DNA of 64,000 nt from contig JACKCJ010000013.1 in assembly GCA_020634075.1 (NCBI GenBank), forward strand, positions 3,298 through 67,297, given 5' to 3'. The translations under genes were made by a program, and so were the position numbers. This document shows, piece by piece, positions 1 through 64,000 of the stretch. Each line of letters opens with the position of its first letter. Position 1 is the stretch's first letter. The notes beneath the pieces were generated by a model. The model was not told the origin of the DNA, did not search any database, and saw only the letters and a program-made list of their open reading frames with translations. This DNA comes from Dehalococcoidia bacterium (GTDB lineage Bacteria; Chloroflexota; Dehalococcoidia; UBA2979).

Positions 1-621
1 CATGAACCCGGCGGTCGCCGGGGCAAGCAGACGCATGGTGTTCATGCCCGAGGCATTCAGCCCGATCGCGTTCGTCAGGCGCTCCTCGCCGACGATCTCG
101 GGGATCATCGCCTGGCGCGCCGGCATCGAGAACGACATCGCGATGCCCTGGAGGACGGCCGCCGCGTAGAGGTGCTCCACGCGGAGACGGTCGGTGAAGA
201 TCAGCACGGCGATCGCGGCCGTGATGATCGCACTCGCGCACTGACCCACCTGCAGCACGCGTCGACGACTCGCGCGGTCGGCGAGGACGCCGCCGACGAG
301 GGCAAGGAAGAGCCGCGGGACGGCGTTCGCGAGGGCGACGCCGCCGAGGGCGGCGAACGAGTCCGTGAGCTGGTACGCCAGCAGCCCTCGCACGACGTTC
401 TGCATCTGCTGCGCAGACCAGTTGCCCATCATCGAGAGCAGATACCAGCGGAACGCGGGGACCTCGATGAGCGAGTCGAAGGTACGGAACCGGCGGCCCG
501 TCGTGTATTCGGCGCTGACGGAGCGATCGAGCGTCGCCGCCGCGGTCGCGGCTCCCTCCAGGCCTTCCGCCGCGACGGCGGACGTGCTCGAGGAGGCGAT
601 GGGACGCTCGGCTGCGGACAC
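1..621 (-). CDS. MFS transporter, N-terminal part only (gene continues past left edge)
   Basis: This gene is missing from the ORF track because it runs off the window. Reverse-strand reading from the GTG at 619-621 gives VSAAERPI...RRFRTFDSLIEVPAFRWYLLSMMGNWSAQQMQNVVRGLLAYQLT...SMPARQAMIPEIVGEERLTNAIGLNASGMNTMRLLAP. That sequence is colinear with, and paralogous to, the MFS at 8494-9891. The start codon is uncertain. Confidence 0.7.
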   Translation of the reverse strand, partial: MSAAERPIASSSTSAVAAEGLEGAATAAATLDRSVSAEYTTGRRFRTFDSLIEVPAFRWYLLSMMGNWSAQQMQNVVRGLLAYQLTDSFAALGGVALANAVPRLFLALVGGVLADRASRRRVLQVGQCASAIITAAIAVLIFTDRLRVEHLYAAAVLQGIAMSFSMPARQAMIPEIVGEERLTNAIGLNASGMNTMRLLAPATAGFM

Positions 622-772
622 GGGCAGGGGGCTCCCTCGATGTCTGACCTTTACGGTCACGGAAGAGTAAGCGATTTCATAACGGATCGCGACTCGGCCG
701 AGGCAGGCCATCCGGCCCGCGACGGCACCCGCGTCTGTTGCCGCCCGGGGGGCCGGGCCGCATAGTGCCGCT

Positions 773-2224
773 GTGGCTCCCACCGCGCTGACCCGGCTCC
801 CTCGGAAGTGGCGGACCCTGATCGCCGTGGGGTTCGGCACGTTCATGGCGACGATGGACTTCTCCATCGTCAACGTCGCGCTGCCCAGCTTCTCGGACGA
901 GTTCGACCGCTCGCCGGACACGGTGGTGTGGGCCACGCTTGGGTCGAGCCTCGTGGTCACCGGGCTCACCCTCACGGCGGGACGGGCGGGCGACCTCTAC
1001 GGCCGCAAGCGCGTCTACCTCGCCGGGTGGGCGATCCTCACGCTGGCGCTGACGGCGGCCTCGTTCGCGCAGTCACTCGAGCAGGTCATCGCGCTGAGGC
1101 TCGTGCAGGCCGTCGGCGTATCACTGGCGATCGCGAACGCGAACGCCATCGTCACGGACGCGTTCCCCGACTCCGAACGGGGGAGGGCACTCGGCACGAT
1201 CACCTCGATCGTGGGGGCGGGACTCATGTCGGGCCCGATCCTCGGGGGCTTCATCCTCGAGATCGCGGACTGGCGCGCCATCTTCTACGCCCGCATCCCC
1301 GTCGGCATCCTCGCGATCGTCATGGGCATCCTCGAGATCCACGAAGAACCGCGGGAGCGCGAGGCGAGCCGCAAGCTCGACCTGCCGGGCGCGGTGCTGC
1401 TGTTCACCGCGCTCACGAGCATGCTCGTGTCGGTGAACCGGGGTCAGAGCTGGGGCTGGACGTCCCCGGTGATCATCGGACTCGCCGTGGGCGGCGTCGC
1501 GCTGCTCGTCGTGTTCCTGCGGGTCGAGGCGCGCGTCGCCAGCCCGATCCTGTCGCTGACGCTGTTCCGCATGCGGACGTTCGCCTCATCGATCGCGAGC
1601 CTGATGCTGAACTTCGTCGGGCAATCGTCCGTGATCTTCCTGATGCCCTTCTATCTCATCGAGGTTCGGGAGTTCTCGACCGCTCAGACCGGCCTGATGA
1701 TCGCGATGGTGCCGGTGATGATGCTGGTCTTCGCGCCGCTGTCTGGCTGGGTGGCGGACCGGACGGGCTGGCCGTACCAGGCCACGCTCGGGATCGGCCT
1801 GGTGAGCGCGGGGCTACTCACGCTCGCCACGCTCGGCGCCGACACGTCGGTCCCGCTCGTCCTCGCGCGCCTGGCGCTCGTCGGCCTCGGCGCCGTGATC
1901 TTCGGCCCGCCCAACACGAGCACGATCATGGGCAGCGTGCCGAGGAACATGCTCGGCACCGCCTCCGCGAGTGTCGCAACCTCGAGGAACGTCGGGAACG
2001 CGGTCGGCCTGGCCGTGGGGAGCGCGGTCCTCGTGATCGTCGGTGGCGGCGCCAGCGCCGGGCTCTCCGCGAGCGATCTGCCGCCTGAGGATCTCCTCCG
2101 CGGCATCCGCGCTGCCTTCCTCGCGGCCGGACTGCTGTCGCTGCTCGCGATCGGCGCGTCCCTCACGCGCGGCTCGGATGAGACGCGCCCCCGGCCGGCT
2201 GCGGCCACGACGGCGTCCCGCTAG
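773..2224 (+). CDS. MFS drug:H+ antiporter, DHA2 (EmrB/QacA-like, 14-TM type)
   Basis: 483-aa ORF with a GTG start. The N terminus carries MDFSIVNVALPSF, and GRAGDLYGRKRVYL is also present. Multiple hydrophobic helices span the whole length. Confidence 0.85.
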   Translation: MAPTALTRLPRKWRTLIAVGFGTFMATMDFSIVNVALPSFSDEFDRSPDTVVWATLGSSLVVTGLTLTAGRAGDLYGRKRVYLAGWAILTLALTAASFAQSLEQVIALRLVQAVGVSLAIANANAIVTDAFPDSERGRALGTITSIVGAGLMSGPILGGFILEIADWRAIFYARIPVGILAIVMGILEIHEEPREREASRKLDLPGAVLLFTALTSMLVSVNRGQSWGWTSPVIIGLAVGGVALLVVFLRVEARVASPILSLTLFRMRTFASSIASLMLNFVGQSSVIFLMPFYLIEVREFSTAQTGLMIAMVPVMMLVFAPLSGWVADRTGWPYQATLGIGLVSAGLLTLATLGADTSVPLVLARLALVGLGAVIFGPPNTSTIMGSVPRNMLGTASASVATSRNVGNAVGLAVGSAVLVIVGGGASAGLSASDLPPEDLLRGIRAAFLAAGLLSLLAIGASLTRGSDETRPRPAAATTASR

Positions 2225-2279
2225 CCCTCGGGCACGCTCGCCCCCGCGCGCCGCGGACGGACTCTCCGACGGCGAGCAG

Positions 2280-2804
2280 CTAGCTCGCCCGGCGCGCCCG
2301 GATCATCGCGAACTGCAGCGCGAGCACGGAGAGGAAGCCGCACCCGGCCATGAACGGGATCGAGATGAACCCGAACTCCTCGACGTAGCGCGTGGTGCAC
2401 GGCACGCCCGAGGAGCACGCTCCGCCCTGCTCGGGGAAGACCTGCAGCTGGTAGTGGTAGATCGAGAGCAGCAGGCCGATCGCAGCGATCGGGATCACGT
2501 ACTTCGCGACCCGGTCATCGCGTGTGATCGCGGCGACGAGCAGGATTACGGCCAGCGGGTACATCGCGATGCGCTGGAACCAGCAGAACTCGCAGGGGAT
2601 GAACCCGACGCCCTCCGAGTAGTAGAGGGACGCGCCCATCGCCGTGCCGGCGACGGCGAACGCGAGCCACCGTCCCTGTCCGAGGAGCAGCGCCCGCAGC
2701 GACGTAGCGCCGGGCGCCGATGCTCCGAGGGCCATCGCCACCGACAGCCCAACCACCAGCAGCGCGCCCATCGCGAGGATGGGCGAAACCGTTGCTTCGC
2801 TCAT
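2280..2804 (-). CDS. Disulfide bond formation protein, DsbB/BdbC family
   Basis: 174-aa polytopic membrane ORF. It has a CxxC pair (PCEFCWFQR) and a second Cys pair (GACSSGVPC), the arrangement typical of BdbC-type thiol oxidoreductases. Confidence 0.75.
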   Translation of the reverse strand: MSEATVSPILAMGALLVVGLSVAMALGASAPGATSLRALLLGQGRWLAFAVAGTAMGASLYYSEGVGFIPCEFCWFQRIAMYPLAVILLVAAITRDDRVAKYVIPIAAIGLLLSIYHYQLQVFPEQGGACSSGVPCTTRYVEEFGFISIPFMAGCGFLSVLALQFAMIRARRAS

Positions 2805-2893
2805 GCCGCCTCTTCTGCCTCGTGGGGGCCTTCAGGATATCGGCCCGCGAATCGACCGGCGAATCGGTCGGCTGCGATCGCGATCGGGCTGCG

Positions 2894-3433
2894 CTAGGGG
2901 CGCAGTCGATCGAAGAACTTCTGGCGCGCCTTCGCCACCTTCGGCGCCACGACCACCTGGCAGTACGGCTGGTACGCGTTCCGGCGGTAGTACTGGTTGT
3001 GGTACTCCTCGGCCGGATAGAACGTGTCGAGCGGGGTGACCTCGGTGACGATCGGGTCGTCCCAGAGCCCCTGCTCGGTCAGCTCCGAGATCACCTCGCG
3101 CGCCGTCGTTTCCTGCAGCGGCGTGTGGAAGTAGATCGCCGAACGGTACTGCGTCCCGACGTCGTGGCCCTGCCGGTTCAGGGTGGTCGGGTCGTGGATG
3201 GTGAAGAACACCTCCAGCAGATCGCGGTAGGTCACCTCGTCCGGGTCGAACTCGATCTGCACCACCTCTGCGTGGCCGGTCGTGCCTGAGCACACCGCCT
3301 CGTACGAGGGGTTCGGGACGTGGCCGCCCGCGTAGCCGGACTGCACGGACTCGACGCCCCGGAGCAGCTCGTAGACCGCCTCCAGGCACCAGAAGCATCC
3401 GCCTGCCAGCGTCGCCTTCTCGGTCTCTGCCAT
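2894..3433 (-). CDS. msrA: Peptide-methionine (S)-S-oxide reductase MsrA
   Basis: The [11 protein letters not shown] active-site motif is present, and YHNQYY lies near the C terminus. I chose the internal ATG at 3433 ([16 protein letters not shown]) because the 65 upstream codons of the 244-aa ORF look non-coding. Confidence 0.9.
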
Positions 3434-3611
3434 CCGTTTCCCCCTGCCTGGCCGAGCCGCACGCGGCGGATCGGTCGAGTCGTCGTTGCCGCCCCGGAAA
3501 TCTCTCGTACTGATCGTAAGGGAACCACTCGGCACACAAGCGTTATCGCGGTAGTCTGCGCTTCCCGCTGCACCTCGGAGCGACCGAGGGTGGCAGGGCA
3601 GGAGGATCCAC

Positions 3612-4928
3612 GTGGTCGAAACGAGCACGGAGCCCGACAGCGAGCTGTCGGTCGAGGAGCCGCAGCGCGGCCTTCGAGGCGTCTACTACGGCTACTGGCT
3701 GGTCGGCGCGGCCTTCATCGCCCAGTTCGTCTCGGTCGGAGCGCAGAACTACGTCATCGGCTCCTTCCAGACGCCGATGACGGAGGAGCTGGACTGGTCA
3801 CGCGCGGAGTTCACCGCCGCCCGGACCATCGGCCAGTTCATCATGGCGTTCACCGGCGTGTTCATCGGCAGCATCGTGGACCGCCACGGCGCGAAGTGGC
3901 TCATGCGCATCGGGATCGTCGTGATGAGCTCCGCGCTCTTCATGCTGTCGCAGGTGCAGGAGCTGTGGCAGTGGTGGCTCCTGAACGGCCTCATCCTCAC
4001 CGCCGGCTCCGCGATGATCGGCAACCTCGTCGTCAACGTGACGATCTCGAAGTGGTTCGTCGAGCGCCGCGGCAACATGATCGGCTTCGCCTCGATGGGC
4101 GTGTCGTTCGCCGGCATCGCCATCACGCCGTTTGCCGCGTTCCTCGTGGAGACGGTCGGCTGGCGGGACGCCTGGAAGATCACCGCCATCTGCGCCGCCG
4201 TGATCATCGTGCCGCTGTCGTTCCTCATGCGCCGCGCGCCCGAGGACCACGGGTGGCACCCGGACGGCAAGACCGACGCCCAGGTGGCGGCCGGAGGCGG
4301 CCTCGCCGCCGCCCGCGACTTCGCGAGCTCGATCACGCGCTCCGAGGCTGTCCGGCTCCGCGCCTTCTACGTGATCGCGATCTCGTTCGGCCTCGGCGTC
4401 ATCTCCATCGGCACGATGCTCATCAACGGCCAGCCGTTCCTCGAGGACGCGGGCTACAGCAAGGGGTTCGCGGCCGCGATGATCACCGCGGCATCCGTCC
4501 CCGCGCTGCTGCTGAAGCCGGTGTGGGGCATCTTCCTGGACCGCGCCAACGTCCAGCGGATCTCGCTCGTCGGGTTCCTCGTGAACGCCGCCGGCCTGCT
4601 CGCGATCGTGCTCACGGTGCCCACCGGCGCGAAGGTGCTGGTCACGCTGAGCTTCGCGTTGCTCGGGGCGGGGTGGAGCGGCTTCATCCCGCTCCAGGAG
4701 GTTGTCTGGGCGACCTACTTCGGCCGGAGGTACCTCGGCGCTGTGCGCAGTGCCGGCCTCCCGATCGCGCTGGGCATCAGCGCCAGCGCGCCGCTCGGGA
4801 CGGCGTTCTACTTCGACCACATCGGCAACTACAACGGCGCGTTTCTGACCATCGCCGCCCTGAACCTCATCGGCGGGGCGCTGCTCATGACGGCGCGGCC
4901 CCCGACGCGCGTCGAACGCGCCGACTAG
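3612..4928 (+). CDS. MFS transporter (oxalate/formate antiporter-like)
   Basis: 438-aa ORF. The GTG start is preceded by AGGAGG 6 nt upstream. It has a 12-TM-like hydrophobic pattern with a central loop. Confidence 0.8.
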
Positions 4929-4959
4929 CGGGGCACCTCCGAGGACGACCGGAACGCGA

Positions 4960-4984
4960 GAGGGGCGGCCACTGGCCGCCCCTC
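4960..4984. terminator. GC-rich hairpin between convergent genes (possible bidirectional terminator)
   Basis: GAGGGGCGGCC-act-GGCCGCCCCTC is an 11-bp perfect stem. It lies between the MFS stop (4928) and the YHS gene stop (5008). The flanking T tracts are weak. Confidence 0.45.
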
Positions 4985-5007
4985 GATCGTGTGTGCCGCG
5001 GCGCGTC

Positions 5008-5166
5008 CTAGGCGGACGCCGCCTCGAGGTACTTCGCGGGGTTCGCGATGAAGCGGTTGCGGCAGCCCAGGTCGTCGAAGACGTACCACTTGCCGTCGTG
5101 CATCCACTTCATACCGTTCTCAGGCTGGAAGCCCTTGTTGCACACCATGCACGTCTGATCAGCCAT
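5008..5166 (-). CDS. YHS-domain small metal-binding protein
   Basis: MADQTCMVCNKGF...KWYVFDDLGCRNRFIANPAKY matches the YHS/TRASH pattern. I chose the ATG at 5166 inside the 71-aa ORF. Confidence 0.75.
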   Translation of the reverse strand: MADQTCMVCNKGFQPENGMKWMHDGKWYVFDDLGCRNRFIANPAKYLEAASA

Positions 5167-5277
5167 CGTGTTCGCTCCTCGGGATGGGGCCCGGACCCGC
5201 ACCGGTGCCCTGCGAGCACGCATGTTATCCCTCGGCGCAAGCCTCGTGGGCGATGTGATGGGGATCGAAACGAAGCG

Positions 5278-6615
5278 CTACGGCTGGTTTCCGAGCGCAC
5301 GGAGTGCCAGCGCCTCGCCGAGGATCGACCGCTGCAGCTCGCCGAGGTCCTGGCTCTCACCGGGGCCGTGGATGTGCGAGGTGGGCTCCCCGACGCCGGT
5401 GATGAGGATCGCCGCGTCCGGGAACCGTTCCGCGAGCATCGCGACGAGCGGGATCGAGCCGCCGACGCCGATCTCCGCCGGAGCGACGCCCCACGCCTCG
5501 GCCATGCCGTCGGCGAACGCCTGGTACGCGGCTCCGCGCTGCGTCAGTGCGAAGGGCGGCGCGCTCGAGCCCGGCGTGACGGTGACGCGCGCGCCCCACG
5601 GGACGTGTGTCTCGAGGTGCCGGACGAGCGCATCCATCGCGCTCCGGGGGTCCTCGCCCGGGGCGAGGCGGAGGCTCACCTTCGCGCGGGCGACCGGCAC
5701 GATCTGGTTGATCGCCTCGGACAGCCTCGGCGCTTCGAACGCGAGGACGGAGACGGCGGGGCGCGACCACATGCGCGCCGCCAGCGATCCGTCACCGACC
5801 AGCTCGACGCCGTCCAGCAGCCCCGAGCTCTTCCGCAGCTCGGACTCATCGACGTCGACCTCGGGAGTCGGCGCCGACACCAATCCCTCGATCGCGCAGT
5901 TGCCGTGCTCATCGTGCAGGGTGGCGATCAGGCGGCTGAGGCAGGTCACGGCATCCGGGATCGCGCCGCCAAACTGGCCGCTGTGTACGCCCGCCTCGAG
6001 CGTCCGTACTTCGACCACCGCGTCGACGAGTCCGCGCAGGGACGTCGTCATCGCCGGGTGGCCGACGGCCCAGTGCTCAGAGTCCGCGATGACGATGGCG
6101 TCCGCGGCGAGGCGATCCCCGTAGCGATCGAGGAGTCCCTCCGCGTGCGGCGAACCGAGCTCCTCCTCGCCCTCGACGATCACCGTCACGCCGACCGCGA
6201 GCGCATCGCCGAGGGCCCGCAGCGCGCCGAGGTGGATCGCGATGCCGGACTTGTCGTCGGAGGCGCCGCGTCCGTGCAGGCGGCCGTCGCGTTCGACGGG
6301 CTCAAACGGGTTCGCCTCCCAGCCTCCGAGGTCGCCCGCCGGCTGCACGTCGTAGTGGGCGTAGAGGAGCACCGTCGGCGCTCCGTCGGGGGCAGGCCTC
6401 GTGCCGAGCACGACTGGCGGTGCGTCGGGCACCTCGAGGACCTCGACATCGAGACCGACGCCGGTGAGGAGGTCGCGGACGCGCTCGGCACAGGCTCGCA
6501 GGTCAGCGGCGTGGCCGGGATCGGCGCTCACGGATGGGATGCGGACCAGCGCTTCGAGGTCGGCGCGCACGCCGGGGAAGACCTGTTCGACGGCCTGGCG
6601 TAGTTCCTCGGTCAT
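5278..6615 (-). CDS. M20-family dipeptidase/deacylase
   Basis: Motifs LLYAHYDVQP, GRGASDDKSG and VEGEEELGS match the metal ligands of ArgE/DapE/PepV-type enzymes. The start is set at ATG 6615 (MTEELRQAVEQ). The longer 567-aa form would overlap the divergent crotonase gene. Confidence 0.85.
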   Translation of the reverse strand: MTEELRQAVEQVFPGVRADLEALVRIPSVSADPGHAADLRACAERVRDLLTGVGLDVEVLEVPDAPPVVLGTRPAPDGAPTVLLYAHYDVQPAGDLGGWEANPFEPVERDGRLHGRGASDDKSGIAIHLGALRALGDALAVGVTVIVEGEEELGSPHAEGLLDRYGDRLAADAIVIADSEHWAVGHPAMTTSLRGLVDAVVEVRTLEAGVHSGQFGGAIPDAVTCLSRLIATLHDEHGNCAIEGLVSAPTPEVDVDESELRKSSGLLDGVELVGDGSLAARMWSRPAVSVLAFEAPRLSEAINQIVPVARAKVSLRLAPGEDPRSAMDALVRHLETHVPWGARVTVTPGSSAPPFALTQRGAAYQAFADGMAEAWGVAPAEIGVGGSIPLVAMLAERFPDAAILITGVGEPTSHIHGPGESQDLGELQRSILGEALALRALGNQP

Positions 6616-6708
6616 GGCGTGATCCTCCTCGGCTCGTCCGCCTTCGCGCGGTCGGCGCGCCGATCGTAGTAGCGTCACGCCGCACCGACGTTTGCGGAGG
6701 AGATCGCG

Positions 6709-7479
6709 ATGGCCGACGAACCCGAGCTGCTGGTCGAGGACGCCGAGGGCGTACGGACGCTGACGCTGAACCGCCCGGACCGCCTCAACGCGCTCACGAT
6801 CCCGCTCCGGCTCGCGATCCAGCGGGCCGTCGAGGAGTTCGATGCGATCGATGACCTCCGTGTGCTGGTCATCACCGGCGCCGGTCGCGGCTTCTGCGCG
6901 GGGAGCGACCTCACCGGCGGGCAGGAGCCCGCCGAGCCCGAGCGCCTCCGCGATCACGCCCGCCTGCGCTTCGGCTGGCACCTGCCCCTCGACCGCACGG
7001 ACAAGCCGACGATCGCCGCGGTCAACGGCGTTGCGGCCGGTGGCGGCATCGGGCTCGCCGCGTCGTGCGACATGATCGTCGCGTCCTCCGAGGCGTCCTT
7101 CGCGCCGGCGTTCATCAAGATCGCGCTGACCGCCGACAACGGCCTCGGCCAGACCCTCGTCCGGCGCGTCGGTTACTCGCGCGCCCTGAAGTTCTTACTC
7201 GAGGGCAAGCGACTCTCCGTGGAGGACGCCCTGCGCATCGGCCTCGTGGACGAGGTGTACGACGCCGAGACGTTCCGGGAGCAGGCTCTCGGGTTCGCGC
7301 GCGAACTGGCCTCGCAGCCTCCGCTCACCTCGCAGCTCACGAAGCGCCTCCTGAAGGACGCGCCGACGCTCCCGCGCCACGTCGAGCTGGCGTACGAGGA
7401 GCTGATGTACCGCTTCTCGAGCGTGAGCCCGGAGGCCGAGGCGGTGCGCGCCGAGCGAGAAGCACGGGCGAAGGACTGA
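6709..7479 (+). CDS. Enoyl-CoA hydratase/isomerase (crotonase) family protein
   Basis: Motifs VITGAGRGFCAGSDL and AAVNGVAAGGG are present. GGAGGAG lies upstream of the ATG. Confidence 0.85.
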   Translation: MADEPELLVEDAEGVRTLTLNRPDRLNALTIPLRLAIQRAVEEFDAIDDLRVLVITGAGRGFCAGSDLTGGQEPAEPERLRDHARLRFGWHLPLDRTDKPTIAAVNGVAAGGGIGLAASCDMIVASSEASFAPAFIKIALTADNGLGQTLVRRVGYSRALKFLLEGKRLSVEDALRIGLVDEVYDAETFREQALGFARELASQPPLTSQLTKRLLKDAPTLPRHVELAYEELMYRFSSVSPEAEAVRAEREARAKD

Positions 7480-7528
7480 AGTCCGAGGAACGACCCAAGA
7501 CACGGTTCGAGGACGAGGGGAGAGCGGC

Positions 7529-8404
7529 ATGGCCGTCGAACGGTTGGGCTACATCGGGCTCGGGGTGATGGGCAGCCGCATGGCGCGGAACCTCGCGCGG
7601 AAGTCCGGGCTGCCGGTCGTCGGCTACGACGTCGACCCGGCGAAGGTCGCCGCCCTGGCGGCGGACGGCATCGAGCCGGCGTCCTCGATCCGAGAGGTCG
7701 TCGAACGCACGGACGTGGTGTTCCTCTGTGTGCCCGGCGAGCCGCAGGTCCGCGAGGCGTGTCTCGGGGAGGGCGGCGTCGCCGAGTACGTGCGTCCGGG
7801 GCAGGTCGTCGTCGACATGACCACCGCCGGCCCCGGCATCGACCGCGAGGTCGCCGAGGCGCTGAGTGCGAAGGGCGTCGAGTTCGCTGACGCGCCGGTA
7901 GCGAAGGGCGTCCCCAACGCTGAAGCGGGCACGCTCGCGATCACCGTCGGCGGGTCCGAGGAGCTGTTCGAGCGGCTCCAGCCCTACCTGGGCTGCATGG
8001 GGACGGAGATCTCCCACTGCGGCCCGGTCGGCACCGGCCAGGTGATGAAGCTGATGAACAACATGCTCGTCCTGCAGAACGTCTCCGCGCTCGCAGAGGC
8101 GATGGCGATCGCGACGAGGGCGGGCGTCGCCCGCGAGCGGGTGTTCGACATCCTCCAGCACGGCTCGGGCGCTTCGTTCGCGATGACGCGCCACGGGACG
8201 TACATGACGAGCGGCGACTACCCCGACGACATGTTCCCCTCGCGCTACTCGCTGAAGGACATCACCTATGCGCTCGACCTCGCGTCCGAGGTAGGCGTCG
8301 ACGCACAGGGGGCCGAGCTGGCGAAGGCGCGCCTCGACGAGGTGATGGCACGCGGGCTGGGCGAGTACTACTGCCCGGTGATGTACCGGCTGTTCGAGGA
8401 CTAG
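7529..8404 (+). CDS. NAD(P)-dependent 3-hydroxyisobutyrate dehydrogenase-like oxidoreductase
   Basis: GYIGLGVMGSRMARNL forms a Rossmann motif. The C-terminal helical domain resembles the 6PGDH/HIBADH family (MKLMNNML). Confidence 0.85.
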   Translation: MAVERLGYIGLGVMGSRMARNLARKSGLPVVGYDVDPAKVAALAADGIEPASSIREVVERTDVVFLCVPGEPQVREACLGEGGVAEYVRPGQVVVDMTTAGPGIDREVAEALSAKGVEFADAPVAKGVPNAEAGTLAITVGGSEELFERLQPYLGCMGTEISHCGPVGTGQVMKLMNNMLVLQNVSALAEAMAIATRAGVARERVFDILQHGSGASFAMTRHGTYMTSGDYPDDMFPSRYSLKDITYALDLASEVGVDAQGAELAKARLDEVMARGLGEYYCPVMYRLFED

Positions 8405-8441
8405 CGCCCGGCGCTCCATCGCGGACGGCAAGGACCACGAA

Positions 8442-8472
8442 CAACGGCCGGGGCATTGCCCCGGCCGTTGTC
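8442..8472. terminator. Hairpin between convergent genes (possible bidirectional terminator)
   Basis: ACAACGGCCGGGG-cattg-CCCCGGCCGTTGT is a 13-bp perfect stem. It lies between the stops at 8404 (+) and 8494 (-). Confidence 0.45.
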
Positions 8473-8493
8473 GTGAGTGCGTGTCGTCGCGCG

Positions 8494-9891
8494 CTACTGG
8501 AGGCGGCGGACCGTCGGGACGAGGGCGCCGGCGAGTCCCATCGTGGCGATGAGGATCAGGCCGAGGCAGGCCACGACGACGCGGATTCCGAACGCCTCGG
8601 CGGCGATGCCGACGAAGAACGTGGCGAACTGCATCATGCTCATCTGCAGCATGAAGACGGCCATCACGCGGCCGCGGTACTCGCCCTCCACGTAGGAGTG
8701 GAGGAGGCCCTGCGAGAGGCCCATGCGGAAGGAGGAACCGAGGCCGAAGATGACCATCGTCACCAGGGCGAGTTCCTTCGTGTCCGCCTGCGCGAACAGG
8801 AAGATGCCGAGGCCGAGGATCGCGCCGCCGACGAGGAACAGCCAGCCGCGGTTTCGCTCCGGGATGGATGCGAGTGCGAACGCCCCCACGAGCGCGCCGA
8901 TGGCGCTGACGCTGAGCAGCGTGCCGGCGATGGCGCCGCCCTGCTCGGCGTTCTCCGCGAAGATGTCCGCGGCGTAGCCCGGCAGCAGGAACTGCAGCGG
9001 CATGCCGAACGCCGAGGTCGCGAAGGCGAGCGACAGGATGACGAACATCTTGTGGTCGCGCCAGATGTACCTGAAGCCACCACCGATGTCGGCGAAGGAG
9101 CTCGCGGCGACCTGCCGGAAGGTCTGGTCGGCCGCGCCGGGAGCGCTTGCCGGGCGCCAGGTCAGCTGCGACATGCAGATGATGGCGACGACGTAGAGCA
9201 GCGACATCGCGGTGAAGCCCCAGCCGAAGCCAAACGCGGCGACGATGAAGCCGCCGAGGGCAGGGGCGAAGAGCCGCATGGAGTTCATGCCGGCCATGTT
9301 GAGCGCCACGGCGTTCATCAGGCGGTCCGGCGCGACGACGTCCGGGATCATCGCCTGGCGGGCGGGCATCATCAGCGCCATCGTCGCGCCCTGGAGCGCC
9401 GCGCTGATCAGCAGCAGCTCGATGCTCATCATGCCCATGAACTCCGCCGCGGCGAGGGCCGCCGCGTTGAGGAGGCTCGCGAGCTGGCCGAGCTGCATCA
9501 CCGTCTTCTTCGGCTTCCGGTCGGCGATCACGCCGCCGAACATCGAAAGGAACAGCTGCGGCACCGCGCCGGCGAGGCCGACGAGGCCCAGGGTCGCGTA
9601 GGACTCGGTGAGCGCGTACGCCAGCAGACCGCGGATCACGAGCTGCATGTTCATGGAGCCCATGTGGCCCAGCATGGAGATGTAGAACCAGCGGAACTCG
9701 CGGTCGTAGAACGAGTCGAGCGTGCGTGGGAGGCGGCGCTTGCGGACGGCCTCAGTCTCGACGGTCGCGGCGGGCGCACTCGGGGCAACCGCGCTCGCGG
9801 GCGCCTCGGCCGGCATCGTGGCAGCGGCGGTGCGCTCCTGGACGGCGGACGCAGAGGCCGACTGGCCCCGGCGGATATTCAGACGTGCCAA
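8494..9891 (-). CDS. MFS transporter (paralog of the truncated gene at 1-621)
   Basis: 465-aa ORF carrying FRWFYISMLGHMGSMNMQLVIRGLLAYALT and MPARQAMIPDVVAPDRLMNAVALNMAGMNSMRLFAP. The start is a TTG at 9891, with GGGAAGG 8 nt upstream. An alternative ATG lies at 9816. Confidence 0.8.
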   Translation of the reverse strand: MARLNIRRGQSASASAVQERTAAATMPAEAPASAVAPSAPAATVETEAVRKRRLPRTLDSFYDREFRWFYISMLGHMGSMNMQLVIRGLLAYALTESYATLGLVGLAGAVPQLFLSMFGGVIADRKPKKTVMQLGQLASLLNAAALAAAEFMGMMSIELLLISAALQGATMALMMPARQAMIPDVVAPDRLMNAVALNMAGMNSMRLFAPALGGFIVAAFGFGWGFTAMSLLYVVAIICMSQLTWRPASAPGAADQTFRQVAASSFADIGGGFRYIWRDHKMFVILSLAFATSAFGMPLQFLLPGYAADIFAENAEQGGAIAGTLLSVSAIGALVGAFALASIPERNRGWLFLVGGAILGLGIFLFAQADTKELALVTMVIFGLGSSFRMGLSQGLLHSYVEGEYRGRVMAVFMLQMSMMQFATFFVGIAAEAFGIRVVVACLGLILIATMGLAGALVPTVRRLQ

Positions 9892-10046
9892 ACGGCGGAC
9901 CTTCCCGCGGGGCTCTTCACCTTACGTGCAGGGCAGGGTTCAACCTTACCAATAGGAAGCAACCTGAGCCCGCCCCAACGAGGAAGGTCGCTCCGGTCTC
10001 CGGCGTCCTCGTGGCGAGGGACGTCGAGGTATGCGCAGACTCGCCG

Positions 10047-10898
10047 CTAGTCGCCGGCGGCTTCCGCCTCGACGGCCTGCTGCGTCGTCTCCTGCGTCGG
10101 CGCCTGCTCCGGGCCGCCGAAGCCGACCCACTTCGCGACGAGCACGTCGCGCGCGAGGTAGTCACCGTAGCCACGGTCGCCGTAGATGATCTCGCCGCCG
10201 CACGTGTAGAGCGTCAGCCACTGCTCCGCCTCGGGCCGGTCGCTCGGCCAGAGGACCTCGCGCATCGGAATCGTCGCGAGGTCGTAGCGGGTCAGGCGGG
10301 CCACCTGGTAGTGGCGCACCTGGCCGTCGGCCATCTCGAGGTAGATGTCGTCGCCGATGCGGGCCTGGTGCACGTTGTAGAAGGGGCCCTGCATGTGGTT
10401 CCAGGTCTCGTGCGCGGAGAAGACGAGGTTGCCCTCCTTGTCCGGCGAGCCGAAGTCCCACTTGTCGTCCGGCTGGTACCAGCCGACGGCGTAGGAGCCG
10501 TCGACCGGCTCCTCCATCACGCCGTCCACCACGCCGACGACCTCGACGACGTGGTCCATGCCCAGCGCCGGCGAGAACATCCGGACGATGCCGCCGTCGT
10601 TCGGTTCAGGGTTGATGACCACCTGGGGCGGCGCGGGGAAGCCGACGGAGGTCGGGTTCTCGAGGATCGCCGCGCGGTCGCCCAGCGGGATCTTCTCGGC
10701 CGCGATCGGCCACGGCTCGGGCGTGGGCGACGGCGTGGGGCTGGGAGTTGCCGTGGGGGTGGGCGTCGGGGTCGTGGTCTCGACGACGATCGACGAGTCG
10801 TCGGAGCCGCCTCCGCAGGCCACGAGGGCCGCGGACACGATCGACAGCGCGGCGATGCCGAGGAGTCGCGAGCGCCATCGGCGCGCGGTGTGCGTCAT
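10047..10898 (-). CDS. Sortase-family (class F-like) lipoprotein with PT-rich linker
   Basis: The catalytic-domain pattern is GNLVFSAHETW...IGDDIYLEM...LTLYTCGG...ARDVLVAKW (His, TLxTC Cys, Arg). The start is set at ATG 10898. That gives the signal peptide MTHTARRWRSRLLGIAALSIVSAALVAC (lipobox), followed by the [20 protein letters not shown] linker. Confidence 0.6.
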   Translation of the reverse strand: MTHTARRWRSRLLGIAALSIVSAALVACGGGSDDSSIVVETTTPTPTPTATPSPTPSPTPEPWPIAAEKIPLGDRAAILENPTSVGFPAPPQVVINPEPNDGGIVRMFSPALGMDHVVEVVGVVDGVMEEPVDGSYAVGWYQPDDKWDFGSPDKEGNLVFSAHETWNHMQGPFYNVHQARIGDDIYLEMADGQVRHYQVARLTRYDLATIPMREVLWPSDRPEAEQWLTLYTCGGEIIYGDRGYGDYLARDVLVAKWVGFGGPEQAPTQETTQQAVEAEAAGD

Positions 10899-11074
10899 GG
10901 AAGCCACCAGGATGCTGGAGGAGCCGCCCTCGAAGGTCACAAGAGTATCCCGAGCACCCCGCCGCGCGGTCGACAGCCCGCGCATGAGGCATCCTGACGG
11001 AATCGGCGCTCAGACGCTACCCCCGGCCGCGAGGTTGTGCGTGGTTCGGGCGAATCTGTCTGGCCGGCGGCGCG

Positions 11075-11494
11075 TCAGGCGGCCGAGTGCGCCCCGCTGC
11101 CTTCGTCCGTCCCGCGGTCGCTGCTACCGAGCACCTGCGCCACCGCGCGCACCAGGTCGTCGATATCGAAGGGCTTCGGAAGTGCACCGTTTGCGCCGAG
11201 TTCCTGTGCCCGCTCGCGTAGCTGGCTGGATCCGGACAGCACCAGCACCCGGCGGCACAGCCCGACCACGTCTCGCAGCGGTCGGTCGCCCCCGTCGGGA
11301 AGCGACAGGTCGAGGACCAGGAGGTCAGGCCGCCGTCGCGCGATGAGCTCCTGTGCTTCGCCGACGTTGGCCGCCTCGACGACCTCGTAGCCCGCGTCAA
11401 GGAGGACATCCCGGACGAGGATGCGGATGCCGTAGTCGTCATCGACCACGAGGACCTGGGGCACGGGCGTCTCCTCGATGCGGTGCGCGCGCAT
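11075..11494 (-). CDS. Single-domain response regulator (receiver only)
   Basis: VLVVDDD...DLLVLDLSLPDG...LSG...PKPFD is a complete CheY-like receiver. There is no output domain. Confidence 0.85.
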   Translation of the reverse strand: MRAHRIEETPVPQVLVVDDDYGIRILVRDVLLDAGYEVVEAANVGEAQELIARRRPDLLVLDLSLPDGGDRPLRDVVGLCRRVLVLSGSSQLRERAQELGANGALPKPFDIDDLVRAVAQVLGSSDRGTDEGSGAHSAA

Positions 11495-11580
11495 TCGTCG
11501 GCCGCGGGGCGACTGGCGACCCGTCGCGTCGATGCTATCGAGGGCGGATGCCTGTCAGGTCGAGCAAAGGTTGAGGCGCT

Positions 11581-14493
11581 TCACGTCTCCAGCGGCTGCG
11601 TCGCGGGGAGCCAGAAGCGCATCGTCGTCCCCTGGCCGCGACCCGCGCTCTGAGCGCGCAGCTCTCCGCCGTGTCGCTCCGCCACCTCGCGAGCGACGAA
11701 CAGCCCCATGCCGAGTCCGGGGATGTTCCCGGCGTTCGCCGCGCGGCCGAAGGGGGTGAAGATCGCGCGCTGATCGTCGGCGGAGAGGCCGATCCCGTAG
11801 TCGGTGACCTCGATCGTCACGCCCACGCCATCCCGCCGGAGGTCCACGGAGACCGGCGCCTCGGCGGGGGAATACTTCAGGGCGTTGTCGATGAGATTGG
11901 AGATCACCTGGCGGACCCGGTGGGGATCCGCCTCGATCACGACCGCCTCCGATGTCCCCTCGAGGCGGACTCGGGGCGCCCACTCTTCGCGGGTCGCGAT
12001 GTCGGTCAGCAGGCTCGCGATGTCCATCGACTCGATGCTCAGGGGGAGCGCCCCGCGCTGGAGGCGAGACACGTCCGTGAGGTCGTTCGTGAGATTGGCG
12101 AGGTGCGTGCTGATCTCCACGAGCGAGTCGATGTACCGGTCGAATCGTTCCTCCGAGAGCGTGCCGAGGGCGCGCGCTCGCCGGATCTGCTGCGCCGTGC
12201 CGTGGATGATTGCGACCGGGTTCCGCAGTTCGTGCGACGCGATCGCCAGGAAGCGGTCCTTGAGTTCGTTCGCCTCCATGAGCTCGTGGATGTCGGTGGC
12301 CGTGCCGTACCAGTGGGCGATGCCCTGGGTCTCGCCGCGCTCGGCACGGCTCAGGTGCCAGCGGTAGGTGCCGTCGGCCATTCTGATCCGGTGCTCGCAC
12401 TCGTACGCGGTCTGCGTCTCGACGGCGCGATCCCAGGCGGCGAGCGTCTTCGCGAGGTCGTCCGGATGCACGACTGGCTCCCACTCCCAGGTGCCGTCCG
12501 AGTGCCCCACGATCCCGTCGTAGGCGGCGCTTCGCGAGTTGTAGTACTGGACCGTGCCGGTGTCGTCGGCCGTCCACACGACCTGCGGCATCGAGTCTGC
12601 CAGGCGACGGAAGCGCTCCTCGCTCGCCCGCAGCGCCCGTTCCGCGTCGGAGCGTTCGATGGCCGTCCAGGTCCGCTCCGCCGTCTCCTCGATCAGCGCG
12701 ATCTCCTCGGGCTGCCATTCGCGCGGCTCGAACTGGTGTGCCGCCAGCACCGCAACGACGTGCCCGTGGCGCACCACCGGCACCGTCACGAACGCGCGGA
12801 CGCCCAGGCCGAGGTACGAAGGACGGAGCCGGTCGGAGAACCGCTGCTCGGTAGCGAGGTCCGCGTACTGGATCACGGCGCCGGATCGCAGTGCCTCGAG
12901 TACCCGTGGTCCGAACGCCTGGAGGTCGTAGACGCCCGTCGCGCTGCTCGATACCCCGTTCGCCATGTGCTCGACATCGACGGTGATCGTCTGGCGGGCC
13001 TCGTCGATCTCGCCCCAGATCGTGCGGTCGGCGCCGAGATGGTCGCCGAGCAGGAGCGCCGACGCCGTCTGGATCGCCCGCCGCGGTCCGGGCGTCCGAA
13101 GCACATCGGCGAGGCGGGCACGCAGGACGGCTCGCGCCGCGCTCGCCTCCAGCGCTGCTTCGTCGCGCCGGCGCTGCGTGACGTCGCGGAAGAGGATGCC
13201 GACGCGGCGGGCTCCCCGCGCCCCGACACGGAACGCGTAGACATCGAACCAGCGGTTCAGCGCGGCGGATTCCAGTTCGAAGCGGGACGGCTCGCCGGTG
13301 ATCGCAACGCGGCCGTAGGTCTCGAACCAGTCGTCTTCCAGGTCGGGCACCAACTCGCGGGCCGTGCGTCCCTGGGCATCGCGCAGGCCGGTCTGCTCTG
13401 CGAACGCCGGGTTGATCTCGATGAAGCGATAGTCCGTCGGGCGTTCGTCCTCATCGAAGAGGACCTCGACCACGCAGAACCCCTCGTCCATCGCCGTGAA
13501 CAAGGCCGCATAGCGCCCTTCGCTCTGGCGGAGGGCGGCCTGGGCGGCCTCCCGCTCATCGACGTCGATGACGGCGCCGACATACCCAAGGAACTCCCCG
13601 TGCGCGCCGTAGCGCGGTCGCCCCGAGTCGATGACCCAGCGGTATCCACCGCGCGCGTCCTGCAGACGGTGCGTCATCTGCAGCGGTTCGCGGCGCGCGT
13701 TGGCGGTGATGAAGATCTCCTCCGCCTCGTCGCGGTCCTCTGGATGCACCGCGCTCAGCCATCCGTAACCGAGGCCCGTGCCGGGCGCCGTGCCGGTGAA
13801 GTCGTACCAGCTCTGGCTGAGGAAGGTGCAGGCGCCGCTGGGCGCCGTCACCCAGAGCAGCGCGGGAGCTGCGTCCGCGATGCGCCGGAAGTGCTCGTCG
13901 CTCTCGCGATGGGCGGCCGCGGCGCGGCGCTGCGTCTCGATCTCTCGCGCGAGGTCGTCGCCACGGGCCTCCGCCTGCTCCCGGCCACGGCGCTCCTGGA
14001 TGAGCTGGGTGACCTCGGCCGCGGGGTTGAGGATCCCCACGACATTGCCCTCCGCGTCGAGGATCGGTTCGGCGGTGTAGGTGAACCATCCCTCGAGGGA
14101 TGCCCCGCCGCGCTCGAGCGGCAGCAGACGCTGCTCCTCGGCTGCCGCCTGTCCCGTCTCGAGGACGCGCCGGAACATCGGTCCGATGACCTCGCGCGCC
14201 TCGGGGAACACCTCTCGCGCCGGGCGGCCCAGCGCACCGGGGTGCTTGTCACCCATCAGCTGCCGGTAGGCATCGTTGTAGAGGCAGATGAAGTCGTGGC
14301 CCCAGTACACGGCGATGGCGCGCGGCGAAGCGAGCGCCATCCCGAGCGCCACGCGGAGCGCGCCGGGCCATTGCTCGGTCGGCCCGAGGGGCGTGGTCGC
14401 CCAGTCATGCTCTCGGATGAGCGCGGCCATCTCCCCATGGTGTGGTGGCCACGGTGGTGAGTCCTGGGGAGGCATGCGCGGAGAATACCGCAC
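11581..14493 (-). CDS. Soluble hybrid-less sensor histidine kinase with multiple PAS-like domains and a GAF domain
   Basis: 970-aa ORF with no obvious TM helix. It has repeated PAS-like blocks and a GAF-like block (…VRAFVTVPVVRHGHVVAVLAAH…). The HisKA H-box is FLAIASHELRNP, and the HATPase_c G-boxes are DYGIGL and GLGMGL. Confidence 0.85.
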   Translation of the reverse strand: MRYSPRMPPQDSPPWPPHHGEMAALIREHDWATTPLGPTEQWPGALRVALGMALASPRAIAVYWGHDFICLYNDAYRQLMGDKHPGALGRPAREVFPEAREVIGPMFRRVLETGQAAAEEQRLLPLERGGASLEGWFTYTAEPILDAEGNVVGILNPAAEVTQLIQERRGREQAEARGDDLAREIETQRRAAAAHRESDEHFRRIADAAPALLWVTAPSGACTFLSQSWYDFTGTAPGTGLGYGWLSAVHPEDRDEAEEIFITANARREPLQMTHRLQDARGGYRWVIDSGRPRYGAHGEFLGYVGAVIDVDEREAAQAALRQSEGRYAALFTAMDEGFCVVEVLFDEDERPTDYRFIEINPAFAEQTGLRDAQGRTARELVPDLEDDWFETYGRVAITGEPSRFELESAALNRWFDVYAFRVGARGARRVGILFRDVTQRRRDEAALEASAARAVLRARLADVLRTPGPRRAIQTASALLLGDHLGADRTIWGEIDEARQTITVDVEHMANGVSSSATGVYDLQAFGPRVLEALRSGAVIQYADLATEQRFSDRLRPSYLGLGVRAFVTVPVVRHGHVVAVLAAHQFEPREWQPEEIALIEETAERTWTAIERSDAERALRASEERFRRLADSMPQVVWTADDTGTVQYYNSRSAAYDGIVGHSDGTWEWEPVVHPDDLAKTLAAWDRAVETQTAYECEHRIRMADGTYRWHLSRAERGETQGIAHWYGTATDIHELMEANELKDRFLAIASHELRNPVAIIHGTAQQIRRARALGTLSEERFDRYIDSLVEISTHLANLTNDLTDVSRLQRGALPLSIESMDIASLLTDIATREEWAPRVRLEGTSEAVVIEADPHRVRQVISNLIDNALKYSPAEAPVSVDLRRDGVGVTIEVTDYGIGLSADDQRAIFTPFGRAANAGNIPGLGMGLFVAREVAERHGGELRAQSAGRGQGTTMRFWLPATQPLET

Positions 14494-14576
14494 CGTTGGA
14501 CGCGCACTTCGCCTTGTCGAGTACCCAGACGTTGAGACTTTGCTGAGAGTTCGTCGCGTGTTGTGGGCGTCGTCAG

Positions 14577-15227
14577 CTAGCGCTGAAGAGTGTCGTCCGT
14601 GGCATCGTCTCGCGGCTCAGGGTTGGCAGGCAGCAACCCGAGGCACATCGCTGCGAGCACGGCCTCCAGCCGGCTCTTCGCGCCGAGGCGGTCCATTGCT
14701 GCCTGCACGTGGTTGCGCACGGTGATCGGCGTCACGCCCAGCTCGGCGGCGATCTGTGCCGGCGTCTTCCCGCGGGCGAGGCAGCAGAGCACCTCGAGCT
14801 GGCGGGGCGTGAGGACCGGATCGCCCGGCGGGGACGCTGCTGACGCCTCTTCTGACGGGGAGGCCGCTTCGACACCGGAGCAGCGGACCAGGTGCAGCAC
14901 GTTCTCCACGGCGCCCGCCTCGTCCCCGGCCAGCAGCACGGAGATGTCGAAGAGCGGTGTGACGCCCTCGACGGGGCGTCCGTGGAGCGTGAAGTCCCGG
15001 TGGGCGCGACCGAGGCGAGCGAGCGCGATGACCGCGCAGTTCGCGCGGCACGACGCCGCGTTCCGCGGGTTGACCTCGTTCATCAGTTCGTAGCAGGTGC
15101 GCCCCAGTGCCACGTCTCGGGGGGCGATTTGCTCGGCCAGATCGCCCCATTGGACGATCCGCTGTTCCAGGTCCACGGAATACAGCGCGTTCCCGGCGCG
15201 GAGGGTGCCGAGGCCGGGGATAGACAC
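14577..15227 (-). CDS. LuxR-family transcriptional regulator with Cys-rich PAS-like N-terminal domain
   Basis: The C-terminal HTH is LTPRQLEVLCCLARGKTPAQIAAELGVTPITVRNHVQAAMDRLG. The start is uncertain. Third-position GC bias collapses upstream of GTG 15227, so I prefer that start to ATG 15362. Confidence 0.75.
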   Translation of the reverse strand: MSIPGLGTLRAGNALYSVDLEQRIVQWGDLAEQIAPRDVALGRTCYELMNEVNPRNAASCRANCAVIALARLGRAHRDFTLHGRPVEGVTPLFDISVLLAGDEAGAVENVLHLVRCSGVEAASPSEEASAASPPGDPVLTPRQLEVLCCLARGKTPAQIAAELGVTPITVRNHVQAAMDRLGAKSRLEAVLAAMCLGLLPANPEPRDDATDDTLQR

Positions 15228-15342
15228 GCGCTCAGTGGGCGTCGATGCCAAGCCGTTCCTGTCTCTGCACCCGAAACCTACTGAACGCTGCGCAGGGAAC
15301 AACGGACCAAGGTCCCCCGGAAAGAGGACGTGCCGGGGGGCT

Positions 15343-15364
15343 GCATGGTGCGTCCGCACCATGC
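15343..15364. promoter_or_regulatory. Perfect 9-bp inverted repeat in the LuxR/cox divergent intergenic region (candidate operator)
   Basis: GCATGGTGC-gtcc-GCACCATGC lies about 72 nt upstream of the coxB GTG (15436). Confidence 0.4.
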
Positions 15365-15435
15365 GGGTGCTGAGGCCCCTTCATAGATTCGCCTGCGACG
15401 GAGGATCGAGCTGATCCTGGTAGGGAGGTCGGCCG

Positions 15436-16167
15436 GTGAGTCGGCATGTGATGATCGTGGGCGTCCTGTGGGTCTTCTTCACGGCGCTCGCCCTCGCCGG
15501 CGCCGCGGCGATGAACCCGTTCCCGACGGTCGGCGCGGAGGAGGCTGAGTTCTCCGACCACGCGTTCCGCATCATGACCTTCATGGGAGCGCCGGTCTTC
15601 GGCTTCGTGATCGCGGCGCTCGTCTACAACATCGCGCGATTCCGCTCGTCCGGGCAGCCCTCGGAGGACGGCCCGCCGTTCAAGGGCGGCGGGATGATCC
15701 CGCGGGCCTGGCTCGGCGTGACCACGGCCCTCGCGGTCGTGGTGATGATCTACCCCGGCCTCACGGGGCTCGCCGAGATGCGGAGCGACCGCTCGTACGA
15801 CCTCGAGGTCAACGTGACCGGCTACCGCTGGTCGTGGTCCGCGCAGTACCCGGACGGCGAGTTCACCTCGAACGAGATCGTGCTCCCGAAGGACCAGCGC
15901 GTGCGGTTCAACGTCACGGCTCCCGCCGGCGACGTCCTCCACTCGTTCTGGGTCCCCGCGTTCCGGCTCAAGATCGACGCGGTTCCCGGACAGACCAACT
16001 ACCTGTGGATCACCCCGACCGAGCTCGGTGACGGGGCGAACGACGCCGCGTTCCGCGTCCAGTGCGCGGAGCTCTGCGGGCTCAACCATGCCGGGATGCG
16101 GATGAACGTCCGCGTCGTCGAGCCGGACGAGTTCGAGGCCTGGGTGGCCGAGAAGGCGGGGAACTAG
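15436..16167 (+). CDS. ctaC: Cytochrome c oxidase subunit II (CuA)
   Basis: The CuA ligand motif is HSFWVPAFRLKID...CAELCGLNHAGM. There are two N-terminal TM helices. GGGAGG lies upstream of the GTG. Confidence 0.9.
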   Translation: MSRHVMIVGVLWVFFTALALAGAAAMNPFPTVGAEEAEFSDHAFRIMTFMGAPVFGFVIAALVYNIARFRSSGQPSEDGPPFKGGGMIPRAWLGVTTALAVVVMIYPGLTGLAEMRSDRSYDLEVNVTGYRWSWSAQYPDGEFTSNEIVLPKDQRVRFNVTAPAGDVLHSFWVPAFRLKIDAVPGQTNYLWITPTELGDGANDAAFRVQCAELCGLNHAGMRMNVRVVEPDEFEAWVAEKAGN

Positions 16168-17985
16168 ATGGCGATCATCCTGGGATTCGTCCTGGCCGTC
16201 GTCGGGTTCACGCTGGGCACGGGCGTGCTCGGCGGGATCCGCGTCAGCATGGGACTCGAGTACTGGTCGACCGACCTGTCGTGGACGATCGGCTACCCGT
16301 TCGCCCTCCTCGGCTGGCTCGCCGGGGTCGGCGGCTGGAAGTACTGGGCGACCGAGTGGTTCGGCGGCACCGCTGCCCAGACCCCGAAGGGCGTGAAGCG
16401 CTACTTCGAGTGGAACATGGACCACAAGGTCATCGGCGTGCAGTACGGCGTGACCTTCGTCGCGCTCCTGCTGCTCTCCGGCCTCGCCGCGATGGGCATC
16501 CGCTACGAGCTGATGCAGCCCGGCATGCAGTTGTTCACGCAGGACCAGTACAACGCGGTCATGAGCTTCCACGGCATCGGCATGGTCGCCGTCGCCGTGG
16601 CGATCATGCTCGGGGCGTTCGGCAACTACGTCGTGCCGATCATGATCGGCGCTCACGACATGGCGTTCCCGCGGGTCAACGCGCTGTCGTACTGGCTCGT
16701 GCCGCCGGTGGCGATCATGCTCGTCATCGCGGTCATCATGGGCGGCTGGGATACCGGCTGGACGGCCTACCCGCCGCTCTCGGTGCTGAACAAGTCCGGC
16801 CAGGTGCTCTTCAACCTCGCCGTGATCACCTTCGGCCTCGTGTCGATCCTCGGCGGCATCAACTTCATCGTCACGATCGTCTACGAGCGCGCGCCGGGCA
16901 TGACCTGGGGGCGCCTGCCGATCTTCGTGTGGGGCGCCTTCGCCGGCTCGCTGATCGCGTTCTTCTTCACGCAGGGCTTCGCGGCCGGCCTGATCATGAT
17001 CCTGCTGGACCGCGTGGCGAACACCTCGTTCTTCCACGCCGCCGAGGGCGGCAGCCCGATCCTGTACGAGCACGTCTTCTGGTTCTACAGCCACCCGGCC
17101 GTGTACGTGATGGTGCTTCCCGCCTTCGGCGCGGTCCTCGAGGTGCTCTCGCACATGTCGAGGAAGCCGCTGTACGCGTACAAGTGGGTCGTCGGCGCGA
17201 TGCTGGGGATCGTGGCGCTGTCCGGCGTCGTGTGGGCGCACCACATGTTCACGTCGGGCATGGAGGACTACCTCCACGCGCCGTTCCTGGTGCTGACGGA
17301 GATGATCTCCATCCCCACCGGCATCATCTTCCTCGCCGCCATCGGCACGATCTGGGCCGGACGGCTGTGGATGCGAACGCCGATGCTGTTCGCGCTGGCG
17401 TTCATCTTCAACTTCACCGTCGGCGGTCTGACCGGCATCTACCTGGCGGACGTCCCCACGGACATCCACCTGCACGACACCTACTTCGTGGTGGCGCACT
17501 TCCACTACACGATCATGGGCGGCGAGATCTTCGCCCTGTTCGCGGCGCTCTACTACTGGTTCCCGAAGATGACCGGGCGCGAGTTCAACGAGACGCTGGG
17601 CAAGATCCACTTCTGGCTGATGTTCATCGGCTTCCAGCTGGTCTTCATCCCGATGTTCCAGGTGGGCGTGAAGGGCATGAACCGGCGCGTCGCGGACTAC
17701 CCGGACGCGTACGCGGACTTCAACCGCTTCATCTCCATCTCGGGCTTCGTGCTCGGCTCCTCGTTCATCTTCTTCACGGCCAACATGATCCTCTCGTGGG
17801 TGAAGGGCCGTCGCGCCGCGGCGAACCCGTGGCACGCCACCACGCTGGAGTGGCAGGTCTCCTCGCCGCCTCCCGAGCACAACTTCGAGGGCACCCCGGT
17901 CATCGAGAGCGGTCCGTACGAGTACGGCGTTCCCGGTGCGCCCAAGCACGCCCACATCGGCCCGGCCTCGGCCGAGCACGCGTAG
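16168..17985 (+). CDS. ctaD: Cytochrome c oxidase subunit I
   Basis: The heme-copper oxidase signatures FWFYSHPAVYVMVLPAFG, WAHHMFTSG and HFHYTIMGG are present. The ATG directly abuts the subunit II stop. Confidence 0.95.
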   Translation: MAIILGFVLAVVGFTLGTGVLGGIRVSMGLEYWSTDLSWTIGYPFALLGWLAGVGGWKYWATEWFGGTAAQTPKGVKRYFEWNMDHKVIGVQYGVTFVALLLLSGLAAMGIRYELMQPGMQLFTQDQYNAVMSFHGIGMVAVAVAIMLGAFGNYVVPIMIGAHDMAFPRVNALSYWLVPPVAIMLVIAVIMGGWDTGWTAYPPLSVLNKSGQVLFNLAVITFGLVSILGGINFIVTIVYERAPGMTWGRLPIFVWGAFAGSLIAFFFTQGFAAGLIMILLDRVANTSFFHAAEGGSPILYEHVFWFYSHPAVYVMVLPAFGAVLEVLSHMSRKPLYAYKWVVGAMLGIVALSGVVWAHHMFTSGMEDYLHAPFLVLTEMISIPTGIIFLAAIGTIWAGRLWMRTPMLFALAFIFNFTVGGLTGIYLADVPTDIHLHDTYFVVAHFHYTIMGGEIFALFAALYYWFPKMTGREFNETLGKIHFWLMFIGFQLVFIPMFQVGVKGMNRRVADYPDAYADFNRFISISGFVLGSSFIFFTANMILSWVKGRRAAANPWHATTLEWQVSSPPPEHNFEGTPVIESGPYEYGVPGAPKHAHIGPASAEHA

Positions 17986-18012
17986 TCGCTAGACGGAGGG
18001 CTGGAGCTTCTG

Positions 18013-18240
18013 ATGAGCACTCTCAATTCCGCAGCCGAACAGGTTGCCCAGCGACGAGGGCTGATGGTCTTCCTCGCGCTCGCGGTGCTGACCGTCATCG
18101 AATACATCGTCGCGGTCAGCCTGGACTCGGTGCCCGTGCTCGTGGCCCTGCTGGCAGTCGCGGCGGGGGCGAAGTGCTGGGCGATCACCGTCTACTTCAT
18201 GCACGTCTCGAAGCTGTGGCGTGGCGAGGAGGCCCACTAA
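18013..18240 (+). CDS. Small 2-TM protein, cytochrome oxidase subunit IV-like
   Basis: 75-aa ORF with two hydrophobic helices that ends YFMHVSKLW. It lies between subunits I and III. Its stop overlaps the ctaE ATG (TAATG). Confidence 0.6.
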   Translation: MSTLNSAAEQVAQRRGLMVFLALAVLTVIEYIVAVSLDSVPVLVALLAVAAGAKCWAITVYFMHVSKLWRGEEAH

Positions 18241-18824
18241 TGGCAGCGACCGCAACTCTTCCGCACGGACGCGAGGTGGACTCGTCGCACGCCGCCCGCC
18301 GGGTGCGCATCAACCGCCTGGGCCTGTGGCTCTTCCTCGCCTCGGACGGCGCCCTCTTCGCGCTCTTCGCCGCGTCGAGGTTCTACATCGCCGGGACCGC
18401 CATCAGCCCGCACCTGAACCAGCTGCTGGGCCTGGGGATCACCTCGCTGCTGCTGCTGTCGTCGTTCACGGCGTACCGCGCCGAGACGGCGTTCACGCAC
18501 GGCAACACGTCCCACGGCCGGATGATGCTGCTCGCGACGGTGCTCATGGGCCTCATGTTCTTCGGCGGCGTGGTCTACGAGTGGTCGATCGCGGAGTTCT
18601 CGCCGTCCGAGGCGTACGGCACCGCGTTCTTCTCGATGACCGGCATGCACGCGTTCCACGTGGTGACCGGCGTGTTCTTCCTCCTGCTGATGTGGGCGCG
18701 CTCCGGCGACGGGAAGTTCACCGGCGGCACGAACGCGTGGCCGATCGCGGCCGCGGTCATCTACTGGCACTTCGTGGACGTGGTCTGGGTGTTCTTCTAC
18801 CCGACCCTCTACCTCCTGAAGTAG
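18240..18824 (+). CDS. ctaE: Cytochrome c oxidase subunit III
   Basis: This is the last 194 codons of track ORF 16062-18824. It carries LGLWLFLASDGALFA, FFSMTGMHAFHVVTGV and YWHFVDVVWVFFYP. Confidence 0.9.
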   Translation: MAATATLPHGREVDSSHAARRVRINRLGLWLFLASDGALFALFAASRFYIAGTAISPHLNQLLGLGITSLLLLSSFTAYRAETAFTHGNTSHGRMMLLATVLMGLMFFGGVVYEWSIAEFSPSEAYGTAFFSMTGMHAFHVVTGVFFLLLMWARSGDGKFTGGTNAWPIAAAVIYWHFVDVVWVFFYPTLYLLK

Positions 18825-18893
18825 CTCACTGAGCCTCCCAGGCAGGCGGTCGAGGACGGCAGGCGCGGAGGGAACCGTGATCGGAATCGACCG

Positions 18894-19391
18894 ATGAGGT
18901 CGCCCATCGTTCGCGTGTACGGCGCCGCCGTCCTCGGCAGCCTGGTGCTCGTGTGGATCGTGTCGCTCGCGTGGTGGCTGCTGCTGCCCGACGCGCGCGT
19001 CGTGCCGCTGGAGATCCCGCAGGGGACGGCCTCCGCCGTCGCCCGGGGCGAGGCCGTGGAGGTCATCCCGGACTCGCTGGACCTCCGGAAGGGCGACACC
19101 CTCGTGGTGAGGAACGAGGACGACGCCGTCCACCGGATCGGCAGCGAGGTCATCCCGCCGGGCCGCACGACTCGTATCCCGGTGACCGGTGCGCTCGTCT
19201 CGGGACGCTCGCTCTTCTGCTCGATCCACCCGAGCGGGGCCATCGGTGTGTCGCTGCTGGCGCGGCCGGGCATCCTGAGCACGGCGATCCCGACTGCCAT
19301 CGCCGGACTCCCCGTGAGCATTGGCGTCATCGTCGCACTGCTCATCGCTCGCGGCCTCGACGATCGCCAGCGGACGACGCTGGCGGCCTAG
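18894..19391 (+). CDS. Membrane protein with cupredoxin-like domain
   Basis: It has one N-terminal and one C-terminal TM helix. The central block, LRKGDTLVVRNEDDAVHRIG...PGRTT...FCSIHPSG, resembles a cupredoxin/EfeO-N-type fold. Third-position GC bias is strong. The RBS is weak. Confidence 0.45.
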   Translation: MRSPIVRVYGAAVLGSLVLVWIVSLAWWLLLPDARVVPLEIPQGTASAVARGEAVEVIPDSLDLRKGDTLVVRNEDDAVHRIGSEVIPPGRTTRIPVTGALVSGRSLFCSIHPSGAIGVSLLARPGILSTAIPTAIAGLPVSIGVIVALLIARGLDDRQRTTLAA

Positions 19392-19422
19392 GCGTGGCAG
19401 CCCCAGGTATGGCGGACTAGAC

Positions 19423-19896
19423 ATGGCAGCGGGACCTGCTCGACCGGGCCTGCGTGTCCTCGTCGCCTTCGACGACTGTCCCAGCGCGTGGCGTGGGTTG
19501 CTGGGCGTCCCGGCGCTCCACGCGGAGTCCGTGGTGCTCCTGACCGTCCTCGAGGACTGCGCCGACCTCGCGCTCGAAGCGGCGGCGAGCCGGGGCAAGT
19601 CGCGCGAGGACACGCCCGAGGCGCGACGGCTCTGGCTCCAGCTGCAGGAGGCGCGGACGGCGCTCGAGCGCGCCCGGGACGCCCTCCTCCGCGAGGGGTG
19701 GACGGGAGACTGCCAGCTCGTGCTGCGCTGCGGCAAGGCCGGCGCCGAGATCGTGAGCGTCGCCGCCGAGCAGGGGTGCGAGACCGTGGTCATGGGGGCG
19801 CACGCCTCGCTCGGCGTCCGCCGGCCGTTGCTGGGTCCGGTCGCCACGGACGTGCTCAAGCGCTTCGACGGGGGCGGCGTCTACCTCGTGCGCTAG
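19423..19896 (+). CDS. Universal stress protein (UspA family)
   Basis: LRVLVAFDD...ETVVMGAHASLGVRRPLLGPVATDVLKRFDGGGVYLV matches the Usp pattern. The start is set at ATG 19423, inside track ORF 19321-19896. Confidence 0.7.
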   Translation: MAAGPARPGLRVLVAFDDCPSAWRGLLGVPALHAESVVLLTVLEDCADLALEAAASRGKSREDTPEARRLWLQLQEARTALERARDALLREGWTGDCQLVLRCGKAGAEIVSVAAEQGCETVVMGAHASLGVRRPLLGPVATDVLKRFDGGGVYLVR

Positions 19897-19915
19897 CTCC
19901 CGAGGCTGCCCGGGC

Positions 19916-20353
19916 TCAGGACGCCCGCGAGCGGTCGTTCGCTCGCTCCCGCGGCGGGTCTGGCTCGTCGCGGTGCCGGCGCATCTCCTCGTGCTTCCGC
20001 TTGAGCACCTCCTCCGGCTGCTCCTCGAGGTCGATCATGTCCCGGTGCGCCGCGCGGGTGGCCTCGATGAGCTCGTCGAGCTTGAGGTGCACCGCCTCGT
20101 TGTCCCGGTTCTGAGTCGCCTGGATCAGGAACACCATGAGGAAGGTGATGATCGTGGTGCCCGTGTTGATCACGAGCTGCCAGGTCTGGGAGAAGCCGAA
20201 CGCGGGCCCCGAGACCGCCCACACAAGCACGAGGGCGACCGCCGCGGCGAAGACCATCGGACGGCCCGTGAAGTGGGAGAAGGCGCGCGCGAAGCGCTGG
20301 AATGCACCCAGCTCGGAGCGTCGCTTCGAACGGTCTGCCGTCGCGTTCTTCAC
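19916..20353 (-). CDS. Low-affinity iron permease family protein (PF04120-like)
   Basis: FSQTWQLVINTGTTIITFLMVFLIQATQNRDNEAVHLKLDELI is a close match to the family core. The start is set at GTG 20353. Confidence 0.8.
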   Translation of the reverse strand: MKNATADRSKRRSELGAFQRFARAFSHFTGRPMVFAAAVALVLVWAVSGPAFGFSQTWQLVINTGTTIITFLMVFLIQATQNRDNEAVHLKLDELIEATRAAHRDMIDLEEQPEEVLKRKHEEMRRHRDEPDPPRERANDRSRAS

Positions 20354-20430
20354 GCGCGATATCTGACCACCGGTGCAGCATCGAGGGAGCGCCGAAGCCC
20401 GTGCGTTTGTGTCAGTTCTATCGCAGACGC

Positions 20431-20913
20431 TTACGCGCTCGCGTCTCCTCCCGCACCGGACGCCGGCAGTCCGATCGTCGCCAGGCCGAGGGCGAGCCCG
20501 ACCTGCGCGAGGATGCCGGATGCGAGGACCGGTGCCGGACCGACGGCGCCCCCCGCAGCCGCGCGGAGCTGGTCGAAGAACGACATCGTCTCCCAGCGTT
20601 CCGAGTACCTGAAGTCGAGCGGCGCCGTCTCGAAGTTGGCGTGGATGTGGCGCCAGATCCCAACGGTCGCGATGGCGACCAGGGCGACAGCCACGATCCG
20701 GGCGAGCCAGAGCGCCAGGGTGCTCGCGCGGAACACGAGACCGATCAGTGCCAGTGCCGCCACGAGGAGCGCCGCCCAAGGGATGAGCTGCTCGAAGCTA
20801 TCCCAGTGCCGCTCGATGCCGAGCTCGGCCGCCGTTCCGGCGATGCCGAGCCCGGCCAACGCGAGCAACCCCGGCCGCAGCCGTCCGTCAGGGCGGGCGA
20901 GGTGTCGCGGCAT
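20431..20913 (-). CDS. Hypothetical 4-TM membrane protein
   Basis: 160-aa ORF with good third-position GC bias. Its ATG lies 2 nt after the stop of the upstream lipoprotein gene. Confidence 0.6.
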   Translation of the reverse strand: MPRHLARPDGRLRPGLLALAGLGIAGTAAELGIERHWDSFEQLIPWAALLVAALALIGLVFRASTLALWLARIVAVALVAIATVGIWRHIHANFETAPLDFRYSERWETMSFFDQLRAAAGGAVGPAPVLASGILAQVGLALGLATIGLPASGAGGDASA

Positions 20914-20915
20914 CG

Positions 20916-21404
20916 CTACGGCAGGCTGAGCGTCGCGACGATCGCGTCGACGACTCCGGGGCCCGGGTTGTACTTCGCGAGTTCACCGCGCAGCTTCGGG
21001 AGGTCGGGATCGTCGTCGGGATACGGGCGGTATTCGTCCACCTCGCGTGCCCAGCGGCTCGCGTTCGAGATGCCGGCAGCCTCGAAGGCGGCGGTCAGCT
21101 CCGCGATGGTCGCGTTGTTGGCCGAGACGGTACCCGTTGCTGCCTCTGTCGGCGTTTCGGTAGCTGCTGCCGTCGTCGTCTCCGTAGCGGTTGTCGTCGG
21201 GCTCTCGGTCGCCGCCTGCGTCGCTGCCTCGCTCGGGGTGGAGGTATCCGTGGCAACCGCACTCGCGGTCGGCGTGTCGGTAGCGTCGTCCGCGCTGGTG
21301 TCGCTGTTACTCGAGCAGCCGGCGACGCCGAGTGCCGCGACGGCGAGGCCGCCCGTCACGAGGAATGCTGCCGTCTTCCGGGTTACGTGTCGCTGCAGGT
21401 TCAC
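20916..21404 (-). CDS. Lipoprotein with T/A/E/D-rich linker and degenerate helix-hairpin-helix (ComEA-like) C-terminal domain
   Basis: The signal plus lipobox is LAVAALGVAGCSS. The C-terminal NNATIAELTAAFEAAGISNASRWAREVDEYRPY resembles the ComEA HhH pattern. Confidence 0.6.
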   Translation of the reverse strand: MNLQRHVTRKTAAFLVTGGLAVAALGVAGCSSNSDTSADDATDTPTASAVATDTSTPSEAATQAATESPTTTATETTTAAATETPTEAATGTVSANNATIAELTAAFEAAGISNASRWAREVDEYRPYPDDDPDLPKLRGELAKYNPGPGVVDAIVATLSLP

Positions 21405-21578
21405 TCAGGGTCCTTCGTACAGGCTTCTGGTGGGGCATGTCGGTACGCGAGGATCGTTCCACCGGGCACGTATGACCGGGATAAGGATTGACGGGAGAGG
21501 TCTCATCGAAGGGTTAAGCGGCTTGCGGGGGCGGGCATAATCGCTGCACCACGAACGTGTTCACGAGAGGCGGTTGCC

Positions 21579-22451
21579 ATGCCCACCGCAGCGATCAACG
21601 GCACCGAGATCTACTACGAGACCTACGGCAGCGGATTTCCGCTGGTGTTCGCGCACGGCGGGTTCGGAGGCCTCGGCACCGGGGCCGGCGGGAACGTCCC
21701 GGCATGGGTGGAGCGGTTCAGCCAGCACTTCCAGGTCATCCTCCCGGACCGACGCTCCTCTGGCCGCTCCGGCTTCCCCGACGTCCCGCACACGATGTCG
21801 CTCTTCGCGAGCGACATCCGTGAGCTGCTGCGTCACCTCGGGCACGAGCGCGCCTTCGTCTGGGGCACCTCCGCCGGTGGACCGATCACGATCACGTTCG
21901 GGCTGGAGCACCCGGATGCGGCTGCCGGACTGGTGGTCGCGGAGACGGCCCCGTGGCTCTCCCAGGATCCCGAGCTCCTCGGCAAGCTCCGCGAACGCAT
22001 CGACATCCTCAACGCGAACGGCGTCGACGCCGCGTACGAGGCGCGTCGCGAGGGTGGCACGGTCGGACTGAATCTCTTCGCCGCCGCGCGTCCGGCGGAG
22101 TCCGAGGAGGAGCAGCGCCAGCGCGATGAGCGCCGAGCGGCGATCCAGGCGCAACTGGCGAAGATTCCGCGCGAAGAGCGCATCTACAAGTACGGCGCCG
22201 AGCTTCGGACGTACGCCGCGCACCTCGACTTCAACGCCACCGCGCGCTTCAAGGAACTGAAGATGCCCGTGCTCATCGTCTACGGCACGGGCGACACCGT
22301 GTATCCGAACGTGCCGTGGACCGAGCTGGCAGAGGGCATGCCGAACGTCGAGGTCGCGCTCTTCGAGGGCCAGGAGCACGGCGCCGCGAGCAACACGCCC
22401 GAAGGCGAGGCGCGCATCCTCGAGTTCCTCCGGAGCCACACGCCGTCGTGA
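21579..22451 (+). CDS. Alpha/beta-fold hydrolase
   Basis: It starts INGTEIYYETYGSG and has a HGGFGG-type oxyanion region. The nucleophile elbow is WGTSAGG. Confidence 0.85.
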   Translation: MPTAAINGTEIYYETYGSGFPLVFAHGGFGGLGTGAGGNVPAWVERFSQHFQVILPDRRSSGRSGFPDVPHTMSLFASDIRELLRHLGHERAFVWGTSAGGPITITFGLEHPDAAAGLVVAETAPWLSQDPELLGKLRERIDILNANGVDAAYEARREGGTVGLNLFAAARPAESEEEQRQRDERRAAIQAQLAKIPREERIYKYGAELRTYAAHLDFNATARFKELKMPVLIVYGTGDTVYPNVPWTELAEGMPNVEVALFEGQEHGAASNTPEGEARILEFLRSHTPS

Positions 22452-22613
22452 CCGGTGCGGAGCGCTGCGAGGCGGAGACCGTCAACGACGAGTGCGCGCG
22501 GGTGCGGTGTGAGCGCCCGCGCGGCCATCTCGGGCTGCACGATGATGGCAACGGCAGCACCTGGCGCGATCCACGCGAGCCCGTCGCCTAGTTCGTCACC
22601 CAGCCCGGGCGGG

Positions 22614-23831
22614 CTATTCGACGATCTGGATGAAGGCGCGGTCGCCGACGGTGATCCACCACTCGTAGCCATCCGCGCTGTTCATGAACCAGATGTCGCG
22701 ATGGTCGTTCAGCACGGAGCCGCCGGTATCGGTGCACTCGTAGACGCGTCCCGTCGGGTCGCCCTCGATGCGGAAGCGCTGGCCGAGCAGCCCCGGCTTG
22801 CAGGCGGCTGCCCCCTCGTGGACGACTTCACCGTTCGCCATGCCGCCGCAGTAGCCGCCGCCGTCGCCGTGGGTGCGCGGGTCGCCCGTGGGGACACAGA
22901 AGTAGTAGGTGATCGACGTTTCGAAGTAGGTGCTGTCGGCGCTGCTCGGCGGCTTGGGCGCGTCTGGCCCACGCTTCACGAATACGACGCTGTCGGTGCG
23001 CAGGTGTCCCTGCTTCAGCGACTGGATGTAGTCCGGCGCGCCCGGCACGTAGGAGAGCCAGCGCTGCGACTCGACGTGGAAGTACCAGACGCTCTCGACC
23101 GTGAAGTCCTGGCCCTGCACGAGGAACTTCGGGTCGGTGGTCCCGGACAGACCGATCGTCATCCCGCCGATGGGCGGTGTCGGCAGGACGCTCGGCGTCC
23201 CCGCGACCGTGAGTGACGGATCGGGCACCGACCCCACCGAGGTCAGCACCCCGCCGCGCCGGATCATCACGATGTCGTCCGGGCCGATCGAGGTCAGTGA
23301 GTTCACGAACGCCGGTGCGCCCGGCACGTACTGCGTCATGCGCTGCGTCGTGACGTCGAAGTGCCAGACGCTGAGCACGTCGTAGGGCTGCGCCGCGACG
23401 AGTGCCGCGAGGTCCGAGGTGCCCGCGCGCCCGAGCGTGATGCCTCCGACCGGGGGTGTCGCGAGGGCGCCCGTGGTGGCGGCCGGTGTCTCGTTGATGA
23501 CCTGCACGTCCGAGGGATCGGTGGTCACGTAGTAGTCGGCCACCCAGCCGGTCAGCGACCCGGCCTGCACCTGCACCCACGTGAAACCGTCGCGATCCTC
23601 GGAGGGACCGAGCAGTACGAGCTCGGCGCCGTGGTCGAGGCAGGCGAGGTCGCCAGAGGAGAGACCGGGGGCGGTGCGGAGTCGCAGGCAGTCGCCGCCG
23701 GTGTCGACCCAGGCCGCGGTCGCGGATGCGAGCGATGGCGCAGCCGCCGCGAGCAGGCCGAGGAGCAACGCCGTCACGAGGAGGAGCTGCCGCCGGCTGC
23801 GGAACGAGGGGATTAGACGCGGACTGCCCAA
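22614..23831 (-). CDS. Secreted protein: SH3b domain + two uncharacterised ~70-aa repeats + C-terminal 3D (MltA/RlpA-like) domain
   Basis: The SH3b-like block is CLRLRTAPGLSSGDLACLDHGAELVLL...GFTWVQVQAGSLTGWVADYYV. The 3D-like C terminus is YFCVPTGDP...GMANGEVVHEGAAAC...GQRFRIEG...YECTDTGGSVLNDHRDIWF. I prefer the TTG at 23831 as the start because it gives a clean signal peptide (GSPRLIPSFRSRRQLLLVTALLLGLLAAAAPSLASA). The track ORF begins at ATG 24011. Confidence 0.75.
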   Translation of the reverse strand: MGSPRLIPSFRSRRQLLLVTALLLGLLAAAAPSLASATAAWVDTGGDCLRLRTAPGLSSGDLACLDHGAELVLLGPSEDRDGFTWVQVQAGSLTGWVADYYVTTDPSDVQVINETPAATTGALATPPVGGITLGRAGTSDLAALVAAQPYDVLSVWHFDVTTQRMTQYVPGAPAFVNSLTSIGPDDIVMIRRGGVLTSVGSVPDPSLTVAGTPSVLPTPPIGGMTIGLSGTTDPKFLVQGQDFTVESVWYFHVESQRWLSYVPGAPDYIQSLKQGHLRTDSVVFVKRGPDAPKPPSSADSTYFETSITYYFCVPTGDPRTHGDGGGYCGGMANGEVVHEGAAACKPGLLGQRFRIEGDPTGRVYECTDTGGSVLNDHRDIWFMNSADGYEWWITVGDRAFIQIVE

Positions 23832-23984
23832 GCGCGTTCTCTCAGTGCATCCCCACCCGCACTGTTGATCAACGCTAGAGGCGCCCCATTCGTGCGGCAA
23901 GGGAGCCTGGGCCCGGACATAACGGAGCCGTGTCGCCCTCACCGTCCACCTAGACTCGGATGGGGTCCGAGTCCGGGACTCCCC

Positions 23985-24683
23985 ATGCGACGACTTCCCC
24001 AGCGACTTCACCGGCGTCCTCGCGGCGTGGTTCGCCCCGGTGCCATGGCGCTGGCACTCCTCGTCTGTTCCCTCGGGGCGATCGGCTGCATCGAGGTGCA
24101 GCGGTCGGTCGAGGTGAGCGTGACCCCCGGTACCGTTCCCGAGGAGATCCGCGGCGCCCGCTGGCAGGAGCTGCCGGTCTCCTACTGCATCGCGGCCGGC
24201 GATGACGACGGGTTCGTGAGCCCGGAGCAGCTGCAGTCACTCACCGCCGACGCGTTTTCCCGCTGGGGCGTCGAGGCGACCTCCAACGGCCCGTGCGACG
24301 GCGCTCCCGAGCGCGGGAACGGGGTGAACGAGATCACCTGGGGGACCGGCGACAGCGCCTCGGAAGGATCCGGAGAGGGCGGTGTATTCGAGGCCGGGTA
24401 CACCCGGCAGCTCTTCCGCTCCTGCCCGGGAGGCTGCGAGGGCGGCGCCCAGAGCCGCATCGTCGAGGCGGACATCCTGCTCGCCACGACGCCGCCCGAT
24501 CGCTTCCGCAACGAGGAGTGCCTGTTCTCCACGCTCCTGCATGAGACGGGGCACTTCCTCGGCGTTCCGCACCTGTCGTCCCCGGCAGTGATGGCGCCGG
24601 CGTCGAGCGACTGCCCGAGCGAACTCACCGATGCCGACCTCGCGGCACTCGTCGAACTCTACCCCGCGCTCGCCGGCGATTAG
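23985..24683 (+). CDS. Matrixin-like (M10/metzincin) zinc metalloprotease, probable lipoprotein
   Basis: HETGHFLGVPH is the HExxHxxGxxH zinc motif, and SPAVMAP gives the Met-turn. The N terminus MRRLPQRL...LALLVCSLGAIGC looks like a signal peptide. The start is set at ATG 23985. Confidence 0.75.
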   Translation: MRRLPQRLHRRPRGVVRPGAMALALLVCSLGAIGCIEVQRSVEVSVTPGTVPEEIRGARWQELPVSYCIAAGDDDGFVSPEQLQSLTADAFSRWGVEATSNGPCDGAPERGNGVNEITWGTGDSASEGSGEGGVFEAGYTRQLFRSCPGGCEGGAQSRIVEADILLATTPPDRFRNEECLFSTLLHETGHFLGVPHLSSPAVMAPASSDCPSELTDADLAALVELYPALAGD

Positions 24684-24689
24684 CGCCCG

Positions 24690-25751
24690 CTAGTCACCAG
24701 AGCCCCGCCCTCCGCCGTTCTGTCCGGGGTTCCCGAAGAAGCCCCACGGGAAGCCGAAGTTGAAGCCCGGCAGCTCGATGAGTGGCTCGTCAGGCGGCGC
24801 GGCGGGAGTCGATGTCTCTGTCGGTTCAGCGGTCGGGCTGGGCTCGACCGTCGGCGTCGGCTCCGGTGTGTCGGTTGGCGTGGGCGATGGAGTCGGGCTC
24901 GGCGACGGGGTCGGGCTTGGCGTCGGCGACGGAGTGGGGCTCGGCGTCGGCGACGGGGTGGGGCTCGGCGTCGGTGACGGGGTCGGGCTCGGCGTCGGTG
25001 ACGGGGTCGGACTCGGCGTCGGTGACGGGGTCGGACTCGGCGTGGGTGACGGGGTCGGACTCGGCGTGGGTGACGGGGTCGGACTGGGCGACGGCGACGG
25101 CGTCGGGCTCGGCGTGGGCGACGGGGTCGGGCTTGGCGTGGGCGACGGCGTCGGTGACGGCGTAGCGGTCGGCGTCGGGCTGGGCGCCGGCGAGGGGTTC
25201 GGGTTCCACGGCGATGGCGTGAACGGAATCGTCGGCACCGGCGAGATTGTCGGTGGCGGAGTAACGGCGGGGGTCGGCGTTGCCGTCGAGGTTGGCGACG
25301 GCGTCGGGCTTGCCGTGGGCAGCGGCGTCCGCGAGGGAACCGCCGTCGCCTGCTGGGTAGGCTGCTGGGTGGGTGACAGCGTCGGCTGCTGGGTCGGCGG
25401 CACCGCGACCACCGAGGTCGGGTTGAGCGTCGCGAACGGGGTCGAGGGAGCGATGGACGGTGTCGCGGTCGGTTCCGGCGTCGTCGACTCGGTCGGCTCG
25501 GGAGAGCCCTCGCTGACGATGATGCGGGAGGGTGGCTCCGGCTCCTCGTCACCCGGGATGGTCAGAGGTGGCCCGGAGCGGTCGCGGTTCACGCTCCGGT
25601 CGAAGAGCGCCGCGGTCGCGACCTGGTCGCTGCGCCGGACCGTGTCCGGTGCCGAGATCGTGTCGACGAGGATCGGTACCGCGCTCGCGAGCAAGCCCAC
25701 GACGAGGACCACGAGCCACTGAATCGCGCGCACGCGAACCTCCGGCTGCAT
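24690..25751 (-). CDS. N-terminally anchored Pro/Thr/Ser-rich repeat (stalk-like) protein
   Basis: It has an N-terminal TM helix ([21 protein letters not shown]) and then a PT-rich region with about 24 SPTP units. The short aromatic/Gly-rich tip is [22 protein letters not shown]. This frame has consistent G/C third positions outside the repeat as well. Confidence 0.65.
24877..25164. repeat. Tandem 12-nt (24-nt higher-order) repeat, about 24 units
   Basis: GGCGTCGGTGACGGGGTCGGGCTC and close variants are repeated head to tail. On the minus strand they encode (SPTP)n. Confidence 0.9.
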
Positions 25752-25904
25752 GACCCCAGGGTGAGCGAGGGAGAAAGCGATCCAACCGCACCAGGGTGCG
25801 ACGAGCGGACGCGTCCAACACCGCGCCCACTACGCGATCGACGCTAGGGGCGGCGGTGTTGAGGGAGCGTGAAGTGCGTGTGCCGCGGGCGTAGGGCCGC
25901 GAGA

Positions 25905-27290
25905 TCAGGCGGGAGCGGCAGCAGGTGGCGCGCCCGGCACGTCGGGCGGAGCGAGCGGGGCGTCGGGAGCATCGGGCTCGTCGGGTGGCTCGACGGCTGC
26001 GGGCGGCTCGAGGTCACGGCCCATCGCGATGGCGGTGGCGATGTGCCTCGGTCGCCGCTCCGCCCACCGCACCGAGATGAGCAGGAACGCCGACAGCCCG
26101 AAGCCGACCGTGTAGGTCCAGTAGGGGATCGAGTACGACCCCGTCAGGTCGAAGAGCGCCGCACCCCCGATCGAGCCGACGAGCTGCCCGAAGAACGAGA
26201 CGAGCTGGAGGCTTCCGCTGACCGCCCCAAAGTGGCGCACGCCGAAGACGTGGGTGATGAACAACGGCTCGAGCATCGGGCCGAACGCGCCGCCGATGCC
26301 CCACAGGATCACGAACACGCCGATGCCCGCGGTGTCGGTGTTCAGGAGCAGCGCCGCAAGCGCGACGCTCTGCGACAGCGTCACGGCGATGCCGAGGCGA
26401 TATGGCGACTTGTACCTCGAGAGCGTCGCCCCCAGCGGGAGGCGGGCGATCGTGCGGATCGTCGCGGCCGCCGCGAAGACGGCTGCCCCGGCCTCCACCC
26501 CACGGCTCTGGAAGAAGTCGAGTCCGAGGTTCGTGACCGAGCCCTGGCCCATGAAGAAGAGCATGAGCCCGATGCCAAGCAGCCAGAACGCCATCGAGCG
26601 CAGCGCCGCTCCCGCCGTGAACCCCCACGGCTCGACCACCGGCAGCGAGGCGAGGGCGCGGTCGCTCCTGCCGACGCTCGGCTGCATGCCGAGCGCGCTC
26701 GGATGGTCGCGCACGAAGACCAGCGCCACGGTGCCCTGGAGGACGAGGATCAGCACCGCGAGGATGCGCATCGTCACGGGCCAGCCGGTGGAGTGCTGGA
26801 TCGAGGCCAGCAGGGGCAGGAGCACGGCGCCGCCGAGGCTGAACCCGACGGTCACGATCCCGATCGCGGACTGCCGCTGGCGGCCGGCGAACCAGCGCGT
26901 CATGAGCCAGTTGAACGGGATCGGCTGCGCGAGTCCTCGCACGACACCGACGAGGCACCAGCCGAGGTAGAGGTGCGGGAGGCTCCCGGCGAACGAGGTG
27001 AACGTCAGCGCCGCCGGCAGCAGCACCGCGCCGGCGAGCAGCGGCGCCCGTGCGCCGTGCCGGTCCACGTAGCGACCGATGAACGGGCCGATGCCCGCCG
27101 AGACCGCCTGGCCGGCCATGAAGGCCGTCACCACGGGGGTCCGGGGCGCGCCGAGGTCCTCGGCGATCGCGGGGATCCACATCGTCACGGCCCAGAACGT
27201 CGAGGTGTTCGAGACCGTGTTGCAGAGGACCGCCGCGAGGACGAGGAACCAGCCGTAATGGAATGGCAGACGCTGTGCGACCGCCCTCAT
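25905..27290 (-). CDS. MFS transporter with Pro/Ala-rich C-terminal tail
   Basis: 12-TM-like pattern. The start is set at ATG 27290 (MRAVAQRLPFHYGWFLVLAAVL). Confidence 0.8.
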   Translation of the reverse strand: MRAVAQRLPFHYGWFLVLAAVLCNTVSNTSTFWAVTMWIPAIAEDLGAPRTPVVTAFMAGQAVSAGIGPFIGRYVDRHGARAPLLAGAVLLPAALTFTSFAGSLPHLYLGWCLVGVVRGLAQPIPFNWLMTRWFAGRQRQSAIGIVTVGFSLGGAVLLPLLASIQHSTGWPVTMRILAVLILVLQGTVALVFVRDHPSALGMQPSVGRSDRALASLPVVEPWGFTAGAALRSMAFWLLGIGLMLFFMGQGSVTNLGLDFFQSRGVEAGAAVFAAAATIRTIARLPLGATLSRYKSPYRLGIAVTLSQSVALAALLLNTDTAGIGVFVILWGIGGAFGPMLEPLFITHVFGVRHFGAVSGSLQLVSFFGQLVGSIGGAALFDLTGSYSIPYWTYTVGFGLSAFLLISVRWAERRPRHIATAIAMGRDLEPPAAVEPPDEPDAPDAPLAPPDVPGAPPAAAPA

Positions 27291-27384
27291 GGGTGCCCTC
27301 TGTGCCGGAACGCGAGCCCGACGAAGGCGGAACACTATCACGGGTGTGTGGAACGTTCTCCGGGTGAGGGCCCCGGTTCGCGCG

Positions 27385-28161
27385 CTACCTCCCTCGGCGG
27401 CGCTGGCGGTGGCCGTAGGAGCGGATCGCGCGGAGGAAGTCGATGCGTCGGAACGCCGGCCAGAGGGCGTCGCAGAAGTAGTACTCGCTGTATGCGCTCT
27501 GCCAGAGCATGAAGCCCGAGAGCCGAAGCTCGCCCGAGGTGCGGATGATGAGGTCCGGGTCGGGGACGTCCGGCGCGTAGAGGTAGCTGGAGATCTCGTC
27601 CGCCTCGAGGCCGGCGATCAGACCCTCGAGCGAGTCGCCTCGCGTTGCGCGGTCGGCGAGCATCCGGCGCACCGCGTCGGCGATCTCCTCGCGGCCGCCG
27701 TAGCCGACGGCGACCAGCAGCTCCGCCTCAGTGTTCCCGGCGGTCGCGTCCTCGAGGCGCTCGATCGCGGCGAGGGTGCGGGCGGGGAGGAGGTCGCGCC
27801 GGCCGACGGCGCGCACGCGCCGCGGATGCTGGGCGCGCGCCTGCATCTCGAGCAGCCCGTCGATGCGCTCCTCGACGATCTCGAAGATCGCCTCCAGTTC
27901 GTCCTCGGGACGCTGAAAGTTGTCGGTCGAGAGGATCCAGAGCGTGAGCACGGGGATCTCGAGCTCGTCGCACCAGCGCACGAGTCGCTCGATCGTGTCG
28001 GCTCCGCGCCGGTGGCCGTCGCCGCTCGAGGCGAGCTGGGCGGTCCGGGCGAAGCGTCGGTTGCCGTCCGGCAGGACGCCGATGTGCCGTGGCATCGGGG
28101 TGCTGCGGACCTGGCGTTCGAGCTGACGCTCGTACCAGCGGTAGATGAGGGTTCGAAGCAT
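27385..28161 (-). CDS. uppS: Isoprenyl (undecaprenyl) diphosphate synthase, cis-prenyltransferase
   Basis: Motifs HIGVLPDGNRRFA and ELRLSGFMLWQSAYSEYYFCDALWPAF are present. The start is set at ATG 28161, with GGAGGA 6 nt upstream. Confidence 0.85.
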   Translation of the reverse strand: MLRTLIYRWYERQLERQVRSTPMPRHIGVLPDGNRRFARTAQLASSGDGHRRGADTIERLVRWCDELEIPVLTLWILSTDNFQRPEDELEAIFEIVEERIDGLLEMQARAQHPRRVRAVGRRDLLPARTLAAIERLEDATAGNTEAELLVAVGYGGREEIADAVRRMLADRATRGDSLEGLIAGLEADEISSYLYAPDVPDPDLIIRTSGELRLSGFMLWQSAYSEYYFCDALWPAFRRIDFLRAIRSYGHRQRRRGR

Positions 28162-28237
28162 CGTCATTCCTCCGGTGACTGGATGAGTCTGCAAATGACT
28201 CTGTGATGCAAAGTTGAGGCGAAAAAAGAGAGGGCGC

Positions 28238-28603
28238 CTAGCCGCCGCGGGCGATCCTGATCAGCGCCTCCATGTGCTCGACATACCGCTGGAGCGCGTC
28301 GCGCCCCTCCGGCGTCAACTCGTACTCCGTCCGGGGGACGCGTCCCTCGAAGCTCTTCAGCGCCCGCACGTACCCGGCATCCTCGAGCTTCCGGGCGTGG
28401 GCGCTGAGGTTGCCGTCCGTCAGGTCGAGGAGCGTCTTCAGCTCGACGAACCCCAGGCGCTCGTTGGCCGCGAGGGCGCTCACGATCGCGAGCCGCGTGC
28501 GCTCGTGGATGACGGTGTCGAGCTGTGCGGATCGCGCGATGGTCCGTTCGGCCGAGGGCCGGGCGTCGTCGTCGCGCCGGCGTGCCGCGGAAGAGTCAGC
28601 CAC
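28238..28603 (-). CDS. Winged-helix transcriptional regulator (ArsR/HTH_34-like)
   Basis: HERTRLAIVSALAANERLGFVELKTLLDLTDGNLSAHARKLEDAGYV matches the family pattern. It overlaps the upstream membrane-protein gene by 8 nt. Confidence 0.75.
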   Translation of the reverse strand: MADSSAARRRDDDARPSAERTIARSAQLDTVIHERTRLAIVSALAANERLGFVELKTLLDLTDGNLSAHARKLEDAGYVRALKSFEGRVPRTEYELTPEGRDALQRYVEHMEALIRIARGG

Positions 28604-29201
28604 CGTAGCGCCTCGCGATCACGGCGCCGAAGGCAACGTGCAGGCCGCCGAACCCGGCTCCGAGCAGTGGCATCGCCCACCCATCGGGCGCGACGAACGC
28701 GGTTGCGCCGACGGCCATGAAGCTCAGGCCGAGCGCGGGGAGCAGCCGCACGGAGAACGCCCCGGCAGCTGCGATCGCCGCGCCGTAGAGGACGAGCCAC
28801 GTCCCCGGCAGCAGGTCGAAGAGCCCCTCGCGCTGGAGCACGAGCGTGAGGATGCCACCGGCCGCCAGAGGCGGGAGGAGGCCAAGGGCGAACTTCTGCG
28901 CCGGCGACGCGAGCAGGCGTGGCCAGTGGCCGCGAGCCTTCAGCAGCGTTGCCACCACGCCGATCGAGACGGCGATGACCGCCTCGGCCTCCCACGCCAG
29001 GATCGCCGCGCGCTCCGAGGACTGCGCGGTGGCGACGGCCGCCGTCACGAGGGCGGTCAGCCCGATGAGCACCATTCCGGTGCCCGAGATGTCCGTGAAC
29101 CGGGACGACCCCTCCATCGCGGAGCGGATGAACCGGAGGTTCTCCGCCGCGCGGTCGGCCAACTGAGGCGGTGCGTCGAGGTCGGCGAGGGATCGCTGCA
29201 T
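28596..29201 (-). CDS. Hypothetical polytopic membrane protein (co-transcribed with wHTH regulator)
   Basis: 201-aa ORF with 5-6 hydrophobic helices and good codon bias. Confidence 0.6.
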   Translation of the reverse strand: MQRSLADLDAPPQLADRAAENLRFIRSAMEGSSRFTDISGTGMVLIGLTALVTAAVATAQSSERAAILAWEAEAVIAVSIGVVATLLKARGHWPRLLASPAQKFALGLLPPLAAGGILTLVLQREGLFDLLPGTWLVLYGAAIAAAGAFSVRLLPALGLSFMAVGATAFVAPDGWAMPLLGAGFGGLHVAFGAVIARRYGG

Positions 29202-29287
29202 GGGATGAGCATAGCGAGAACGCGGGAGCGGTAAAGTACTTTGCGGTGCAGATCTGGTGCCGACCTCAGCATTGCGAGGCCGCGCGA

Positions 29288-29647
29288 TCAGCCGAGGACC
29301 GGCTCCAACTCGATTACCGCTTCTTCCTCGTCGCCAGGGGCGAGGACCACCGTGAGGTCGGTCGAGGACTCCGGCAGACGGAAGCGAAGCGACGACTCCA
29401 CGGTCGTGTCGGGGAGCGTCGGCTCGTACCAGCCGTCATCGAGGTTCACGGGCTCGTAGATGCCGCCCTGGCCGTCCCGCAGTTCCACGGCCGGCGCACG
29501 GCCCGCCTCGCCAAGGGGGCGATCGGGATTCTCGATCGACGCGCGCAGCTCGAGTTCATCGATCCCGGGGACGTTCGAGTCCGGACGGCGCTCGTAGCCC
29601 TCGAACGTGAAGAGCAGCTTCCCAACCCGGATCGCCTCGGTTGCCAT
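29288..29647 (-). CDS. Hypothetical protein
   Basis: 119 aa counted from ATG 29647, which has GGAGGA upstream. It is acidic, has no signal peptide, and I recognise no motif. Confidence 0.5.
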   Translation of the reverse strand: MATEAIRVGKLLFTFEGYERRPDSNVPGIDELELRASIENPDRPLGEAGRAPAVELRDGQGGIYEPVNLDDGWYEPTLPDTTVESSLRFRLPESSTDLTVVLAPGDEEEAVIELEPVLG

Positions 29648-29912
29648 CGACGTCCTCCGATCACCACCGAACCGGCTCACGAGTCCTCGCCGCGAGCGTC
29701 GGTGGCCACTCGACCAGCGTCGCAGCTGTTCCCTCGTGCTCGCGTTGCCGCCGCGCCACGCACGGTTGCGGCGGCGTGACGATGCCCAATCGCGACCTCC
29801 GGTGTGTCGGAGCTTCGTCGATTGTCAGGAGCCCGCAACGCCGTCCCGGTGCACGGCAAGGCCACCCATGCGGTCGGCCTCGTAGGTTGCGAAGGCAGGA
29901 CAGGAGGGCCCC

Positions 29913-30650
29913 GTGCCAGCATCCGAACCGCTCACGATTGACGCCGGAGGGGTCGACCTCCGGGCTGAGATGCACCTCCCCGCCGAGCAGACCGGTGTCG
30001 TCGTCATCCCCGAGGTCTCCGCGACGATGGAGAACGTCATGCTCGACGCGGTCGCGAGCCGACTGCGCGACGCCGACCTCGGCGTCCTCCGCATCGCGCT
30101 CCTCACAGAGGACGAAGCGGCGGACGGGAACATCGAGGGGCTGCGGCCCGCGCCGGACGTGATGGGCGGACGGCTCGGTGCCGTGCTGGACTGGATGGCG
30201 CTCGATGACCGCATGGCAGTTCTGCCGTTTGGGCTGCTCGGCACGGATACCGGAGCGGCAGCCGCACTCGTGGCCGCAGCTGACCGCGCCGAGCGGATTG
30301 GCGCCATCGTGTCCGCACTTGGTCAGCCGGCCCTCGCCGGCGATGCCCTCGACCGCGTTGGCGCTCAGACGCTGCTCGTCGTGGGGAACGGCGACGCCCT
30401 CTCCGTCGACGGGGCGAACGAGGCCGCGCGACGGCTGGGCGCCGTGAGCCAGGTCGAGCGGATCGAGTCCGCCGGCTACGCCCTGCGCCCCGACGAGCTG
30501 GATGCGATCGGCACGCTCGCCGCGGACTGGTTCACGACGCACCTCGTGACGATGGAGTCGCCGATCGACGTGCCCGAGCCGGAACACTTCGAGGACATGC
30601 ACGCCGACCGCTTCCCGCCGCAGCAGGGCAAGGTGAAGCCGAACCACTAG
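29913..30650 (+). CDS. Dienelactone-hydrolase-like alpha/beta protein with Asp at the nucleophile elbow
   Basis: The GTG start has AGGAGGG upstream. The DLH-like layout reads GVVVIPE...LPFGLLGTDTGAAAALVAAA...LLVVGNGD, and the elbow reads G-T-D-T-G. Confidence 0.6.
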   Translation: MPASEPLTIDAGGVDLRAEMHLPAEQTGVVVIPEVSATMENVMLDAVASRLRDADLGVLRIALLTEDEAADGNIEGLRPAPDVMGGRLGAVLDWMALDDRMAVLPFGLLGTDTGAAAALVAAADRAERIGAIVSALGQPALAGDALDRVGAQTLLVVGNGDALSVDGANEAARRLGAVSQVERIESAGYALRPDELDAIGTLAADWFTTHLVTMESPIDVPEPEHFEDMHADRFPPQQGKVKPNH

Positions 30651-30714
30651 GGGCCCGCGGCCGTACTCCACGCAGCCGTGCTCCGCGCAGGAGGAACTCC
30701 GAGCGCGCGGGCCG

Positions 30715-33105
<2,391 letters not shown>

Positions 33106-33172
33106 GCGTCGTGCCTCCTCGGTTGGGGCGGTCGCCGGCGGGCAGGCCCGCCGGCGTGTGTGAGTCAGGGGG

Positions 33173-33580
33173 CTAGGCGAGTTGCTGGATCCGGAGGAGG
33201 TTTCCCGCCGGGTCGCGCACGGCGCAGTCGCGCACGCCATACGGCTGGTCGGTCGGCTCCTGCACGATCTCCGTGTCCGTGGCCTGCAGCCGCTCGAACA
33301 GCGCGTCGAGGTCCTTCGAGCCGAGCACCAGGCTCGCGTAGGTGCCCTTCGCCATCATCTCGCTGATCGTGCGCTGCTCATCCTCGGAGATGTTCGGGTC
33401 GGCGAACGGCGGGTTGAGGACGATCGAGGTCGTCGATCCGGTGGGGCCGACGGTCAGCCAGCGCATGCCCTCGTAGCCCACGTCCTGGCGCACCTCGAAG
33501 CCGAGGAGGTCGCGGTAGAAGGCGAGTGACGCCTCCGGGTCGGTGTGGGGCAGGAAACAGTGCTGAATCGTGACGTCCAT
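33173..33580 (-). CDS. VOC (glyoxalase/bleomycin-resistance fold) family protein
   Basis: 135 aa. The sequence [24 protein letters not shown]...[18 protein letters not shown] follows the paired beta-alpha-beta-beta-beta pattern. Confidence 0.85.
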
Positions 33581-33622
33581 GGCGGTCGCTCCTTCTGAAC
33601 GGTGAAAGCCGATGACGTCACG

Positions 33623-34105
33623 CTACGTCTGGGTGGGCGCCGTCGCTTCTCGATTCCTGACCGGTCTGCTGACCCGCTTCGCCACGCAGGCCGGGATGCC
33701 GGCCATCGGAATCCCGGCGGGCGGCAGGTTCGTCGTCGGCAGCCCGGCAGCCTCCCGGGCCGCCTCGCGCCGGTACGTGCTCGGCGAGATCCCGACGAGC
33801 TCCGTGAAGCGGGTGCTGAACGTGCCGAGCGAAGCGCAGCCGACCTCGAGGCAGACCTCGGTGACGCTGAGGTCGCCCCGGCGCAGGAGCGCCATCGCGC
33901 GCTCGATCCGTCGGGTCATCAGGTAGCTGTACGGCGACTCGCCGTAGGCACGCTTGAACTGCCGGCTCAGGTGCCCGGAAGACATCCCGACGGTGCGCGC
34001 GAGTGCCTCGACGTCCAGCGGCTTCGCGTACTCGCGGTCGATCCTGTCGCGGACGCGTCGGAGCAACCGGAGGTCATCGAGGTGGGGGGCGGTCGAGGTG
34101 CTCAC
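33623..34105 (-). CDS. AraC-family transcriptional regulator (HTH domain only plus tail)
   Basis: LDVEALARTVGMSSGHLSRQFKRAYGESPYSYLMTRRIERAMALL...VTEVCLEVGCASLGTFSTRFTELVGISPSTYR is a typical AraC-type HTH. Confidence 0.85.
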   Translation of the reverse strand: MSTSTAPHLDDLRLLRRVRDRIDREYAKPLDVEALARTVGMSSGHLSRQFKRAYGESPYSYLMTRRIERAMALLRRGDLSVTEVCLEVGCASLGTFSTRFTELVGISPSTYRREAAREAAGLPTTNLPPAGIPMAGIPACVAKRVSRPVRNREATAPTQT

Positions 34106-34348
34106 GTGAGGATGGTGCCATTCGAGCGAGGGCGCGACAAGGCGAGCGTGTCCCGCCGGCCCGTGATCGCCCCCGCGTCACCCCCACTCGCGGCCCTCCC
34201 TCCATATCTATAACGAACGTGATTGACCGGCGAGATCCGACGTGACGACACTCCGGACGGGTCGCGCTCACACGGAGGGGAGTCTCACAGCGAGCCGGGC
34301 GCTGGGCGTGCGCGTGCGGTTTGCCGTCGAGGGTCACGGAGGGAACCT

Positions 34349-36163
34349 GTGCCCGGATCGGTCAACGTTCGATCACGCATCTCACGACGAAGTCTGCTTC
34401 GAGGCAGCGCGCTGGGCTTCACCGGCCTGGCCGGCGCCGCGCTCATCGGCTGCTCAAGCGACAGTGGGGGTGACGCTCCCGGTGACGGGACGCCGACCGG
34501 CACCGTCGCCGGGACGTCAACGGCCACGTCCATGAGCGGGCCGCCCGGGGACCTCCGGGTCGCCCCCGGACGCTACGAGGGCGTCCTGCCTCCCACGACG
34601 GCCGAGGCGGATCCCGCCGGGAACGCCCGCTACGGCGGCACGCTCTACACGCGCTACCTCGACCCGCCCCACATGGACTTCAACCAGACGCTCTCGTGCA
34701 CCATCAACACCACGATGGACTACACGAAGAACAAGCTCACGAGGGCCAAGCTCAACGCCACGTCCAACCCCAACAAGATCGACATCGAGGGGGACCTTGC
34801 CGACACGTGGGAGGTCGAGGGCGACGCGACCAAGTTCACGTTCACGCTGCGCCCCGCGAAGTTCCAGAACGTGGAGCCGACGAACGGCCGCGACCTCACC
34901 TCGGAGGACGTGAAGCTCTCGTTCGAGCGCTACCAGGCCGGCGGAACGCAGCGCGACATGTTCAGCGAGGTCACCTCGATCGAGACGCCGGACGACAAGA
35001 CGGTGATCGTCAACCTCGGCCGCCCGGTCGTGGAGTTCCCGCGGAACATCGCCGCGTGGTCCCACATCGACGCGCGCGAAATGATCGAGGACCAGGACTT
35101 CCTCAAGGAGCACGCCGTCGGCACCGGGCCGTTCATCCAGGAGGACTGGAAGCGGAAGGAGGGGACGGTCTTCACGCGGAACCCCGACTACTTCGAGGAG
35201 GGCCTGCCGTACCTCGACGAGGTCGTCGCGCGCGTCTTCAACGACACCGCCACCCAGCGCGCCGGCTTCGTCACCAACAACCTCGTGGAGTTCGGCGCCC
35301 GCGACGAGGACGACGCGGCCGACCTCCTGTCCGAGGTGCCCGACGCCGTCCACCTCGTCGGCGAGCGCCTCCAGGGCGCCAACTCGATGGTGGTCGTCTT
35401 CCAGATGAACAACCCCGTGATGCAGGACGAGCGCGTCCGCCGCGCCGTCAGCATGGCCGCCGACCGCAAGGAGTACTCGCTCTCGAGGAGCTACGCGGGC
35501 GACGGCTTCCCGTACCCGGCGCTCGGCTGGCAGCCGATCTTCGACCAGCGGCCCACGCTGGAGGAATGCGGGCCGTGGTACCAGTTCAACCCGGAGGAGT
35601 CGTCGAAGCTCCTCCAGGCGGCCGGGTACAGCTCGGACAGCCCGCTCGACTTCGAGGTGACGCAGTTCTACCTGCAGGCGTTCTACCAGTTCGACGACCT
35701 GGTGCTGCCGATGCTGAACGCGATCCCGGAGCTCGACATCACCTCGCGCGCGGTCGACAACCCGACCAGCGTGGTCATGCTCAACAACCGGGAGTTCGAG
35801 TCGGCGCATGGGATGACGTTCGGGCCGCCGGCGTACTCGGTGGACCAGATCGCCTTCCCGTTCATGCACTCCACGGGTGGCGCCAACTTCGGGAGCATCG
35901 ATGACCCCGAGCTGGACCAGCTGATCGAGGCGCAGCGGGAGGAACTGGACGACGAGGCGCGCCGCGACCTCTGGCACCAGATCTGGGACCGCGACCTCGA
36001 CCAGGTCTACTACATGTACCTGCCCGAGAACGCCGCCCGGCACAGCGTCTGGCACAACTACATGCTGAACTTCCGGCCCCACGGTCTCGGCACATACACG
36101 TGCTACGGCAACGGCATCGCCCGCTCCGTGTGGCTCGACGAGGACACGCCGACGCCCGGCTGA
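34349..36163 (+). CDS. ABC-transporter substrate-binding protein, family 5 (peptide/nickel/opine type), Tat-lipoprotein
   Basis: It has a twin-arginine motif and a lipobox (SRRSLLRGSALGFTGLAGAALIGCSS). The body carries the family-5 hallmark RNPDYFEEGLPYLDEV. The start is set at GTG 34349. Confidence 0.85.
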   Translation: MPGSVNVRSRISRRSLLRGSALGFTGLAGAALIGCSSDSGGDAPGDGTPTGTVAGTSTATSMSGPPGDLRVAPGRYEGVLPPTTAEADPAGNARYGGTLYTRYLDPPHMDFNQTLSCTINTTMDYTKNKLTRAKLNATSNPNKIDIEGDLADTWEVEGDATKFTFTLRPAKFQNVEPTNGRDLTSEDVKLSFERYQAGGTQRDMFSEVTSIETPDDKTVIVNLGRPVVEFPRNIAAWSHIDAREMIEDQDFLKEHAVGTGPFIQEDWKRKEGTVFTRNPDYFEEGLPYLDEVVARVFNDTATQRAGFVTNNLVEFGARDEDDAADLLSEVPDAVHLVGERLQGANSMVVVFQMNNPVMQDERVRRAVSMAADRKEYSLSRSYAGDGFPYPALGWQPIFDQRPTLEECGPWYQFNPEESSKLLQAAGYSSDSPLDFEVTQFYLQAFYQFDDLVLPMLNAIPELDITSRAVDNPTSVVMLNNREFESAHGMTFGPPAYSVDQIAFPFMHSTGGANFGSIDDPELDQLIEAQREELDDEARRDLWHQIWDRDLDQVYYMYLPENAARHSVWHNYMLNFRPHGLGTYTCYGNGIARSVWLDEDTPTPG

Positions 36164-36196
36164 TCCCGGCCTGCCGCATGATGCGATGCTCAGATG

Positions 36197-36232
36197 CAGG
36201 AAGCCGCCCGAGAGGACGGCTTCCTGTGTGTT
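36197..36232 (+). terminator. Intrinsic terminator after the SBP gene
   Basis: CAGGAAGCCG-cccgagagga-CGGCTTCCTG is followed by TGTGTGTT. Confidence 0.55.
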
Positions 36233-36261
36233 CCTGCCGTGATCGGCGGCGACGAGTCCGG

Positions 36262-36304
36262 GGACAAAAGGAAACCCGCCTCGGCCTCTTCGGCCTGGCG
36301 GGTT
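36262..36304 (-). terminator. Intrinsic terminator after tRNA-Asp
   Basis: On the minus strand, AACCCGCC...GGCGGGTT with an inner GGCC/GGCC pairing is followed by TTTCCTTTTGT. Confidence 0.55.
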
Positions 36305-36305
36305 A

Positions 36306-36382
36306 TGGCGACCCCGATCGGATTCGAACCGACGATCTCCACCGTGACAGGGTGGCGTGTTAGGCCTCTACACCACGGGGCC
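36306..36382 (-). tRNA. tRNA-Asp (anticodon GTC), CCA encoded
   Basis: The sequence GGCCCCGTGGTGTAGAGGCCTAACACGCCACCCTGTCACGGTGGAGATCGTCGGTTCGAATCCGATCGGGGTCGCCA folds by hand into a cloverleaf. It has a 7-bp acceptor stem, a GTGT/ACAC D stem, a CCACC/GGTGG anticodon stem around the loop CTGTCAC, and a TTCGAAT T loop. Confidence 0.95.
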
Positions 36383-36510
36383 GTGCGTCCGCTCAGGATA
36401 TCTCGGCGGCTCGATCTCGGTCAACGACTGCCACGCTCTCCGATGCGGGCGGGCCGCTGTCGCGCAGGCGGGGGCGTACCTACACTGACCACGATCGCCG
36501 AGGAGGCACC

Positions 36511-36753
36511 ATGGGACGCGAACGACGCCGACGCACTCGCCGCACCGCTCGACAGGGCGCGCCGTCCGTCGAGATCTCGGCGCCCGGCGACACGCACACC
36601 TCGACGGCCGGGCACCACATCCAGGTGCGCTCGGACCGCGTCCTCGCCCGCGAGGCGCAGACGATGATCGACGAGCTGAAGCGCGTGCTCGTGGTCTCCG
36701 GCGTCTGCTTCGGGATGCTCGCGGTCCTCGTCGTCATCGAGCGGATGCAGTAG
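36511..36753 (+). CDS. Small Arg-rich protein with C-terminal TM helix (tail-anchored-like), hypothetical
   Basis: GAGGAGG lies 6 nt upstream of the ATG. Third-position GC bias is strong. The sequence is MGRERRRRTRRTARQ...VLVVSGVCFGMLAVLVVIERMQ. Confidence 0.5.
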   Translation: MGRERRRRTRRTARQGAPSVEISAPGDTHTSTAGHHIQVRSDRVLAREAQTMIDELKRVLVVSGVCFGMLAVLVVIERMQ

Positions 36754-36785
36754 CCACCACGCTCCAGGCCTGATCGGCCGCCCTG

Positions 36786-37289
36786 CTAGCGCAGTCGACC
36801 CCACACCGCGACGCTCCCCACGCCGACGATCATCAGTCCGGCGAGGTCGAACACCAGCTCACCCGACAGCACCATCCTCACGGCGAGCGCTCCCACGAGC
36901 GTGGCGACGCCGATGAGCTGCATCGCCATGCCGCGCTTCCCGTTGGTGACGCGATGGATCGCCTCGCCGACCAGCCCGCCGACGGCGGAGCCGACGAACA
37001 GCGCCAGCAGGAGGAACAGCCCTCGGAACCCTCCGACGGGGAAGAGGATCGCGCCGATGAAGCCCAGGGCCGCGGCCAGGACCACGCCGACGCCGAGCGC
37101 CTTCGCGTAGTCCACCGGGGCGAGCTCGTACATCGGCGGGCGGCGCAGCTTGGCGCAGTCGGGGCAGCGGATGCCCCCGGGTGTGTGAATCATGCAGCGC
37201 GGGCAGATCGGCGTCCCGCAGCGGCCGCACTCGAGGGCGGTCTCGACGTCGGGGTGTCGGGCGCAGAAGACGATCGGCTCGGCGGTCAT
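36786..37289 (-). CDS. B-box/zinc-ribbon membrane protein
   Basis: The N-terminal CARHP...CGRCGTPICPRCM...CPDCAK motif provides eight Zn-ligand positions, and 4 TM helices follow. Its ATG overlaps the PHP gene stop (ATGA). Confidence 0.65.
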   Translation of the reverse strand: MTAEPIVFCARHPDVETALECGRCGTPICPRCMIHTPGGIRCPDCAKLRRPPMYELAPVDYAKALGVGVVLAAALGFIGAILFPVGGFRGLFLLLALFVGSAVGGLVGEAIHRVTNGKRGMAMQLIGVATLVGALAVRMVLSGELVFDLAGLMIVGVGSVAVWGRLR

Positions 37290-38179
37290 GCTCGCGCCTC
37301 CGTGCCCGGCGCCGAGGTGAGGTCGATGTCCGGCACGTTCGCGCAGCCACGCTCACGCGCGACCTCCAGCAGTCGTGCCACGGCCTCCCGTGGCATGTCG
37401 AAGTGGCCCGGCTCGTGCTCGTGCTCCCGCTCGAGGCCGTGGAAGTCCGATCCGCCGGAGGGCACGAGGTCCAGGCGCTCGGCGAGCGCGCGGAGCGACT
37501 CGACGACCTCGGGCTCGTAGTGGCGGTAGTAGACCTCGATGCCGTCAAGGCCCATGCCCGCGAGTCCCTCGGCGATGCGCTCGTAGTCGGCGGTGAACGG
37601 CGGGTGGGCGAACACGGCGAGGCCGCCCGCACCGTGGATGAGTTCGATCGCCTCCTGCGGATAGAGCCGCTTCCCCTCGATGTACGCGGGGGAGTTGCGG
37701 CCGAGGTAGCGCGCGAACGCCTCGTCGACGTCGGCGACGTGCCCCGCCTCGATCAGGGCGCGGGCGAAGTGAGGGCGTCCCACGGAGGCCTCACCGGCGA
37801 TCTCGCGGACGCGGCCCCACGACACCGGCACTCCGAGGCTCGCCAGCGCCGCCGTGATCGCCTCACCGCGCTCGATGCGCATGCGGTGGGCCTCGGCGAT
37901 CTCGGTGCGAAATGCGTCGTCGGTCGGGTCGACGAAGAGCCCGAGGATGTGGACCTCGGTGCCCGGTTCGTAGCACCCGAACTCCACGCCCGGCACGAAT
38001 GCCATCCCGGGGTGGGCGGCCACGGCCGCGCGTGCCTCGTCGAGCCCGTCGAGCGTGTCGTGGTCCGTCAGGGCGAAGACGCGGACGCCGTGCGCGGCGG
38101 CCATCGCGACGAGGTCAGCCGGGGAGCGCGTGCCGTCGGAGCGGTTCGAGTGGCAGTGGAAGTCGCCCTCGCTGCTCAC
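37286..38179 (-). CDS. PHP-domain metal-dependent phosphoesterase (TrpH/YciV family)
   Basis: DFHCHSNRSDG...ALTDHDT...GVEF...HILG...AHP...GSDFHG are the PHP metal-ligand motifs. The start is set at GTG 38179, with GGAG 5 nt upstream. The 511-aa track ORF extends into the rny 3' end and is rejected. Confidence 0.85.
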   Translation of the reverse strand: MSSEGDFHCHSNRSDGTRSPADLVAMAAAHGVRVFALTDHDTLDGLDEARAAVAAHPGMAFVPGVEFGCYEPGTEVHILGLFVDPTDDAFRTEIAEAHRMRIERGEAITAALASLGVPVSWGRVREIAGEASVGRPHFARALIEAGHVADVDEAFARYLGRNSPAYIEGKRLYPQEAIELIHGAGGLAVFAHPPFTADYERIAEGLAGMGLDGIEVYYRHYEPEVVESLRALAERLDLVPSGGSDFHGLEREHEHEPGHFDMPREAVARLLEVARERGCANVPDIDLTSAPGTEARA

Positions 38180-38289
38180 GCCTGCTCCGTTCGTCACTGC
38201 GGTGGGGACACCTCCAGTGTCCCACAGGCCCGGCCGGCTCCCCGCCCCGAGTGCTAACGGAGTGCTAGTGAGCGATCCCTGGCTCGAGC

Positions 38290-39819
38290 CTAGTGGGCGA
38301 CCGCCGAGGCACGCGTCTCGCGGACCACCGTGACCTTGATCTCGCCCGGGTACTGCATCGTCTCCTCGATCTTCTTGGAGACATCGCGGGCGAGCCGGCT
38401 CGCACCGAGGTCGTCGACGCGTTCCGGCTTCACGATGATGCGCACCTCGCGGCCCGCCTGCACGGCGAACGACTGGTCGACGCCGTCGAACGAGTTCGCG
38501 ATCGCCTCGAGGGCCTCGAGGCGCTTGATGTACTCCTCGGCGGATTCGCGGCGTGCGCCCGGGCGGGACCCCGACATCGCGTCCGCGCAGATCACCACGA
38601 GCGCCTCCACCGTCTCCGGCGGGACTTCCTCGTGGTGCGCCTCGACGCAATGGACGACCTCGCGCGGCACACCGAAGCGGCGGGCGATGTCGGCGCCGAG
38701 GCGGGCGTGGGTGCCCTCCATCTCGCGGTCGACCGCCTTGCCGAGGTCGTGCAGCAGGCCGCCGAGGCGGGCGATCTCGACGTTCGCGCCGATCTCGTGC
38801 GCCAGTGCGGCCGCCAGCCACGACGTCTCGATGCAGTGCCGGAGCTGGTTCTGGCCGTAGGAGTAGCGGTACCGGAGACGCCCGAGCGTGCGGACGATCT
38901 CGGGGTGGAGGTTCGTGACCTCGGCGTCCACGAGCGCCTGCTGCCCGGCCTGCTCGATGAGCTTGTCCACCTCGGCGCGCGCCTTGTCGACGGCGTCCTC
39001 GATGCGGGTGGGCTGGATGCGTCCGTCCTGGATCAGGCGGGCGAGGGCGGTGCGGGCGATCTCCCGGCGGACCGGGTCGAAGCCGGACACCGTCACCACC
39101 TCGGGTGTGTCGTCGATGATCAGGTCACAGCCCGTGGCGGACTCGAAAGCGCGGATGTTGCGGCCCTCGCGCCCGATGATGCGGCCCTTGAGCTCGTCCG
39201 AGGGGATCGGCACGACCGTGACGGTCGTCTCGGCGGTCACCTCGGAGGTGATGCGCTGCATCACCGTGGCGAGGATCTTGCGGGCGCGGACATCGGCTTC
39301 GTTGCGCGCGGAGGACTCCATCGCGCGGACCCGGCGATTCGACTCCTCGCGGAGTTCGCCGTCGAGGTTCTGGAGGAGCTGCTCGCGCGCCTCCTCGAGC
39401 GTCAGGCTCGCGACGCGCTCCAGCTCCGATCGGGCCTCGGCGCGGATCTGGTCGATCTCGGCCTCGGTCTTCTCGAGGTTCACGGTGCGGTCGCGGACAG
39501 ATTGCTCGGAACGCTCGAGGTTCTCGGCGCGTCGCTCGAGGGTCTCCTCGCGCTGCTCGAGCCGGCGCTCCGCGCGGCTGAGCTCGTTGCGACGTTCCTT
39601 GATCTCGGCTTCGAGTTCCTCGCGACGGGCGAGGAGGGTTTGGTTCGCGTCCAGCTCGACCTTGCGGGCGCGGTTCTCAGCTTCCTCCACCATGATGCGC
39701 GCTTCGTCGCGCGCCTGGCGGGTCATGCTGTTGGCGCCCTGGCGGGTCACGAAATAGACGAGACCCGCACCCAGCAGGAAGGCGACTGCGCCTTCCGCCA
39801 CGAGGATCAGCGCATCCAT
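38290..39819 (-). CDS. rny: Ribonuclease Y
   Basis: It has an N-terminal TM helix, a long coiled-coil, a KH motif (GRIIGREGRNIRAFESATG) and an HD domain (GGLLHDLGKA). Confidence 0.95.
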   Translation of the reverse strand: MDALILVAEGAVAFLLGAGLVYFVTRQGANSMTRQARDEARIMVEEAENRARKVELDANQTLLARREELEAEIKERRNELSRAERRLEQREETLERRAENLERSEQSVRDRTVNLEKTEAEIDQIRAEARSELERVASLTLEEAREQLLQNLDGELREESNRRVRAMESSARNEADVRARKILATVMQRITSEVTAETTVTVVPIPSDELKGRIIGREGRNIRAFESATGCDLIIDDTPEVVTVSGFDPVRREIARTALARLIQDGRIQPTRIEDAVDKARAEVDKLIEQAGQQALVDAEVTNLHPEIVRTLGRLRYRYSYGQNQLRHCIETSWLAAALAHEIGANVEIARLGGLLHDLGKAVDREMEGTHARLGADIARRFGVPREVVHCVEAHHEEVPPETVEALVVICADAMSGSRPGARRESAEEYIKRLEALEAIANSFDGVDQSFAVQAGREVRIIVKPERVDDLGASRLARDVSKKIEETMQYPGEIKVTVVRETRASAVAH

Positions 39820-40018
39820 GGTGCCGTTCTCCGTATCCAGGACACCGGCCGAGCGCCGCTGGCGGTGCCTGGAACGCGGTCAACTGACACACGCTCTCTG
39901 GGGCACTGCCGGTCGCTCGAAGCCGGAATGATTCGTTTCCGACGGATCGCCGTCGGCTAACAGAATCGTATCACGCGCTTAAACACGTTTATTGACCTGT
40001 TACGGGGGCGGGGAGGTG

Positions 40019-40654
40019 TCAGCGATCGTCCTCGGCATCGCCCTCGGGCACGTCCGCGAGGGCGGCCTGCATCGCCTCGCGGGCGACGGAATCGGAGAAG
40101 CCGCGGCGCCTGAGGAAGTCGTAGAGGCGACGCGTGCGCTTGGGTTCCTCGACGGATCGGAGCGAGCGGGCACGCTTCCGGGCCGCCTCGAGAGCGGCTG
40201 CGCGGTCGTCGTGCTCGGCGATCGCGGCCTGGGCGAACTCGTCGGCTACGCCGCGCTGGTTCAGCTCGTGCTTCAGGAGGGCACGACCGCGTCCCGTGGC
40301 ACGCGGTCCAGAGACATAATTCTTCGCCCATGCGCGGTCGTCGAGATACCCGAGTGAGCGCATCCGCTCGACCGCGTGTTCGACCTCGTCGGGCAGGAAG
40401 GATCGGGCGAGGGCGGTCCCGAGCTCACGCTCGGTGCGGTGCTTACGGGAGAGCAGCTCCAGTGCCTTGCGGATCGCGAGGAGCTTCCGGCCCTCCGACT
40501 GCACCTCGGACCACTGGTCGGGGGGGAAGTGGACGCCCTCGCGGAGGTGGTGGAGGACAACCGTCTCGAGGGGAAGGACGACGGGGTCGTCGCTGTCGAT
40601 GGAGACAGCGGCGACCCCGTTCTTCTTGACCTGGACTTCGACGATGACCGGCAT
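40019..40654 (-). CDS. recX: Recombination regulator RecX
   Basis: It lies 21 nt downstream of recA. It shows the repeated three-helix pattern (ALELLSRKHRTERELGTAL...VERMRSLGYLDDRAWAKNYV...). Confidence 0.9.
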   Translation of the reverse strand: MPVIVEVQVKKNGVAAVSIDSDDPVVLPLETVVLHHLREGVHFPPDQWSEVQSEGRKLLAIRKALELLSRKHRTERELGTALARSFLPDEVEHAVERMRSLGYLDDRAWAKNYVSGPRATGRGRALLKHELNQRGVADEFAQAAIAEHDDRAAALEAARKRARSLRSVEEPKRTRRLYDFLRRRGFSDSVAREAMQAALADVPEGDAEDDR

Positions 40655-40675
40655 CGAGGTACCTCGACGCGCGGG

Positions 40676-41770
40676 TTACGCGTCGACCGAGAGCTCCGCC
40701 TCAGCCTCGACCGCTTCCGCGGTGGCCGGAGGGGCGAACGACTCGACGGGGGCGGCGCCCTTCACACCGGCGAGGCTGCGCACGCGCTGCTCGATCTCGG
40801 TGCCCATCTCGAGGTTCTCGCCGAGGAACTTCACAGCGTTCATGCGGCCCTGCCCGAGGCGGACGTCGCCGTAGGAGTAGAACGCGCCGGTCTTCTTGAT
40901 GACGTCGTGCTCGACCGCGAGGTCGATGACGTCGCCCCAGTGGTTAATGCCGTGCATGTCCGAGGTGAACATGATGTCGAACTCGGCCTGGCGGAACGGC
41001 GGGGCGACCTTGTTCTTCACGACCTTGCAGCGCACGCGGTTGCCGATGAACGTCTGGCCGTCCTTCAGCGATTCGATGCGCCGGATGTCGATGCGGACCG
41101 ACGAGTAGAACTTCAGCGCGCGGCCGCCGGGAGTGGTCTCCGGGTTGCCGAAGACGACGCCGACCTTCTCGCGGAGCTGGTTGATGAAGACGAGGGCGGT
41201 GTTGGTGCGGGAGACCGCAGCGGTCAGCTTGCGCATCGCCTGGGACATGAGGCGTGCCTGCAGGCCGGGGAGGGAGTCGCCCATGTCACCCTCGAGTTCC
41301 GCGCGCGGCACGAGGGCGGCGACGGAGTCGACGATCACGATGTCGATCGCCTGCGAGCGGATCAGCGCTTCGCAGATCTCGAGGGCCTGCTCACCGGTGT
41401 CCGGCTGCGAGATGAGGAGGTCGTCGACGTTGATGCCACACTGCGCGGCGTACTCCGGGTCGAGCGCGTGCTCGACGTCGATGTAGGCGGCGGTGCCGCC
41501 GGCCTTCTGGGCCTCGGCAATGATGTGCTGGGCGAGCGTGGACTTACCGGCCGACTCCGGACCGTAGATCTCGGTGATGCGGCCGCGCGGGACGCCGCCG
41601 ATGCCGAGGGCGATGTCGAGCGAGAGCGCGCCGGTCGGGATGCCGGAGACGTTCATCGAGGCGCTCGGGTCGCCGAGGCGCATGATGGCGCCCTTGCCGT
41701 GGTCCTTGGTGATCTGCTCGAGCGCCTTCGCCAGGAGGTCTGCGCGCTGCTTCTTCTCGTCGACGGCCAT
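40676..41770 (-). CDS. recA: Recombinase RecA
   Basis: [18 protein letters not shown] is present, together with Walker A ([11 protein letters not shown]) and the L1/L2 regions. The start is set at ATG 41770 ([13 protein letters not shown]). Confidence 0.97.
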
Positions 41771-41838
41771 GGCCTTGCGCCTCTCGTTCTCTCGGATGGT
41801 TCGAGTCAGTAGTGCAGGCCCCCGCCCGACTGTTCGGA

Positions 41839-41867
41839 ACACTAGAACGCGCGTTCTACAGTGTCAA
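41839..41867 (-). promoter_or_regulatory. recA promoter (sigma-70 type)
   Basis: On the minus strand it reads TTGACA - 17 nt - TAGTGT. The -10 element lies about 69 nt upstream of the recA ATG. Confidence 0.6.
41843..41858. promoter_or_regulatory. LexA SOS box (Cheo-box type GAAC-N4-GTTC)
   Basis: TAGAACGCGCGTTCTA is a 16-bp perfect palindrome. It overlaps the recA -10 element by 2 nt and covers most of the -35/-10 spacer. Confidence 0.7.
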
Positions 41868-41996
41868 CACCCTTCGTCACTGGAGGTGTCATTTCACGAC
41901 GATCTGTGGTGTCCAGTGGTGTCGCCGCGTTCCGAATGCCGTCGCTGGTCATCGTACCGCCTCGACGCAGGGTCGGGAGGGAGTCAGGATCGGGCC

Positions 41997-42272
41997 ATGG
42001 CTCGCATCACGATCCGCTTGAGCCCGAGGGCGTCCCGCGAGGAGATCGCGGGGGAGCGCGATGGCGCGGTGCTCGTGCGGGTCACGGCGCCGCCAGTGGA
42101 CGGCGCGGCGAACGAAGCGCTGGTGAAGCTGTTGGCGAAGACGTTGCGAGTGCCGAAGAGCGCGGTCGCGATCGTCTCCGGCGAGACGTCGCGCACGAAG
42201 CTCGTCGAGGTCCACGGGGTCGAGGAAGCCGATCTCCGGGCTCGCCTCGGTCTGGGTGCCGGCGGCGGTTAG
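41997..42272 (+). CDS. DUF167 (YggU) family protein
   Basis: RLSPRASREEI...VRVTAPPVDGAANEALVKLLAKTLRVPKSAVAIVSGETSRTK matches the family pattern. The start is set at ATG 41997. Confidence 0.8.
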   Translation: MARITIRLSPRASREEIAGERDGAVLVRVTAPPVDGAANEALVKLLAKTLRVPKSAVAIVSGETSRTKLVEVHGVEEADLRARLGLGAGGG

Positions 42273-42529
42273 AAGCTCGACGCCGAGTTCAGCAGGGCCG
42301 AGGCGATGAAGAAGAGCAGCAGCATCGCGACCATCGGCGTGATGTCGATCATGCCGATCGGGGGGATCACCTTCCGGAGCGGCTCCAGTACCGGGTCCGT
42401 GACGGCGTTCAGGAACTGCACGATGGGGCCGTTCCGGTCGATCGGGAACCAGGTGAGGATCGCCCGCGCGAAGATCGCGAAGGCGAGGAACTGGACGAGG
42501 TAGCCCACCGCGAGGACCAGCATTCCCAT
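42269..42529 (-). CDS. YggT family membrane protein
   Basis: ILTWFPIDRNGPIVQFLNAVTDPVLEPLRKVIPPIGMIDITPMVAMLLL matches the family pattern. Confidence 0.85.
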   Translation of the reverse strand: MGMLVLAVGYLVQFLAFAIFARAILTWFPIDRNGPIVQFLNAVTDPVLEPLRKVIPPIGMIDITPMVAMLLLFFIASALLNSASSF

Positions 42530-42532
42530 GGG

Positions 42533-43333
42533 TTACTCCCCCAGATCGCGCGCACGCTCGTACGCCGCTTCCACTGCCGAGTCGATCGCCGTGCGGAAGC
42601 CGGCGGCCTCCAGCTCGGCGAGCCCGGCGGCGGTGGTGCCGCCCGGCGAGGTCACCTGGTTGCGCAGCGCCGCCGGGTGCTGTCCGGTCTCCATCGCGTA
42701 TTCGGCCGAGCCTCGGACGGTGGAGAGCACGAGCTTGAGCGCATCCGGGCGCTTCATGCCCTGGCGGACGGCCGCGTCCACCATCGCCTCGATCATCAGG
42801 TAGACATAGCCCGGCCCGGAGCCGTGCACGGCGGTCGCGAGGTCGACCTCGTCGTCCGAATGCACCTCGACGTATCCGGTGGCGACGGCGCTCAGCACGC
42901 GCTCGAGGTGGGCGCGCTGCGCACCGGTGACCTCGGACGATGGGTAGTAGACGGCGGCGCCGGCGCCGATGGCGGCCGGGAGGTTGGGCATCACGCGGAC
43001 CGCGGCTCGGTGCCCGGTGTAGCGGCGAAGGTCGTCGAGGCGCACACCGGCGGCGATGGACACCACGACGGCGTCGCGCCCGAACTTGCCGGTGAGGTTC
43101 TCCGCGACGGTGGGGAGGTCCTGCGGCTTCACCGCGAGGATGACGACATCCGCCCCGATGCAGGCGCTCTCGGCGTCATCGGTCACACGCACGCCGTGCT
43201 CACTGAGCTGTGCTCGACGGGCCGGCACCACCTCGGCGACGGCGACGTCTCCCGGCGCGGCCACCTCCGCGCGGAGGATGCCGCGCAGGAACGCCTCGCC
43301 CATGAAGCCGCCGCCGATGATGCCGATGCGCAT
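42533..43333 (-). CDS. proC: Pyrroline-5-carboxylate reductase
   Basis: MRIGIIGGGFMGEAF forms a Rossmann motif. The C-terminal GQHPAALRNQVTSPGGTTAAGL motif is also present. Confidence 0.9.
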   Translation of the reverse strand: MRIGIIGGGFMGEAFLRGILRAEVAAPGDVAVAEVVPARRAQLSEHGVRVTDDAESACIGADVVILAVKPQDLPTVAENLTGKFGRDAVVVSIAAGVRLDDLRRYTGHRAAVRVMPNLPAAIGAGAAVYYPSSEVTGAQRAHLERVLSAVATGYVEVHSDDEVDLATAVHGSGPGYVYLMIEAMVDAAVRQGMKRPDALKLVLSTVRGSAEYAMETGQHPAALRNQVTSPGGTTAAGLAELEAAGFRTAIDSAVEAAYERARDLGE

Positions 43334-43481
43334 CGTGACCCCTCGTCGATGCTGTGCCGTCGATGGCATGCCGTCGCGCGGACGAAGGTCCGGAGCGAAG
43401 CGGCGGAGTATGACTTCGAAGCCTAAGGGATCGCGACGCCTACGGGCTGGCAGTCGGTGTCATCCGAGGGGGCCGCAGGGG

Positions 43482-44177
43482 TCAGGGCAGGCGGTCGCCG
43501 AAGATCGCGCGCCCCACGCGTACCACCGTCGCGCCTTCTTCGATGGCGACCTCGAAGTCGTCCGTCATTCCCATCGAGAGCTCCGAGAGGCCGTGCTCAG
43601 CGGCCAGCTCGCGGAGCGCGCGGAAGACCGGTCGCACCTCCTCGGGGTCCTTCACGCGAGGCGCGACTGTCATCAAGCCGCGGACATCGAGGATCTCAGC
43701 CGACCGGGCGGCTGCGAGGAGCGGCCCCACGTCGGACGGTGCGATCCCCTCCTTCTGGGCCTCGCCGGCCACGTTGACCTCGAGGAAGCAGCGGAGCGGC
43801 CGATGCCCCGGGCGTGCCTCGGCAGCACGGGTCGCGATCTCCCGGACGAGCCGCTCGGAGTCGAGCGAGTGCAGGACGTCGATGTAGGGGAGGGCGTCTC
43901 GCACCTTGTTGCGCTGGAGATGGCCGATGAAGTGCCACTCGGCAGCCAGTCCGCGCTCCCGGGCGGCGAGGGCCTTCGGGACGAACTCCTGGGCGCGGTT
44001 CTCGCCGAACACGCGGAGTCCAGCGGTGACGGCCTCCTCGACGGCTTCGATCGGGTGCGTCTTGGACACCGCGACGAGGGTGACCTCATCGGCACTCCGG
44101 CCGCTACGGGCGCACGCCGCCTCGATGCGGTGTCGCACTTCGGCGGCACGGGTGGCGATGGACGTCGTCGCGGTCAT
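43482..44177 (-). CDS. yggS: YggS-family PLP homeostasis protein
   Basis: LVAVSKTHP carries the PLP lysine. [19 protein letters not shown] and [18 protein letters not shown] are also present. Confidence 0.9.
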
Positions 44178-44192
44178 GGAGATGAGCCAGGC

Positions 44193-44471
44193 CTACGGTC
44201 GGCGGCGGCTGAAGATCTCCTCCTCGAGCGTGCGCTGCGACTGCTTGTCGCGCTCGACGAGGCGCCAGACGCCGAGGCCGAGGATGGCGATCGGGCCGAG
44301 CGAGAGGATCGGGTGGATGGACAGCAGCCACACGGCGGCGCCCAGGAGAAAGAGCACCCCGAAGATGACGAGCATCGGGATGGCCAGCAGGCCAAGCACG
44401 ACGCGGCTCATCACGAAGATCTCGCTCCAGGAGCCTTCCGGATCCTGCTGGGGCGGTTGATATCCGTACAT
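44193..44471 (-). CDS. Small hypothetical membrane protein
   Basis: 92 aa counted from ATG 44471, with two or three hydrophobic helices. It lies directly upstream of yggS. Confidence 0.5.
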   Translation of the reverse strand: MYGYQPPQQDPEGSWSEIFVMSRVVLGLLAIPMLVIFGVLFLLGAAVWLLSIHPILSLGPIAILGLGVWRLVERDKQSQRTLEEEIFSRRRP

Positions 44472-44553
44472 GCGTCCAGTGTAGGCGTCGCGAGCGTCGG
44501 CAACGTTGCGTGATGGCGTCAGGTGTAGCATCCCGCGCGCGAGGGGGTGTGCG

Positions 44554-45429
44554 ATGACAGGTTCCTTCAGACTCGGTGACGTCGAGATCACGTACGTCGA
44601 GGAGCTCACGCTCCCGACCTCGGTCCGGTGGATGCTCGAAGGGGTGGAGCGAGACGCCGTGGCCGCGTGCTCGTCATGGATGCAGCCGCACTACCAGAAC
44701 GCGGACGGCTACCTCCTCCAGAGCATCCACACGCTCGTCGTGCGGACGCCGGACCGGCTCATGCTGGTGGACACGGGCGTCGGCAACGGCAAGGAGCGCG
44801 GTGGTGGTATCCCGGCGTTCAACCTGCTCGACACGGACTTCCTCGACCGCCTCGCCGCCGCCGGCGTCGACCCGGACGAGGTGGACACCGTCCTGTGCAC
44901 GCACATGCATACCGACCACGTTGGCTGGGACACCCACCTCGAGGATGGACAGTGGGTGCCGACGTTCCCCAACGCGCGCCACCTGTTCGTCGAGCAGGAG
45001 TGGATGCACTGGCACGAGGTCGCCCGGGACGCTGAGGCGACCGCCCGCCTGCTGGCAGACTCCATCACGCCGGTGTTCGAGGCCGGTCTCGTGGACCTCG
45101 TGCCGGCCGACTACCAGGTCACCGAGCAGGTCAGGCTCGTCCCCTCGCACGGTCACAGCCCCGGCCACGTGACCGTCGAGGTCACCTCGGGCGGACGGAC
45201 GGCGGCGCTCATCGGCGACGTCATGCACTCGCCGCTCCAGGCGGCGTTCCCGGACGTGAAGCCGCCGCTCGATCGTGAGCTGGAGGCACCCGCGCGGGCA
45301 CGCCACGCCGTCCTCGAGCGCTACGCGGACACCGACACGCTGGTCCTCGGGGCGCACTGGCCGTGGCCGCCGGCGCTGATCCGCCGTGAGGGCGACGCCT
45401 ACCGCGTGGATGCCGCGGAGGACTTGTGA
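44554..45429 (+). CDS. MBL-fold metallo-hydrolase (lactonase-like)
   Basis: HxHxDH motif CTHMHTDHVGW, later His ligands (PSHGHSPGH) and GDVMH. The ATG at 44554 has GAGGGGG upstream. Confidence 0.85.
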   Translation: MTGSFRLGDVEITYVEELTLPTSVRWMLEGVERDAVAACSSWMQPHYQNADGYLLQSIHTLVVRTPDRLMLVDTGVGNGKERGGGIPAFNLLDTDFLDRLAAAGVDPDEVDTVLCTHMHTDHVGWDTHLEDGQWVPTFPNARHLFVEQEWMHWHEVARDAEATARLLADSITPVFEAGLVDLVPADYQVTEQVRLVPSHGHSPGHVTVEVTSGGRTAALIGDVMHSPLQAAFPDVKPPLDRELEAPARARHAVLERYADTDTLVLGAHWPWPPALIRREGDAYRVDAAEDL

Positions 45430-45431
45430 TG

Positions 45432-45463
45432 CATGATGCGTGATGCTAGCATCACGCATCATG
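45432..45463. promoter_or_regulatory. 32-bp perfect palindrome at the vapB start (candidate operator or RNA hairpin)
   Basis: CATGATGCGTGATGCTAGCATCACGCATCATG equals its own reverse complement. It begins 2 nt after the MBL stop and ends with the ATG at 45461. Confidence 0.6.
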
Positions 45464-45730
45464 GTGAAGAGAACCACGGTCTCAGCCGAAGAAGACGACC
45501 TCGCCACCCTGGAACGGGAGGCGAAGCGTCGCGGTGTCTCCTTGTCTCTGATGCTCCGGGAGGCGGTCATGGAGTACGCAGCCGAAATCCGGGAGGCGAA
45601 CCGTCCGCGCTTCGGCTATACCTCCGGACCGGAAGACGTCGCGCAGGAATCCGTGGATGACGAGGACGCGCCGTACCGCCACCTGAAGTCGCAGATGGAC
45701 GACCACGACTCCGCGTCGGCGACCAGGTAG
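45461..45730 (+). CDS. vapB: Ribbon-helix-helix antitoxin (VapB/CopG-like)
   Basis: MVKRTTVSAEEDDLATLEREAKRRGVSLSLMLREAVMEY matches the RHH pattern, and the tail is acidic. The stop abuts the vapC GTG. Alternative ATG starts lie at 45440 and 45443. Confidence 0.75.
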   Translation: MVKRTTVSAEEDDLATLEREAKRRGVSLSLMLREAVMEYAAEIREANRPRFGYTSGPEDVAQESVDDEDAPYRHLKSQMDDHDSASATR

Positions 45731-46147
45731 GTGGCGCTCGTCCTCGATACCGGGGTGGTGCTGGCGCTCCTCAACGCGAAGGATCGCTACCACCGCGCCT
45801 GTGTCGAGCTCGCCATGGGCACGCGGGAGCCGCTGGTCATCCCGGCGGCGATTCTCGGCGAGGTCGACTACTGGATTGCGCAGCGCCTCGATCCTCGGGC
45901 GTGGCGCATCCTGATCGAGGACATCGACCGCGGCGCGTACCTCCTCGAACCGACCACCGAGGAGGACCTTGTCCGGACGGTCTCGCTACAGGATCAGTAC
46001 CCGAGCCTCTCGCTCGGCTTCGTGGACGCCGCCGTGATCGCGGTGTGCGAACGCCTTGGAGAGCGCAAAGTCGCGACGGTGGACCGCCGCGACTTCTCGG
46101 TGGTCGTGCCGCGGCACGCGCCCTACCTCGAGATCCTCCCGGCCTGA
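45731..46147 (+). CDS. vapC: PIN-domain toxin VapC
   Basis: The conserved acidic residues are in PIN order: LVLDTGV, LGEVDY, FVDAAV, TVDRRDF. Confidence 0.85.
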   Translation: MALVLDTGVVLALLNAKDRYHRACVELAMGTREPLVIPAAILGEVDYWIAQRLDPRAWRILIEDIDRGAYLLEPTTEEDLVRTVSLQDQYPSLSLGFVDAAVIAVCERLGERKVATVDRRDFSVVVPRHAPYLEILPA

Positions 46148-46171
46148 CCGGCTCTCAAACGCACGCGAACC

Positions 46172-48421
46172 TCAGGAGCACTTCGAGTAGCCGCACGCCT
46201 GGCAGGTGAGGCAGCGCTCGAGGTATTCGAGCTGCTCGCCGCAGTCCGGGCACGTGAGGCCGGACATCGTCCGTTCGCCCTCCACGCGCGGCAACTCGAC
46301 GCCGAAGCGGAGCCGCAGCCAGCGGAAGACATAATCGAGGATGCTCGTCGCGAACGGGATGTCCGGGTTCGACGTGATTCCGTACGGCTCGAAGCGTGTC
46401 TGCTCGAGCTTTGCGGCGATCTTCTCGAGGCCCACCCCGTACTGGAGCGAGATCGAGGTCAGGAGGGCGACCGCGTCCGTCAGGCCGGAGACCGTCGAGC
46501 CTTCCTTGGCGATCTTGATGAAGACCTCACCGGGCGTGCCGTCCTCGAAGAGCCCGACCGTGACGTAGCCCTCCTGCTCGCCCACGCGGAACTTGTGCGT
46601 GATCGACTGGCGCTCGTCCGGGAGGTGGCGACGGTAGGGCGCCGGCGCGGGCGTACCCGTGGAGGCCGGCGCCTCGCGCGGCTCGTGCGCGAGCACCTGC
46701 ACGGCTCGAGAGCCGTCCCGGTAGACCGTGACGCCCTTGCAGCCGAGCCGGTGCGCCAGCAGGTAGACGTCGCGGATGTCGGCGGCGGTCGCCTCGCGCG
46801 GGAGGTTCACGGTCTTCGAGACCGCGAGGTCCGTGTGTTCCTGGAACGCTGCCTGCATGCGGACGTGCCAGGGGGGCGCGATGTCGTGTGCGGTGGCGAA
46901 CCACGCGCGGATGTCCTCGGGCACCTCGGTGCGGTCGCCGAGGCGGTCACCGTGTGCGAGGTCGTCCATGAGGTCTTCGCTCCAGAAGCCACGCTCGCGC
47001 GCGACTTCCTGGAAGCGTGCGTTCACCTCGGGCAGGATCGTGCCGTCGCCCATGCGCCGGTAGTGCGCGAGCGAGAAGTACGGCTCGATGCCGGACGACG
47101 CGCCCGCGATGATCGCGATCGTGCCGGTCGGGGCGATACAGGTGCGGGTGGCGTTCCGGAAGCGCCGGTTGGCGCCGTGCGGGCCGTAGATCGACTGCTC
47201 CCAGTTCGGGAACACGCCCTTCTCCGTGCCCAGCGCCTCGGAGACCCCGTCGGCCGCGTCCTGGATGTGCGCCATCACGCGCGCGCCGAGGGCGAGCGCT
47301 TCGTCCGAGGCGTACGGGATCGCGGCGGCGTTGAGGGCGTCCGCCCAGCCCATCACGCCGAGCCCGATCTTCCGGTTGCCGCGCACGGCCTCCGTGATCT
47401 GTGGGACCGGGAACTCGTTGACCTCGACGACCCCGTCGAGGAAGCGCGCGGCGACGCGGACCGTCGCTGCGAGGGCGTCCCAGTCGAAGTCACGGGCGTC
47501 GGCGTCCCAGAACAGCCCGAGGTTCACCGAGCCGAGCGTGCACGCCTCCCAGGGCAGGAGGGGCACCTCGCCGCACGGGTTGGTCGCCTCGATCGCGCCG
47601 AGGGCGGGCGTTGGGTTCGTCGCGTTGATTGTGTCGAGGAAGATCAGGCCCGGGTCACCGGTCTGCCACGCGGAGTCCACGATCTCGTCGAGCAGTTCGC
47701 GCGCATCGACCTCGCCGCGTGGAGCGCCGTCGCGCGGGTCGCGGAGCGTGAAGCGACGCGCGGACTCGGAACTGGCCGCGGCCGCGTCCATGAACTCCTG
47801 CGTGACGGCCACCGAGACGTTGAAGCGCGTCGCGGTGATGCCGTCGTCCTTGGCGTGGATGAACTCGCGGATGTCGGGGTGGTCGACGCGCAGGACGCCC
47901 ATGTTGGCGCCGTCGCGCTTCCCCCCCTGCGTCACCAGCCGCGACACGTCGTCATAGTGCCTGAGGACGCTCACAGGGCCGCAGGCGGCACCGTGGGTGG
48001 TCCGGATGGCCTCGCCCTTGCCTCGGAGGTTCGAGAACGAGAAGCCGGTGCCGCCGCCGTACTTCTGCACCATCGCCGTCGCCTCGGCCGTGGCCATGAT
48101 CGACTCGAGGGTGTCCTCCACCGGGAGGACGAAGCACGCGGCGAGGGTGCCCTGGCCGGTCCCCGCGTTCATCAGCGTCGGGGAGTTGGGCAGGAAGCGG
48201 AGCGCAGCCATCTCGTCGTAGTAGCGCTGCGCCCACTCGCGCCGGAGCTCCTCGGTGGCCTCGCAGGACGCGATGTGCAGCGCCACGCGGGCGAGGAGCT
48301 CCTCGGGCGTCTCGCGCACGTTGCCCTCGGCGTCGCGCAGCAGATAGCGCCGCTCGAGGACGGTGCGAGCGTTGTCGGTCAGCGTGACCGGGGTCAGGCG
48401 GAGGTCGGCGGTGGTGACCAT
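46172..48421 (-). CDS. nrdJ: Adenosylcobalamin-dependent ribonucleotide reductase (class II)
   Basis: LPNSPTLMNAG, the TNPCGE active-site region and the C-terminal Cys tail CPDCGEQLEYLERCLTCQACGYSKC are present. 749 aa, with no intein-sized insertion. Confidence 0.93.
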   Translation of the reverse strand: MVTTADLRLTPVTLTDNARTVLERRYLLRDAEGNVRETPEELLARVALHIASCEATEELRREWAQRYYDEMAALRFLPNSPTLMNAGTGQGTLAACFVLPVEDTLESIMATAEATAMVQKYGGGTGFSFSNLRGKGEAIRTTHGAACGPVSVLRHYDDVSRLVTQGGKRDGANMGVLRVDHPDIREFIHAKDDGITATRFNVSVAVTQEFMDAAAASSESARRFTLRDPRDGAPRGEVDARELLDEIVDSAWQTGDPGLIFLDTINATNPTPALGAIEATNPCGEVPLLPWEACTLGSVNLGLFWDADARDFDWDALAATVRVAARFLDGVVEVNEFPVPQITEAVRGNRKIGLGVMGWADALNAAAIPYASDEALALGARVMAHIQDAADGVSEALGTEKGVFPNWEQSIYGPHGANRRFRNATRTCIAPTGTIAIIAGASSGIEPYFSLAHYRRMGDGTILPEVNARFQEVARERGFWSEDLMDDLAHGDRLGDRTEVPEDIRAWFATAHDIAPPWHVRMQAAFQEHTDLAVSKTVNLPREATAADIRDVYLLAHRLGCKGVTVYRDGSRAVQVLAHEPREAPASTGTPAPAPYRRHLPDERQSITHKFRVGEQEGYVTVGLFEDGTPGEVFIKIAKEGSTVSGLTDAVALLTSISLQYGVGLEKIAAKLEQTRFEPYGITSNPDIPFATSILDYVFRWLRLRFGVELPRVEGERTMSGLTCPDCGEQLEYLERCLTCQACGYSKCS

Positions 48422-48475
48422 GGATCGAGGATCGCACAGTCGGGGTCGGTTCTGGGACTGCGGATGGCAGTCGCT

Positions 48476-48518
48476 GCAGAAAAGCGGACGCCCCGCGGGC
48501 GGGTGATGCGGGGCGTCC
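48476..48518 (-). terminator. Intrinsic terminator or attenuator between nrdR and nrdJ
   Basis: On the minus strand, GGACGCCCCGC-atcacccgccc-GCGGGGCGTCC (11-bp perfect stem) is followed by GCTTTTCTGC. Confidence 0.55.
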
Positions 48519-48572
48519 TATGTGGCGGGAACGTGCTGTGTCGGGCCCGAGTCCTGCTCGGGTGGGTGAGGG

Positions 48573-49175
48573 CTACCGCGCCCGTCGCGCGTCGAGGGAG
48601 ACCGGCTCGCGGTCGACGTCCTCAGTCGTGGCGACGGCCTCCTCGCGGACGGGCGGGACCTCGCCGCGGATGAGGGAGTCCATGTCGTCCTCGAACAGGC
48701 GAGCCTGCTCCGGGGCGAGGGCGAACGGTCCGGCGTTCGCCATGCGGTTCAGCTCCTCCAGCATCTCGTCCAGCGAGACGAACTGGTGGTAGACGGACGC
48801 GAAGCGGATGTAGGCGATCGGGTCGAGGCCCTTGAGGCGCGTGATCGCCATCTCGCCGACGACGCGGCTGGGGATCTCGCGACGACCTGAGCCGAGCAGG
48901 CGGCCCTCGATGTCGTCGACGATGGCCTCGATCGAGCCGGTCGGCAACGGACGCTTCTGGGCGGCGATGCGCAGGCCGGCCAGGAGCTTCTCGCGGTTGA
49001 ACTCTTCGCGGCGCCCGTCCTTCTTCACGACCATGACCACGGCACGCTGGATCTGCTCGACGGTGGTGAACCGCTCGTCGCAGCCCTCGCACTCGCGGCG
49101 GCGGCGGATGCCGGCCTCGGTCGTGCGGGAGTCGATCACTTTGCTCGTGTCATGGCCACAGAAGGGGCACTTCAT
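48573..49175 (-). CDS. nrdR: Transcriptional repressor NrdR with extended acidic C-terminal tail
   Basis: MKCPFCGH...ECEGCDERFTT forms the Zn ribbon. VVKKDGRREEFNREKL is the ATP-cone. The start is set at ATG 49175, giving 200 aa. Confidence 0.93.
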   Translation of the reverse strand: MKCPFCGHDTSKVIDSRTTEAGIRRRRECEGCDERFTTVEQIQRAVVMVVKKDGRREEFNREKLLAGLRIAAQKRPLPTGSIEAIVDDIEGRLLGSGRREIPSRVVGEMAITRLKGLDPIAYIRFASVYHQFVSLDEMLEELNRMANAGPFALAPEQARLFEDDMDSLIRGEVPPVREEAVATTEDVDREPVSLDARRAR

Positions 49176-49400
49176 CAGAGGTGTCAGCGCTCTCGTTGGG
49201 GGAGGGGCGGTGGTTGGAACCGGGGTGGGGCGCGCCGGTGGTGAGTTCGGAGTATTGGCCCCACAGCCCGTGCCCTCAACGGGAGGCATCCACATCGTTG
49301 TCGCCCAGTTGTCCCCAAGTCTGGGGATACGAGGGCACAACCTCGCGGAATCCTGTTGAGCACGGCCGTGCGAGGCGCTCGGATGGCCCGAGACAGACGA

Positions 49401-49426
49401 ACGGGGCGGCCGTGAGGCCGCCCCGT
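49401..49426 (-). terminator. Hairpin after ftsZ (probable terminator)
   Basis: ACGGGGCGGCC-tcac-GGCCGCCCCGT on the minus strand is followed by TCGTCTGTCTC. Confidence 0.5.
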
Positions 49427-49448
49427 CGCATGGTCGCTGTCCTCGGCG

Positions 49449-51212
49449 CTAGCGCGTCGGGAAGGAGCGGCGGAGGAACGTCGGCAGGTCCGCCTCGGTG
49501 AGGGCGTCGGGCGAGGTCGGGTCGGGCTTGATCTGCCCGAGCTTGATCGGCTCGATGTCCTCCTGCTGGTCCAGCACCTGCTTCATGCTGAGCTTCTTCA
49601 CGCCGCTGAAGCCCGTGGCGATGAGCGTGATCCGGACCTCGTCCTTGAGGCTGTCGTCCAGGCTCGTGCCGAAGATGATCTCCGCCTCCGGGTCCACCAC
49701 GCTCGCGATGACGCGGGCGGCGGAGTCCAGCTCGCGGAGGCCGAGGTCCCGGGGCCCCGTGACGTTGAACAGCACGCCCGTCGCGCCGGTGATGTCGACC
49801 TCGAGCAGCGGGCTCGAGATCGCCTGCCGGGCGGCGTCAGTGGCGCGGTTCTCGCCGCGGCCGGCGCCGATGGCCATGAGGGCCGGGCCGGCGTCCGACA
49901 TGATCTTGCGGACGTCCGCGAAGTCCAGGTTCACGAGGCCCGGCACCGTGATCAGCTCGCTGATGCCCTGGATGCCCTGCCGGAGCACGTCGTCCGCCAT
50001 CGAGAAGGCTTCCTCGATGGAGACCTTGTCGTCGCCGAGCTGCAGGAGCCGGTCGTTGTGGATCACGATGAGCGTGTCCACCTTGTCCTGCAGGTCGCGG
50101 ACGCCTTCCTCCGCCTGCTGGCGGCGCTTGGCGCCCTCGAACGTGAAGGGCTTCGTGACCACGCCGATGGTGAGGGCGCCCATCTCCCGGGCGACCTCTG
50201 CCACGATCGGGGCGGCGCCGGTGCCGGTGCCGCCGCCGAGGCAGGCGGTAACGAAGACCATCTCCGCGCCGGCAAGCGCCTCCGCGATCGCCTCGCGGGA
50301 TTCCTCGGCGGAGCGAGCGCCGCGCAGCGGGTCGGCGCCGGCGCCGAGGCCGCGGGTGAGCCGGTCGCCGATGCGGACGCGGATCTCAGCCTTGCAGTGC
50401 TCCAGCGCCTGCATGTCCGTGTTCATCGCCACGTACTGCACGCCCGGGAGGCGGGCGCCCAGCATGCGGTTCACGGCGTTCGTGCCGCCGCCGCCAACAC
50501 CGACCACCTTGATGGGCGGCAGACCTTCAAACTCGACCATCTGGGTACCTTCCGTTCGTGCGGGCTTCGCTGCCCGCGGGGGTGGAGGGCTGCTGGTGCC
50601 GTAGCCGCTACGCGGTGCGTGCGCGCTCGGAGCCTCCGCCTTCGGGCTCGTCTGCTCCCCCTGCGGGGCACGGGTGGTCTTCGCCTCCGCAGCGGGCGCT
50701 GCTGAGGACTTGGCTGCTGAGGACTTGGTGGCCGCTGCCGAGGCCTTGGGGGCGTCGACCTGGGCGGCTTCGAGTTCCGCGAGGATCGACTTGTAGTCCG
50801 TCTCGTATTCGGACGAGTGGCCCGGGGGCGCCGGGTCCGCCGCGAGGTCGAGCGACGCCGCAGCCTGCTCGGTCGCGCTCTGGGCCTCCGCCGACGGCAT
50901 GACGGCCGACGAGGCCGCCGTGATCACCGGCGCGAGAGGCTCCTCGGCCGGCTGCGCCGCTGCCGGCTCGTTCTCCGTCGCGTCTTCGGCCGTGCCCGTC
51001 TCGATGATCGGGGCCTGCTCGACCGCGAGGGCGGCCTGTGGGGCATCCTCGACGTCGTCCGTGGCTTCGGCGTCGTCCTCCGGCGAGGGGACGACGGACA
51101 GGCGGCGCTCATGCACCTCCTGCCGGGCCGCGGCCAGGTAGTCGAAGAGCGTGCCACCGCCCATCGGGTCTCCGCCCTCGTTGGGGCGGTGTGACCGTTC
51201 CTGCTCGTTCAT
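49449..51212 (-). CDS. ftsZ: Cell division GTPase FtsZ, long form with ~224-aa N-terminal low-complexity extension (canonical core starts at ATG 50540)
   Basis: The core carries [15 protein letters not shown] and [10 protein letters not shown], and the C-terminal peptide is DLPTFLRR. The ORF is open to ATG 51212, which has GGGAAGGTGAGGTG upstream, and the extension has coding-like third-position GC bias. The canonical ATG 50540 has GGAAGG 7 nt upstream. The gene call is secure, but the true N terminus is uncertain. Confidence 0.9.
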
Positions 51213-51264
51213 CGCACCTCACCTTCCCGGCGCTTGCGGCATCGCCGAGCGCTCATTCGGGTGG

Positions 51265-52503
51265 TCATTGGGGAAGGATGACCCGCATCAAATGCGCCAC
51301 TTTCTTGAAGATCCCGCCCAGTGCCGGTGCGGCGACCGGCGTGGAACGGAACATGATTTCCTGCTCCTTCAGGGCCCAGCGCAGGAGCCCCACGGATGTC
51401 GCGTAGGCGGGGTCATGGAGCAGGTCCGACAGCCCCGCCAGGTGCTGAGGACGGCCCACGCGAGCGGGCAGCCCCATCACCTCTTCGGCCAGTAGATCGA
51501 TGCCCGGGACGGCGGAGGCGCCGCCGGACAGCACGATGCCCGCGGAGAGCACCTCGGGGTCGGCCCCGCGGCGGATCTCAGCCAGCACCAGTTCGAACAA
51601 CTCTTCCGTCCGCGCCTGGAGGACCTGCGCGAGCAGCCGCCGTGGCATCTGCTTCGAGCCCTCCGAGCCGAACGCCTCCACCTCGACTTCTTCGTCCTCC
51701 GCGACCATCGAGGGGATGACGTGTCCGTACTTCCGCTTCGCCTGCTCGGCGGCCGGCTGCGGGACCCGCAGCGCCACCACCAGGTCGCGCGTCATGTGGA
51801 CGCCGCCGATGGGCAGCACGGCGGTGTGCACCACCGCGCCGTCCACGAACACCGCCACGTCCGTCGTCCCGCCGCCGATGTCGACGATGACGACGCCCTG
51901 CTGCATCTCCTCGCGGGAGAGCACGGCTTCAGCCGACGCCAGCGGCTCGAGGATGAGCGACTCGACGCGGACGCCGGCGCCCTCCACGCACTGCATGAGG
52001 TTGTGCATCGCCGAGGACGAGGAGGTGACGACGTGCGTCTCCACGTCCAGCCGTGAGCCGAACATGCCGCTCGGGTCGATGACGTGGTCCTGGCCGTCCA
52101 CGACGTAGTACCGCGGCACCACGTGGATGACCTCGCGGTTCGTCGGGACGTTCACGATGCGGGCGCTTTCGAGGGCGCGCGCGACGTCGTCATCGGTGAT
52201 CGGGTGGCGCGGGTCGCCGATGGCCACGATGCCCCTCGAGTTCATCGAGGAGACGTGGGGGCCGGCGATGCCGACATGGGCGGAGAGGATCCGCGTCCCC
52301 GAGGCGCGTTCAGCGCGCTCCACGGACGAGGCGATCGCCTCGATGCCCGCCTGGATGTTGTCCACCATCCCGCGGGCGAGGCCCGCGGACGGTCCGACCC
52401 CGACACCGAGGATCCGGAGATCCTGGTGCTGGTCCACCTCGGCGACGATCGTGCAGATCTTCGTCGTCCCAACATCGATAGCGGCGATGCTGTGATTGGC
52501 CAT
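51265..52503 (-). CDS. ftsA: Cell division protein FtsA
   Basis: The actin-fold motifs AIDVGTTKICTIV and VVIVDIGGGTTDVAVF are present, along with a C-terminal amphipathic helix (GGIFKKVAHLMRVIL). The start is set at ATG 52503. Confidence 0.92.
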   Translation of the reverse strand: MANHSIAAIDVGTTKICTIVAEVDQHQDLRILGVGVGPSAGLARGMVDNIQAGIEAIASSVERAERASGTRILSAHVGIAGPHVSSMNSRGIVAIGDPRHPITDDDVARALESARIVNVPTNREVIHVVPRYYVVDGQDHVIDPSGMFGSRLDVETHVVTSSSSAMHNLMQCVEGAGVRVESLILEPLASAEAVLSREEMQQGVVIVDIGGGTTDVAVFVDGAVVHTAVLPIGGVHMTRDLVVALRVPQPAAEQAKRKYGHVIPSMVAEDEEVEVEAFGSEGSKQMPRRLLAQVLQARTEELFELVLAEIRRGADPEVLSAGIVLSGGASAVPGIDLLAEEVMGLPARVGRPQHLAGLSDLLHDPAYATSVGLLRWALKEQEIMFRSTPVAAPALGGIFKKVAHLMRVILPQ

Positions 52504-52519
52504 CAGCACACGTCCTTCG

Positions 52520-53401
52520 TCATCGCAGCACCACGTTCCGACCGAAGCGGAGGTCAACCTCCGCGACCTGGGGAGAGCCGGTCGCTTCGCGCTCGCTGAG
52601 CTGACGGAGCACCTGCTCGAAGGCCTCAACCTTGAACTCGTAGTTGGACGAGTCGCCAAACACCGCGTCGGGGCCGTCCTGGGCGATGACCGTGAGGCCA
52701 CGGTCACGCTGGAACACCCACGCCGTCGGCGTGAGCCCCGCTTCCTGGAAGACGCGGTCCTCGATGAGCCGTGCGACGAGGTGGACGGTGTCGGGGTCGG
52801 CGCCCTTCCCGTCCTCCAGGTCACGCGGCGAAGCGAGATCGATGATGGTGGGAGCGTCCTCGGGCGCCGGGCGGGACGCGCGGAGGACGTTGCCGTCCGC
52901 GTCGATCACCTGCACGCGGCCGGCCGTCTGCCAGTAGCCCCAGGCCTGGTGCTCCTCGATGGTCACGTGCACCGAGTTGGGCCACGCGCGCTCGACGGTC
53001 ACGGACTTCACCGCCGGGAGGAGGGCGATCTCCTGCTCGGCCTTCGTGGTGTCCAGCGTGAGCATGGACTCGCCGCCGAGCTGGCTCACCGCCGCGACCT
53101 GGCGCGCGCCGACGACCTGGGCGCCGCTGACGTCGATGTTCATCACGCGCAGCGAGTCGCCGGTGAGCAGCCACGCCGCCCCGTAGATGACGCTCGACGC
53201 GGCCACGAGGCCGCCGAGGGCGACGCCGATGCGACGCCACGGCACGTGGAACTCCCGCGGCGGCTTCGGTCGCTCCGCGCGGGCGAGGGTGTACTGGCGC
53301 TGCGGAGCGCGCGAGGACATCGCGCGGCCGCTGACGCCGCGCGGGTTGTAGCGGCGCTGGCGGCGCCCGGGCAGGCGGAGGTTCCCGAACGGGTTACGCA
53401 T
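52520..53401 (-). CDS. ftsQ: Cell division protein FtsQ/DivIB (POTRA)
   Basis: It has a basic cytoplasmic N terminus, one TM helix, and a POTRA-like LRVMNIDVSGAQVV...MLTLD block. Its position between ddl and ftsA supports the call. Confidence 0.8.
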   Translation of the reverse strand: MRNPFGNLRLPGRRQRRYNPRGVSGRAMSSRAPQRQYTLARAERPKPPREFHVPWRRIGVALGGLVAASSVIYGAAWLLTGDSLRVMNIDVSGAQVVGARQVAAVSQLGGESMLTLDTTKAEQEIALLPAVKSVTVERAWPNSVHVTIEEHQAWGYWQTAGRVQVIDADGNVLRASRPAPEDAPTIIDLASPRDLEDGKGADPDTVHLVARLIEDRVFQEAGLTPTAWVFQRDRGLTVIAQDGPDAVFGDSSNYEFKVEAFEQVLRQLSEREATGSPQVAEVDLRFGRNVVLR

Positions 53402-54467
53402 GCGCCACCCGCCGTTCCGCGTGCCGCTCGAGGGCGAAGTCCACGAGCCGCGAGATCAGCTGGGAGTAGGAAACGCCGGCTTCCTGCCAGAGGCGCGGGT
53501 ACATCGAGATCGGGGTGAAGCCCGGGAGGGTGTTCACCTCGATGCACTTCACGCCGCCGTCCGGCTCCACGAAGAAGTCGACGCGGGAGAGGCCTGAGCA
53601 GTCCAGCGCCTTGAAGGCGCGGACGGCATAGTCCTGCACGAGCGCGGCGACCTTCTCATCGACGCGCGCGGGCACGATCAGCGCGGCCGTGTCGTCGAGG
53701 TACTTCGCGGCGTAGTCGTAGAACTCGGTGCTCGGGGCGATCTCCCCGAGCGGTGACGGCTTCGGGTCGTGGTGCCCGAGGACGGCGCACTCGACCTCCT
53801 GGCCCTCGAGGGCGGCCTCGACGAGCACCTTCCGGTCGAAGCGGCCGGCCTCGGCGATCGCGTCGCCGATGTCCTCGCGGGAGCGGGCCTTGGTCACGCC
53901 GACGGACGAGCCGCCGTTCGCGGGCTTCACGAAGCACGGGTAGCCGATGGCGGCCCCGATCGCGTCGAGCTGCGCCTCGGTGGGCGCGGCGACTTCGTCG
54001 TCGCGGAGGACGACGTAGGCGGCCTGCGGGATCTGGTGCGCCGCGAAGACCGCGCGCATCAGCTCCTTGTCCATGCCGACGGCGCTCGCAGCGACGCCCG
54101 GCCCGACGTAAGGCAGGTCGGCCATCTCGAGCAGCCCCTGCATCGTGCCGTCCTCCCCGAAGGTGCCGTGCACGATCGGGAACACGACGTCCGCGGATCG
54201 CAGCGTCGCGAGCACCTCGAGGTAGGCGAAGGCGCCACCGCCGAAGTCGTCGCCGATGTCGCGACGCTCGCCGGCCTCGACCTGCGCGAGGCGCTCGCGG
54301 GTCTCATCCTCGGAGAGCCATGCGCCGCGCTTGGTGATGCCCACGGGGATCACCTCGAAGCGGTCGGTGTCTGCCTCGCGCATCACGCCGCGAGCGGAGG
54401 TCACGGAGACCTCGTGCTCGGCGGAGCGCCCGCCGAAGATCACGGCCAGCCGCTGCTTCGCGGTCAC
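53394..54467 (-). CDS. ddl: D-alanine--D-alanine ligase
   Basis: VIFGGRSAEHEVS, HGTFGEDGTMQGLLE, the ATP-grasp core and EVNTLPGFT are present. Confidence 0.93.
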   Translation of the reverse strand: MTAKQRLAVIFGGRSAEHEVSVTSARGVMREADTDRFEVIPVGITKRGAWLSEDETRERLAQVEAGERRDIGDDFGGGAFAYLEVLATLRSADVVFPIVHGTFGEDGTMQGLLEMADLPYVGPGVAASAVGMDKELMRAVFAAHQIPQAAYVVLRDDEVAAPTEAQLDAIGAAIGYPCFVKPANGGSSVGVTKARSREDIGDAIAEAGRFDRKVLVEAALEGQEVECAVLGHHDPKPSPLGEIAPSTEFYDYAAKYLDDTAALIVPARVDEKVAALVQDYAVRAFKALDCSGLSRVDFFVEPDGGVKCIEVNTLPGFTPISMYPRLWQEAGVSYSQLISRLVDFALERHAERRVAHA

Positions 54468-55924
54468 GCGTCACCTCCCTCGGGCGAGGGGGCGTCGGGA
54501 GCGAGGGCTGCGAGCACCATCGGCCCGAGCTCGGTCACGTCGCCGGCGCCGATGGTGAAGAACACGTCCCCGGCGCGGAGGTCGGCGGCGATCCGCTCGG
54601 TCGCCTCCTCGAAGGAGTCGACGTAGATCGGCTGCGGCTTCTCGATCTGGTCCGCGAGGGCGTGCGCGTCCATGCCGCGGTCCGCCGTCTCGCGCGCCTC
54701 GTAGGTGCGGAGGACGTACAGCGCGTCCAGGGACTCGAAGCAGGTCTTGAAGTCGTCCAGCAGGTACTGGCTGCGCGTGTACGTGTGCGGCTGGAAGCAC
54801 GCGACGAGGCGCCGGCCCGGGAAGCGGGCGCGGGCCGCGGACAGCGTCGCGCGCACCTCGGTCGGGTGGTGGGCGTAGTCGTCGATGATCGTGACGATGC
54901 CGCCCTCGACCGCGGGTTCGCCGATCAGCTCGAAGCGCCGCTTCGCGCCCTGGAACTCGGAGGCAGCCTGGGCGGCGCGGTGGAAGTCCACGCCGGCCCG
55001 CATCGACGCCGCGAGCGCGCCGAGGGCGTTCAGCAGGTTGTGGCGGCCCGGCACGCCGAGGGACAGTCGCCCAAGCTCCTGGCCCGAGAGCAGCACGGTG
55101 CAGTCGAGCCCGCCACGGTCGTTGCCGCGCACCTTCGTGGCGCGCCACTCGACGTCGGTGGCGTCGATGCCGTAGCGCTCGACGTGGGCGCCCTCGGCTT
55201 CGCGGGTGCCGGCGATGGATGCGGCCCACGTGTTGTCGGCGCAGGCGATGAGGATGCCGTCCGGCCGGATGCGGCGCGAGAAGGCGAGGAACGCCTGCCC
55301 CAGCCGCTCCGCGGTGCCGTAGTAATCGAGGTGGTCCGCCTCGACGTTGGTGATCAGGCCGATGCGCGGGGAGTACTGGAGGAACGCCTCGGCGTACTCG
55401 TCCGCCTCCACCACGGCGATGCGTCCGGCACCATCACGGGCATTCGCATCGCCGAGGTCGCGCATGTCGCCGCCGATGAGCACCAGCGGGTCCAGCTCAC
55501 CGCGCACGGCCATCAGCGCGACCATCGAGGAGGTCGTGGTCTTGCCGTGCGTCCCGGCGACTGCGATCACATCGCGGTCGGCCAGCAGCTTCTGGACCAT
55601 CTCGGCGCGCGAGATGAGCGGGATGCCCTGGCGCTTCGCCTCGGCGATCTCCGGGTTGTCGTCCTTCGCGGCGGCCGTGGCGACCACCAGCTCGGCGTCC
55701 TGGACGTTCTCGGCGCGGTGCCCCTGGAAGACCCGGCCGCCGAGGGCGACGAGGCGCTCGGTGTGCTCGGACAGCGTGAGGTCGGATCCGGTCACCACGT
55801 GGCCCCGCTGCAGCAGGATCTGGCCGATGCCGGACATGTGGATGCCGCCGGCGCCCACGAGGTGGACCCGGTGCGGGATGCCGTTGCCGTTGCGGCGCTG
55901 CTGGCGAGGCTTGATGCCGATCAC
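54464..55924 (-). CDS. murC: UDP-N-acetylmuramate--L-alanine ligase
   Basis: HLVGAGGIHMSGIGQIL, AGTHGKTTTSSM and DDYAHHPTE are present. Confidence 0.93.
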   Translation of the reverse strand: MIGIKPRQQRRNGNGIPHRVHLVGAGGIHMSGIGQILLQRGHVVTGSDLTLSEHTERLVALGGRVFQGHRAENVQDAELVVATAAAKDDNPEIAEAKRQGIPLISRAEMVQKLLADRDVIAVAGTHGKTTTSSMVALMAVRGELDPLVLIGGDMRDLGDANARDGAGRIAVVEADEYAEAFLQYSPRIGLITNVEADHLDYYGTAERLGQAFLAFSRRIRPDGILIACADNTWAASIAGTREAEGAHVERYGIDATDVEWRATKVRGNDRGGLDCTVLLSGQELGRLSLGVPGRHNLLNALGALAASMRAGVDFHRAAQAASEFQGAKRRFELIGEPAVEGGIVTIIDDYAHHPTEVRATLSAARARFPGRRLVACFQPHTYTRSQYLLDDFKTCFESLDALYVLRTYEARETADRGMDAHALADQIEKPQPIYVDSFEEATERIAADLRAGDVFFTIGAGDVTELGPMVLAALAPDAPSPEGGDA

Positions 55925-57012
55925 GCGGCTGCCTCCCGTTCCGCCAGCTGGAGCACCAGCTCCGCGAGCCGCTTCGCGGCGTCGGGGCGTCCGATGGCAC
56001 GCATCCGTGCCCGCATCTCCTCGCGGCGTTCGCGGTCCTCGATGAGGCCGAGCACGAGCTGCCGGAGCGCGTCGATCTGGTCCTGCGGCAGGTGCACCGC
56101 CGCGCCGCGCGAGGCGAGGTACTCGGCGTTACGGGACTGGTCGGAGAAGGCGCCCGGGATCGCGACGACCGGGAGGCCACTCGCGGCGAGCTCGCCGAGC
56201 GTCGAAGCACCGGCGCGCATCACGGCGATGTCCGCGGCGGCCATGGCGTAGGCCATCTCCTCCGTGTAGTCGTGCAGGTGGTACCGCTGGCGGTAGCTCT
56301 CGGGGAGGTCCGCCGTCGCCTCGCGCACGCGCTCGAAGTCGCCGCGGCCGGTGACGTGGACGACCTGGGCGACGGTGAGCCACTCGGGCAGCGCGTCGAT
56401 GACCGCCTCGTTGATGGCGCGCGCGCCGAGCGACCCGCCGGCCACGAGGACCGTCGGGAGCTTCGGGTCGAGCTCGAAGCGCACCTGGCCTTCCTCGCGC
56501 GTCGCTTCCGAGAACTGGGCGCGCAGCGGGTAGCCGGTGACCACGGCCTTGCCGGGCGGGAACTCGTCCACCGCGGCGTCGACCGCGCAGGCGACCGTCG
56601 TGGCGTATCGGGCGAGGAACTTCACGGCCCAGCCGGGGTAGGCGTCAGGCAGGAAGACGATGAGCGGGACGCCGGCCTGCTTCGCCGCGCGGCCCACCGG
56701 CGCGGCGGCGTAGCCCCCGGTCGCGAAGAGGGCGCCCGGGCGGTCGGCCTCCAGCCAGCGTCGTGCGGTCCTCGAGCCCTGCCACAGCCGCCAGATGCCC
56801 TTCGCCAGCGCCACCGGCTTGCGGACGCGTACCTGCGAGGCGGGCACGGCGCGGAAGGCGATGCCCTCGCGCTGCGCGATCTCGTGCTCGGCGCCGCGCT
56901 CGGTGCCGTAGTAGGTCAGCTCGACATCCCCGAGGGCGCGCAGCTCCTCGGCCACCGCGATCGCGGGGTACACGTGGCCACCCGTCCCGCCGCCGGCGAG
57001 CGCGATCCTCAT
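55921..57012 (-). CDS. murG: Undecaprenyldiphospho-muramoylpentapeptide beta-N-acetylglucosaminyltransferase
   Basis: MRIALAGGGTGGHVYPAIAVAEEL is present. This is the last 363 codons of track ORF 55921-58485, whose upstream part is an off-frame read through ftsW. Confidence 0.92.
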   Translation of the reverse strand: MRIALAGGGTGGHVYPAIAVAEELRALGDVELTYYGTERGAEHEIAQREGIAFRAVPASQVRVRKPVALAKGIWRLWQGSRTARRWLEADRPGALFATGGYAAAPVGRAAKQAGVPLIVFLPDAYPGWAVKFLARYATTVACAVDAAVDEFPPGKAVVTGYPLRAQFSEATREEGQVRFELDPKLPTVLVAGGSLGARAINEAVIDALPEWLTVAQVVHVTGRGDFERVREATADLPESYRQRYHLHDYTEEMAYAMAAADIAVMRAGASTLGELAASGLPVVAIPGAFSDQSRNAEYLASRGAAVHLPQDQIDALRQLVLGLIEDRERREEMRARMRAIGRPDAAKRLAELVLQLAEREAAA

Positions 57013-58307
57013 CGCGAGCCTCCCTGCGCGGGGCGGCTCGAGGTCGGCCGGGCGGCTACCGGGCGAGACGCCGGGGTGCTCGGGCTGCTCGGTCGGCGGA
57101 CGCCGCGCACCTCGGCGGGCTGTTCGCCCTCGGCGGTGACGGTGTAGCGGGAGACGCCCAGGAGGACGCCCATCGCGAAGAACAGCGTGAGGAGGGCGGT
57201 GCCGCCGTACGAGACGAACGGCAGGGGGATGCCGGTCAGCGGCATCAGCCGGAGGACGCCGCCGACGTTGATCAGCATCTGGAAGGCAATCCACGCCCAG
57301 ATGCCCATCGCGATCAGGGAGCCGAACTGGGTGTCGGAGCGGCGCGCGACCAGCAGGATGCGCACGAGCATCACGAGGAACAGCAGCATCACGACGCTGA
57401 CGCCGATGTAGCCGAGCTCCTCGCCGATGATCGCGAGGATGCCGTCCGTGTGAGAACCGGGGACGTAGAAGAACTTCTGGCGCGAGACGCCCAGCCCGAG
57501 CCCGGTGAACCCTCCCGAGCCGAAGGCGACCAGCAGCTGGATGGCGTGGAAGCCCACGCCCGTCGGGTCCGACTCGGCGTCGAGGAACGCGGTGATGCGG
57601 TCCATCCGGTAGCCGCCGGTGAGGATCAGGACGAGCGTCGCGAACATGCCCGTGGCGGCGAGCACCATGACGTGGAACAGCCGCGCGCCGGCGACGAAGA
57701 ACAGCGTGCCGGTGATCGCCGCGACCATGATCGCGGTGCCGAGGTCCGGCTGCGCCATGATCAGCGCGCCGATGAGGCCCACCATGCCGACGAACGGCAG
57801 CACGCCGAGCGAGACGTCGTGGATGACCTCGCCCTTCGCGGAGAGCCACGCGGCCATGTAGACGAGCACGGCGAACTTGGCGAACTCGGACGGCTGCAGC
57901 GGCGGCAGGCCGCTCCCCAGCGAGATCCAGCGCTGCGCGCCGTTCGACTCGTGGCCGATCAGCAGCACCGCCATCAGCCCGACGAGCGAGAAGAGCATCA
58001 GCAGGGGGCTGAGCCCACGCAGCAGGTGATACGGGAACCGCATCGTCACGAACATCACGACGATGCCGACCACCAGGAACGCGCCCTGGCGCTTCACGAA
58101 GTAGTTGGGGTCGTCGAACTGCGCCTCGCCGAGGGCGTAGGACGCCGAGTACACGGCGATGAGCCCGATGACCGCGAGCACGAGGACCGTGGTCAGCAGC
58201 AGGTAGTCGGGCGCGTGGGCGCGCTGCTTCGACGGAGCCTGCTTGCTGCTCACGCTCGGCTTCGCGTTCGTCGCGGGCTTCAGCTTCGACCCGGGGAGGC
58301 GGCTCAT
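57009..58307 (-). CDS. ftsW: SEDS-family peptidoglycan polymerase FtsW
   Basis: Polytopic membrane protein carrying PSEFAKFA, FFYVPGSHTDGILAIIGEELG and PLPFVSYGGTA. The start is set at ATG 58307, which overlaps the murD stop. Confidence 0.9.
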   Translation of the reverse strand: MSRLPGSKLKPATNAKPSVSSKQAPSKQRAHAPDYLLLTTVLVLAVIGLIAVYSASYALGEAQFDDPNYFVKRQGAFLVVGIVVMFVTMRFPYHLLRGLSPLLMLFSLVGLMAVLLIGHESNGAQRWISLGSGLPPLQPSEFAKFAVLVYMAAWLSAKGEVIHDVSLGVLPFVGMVGLIGALIMAQPDLGTAIMVAAITGTLFFVAGARLFHVMVLAATGMFATLVLILTGGYRMDRITAFLDAESDPTGVGFHAIQLLVAFGSGGFTGLGLGVSRQKFFYVPGSHTDGILAIIGEELGYIGVSVVMLLFLVMLVRILLVARRSDTQFGSLIAMGIWAWIAFQMLINVGGVLRLMPLTGIPLPFVSYGGTALLTLFFAMGVLLGVSRYTVTAEGEQPAEVRGVRRPSSPSTPASRPVAARPTSSRPAQGGSR

Positions 58308-59683
58308 CGCAGCGCCTCCACCGCCGCGCGGAAGGCGGCGCCCCGGATCTCGAAGTTGCGGTACTGGTCGAACGAGGTGGCTGCCGGCGAGAACAGGACG
58401 ATGTCGCCGTTCCGTGCGAGGCGGTGCGCCGCGCGCACAGCCTCGTCGACGGTCTCGACTTCCTCGACGCTCCCGAGGCCGGCATCTCGCACGGCGCGGG
58501 CGTACATCGGGCCGGACTCGCCGAAGGTCACAACGGCCCGGCAGCGCGTGGCGCACTCGCGCGCCATCTCCTCGACGGGCAGCTGCTTGTCGCGGCCCCC
58601 GAGGAGAAGCACGACCGGCTCCGCAAAGGAGCGGAGGCCCGCCAGCGTGCGCTCCGGGGCGGTCGCGATGGAGTCGTTGATGTAGGTGACGCCCTCGATC
58701 GTCGCGACCGGCTCCAGCCGGTGCGGCACGCCCGTGAACTCGCGCGCGGTCGTGCGCGCCGAGTCGAGCGAGACGCCGAGCTGCGTGGCGACCGCGACGG
58801 CCGAGAGGAAGTTCTCGACGTTGTGATCGCCGCGGAGGGCGAGGTCGTGGCGGTCGATGACGGCCGTCGACGCTCCGCCGCTCACCGTCACGACGGTGTC
58901 GCCCTCGAGCTTCACGCCGTCGCCACTGAGGCCGTCGCCGTCGAGCGTGCCGCGCATGGACGTGCCAACGATCCGCGCGGGCGTCGCGTTGACGAACCCG
59001 TGCGCGACCTGGTTGTCCAGGTTCAGGACGGCGGTGTCCTCGGCGCGTTGGAACTGCACGATCCGGCGCTTCAGGCCGACGTAGTCGTCCCAGGAGAAGC
59101 GGTCGAGGTGGTTCGGCGTCACGTTCGTCACGCAGGCGACGTGAGGGCTCACCTGCACGCGGTCGAGCTGCGTGTGCGACATCTCGACGACCACGCGGGT
59201 GTCGGGCTCGATCTGCGGAAGCAGTGAGAGCAGGCCGATGCCGATGTTGCCGCCCATCACGTGCGGCAGCCCTTCGTCCTGGAGCATCGAAGCGACGAGG
59301 GCCGTCGTCGTGGTCTTGCCGGCTGAGCCGGTGATGCCGGTGACCGGGGCGGGGCAGCGCTCCATGAACAGGCCGAGCATCGTGGACACAGGGACCCCAG
59401 CCTCGGTCGCGGCTGCGACCGCCGGGTTATCGGACGGCACTCCCTGTGAGACGAGCACGACGTCAGCGTTCCTCGCGTCCTCCGGCCGGTTGGCTCCCAG
59501 CGACAGTTGCGCGTCCGTGCCGGCGATGGCCTCGATGGCTTCGCGCAGCTCGTTCTCGTCCCGGCGGTCGGACACGGTCACGCGAGCGCCCTCGGCCGCC
59601 GCGAAGCGGACGAGGTCGATCCCCTCGATCCCGAGCCCGATCACCGTCACACGCGCTCCCCGCAGGTTCTGCGTAACTGTCAT
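58304..59683 (-). CDS. murD: UDP-N-acetylmuramoylalanine--D-glutamate ligase
   Basis: VTVIGLGIEGIDL forms a Rossmann motif, and GITGSAGKTTTTAL is present. The start is set at ATG 59683. Confidence 0.92.
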   Translation of the reverse strand: MTVTQNLRGARVTVIGLGIEGIDLVRFAAAEGARVTVSDRRDENELREAIEAIAGTDAQLSLGANRPEDARNADVVLVSQGVPSDNPAVAAATEAGVPVSTMLGLFMERCPAPVTGITGSAGKTTTTALVASMLQDEGLPHVMGGNIGIGLLSLLPQIEPDTRVVVEMSHTQLDRVQVSPHVACVTNVTPNHLDRFSWDDYVGLKRRIVQFQRAEDTAVLNLDNQVAHGFVNATPARIVGTSMRGTLDGDGLSGDGVKLEGDTVVTVSGGASTAVIDRHDLALRGDHNVENFLSAVAVATQLGVSLDSARTTAREFTGVPHRLEPVATIEGVTYINDSIATAPERTLAGLRSFAEPVVLLLGGRDKQLPVEEMARECATRCRAVVTFGESGPMYARAVRDAGLGSVEEVETVDEAVRAAHRLARNGDIVLFSPAATSFDQYRNFEIRGAAFRAAVEALR

Positions 59684-59828
59684 AGCGGGTAAGCCGAATT
59701 TATCAACACGGTATAGCACACCCGTGCGTCCGCAAACAGCACCCGTCCGCGCGTAAACGTCGAGGACCTTCGGGCGAACCTCGGCAGCGCTGCCGTATTC
59801 GCGATCCGAGCTGCGCGGTTTGCACAGG

Positions 59829-60815
59829 TCATACGGACAGCGCCAATGCGACGCCGACCATCGCGGAGGCGATGCCGACGAGGTACAGCCGCATCACCAC
59901 CTGGGGCTCCGACCAGCCGATCAGCTCGAGGTGGTGATGGAGCGGCGCCTTCCGGAAGAGGCGGCGGCCGCCGGAGGTCTTGAAGTAGGCGACCTGGAGC
60001 ACGTCCGACATCGCCTCCGCGACGAAGACCGCGCCGATCACGGGCAGGAGCAGCCAGTGGCCGGTCATCAGGCCCACCGTCGCCAGGGCGGCTCCCAGCG
60101 GGAGCGCGCCGGTGTCGCCCATGAAGACGGACGCGGGGTGGGCGTTGAACCAGAGGAAGCCGAGCAGGGCGCCGACCACGGTGAAGCAGAACACCGCGAG
60201 GAAGTCCTGGCCCTGCCAGAACGCGATCACGCCGTAGGCGCCGAAGGCGAACGCGGCGAGTCCGCCGAGCAGGCCGTCCAGGCCATCGGTGACGGCGACG
60301 GCCGTGGTGCCGGCGAAGACGACCACGAACGCGATCAGGATGTAGACATAACCGAGGTCGAACTGGCCGGCCCACGGGATGTTGATGCTTTGTGCATCGA
60401 GGCCCCAGTACATCGTCCCGGCCACCACGGCCGCGAGGATCGCGATGAGCACGAACTTCAGCCGCCACGTCAGGCCGCGGTAGGGCCCGCCGACCAGCGA
60501 GCCGAGGTCGTCCCAGTAGCCGACGAGCGTCATCGAGATGACCACGGCGGTGGGGAGGAGCATCGAGCGGCGCTCGAAGACGATGCTCCCGTCGCGCCAC
60601 TCGAACATGTTCGTGAGCAGGGTGACCACGGCGACGGTCGCCCAGATGAAGATGCCGCCCATCGTCGGCGTGCCGGCCTTGATCATGTGGGAGGACGGCT
60701 GGTCCTCCGAGATCGCCTTGCCGACCTTCTTCGAGCGCAGCCACGCCACGGTCGGCTTCCCGAGGGCGAGCGCGAGCAGGAAGGCGCCTCCGCCGGACAG
60801 CAGGGCTTCGATCAT
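59829..60815 (-). CDS. mraY: Phospho-N-acetylmuramoyl-pentapeptide transferase
   Basis: KAGTPTMGGI, NAVNLTDGLDGL-like VTDGLDGL and HHHLELIGW are present. This is the last 328 codons of track ORF 59829-61940. Confidence 0.93.
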   Translation of the reverse strand: MIEALLSGGGAFLLALALGKPTVAWLRSKKVGKAISEDQPSSHMIKAGTPTMGGIFIWATVAVVTLLTNMFEWRDGSIVFERRSMLLPTAVVISMTLVGYWDDLGSLVGGPYRGLTWRLKFVLIAILAAVVAGTMYWGLDAQSINIPWAGQFDLGYVYILIAFVVVFAGTTAVAVTDGLDGLLGGLAAFAFGAYGVIAFWQGQDFLAVFCFTVVGALLGFLWFNAHPASVFMGDTGALPLGAALATVGLMTGHWLLLPVIGAVFVAEAMSDVLQVAYFKTSGGRRLFRKAPLHHHLELIGWSEPQVVMRLYLVGIASAMVGVALALSV

Positions 60816-62251
60816 GACTCGGTCTCCCTCGCGGACTCGCCCCCCGGCGCTGTCGTCGCTGCCTCGGACTCGGCCTCGAACGTCGCGACGACGGACTCCA
60901 GGCCGAGGGCGTGCGAGCCCTTGATGAGCACCGCGTCGCCGGGACGCACGAGGGCGTGCAGGAGCGCCGCGGCCTCCTCGCGGGAGGAGGCGTGATGGAC
61001 CTCGCCGTGGCCGGTCCGCTGCGCGGTCGTGCCGAGGAGTCGCGCGTTGTCGCCCAGCGTCACGAGCGCGTCGAGGACCTCGCCGGCGCGTTCGCCGACG
61101 CGCTCGTGCTCGTACCGGGATGCGTCGCCCAGCTCGAGCATGTCGCCCAGCAGCGCGACGTGGCGCCCCGGCATCTCGTCGAGGAGGTCGAGCGCGGCCA
61201 GCATCGAGGCGGGCTGCGCGTTGTAGGTGTCGTCCACGATGCGTGTGCCGTCCGCGAGGGGGACGACGCGCATCCGGGTGGGCACATCGAGCGCTTCGAT
61301 CGCCTCGGCGACCGCGCGGAGCGACATGCCGTCCGCGAGCCCCGCCGCGGCAGCGGCGAGGACATTCGAGACGAGGTGCGCGCCGGGCAGCCGCACGTGC
61401 AGCCGCCGCGATTCGCCTCGGAACTCCAGCGTGAAGCGGAAGCCCTCGGCGCCCAGCGATTCCACGTCGCTGCCGCGCACATCGGCGCCGGCGCCGAGGC
61501 CGAACCAGACGACCTTCGCCTTCGTGTGGGACGCCATCGCCTTCACGAGCGGGTCGTCGATGTTCAGGACGGCGAAGCCGTCCGCCGGCAGGGCATCGGG
61601 CAGCTCGCGCTTGGCGAGCGCGATCGCTTCGATCGAGCCGGCGCGCTCGAGGTGCGTCGGGCCGACGTTCAGCACGATGCCCGTCCGCGGCTTCGCCCAG
61701 CGGCAGAGCGTGGCGATCTCGCCGCGCGTGTACATGCCCATCTCGATGACGGCGCGCTGCGTGCCGGGCCGCAGCTCGATCAGGCAGAGCGGCACCGAGA
61801 TCTCGTTGTTGTAGTTGAGCGGGTTGGCCTGCACGCGGAATCCGCGGCCGAGCACGGCGGCGGTGATCGCCTTCGTGGTGGTCTTGCCGACCGAGCCGGT
61901 GATGCCCACCACCTCGAGGTCGGGCAGGGCGTCGCGCCACGCGACGCCGAGCGCCTGAAGTGAGGCAAGCGTGTCGTCCACGAGGAACACCGGGACGCCC
62001 TCGACATCGGGCAGATCACGGCTGGCCAGGACGCCGCGAGCCCCGGCGGCGACGGCCGTCGCGGCGTAGTCGTGGCCGTCGACACGCTCGCCCGGCAGGG
62101 CGACGAACAGGTCGCCCGGAGCCGTCTGTCGCGAGTCGATCACGGCGCGCGTGAACTCGTCGTTGTGGACAGTTGAAGGATCCACCGGACGCCTCAACCG
62201 CGGCCCCAGGGCCGCGGTGATGAATTCGACGTCGAAGCGGGGCGCGCTCAT
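60812..62251 (-). CDS. murF: UDP-N-acetylmuramoyl-tripeptide--D-alanyl-D-alanine ligase
   Basis: The MurF-type motifs DSRQTAPGDLFVALPGERVDGHDY, GITGSVGKTTTK, NYNNEISVP and DDTYNAQPASM are present. There is no MurE-type DNPR motif. Confidence 0.9.
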   Translation of the reverse strand: MSAPRFDVEFITAALGPRLRRPVDPSTVHNDEFTRAVIDSRQTAPGDLFVALPGERVDGHDYAATAVAAGARGVLASRDLPDVEGVPVFLVDDTLASLQALGVAWRDALPDLEVVGITGSVGKTTTKAITAAVLGRGFRVQANPLNYNNEISVPLCLIELRPGTQRAVIEMGMYTRGEIATLCRWAKPRTGIVLNVGPTHLERAGSIEAIALAKRELPDALPADGFAVLNIDDPLVKAMASHTKAKVVWFGLGAGADVRGSDVESLGAEGFRFTLEFRGESRRLHVRLPGAHLVSNVLAAAAAGLADGMSLRAVAEAIEALDVPTRMRVVPLADGTRIVDDTYNAQPASMLAALDLLDEMPGRHVALLGDMLELGDASRYEHERVGERAGEVLDALVTLGDNARLLGTTAQRTGHGEVHHASSREEAAALLHALVRPGDAVLIKGSHALGLESVVATFEAESEAATTAPGGESARETES

Positions 62252-63984
62252 GGTTGCGACACCAGTGGGTCGCTGGGCGGGACGCGCAGGTAGTCCATGA
62301 TCTTCGCGGCGAGGTCAGAGAAGACCGGCGCGGCGACCTGGCCGCCGAGGTTCAACCCGCCGCTGGGCTGGTCGATCTTCACGAGCACGGAGATCTTCGG
62401 GTCGTTGTAGGGGATGAAGCCCGCGAACGATGCGATCGTGGAGTCGATGTCGTAGCCGGTGGGGATGGAGACGAGCGTCGTGCCGGTCTTGCCGGCGACT
62501 TCGTAGCCCGGGACCTGCGCGCCGTGGCCCCACGGCTGGCCCTCGACGACGTCGTGCATGAGGTCGTAGACGGTGCGCGCGGTCTCCTCGGTGACCACGC
62601 GACGCACCTCCACCGGCTCGTACGTGCGGACGTCGGTCGGCGTCACGACCTTGGAGACGATGTACGGGCGCATGAGGACCCCGCCGTTGGCGAACGTGTT
62701 CACCGCGGTCAGCATCTGCAGCGGCGTGACCGCGAGGCCCTGGCCGTAGGAGTTCGTCGCGAGGTCGACCGGGTACCAGTCCGGGCTCGCCGGGGTCCGG
62801 TACGTGCCTTCGCCCTCGCCGGACAGGCCGACGTGCGTCTGCTCGCCCAGGCCGAACTTCGCGAGGTACTTGTAGAAGTCGTCGGGGCCCACCATGTCCG
62901 CGAGCCACACCGAGCCGGTGTTCAGCGACGCCTGGAGGTACTCGCGGACGGTCGTGAGGCCGTGCGCGCTGAGGTCCCAGTTGCGGATCGTGTAACCGCC
63001 GTACTCGACGGCGCCGGTGTCGTCGTACGTGCTCTCCGGACCGACGAGCCCGAGGTCGATCGCGGTGGCCGTCGTGAGCGTCTTCAGGACGGAGCCCGGC
63101 TCGTAGAGGTCGGTCACCGCGTGGTTCTTCACCAGTTGGTCGAGGTTGGGGTCGTTGAGGTCGACGTGGTCGAGATCGACCGACGGGCTCGACGCCATCG
63201 CGAGGACCTCGCCGGTGTGCGGGTCCATGACGATGATCGAGCCGGACCGCGCGTTGTACTTCTCCAGCGCGGTCTTGAGCGCGTCCTCGACGATCGCCTG
63301 GATGAAGCGGTCGATGGTGAGCTGCACCTCGCCGCCGCTGATCGGCTCCTTGTAGTTCTGGCGGCTGAACGCGATCGGCCGGCCGAGGGCGTCCCGCTCC
63401 ATCGTCGTCCAGCCATCGTGGCCCTCGAGCGTGGAGTCGAAGTCGGACTCGATGCCCCACAGCCCCACGCCGTCGCGGCCCACGTAGCCGACGAGCGAGC
63501 CCGCGAGGTCGCCCTCCGGGTAGATGCGCTTCGAGGACGGCAGCAGGCGGACGCCCCAGAGGTCGAGGTCGTCCAGCACGAGGCCGCGCTCGTAGTCGAG
63601 CTGCCGGACGACGAGCGAGTCGCCGGTGTCGTACTCGGTGCCCGCGTCGAAGAGGTCGCCCGGGCTCATGCCGAGGAAGTCCGCGAGGCCGCTGGCGGAG
63701 CGGAGCGCCTTCTCACGGTCACGCCACAGGAAGCGGTCGATGTAGACATCCCACGTGTCCACCGAGGTGGCGAGCGGGTAGCCGGTCTTGTCGAGGATCG
63801 CGCCGCGCGGGGCCGGCAGTGTCGCCGCGCCCTGGCGGGTGGCGGCCGCCTGCTCCAGGTAGCCCTCGTGGTTGAGGATCTGCACCTGGTAGAGCCGCAC
63901 CATGACCGCGAGGATCGAGAGCAGCACGAGGCCGGCGAGCGTCCAGTGACGCCACGTGAGCTGATCCGTGCGCTTGCTCGTCAC
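62248..63984 (-). CDS. ftsI: Class B penicillin-binding protein (FtsI/PBP2-type transpeptidase)
   Basis: It has an N-terminal TM anchor and a dimerisation domain. The transpeptidase motifs are SVLK (SxxK), SLN (SxN) and KTGT. The start is a GTG at 63984. Confidence 0.88.
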   Translation of the reverse strand: MTSKRTDQLTWRHWTLAGLVLLSILAVMVRLYQVQILNHEGYLEQAAATRQGAATLPAPRGAILDKTGYPLATSVDTWDVYIDRFLWRDREKALRSASGLADFLGMSPGDLFDAGTEYDTGDSLVVRQLDYERGLVLDDLDLWGVRLLPSSKRIYPEGDLAGSLVGYVGRDGVGLWGIESDFDSTLEGHDGWTTMERDALGRPIAFSRQNYKEPISGGEVQLTIDRFIQAIVEDALKTALEKYNARSGSIIVMDPHTGEVLAMASSPSVDLDHVDLNDPNLDQLVKNHAVTDLYEPGSVLKTLTTATAIDLGLVGPESTYDDTGAVEYGGYTIRNWDLSAHGLTTVREYLQASLNTGSVWLADMVGPDDFYKYLAKFGLGEQTHVGLSGEGEGTYRTPASPDWYPVDLATNSYGQGLAVTPLQMLTAVNTFANGGVLMRPYIVSKVVTPTDVRTYEPVEVRRVVTEETARTVYDLMHDVVEGQPWGHGAQVPGYEVAGKTGTTLVSIPTGYDIDSTIASFAGFIPYNDPKISVLVKIDQPSGGLNLGGQVAAPVFSDLAAKIMDYLRVPPSDPLVSQP

Positions 63985-64000
63985 GTCCGGCCCTCACCCC

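Follow-up and report, generated by a model that had tools for sequence, protein, structure and literature searches.

FtsZ has been studied more than any other cytoskeletal protein of bacteria, and nearly all of its known partners bind a peptide at its C-terminus. This peptide (consensus [D/E]-[I/L]-P-x-F-[L/M]-[R/K], with a conserved proline) and the linker that carries it form the standard docking module for FtsA, ZipA and SepF. The N-terminus of FtsZ is usually regarded as a few irrelevant residues. Elsewhere in bacteria, in-frame internal starts give two isoforms from one gene, as in IF2 alpha/beta, ClpB 93/79 and CheA long/short, and the short and long products of such genes can assemble together.

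The literature mentions peptides of up to ~200 aa at the N-terminus of FtsZ, with function demonstrated for a few (PMC6175996, PMC12583498). In Anabaena sp. PCC 7120, the N-terminal peptide is required for normal polymer shape, for interaction with SepF and for division, so a peptide at the FtsZ N-terminus can work as a module for interactions (PMC6175996). N-terminal amphipathic membrane-binding helices are reported in FtsZ1 of Odinarchaeota and in some Mycoplasma FtsZs (PMC12583498), and in the engineered mts-FtsZ, attachment through the N-terminus alters filament behaviour, with inverted chirality and membrane deformation (PMC5979038).

The ftsZ locus and its N-terminal extension

We analyzed a 64,000-nt stretch of DNA from a Dehalococcoidia bacterium (GenBank assembly GCA_020634075.1, contig JACKCJ010000013.1, positions 3,298 to 67,297), referred to here as the window, in which the division genes lie in the order ddl-ftsQ-ftsA-ftsZ (Table 1). 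The ftsZ frame, predicted to stay open for 224 codons upstream of the canonical ATG, is indeed part of a single uninterrupted ORF of 587 aa, with a 224-aa extension followed by canonical FtsZ; the short product is 363 aa by computation and not 364 aa, as the original prediction had it. The canonical part matches Tubulin (PF00091, residues 234-392, 150.8 bits against a cut-off of 33) and FtsZ_C (PF12327, residues 442-535, 117 bits against 27) in Pfam, and TIGR00065 in NCBIfam (residues 231-553, 412.3 bits against 295.2). It contains the FtsZ signature loops GGGTGTG (residues 326-332) and NLDFAD (the T7 loop, NxDxxD; residues 428-433), both without variation across 48 species. The C-terminal module is intact, as had been read from the sequence, and L576, P577, F579, L580 and R581 of its peptide are invariant (48 species). 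By its domains, signature loops, C-terminal peptide and position in the division cluster, this ORF is an FtsZ, and the order ddl-ftsQ-ftsA-ftsZ-nrdR is found also at a relative's locus (L080).

Table 1 Features of the ftsA-ftsZ region, in window coordinates (residues refer to the 587-aa product)
Feature	Residues	Position	Strand	Details
ftsA		51265..52503	-	directly upstream of ftsZ; Pfam FtsA and SHS2_FTSA; real start MANHSIAAIDVG; stop at 51265-51267
Shine-Dalgarno-like GGGAAGGTGAGGTG		51215..51228	-	upstream of the long-form start; anti-SD duplex dG -8.1
Start codon of the putative long isoform	Met1	51210..51212	-	MNEQER...; 52 nt after the ftsA stop
Alternative start	Met17	51162..51164	-	SD dG -7.1; used by ENA gene call P0007 (571 aa)
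Long ftsZ frame	587 aa + stop	49449..51212	-	N-terminal extension, GTPase core, short C-terminal linker, C-terminal peptide
N-terminal extension	224 codons	50541..51212	-	acidic, Ala/Glu/Pro/Ser/Thr-rich, predicted disordered
Motif 1	21-30	51123..51152	-	consensus [T/P]LFDYL[A/E/Q]AAR
Motif 2	121-137	50802..50852	-	consensus LDL[S/T]AEPPPPGxxSE[F/Y][D/E]
Predicted helix	135-152	50757..50810	-	overlaps the SEYE end of motif 2
Internal Shine-Dalgarno-like GGAAGG		50548..50553	-	7 nt before Met225; inside codons T-E-G; dG -7.0
Internal start	Met225	50538..50540	-	gives the 363-aa short FtsZ
C-terminal conserved peptide DLPTFLRR	575-582	49467..49490	-	normal partner-docking site

The window has a GC content of 70% and holds spurious ORFs of 368 and 692 aa near ftsZ, so a 224-codon open frame is not significant on its own, and the significance of the extension comes from comparative evidence rather than from frame length. 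The original prediction held that third-position bias in the extension equals that of the neighbouring genes. A formal codon-usage analysis gave a positive score in the FtsZ frame only (+0.30 bits/codon, against -0.23 to -1.23 bits/codon and 2-3 stops in each of the other five frames), and the antisense ORFs proved on translation to be the Arg-rich junk they had been taken for. The equality itself did not hold, with a score below the 0.58-0.84 bits/codon of neighbouring genes and a GC3 of 0.86 compared with 0.96 in the core. GC at codon positions 1/2/3 is 0.74/0.59/0.86 over the whole extension; GC3 is 0.87-0.93 within residues 1-150 and falls to 0.67-0.80 within residues 150-225, and the codon-usage score drops to ~0 beyond residue 165. 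The coding signal is thus weaker at residues 165-224, yet the frame is open there in all species.

The comparison covered ~60 related Chloroflexota/Dehalococcoidia species, all of them uncultured MAGs, which come from groundwater, lakes and sponge symbionts (61 sequences, i.e., 60 related loci and this window), and was made with a genome scan that recovers close FtsZ relatives only. The FtsZ cores of these relatives are 57-89% identical and their GC content spans 30% to 76%. In all ~60 species recovered, the FtsZ frame is open over the whole ftsA-ftsZ gap (416-1109 nt) and reaches 140-780 codons upstream of the G-box, with an N-terminal arm of ~127-341 residues among relatives. For the two low-GC relatives (L054 and L058, 30-31% GC), the probability of a frame without a stop by chance is 2.6e-6 and 8e-7. 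For the extension, dN/dS falls at 0.19-0.55 in 14 of 15 pairs (0.32-0.41 for this extension against its closest relatives), and for the core at 0.004-0.13. Stops, frameshifts and loss of conservation were looked for in the relatives and none of them was found. On these comparative data the extension is confirmed as real coding sequence rather than an artefact of high GC, it is under purifying selection as judged from dN/dS, and it is very probably translated and functional.

The extension has no recognizable relatives outside FtsZ in the collections searched. Pfam gave no match outside residues 234-535, NCBIfam gave no family for residues 1-224, and a PDB profile search with the extension gave no match at E <= 10. 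When 5.8 billion and 1.84 billion proteins were searched by profile, nothing but fragments of the same FtsZ extension came back, so the module is specific to FtsZ. Protein searches with the extension alone, with a 46-species profile and, exhaustively by profile, among 1.84 billion representatives gave just 2-12 matches, all of them FtsZ-extension fragments. They revealed no other domain context, so fusion partners offer no hint of function. We found no prior description of it in the literature, most subscription journals being outside coverage. The NCBI annotation gives the short form only, both here, where the annotated 363-aa protein matches MCA9847082.1 and others exactly, and in 8 of 10 relatives; surveys of annotated proteins therefore miss the extension, and ~0.4-1.1 kb of conserved coding sequence is left as “intergenic” by the pipeline in these genomes. 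Candidate stand-alone extension genes were considered and rejected: that of L080 reflects a frameshift within a tandem repeat, AAAAGPAELAEA, which continues in the FtsZ frame while the called tail is Arg-rich and out of frame, and those of P0010-P0014 and L081 are contig-end fragments or similarly frameshifted.

Upstream and internal start sites

The upstream ATG and the Shine-Dalgarno-like sequence before it lie where the original prediction placed them. The MNEQER N-terminus is shared by L001-L004, L015, L033, P0002 and P0009, and because of this conservation translation of the long form most likely begins at Met1 rather than at Met17. Several relatives (L002, L004, L015 and L033) do not have Met17, which is therefore probably not the main start. 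Among the 52 related loci for which ftsA was available and motif 1 could be located, the upstream start either lies 25-122 nt past the ftsA stop, in most cases with an SD-like sequence (duplex dG about -6 to -12), or overlaps that stop; the overlapping arrangement, ATGA (GTGA in one), was found at 13 of the 52.

The internal start, too, is conserved. An in-frame start codon lies 13-22 codons before the G-box in 61 of 61 sequences (ATG in 58, GTG in 3). The GGAAGG reported ahead of the canonical ATG is present at 50553-50548, and an internal SD with dG <= -6 is found in 84% of sequences, compared with 14% of the extension's other in-frame positions (Mann-Whitney p = 1e-25). In the set of 61 sequences, positions -13 to -8 before this start hold a purine in 84-100%, 37 sequences contain GGAGG or AGGAG, and in 60 the SD core is 4 nt or longer. 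These SD sequences lie within 44 distinct six-residue contexts, and the purine block is spelled by a wide variety of amino-acid pairs (TEG, QE, GG, KE, RR, EV, ME and others); its retention through such varied amino acids indicates a constraint at the nucleotide level. In the 30%-GC relatives the internal SDs are weak (dG -5.6 and -0.9). A scan for an internal promoter that could produce a short transcript found no sigma-70-like site, though a sigma-70 scan is uninformative for this phylum. An internal Met with an SD could in principle persist for reasons other than initiation.

The locus thus has two in-frame starts, each with a ribosome-binding site and both kept in relatives. The suggestion that long and short isoforms could coexist is strongly supported by these sequence features, and we consider it likely that both are made.

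Two motifs and a proposed role for the arm

The extension is rich in Ala, Glu, Pro, Ser and Thr and acidic, as its computed composition bears out, with a net charge of -21. A low-confidence AF2 model built from a 32-sequence alignment (mean pLDDT 52.9), which serves for disorder and helix calls only, gave pLDDT values below 50 at residues 1-26, 37-137 and 153-229, and the extension is accordingly predicted to be an intrinsically disordered arm. Two weak helices (residues 22-38 and 135-152) were modeled at or adjoining conserved motifs.

The first motif overlaps the helix at residues 22-38, and in a 46-species comparison L22, F23, D24, Y25 and L26 are invariant, with low-GC relatives having a version of their own, FFDLF or LFDLF. 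In the second, S134 and E135 are invariant, and conservation reaches at least 90% at L121, D122 and L123 (46 species). At the invariant residues of both motifs the species use different synonymous codons, several per residue. Outside the two motifs, the extension is acidic, variable in length and predicted to be disordered. Two short ordered-looking patches had been singled out in the original prediction. The first corresponds to motif 1; the second, which is the helix at residues 135-152 (10-residue blocks over this span have a mean pLDDT of 49-63), begins at the last residues of motif 2, and beyond these it is conserved in no more than a subclade. Similar xSLAEILADLEALxV segments occur in L005-L008. 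In the AF2 model neither motif was docked with confidence. We lean slightly towards motifs 1 and 2 being protein-binding sites.

Our combined findings suggest, with somewhat better than even probability, that this Dehalococcoidia lineage has a dual-start ftsZ whose long form presents a disordered arm with two motifs. Initiation at ATG 51212, which the ATGA overlap would couple to ftsA in some relatives, would yield the 587-aa long FtsZ, and initiation at the internal SD and ATG 50540 would yield the canonical 363-aa protein. The first 224 residues of the long form would then be an acidic disordered arm, variable in length among relatives, that presents both motifs. As the two isoforms have the same GTPase core, they would be expected to co-polymerise, and filaments containing the long isoform may bear its N-terminal arms as flexible tethers to which one or more partners are recruited. 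Candidate partners are a protein of the divisome and an adjacent FtsZ filament; the membrane is a less likely one. The arm would leave the filament on the face opposite to that of the C-terminal FtsA-binding peptide, and the ratio of long to short form could set the density of tethers. A disordered arm with two short linear motifs would fit the regulatory or tethering module originally proposed.

Alternative readings and comparison with described systems

The upstream frame could be untranslated, being open merely by chance because the DNA is GC-rich or belonging to a long 5' leader, leaving the 363-aa FtsZ as the sole product. The short-form annotations would fit this, as would the long spurious ORFs common at 70% GC and the weak coding signal at residues 165-224. 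The comparative data nonetheless effectively refute it, and we hold it to be very improbable: no species has a stop in the frame, not even the two at 30% GC (P about 1e-6 each), the amino acids of the motifs are conserved despite synonymous codon changes, dN/dS is below 1, ATGA-type overlaps with ftsA occur at 13 loci, the remaining frames carry stops and negative coding scores, and a non-coding gap of 416-1109 nt in a division cluster would itself be unusual. Scarcely credible, to our minds, is that the extension belongs to an independent small gene lying between ftsA and ftsZ, with the fusion an assembly artefact, or that the long product is cleaved as a precursor. Stand-alone gene calls of 78-171 aa do carry the motifs (P0010-P0014), and at L080 a called 171-aa gene is followed by a 372-aa ftsZ, but ~60 independent assemblies show the uninterrupted fusion.

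If the extension is translated, the internal site may still be idle, so that only the long form is made and every FtsZ carries the arm, the internal ATG and purine block being relics of an ancestral start or retained on account of the protein or the mRNA. In favour of this, there is good support for the upstream start, no sequence feature compels initiation at the internal site, the long form is a frequent choice of Prodigal-type callers, and two 30%-GC relatives have weak internal SDs. However, a relic should have decayed across cores that are 57-89% identical and a GC range of 30% to 76%, whereas the start is kept in 61 of 61 sequences and its SD is conserved as nucleotides while the encoded residues change (44 contexts). 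Strong SD-like sequences are, moreover, usually avoided inside ORFs, and we judge exclusive production of the long form unlikely. A different question is what the arm binds. Were motif 1 a membrane-targeting amphipathic helix, the long isoform would anchor filaments to the membrane by its N-terminus. This idea draws on the modeled helix at residues 22-38, on the hydrophobic residues of L-F-x-Y-L-x-x-A at i, i+1, i+3 and i+4, on the flanking lysines of KNFFDLFKSN in low-GC relatives and on the precedent of N-terminal membrane-binding helices in other FtsZs (PMC12583498). Yet membrane-targeting segments combine a high hydrophobic moment with positive charge, and motif 1 has a low moment (0.15-0.26), a net charge of 0 to -2 and acidic flanks, whereas the membrane sequences of MinD, FtsA, MinE and SepF that we compared carry +2 to +4; the low-GC version comes closer (0.40, +1). 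The strictly invariant Asp24 and Tyr25 fit protein recognition better than lipid binding, and with FtsA, which has its own C-terminal amphipathic helix, and the FtsA-binding peptide both present, an extra anchor is unneeded. A membrane-targeting role for motif 1 is thus rather improbable.

Returning to a dual-start ftsZ with a partner-binding arm, we tentatively propose, as a possibility that falls short of an even chance, that the Z-ring of a whole class-level lineage of Chloroflexota is assembled from two isoforms of FtsZ encoded by one gene, the minority long form docking a lineage-specific partner that might cross-link filaments or serve as a second anchor to the membrane or cell wall. If so, filaments would have attachment points on both faces, and the isoform ratio would provide built-in control over how the ring is organized. 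Should both isoforms be made, they would constitute a natural mixed-isoform FtsZ polymer that can be attached on both faces. The face of attachment matters, as engineered N-terminal anchors alter both the chirality of filaments and the bending of membranes (PMC5979038). The lineage is large, abundant in the environment and hardly represented in culture, and over deep divergence it has retained a long disordered arm, two near-invariant motifs and the ordinary start; two peptides of 10-17 residues and two start codons offer handles for testing.

The N-terminal region had been called atypical for FtsZ, and the arm is consistent with an atypical module; that description is qualified by the peptides of up to ~200 aa already noted at the N-termini of other FtsZs (PMC6175996, PMC12583498). 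Like the FtsZ of Anabaena and other heterocyst-forming cyanobacteria, the protein described here has a clade-specific conserved sequence ahead of its GTPase core (PMC6175996). The Anabaena peptide, however, is ~50-60 aa long and conserved throughout, whereas the arm here is 127-341 aa, mostly non-conserved and disordered, with two short motifs. Detectable homology to the Nostocales peptide is unlikely, because the extension profile searches gave Chloroflexota FtsZ fragments only. A dual start is not reported for Anabaena, whereas here two starts are predicted from sequence; as far as the literature searched goes, a dual-start FtsZ has not been described, and both products here are predictions.

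In organization, the arm resembles the FtsZ C-terminal module, which is also a disordered spacer of variable length and composition with a short conserved docking-type peptide. By our reading of the sequences, L-F-D-Y-L of motif 1 shares h-x-x-[F/Y]-L spacing with L-P-T-F-L of the C-terminal peptide; against the consensus of that peptide, only the L-x-x-aromatic-L spacing and a downstream Arg are shared, and there is no Pro. Unlike the C-terminal module, the arm lies at the other end of the protein and face of the filament and has two motifs rather than one, motif 1 with an invariant Asp-Tyr; the normal module is present in addition, and intact. As in Odinarchaeota FtsZ1, the Mycoplasma FtsZs and mts-FtsZ, an N-terminal element would attach the filament from the face opposite the C-terminus. 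The Odinarchaeota and Mycoplasma helices are cationic and amphipathic and lie at the extreme N-terminus near the core, whereas motif 1 is neutral to acidic, has a low hydrophobic moment and is separated from the core by ~100-300 disordered residues. The predicted arrangement as a whole resembles in form that of IF2, ClpB and CheA, with one ORF and two in-frame starts, each with a ribosome-binding site, and a short product without the N-terminal module.

The ftsZ reading frame in high-GC DNA

The original prediction placed the ftsZ ORF, both candidate starts and the ftsA stop correctly in every case; the short form is, however, 363 aa long rather than 364 aa. The window's FtsZ scores 412 bits against TIGR00065 and ends in the C-terminal peptide DLPTFLRR. 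Its first 224 residues (the extension, as distinct from the core that follows) have no matches in Pfam, NCBIfam or PDB.

Features of the ftsZ region in the window
Feature	Position	Strand	Remarks
Long ftsZ ORF	49449-51212	-	587 aa, no interruption
Extension	50541-51212	-	FtsZ residues 1-224
Core			FtsZ residues 225-587; typical FtsZ; Pfam Tubulin 234-392, FtsZ_C 442-535
Last 30 extension residues	50541-50630	-	
C-terminal linker	49449-49610	-	residues ~537-571
End of ftsA	51265-51267	-	52 nt before upstream ATG
Upstream ATG (long form)	51212	-	preceded by GGGAAGGTGAGGTG
Canonical ATG (short form)	50540	-	preceded by GGAAGG, spacing 7 nt
Mechanical ftsA ORF	51265-52824	-	519 aa; overruns real start MANHSIAAIDVG at 52503
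Mechanical nrdR ORF	48573-49340	-	255 aa; overruns real start MKCPFCGH at 49175
nrdR	48573-49175	-	directly downstream of ftsZ

At the window's GC content of 70%, with spurious ORFs of 368 and 692 aa close to ftsZ, an open frame is by itself no proof of coding. The mechanical ORFs of ftsA and nrdR run upstream of their real starts into Arg/Pro-rich junk, with the ftsA overrun overlapping ftsQ, which shows that false N-terminal extensions arise easily in high-GC DNA. The ftsZ case contrasts with these. GC by codon position was 0.74/0.59/0.86 in the extension versus 0.71/0.45/0.96 in the core. Codon-usage log-odds, trained on five neighboring genes that themselves score 0.58-0.84, reached +0.30 bits/codon over the extension in the FtsZ frame, whereas the remaining five frames scored -0.23 to -1.23 bits/codon with 2-3 stops apiece. 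This codon-usage signal was clear over residues 1-165 and declines to about zero over residues 166-224.

The neighboring nrdR is also found beside ftsZ in a related locus (L080:5009-5548), where a ribonucleotide reductase gene comes next. This conserved pairing may tie cell division to the supply of dNTPs.

Conservation and annotation of the extension

A one-genome-per-species scan, which recovers close FtsZ relatives only, yielded 79 loci, about 60 of them from Chloroflexota and mostly labelled Dehalococcoidia. In the Chloroflexota loci (about 60/60), 140-780 codons ahead of the G-box are free of stops in the FtsZ frame, against 24-65 codons in Spirochaete and Bacteroidales loci from the same scan. 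At two loci of only 30-31% GC, L054 and L058, the chance of an equally long stop-free run is 2.6e-6 and 8e-7, respectively. Between the ftsA stop and the G-box lie 416 to 1109 nt, with no FtsZ-frame stop in any locus. Among 52 related loci with ftsA present and motif 1 (see below) locatable, a start codon lies 25-122 nt past the ftsA stop or overlaps it. Most non-overlapping starts have a Shine-Dalgarno-like site (duplex dG about -6 to -12), and 13 of the 52 loci carry an overlapping ATGA (GTGA in one), on its sequence the classic arrangement for translational coupling.

The extension consists of two conserved islands amid variable Ala/Pro/Glu/Ser/Thr-rich sequence. Motif 1 (residues 21-30) has the consensus [T/P]LFDYL[A/E/Q]AAR, with LFDYL invariant in 46 species, and motif 2 (residues 121-137) reads LDL[S/T]AEPPPPGxxSE[F/Y][D/E], with S-E invariant and L-D-L at least 90% conserved. 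The 30%-GC relatives retain FFDLF or LFDLF, and L054 additionally a compressed EPPEFD. Invariant residues are encoded by varied synonymous codons (Leu by CTC, CTG, CTA, TTG or TTA; Ser by four; three to four each for Ala and Arg), so selection acts on protein rather than on an RNA element. Pairwise dN/dS of the extension was 0.19-0.55 in 14 of 15 pairs and 0.89 in one nearly identical pair; that of the core was 0.004-0.13. The frame open in all Chloroflexota loci, the two motifs and dN/dS below 1 bear out the predicted coding nature of the extension, which is very probably translated and functional.

The inter-motif spacer varies from 17 to 101 aa and the tail that joins motif 2 to the core from 37 to 227 aa. 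In one sublineage, sponge-associated MAGs included (L038-L041, L045-L047, L050 and L056), the tail consists of long imperfect AEAEAP/EAPAEA-type tandem repeats whose copy number varies among species, suggesting that the tether lengthens and shortens in evolution as repeats are gained and lost. The extension-bearing organisms are all uncultured. Several MAGs of 66-70% GC (L010, L013, L079 and L030) carry the record title 'Dehalococcoides mccartyi' or 'Thermoflexus hugenholtzii JAD2'; the GC content of D. mccartyi is about 47-49%, so these labels look wrong.

NCBI lists the exact 363-aa form under the name 'cell division protein FtsZ [Dehalococcoidia bacterium]' (MCA9847082.1, among others) and a 361-365-aa form for 8 of 10 relatives tested, whose clusters include ENA, JGI and Logan calls of 533-601 aa. 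The 587-aa form was absent from the protein collections searched, and a 571-aa ENA call begins at Met17. Profile searches with the extension gave 8 matches in 5.8 billion and 12 in 1.84 billion proteins, all fragments of the FtsZ extension, with none in any other protein context. Apparent stand-alone extension genes were rejected as artefacts: in L080 (3001-3660 of a 2.1-Mb contig) a frameshift within a AAAAGPAELAEA tandem repeat, which itself runs on in the FtsZ frame, led callers to split a 171-aa orphan from a 372-aa ftsZ. This frameshift may reflect faulty assembly or be genuine, in which case the site may be prone to slippage. Judged from sequence, the extension is clade-wide, under selection and overlooked by the main annotation pipeline.

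The internal start and two putative isoforms

We compared the internal start in 61 sequences (60 related loci and the window). An in-frame ATG lies 13-22 codons before the G-box in 58, and a GTG at -16 in the other three. Anti-Shine-Dalgarno duplexes of -6 kcal/mol or below were found at 84% of internal starts versus 14% of 8,644 other in-frame positions in the same extensions (Mann-Whitney p = 1e-25). Purines make up 84-100% of the bases at positions -13 to -8, 37/61 sequences contain GGAGG or AGGAG, and 60/61 have a Shine-Dalgarno core of 4 nt or more. This purine block spans varied residue pairs (T-E-G, Q-E, G-G, K-E, R-R, E-V, M-E and others) in 44 distinct six-residue contexts. Such conservation of nucleotides alongside drifting residues is the hallmark of a functional ribosome-binding site, and by this measure the canonical start is not decayed. 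The start codon conserved in 61/61 and the enriched Shine-Dalgarno sites support the coexisting isoforms originally proposed; that long and short FtsZ are both made is the simplest reading, and a likely one. Where an ATGA couples the long form to ftsA, long-form output may track that of FtsA. FtsA is much less abundant than FtsZ in model bacteria, and by analogy the short form may outnumber the long one.

A candidate N-terminal tether and its precedents

The extension is 127-341 aa long (median 198) and acidic in 46/48 species, with a net charge of -21 in the window. Its last 30 residues are net basic in 34/48 species (mean +2.0). This could be a by-product of the purine-rich ribosome-binding region, or these residues could form a functional basic patch by the core. 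An AF2 model from 32 sequences, of low overall quality (mean pLDDT 52.9) and used for coarse statements on disorder and helices only, gave pLDDT <50 at residues 1-26, 37-137 and 153-229, and no confident contact between extension and core. The two ordered patches noted originally correspond to two weak predicted helices, at 22-38 (motif 1) and 135-152 (from SEYE of motif 2). The C-terminal linker spans only about 35-40 residues versus 224 in the N-terminal arm, so the N-terminal side accounts for most of the disordered length, the opposite of model FtsZs.

We propose that one ftsZ gene with a dual start would yield a long isoform that co-polymerises with the short one; its long tether, acidic and disordered, would display two short linear motifs for binding one or more protein partners. 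A disordered arm with two such motifs is consistent with the suggested regulatory or tethering module. Protein binding by the motifs is somewhat favored: no variation is seen at the polar Asp24, Tyr25, Ser134 and Glu135, the hydrophobic moment of motif 1 is low (0.15-0.26) and its net charge is 0 to -2 versus +2 to +4 for the known membrane-targeting sequences compared, and FtsA, with its own amphipathic C-terminus, is already an anchor. Direct membrane binding by the extension is unlikely. As a lead, motif 1 and the C-terminal peptide (LPTFL) have the L-x-x-aromatic-L spacing in common; motif 1 might be an additional, divergent docking peptide for partners of the same class. The N-terminal arm would be the counterpart of the FtsZ C-terminal linker and docking peptide, a module that is also intact here.

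A literature search found no prior description of this FtsZ extension, which as far as can be told is undescribed. It is not categorically new: both FtsZ with a functional N-terminal peptide and bacterial in-frame dual-start genes are known kinds. In different taxa, the N-terminal peptide of FtsZ measures anything from a few to ~200 aa, and little work has been done on it (PMC6175996). Among published cases, the closest are the ~50-60-aa N-terminal peptide of Anabaena FtsZ, required for SepF interaction and normal polymer shape (PMC6175996), Odinarchaeota FtsZ1 with its N-terminal amphipathic helix and the Mycoplasma FtsZs that bind membranes via the N- or C-terminus (PMC12583498), and engineered N-terminal membrane anchors, which reverse FtsZ vortex chirality and the direction of membrane bending (PMC5979038).
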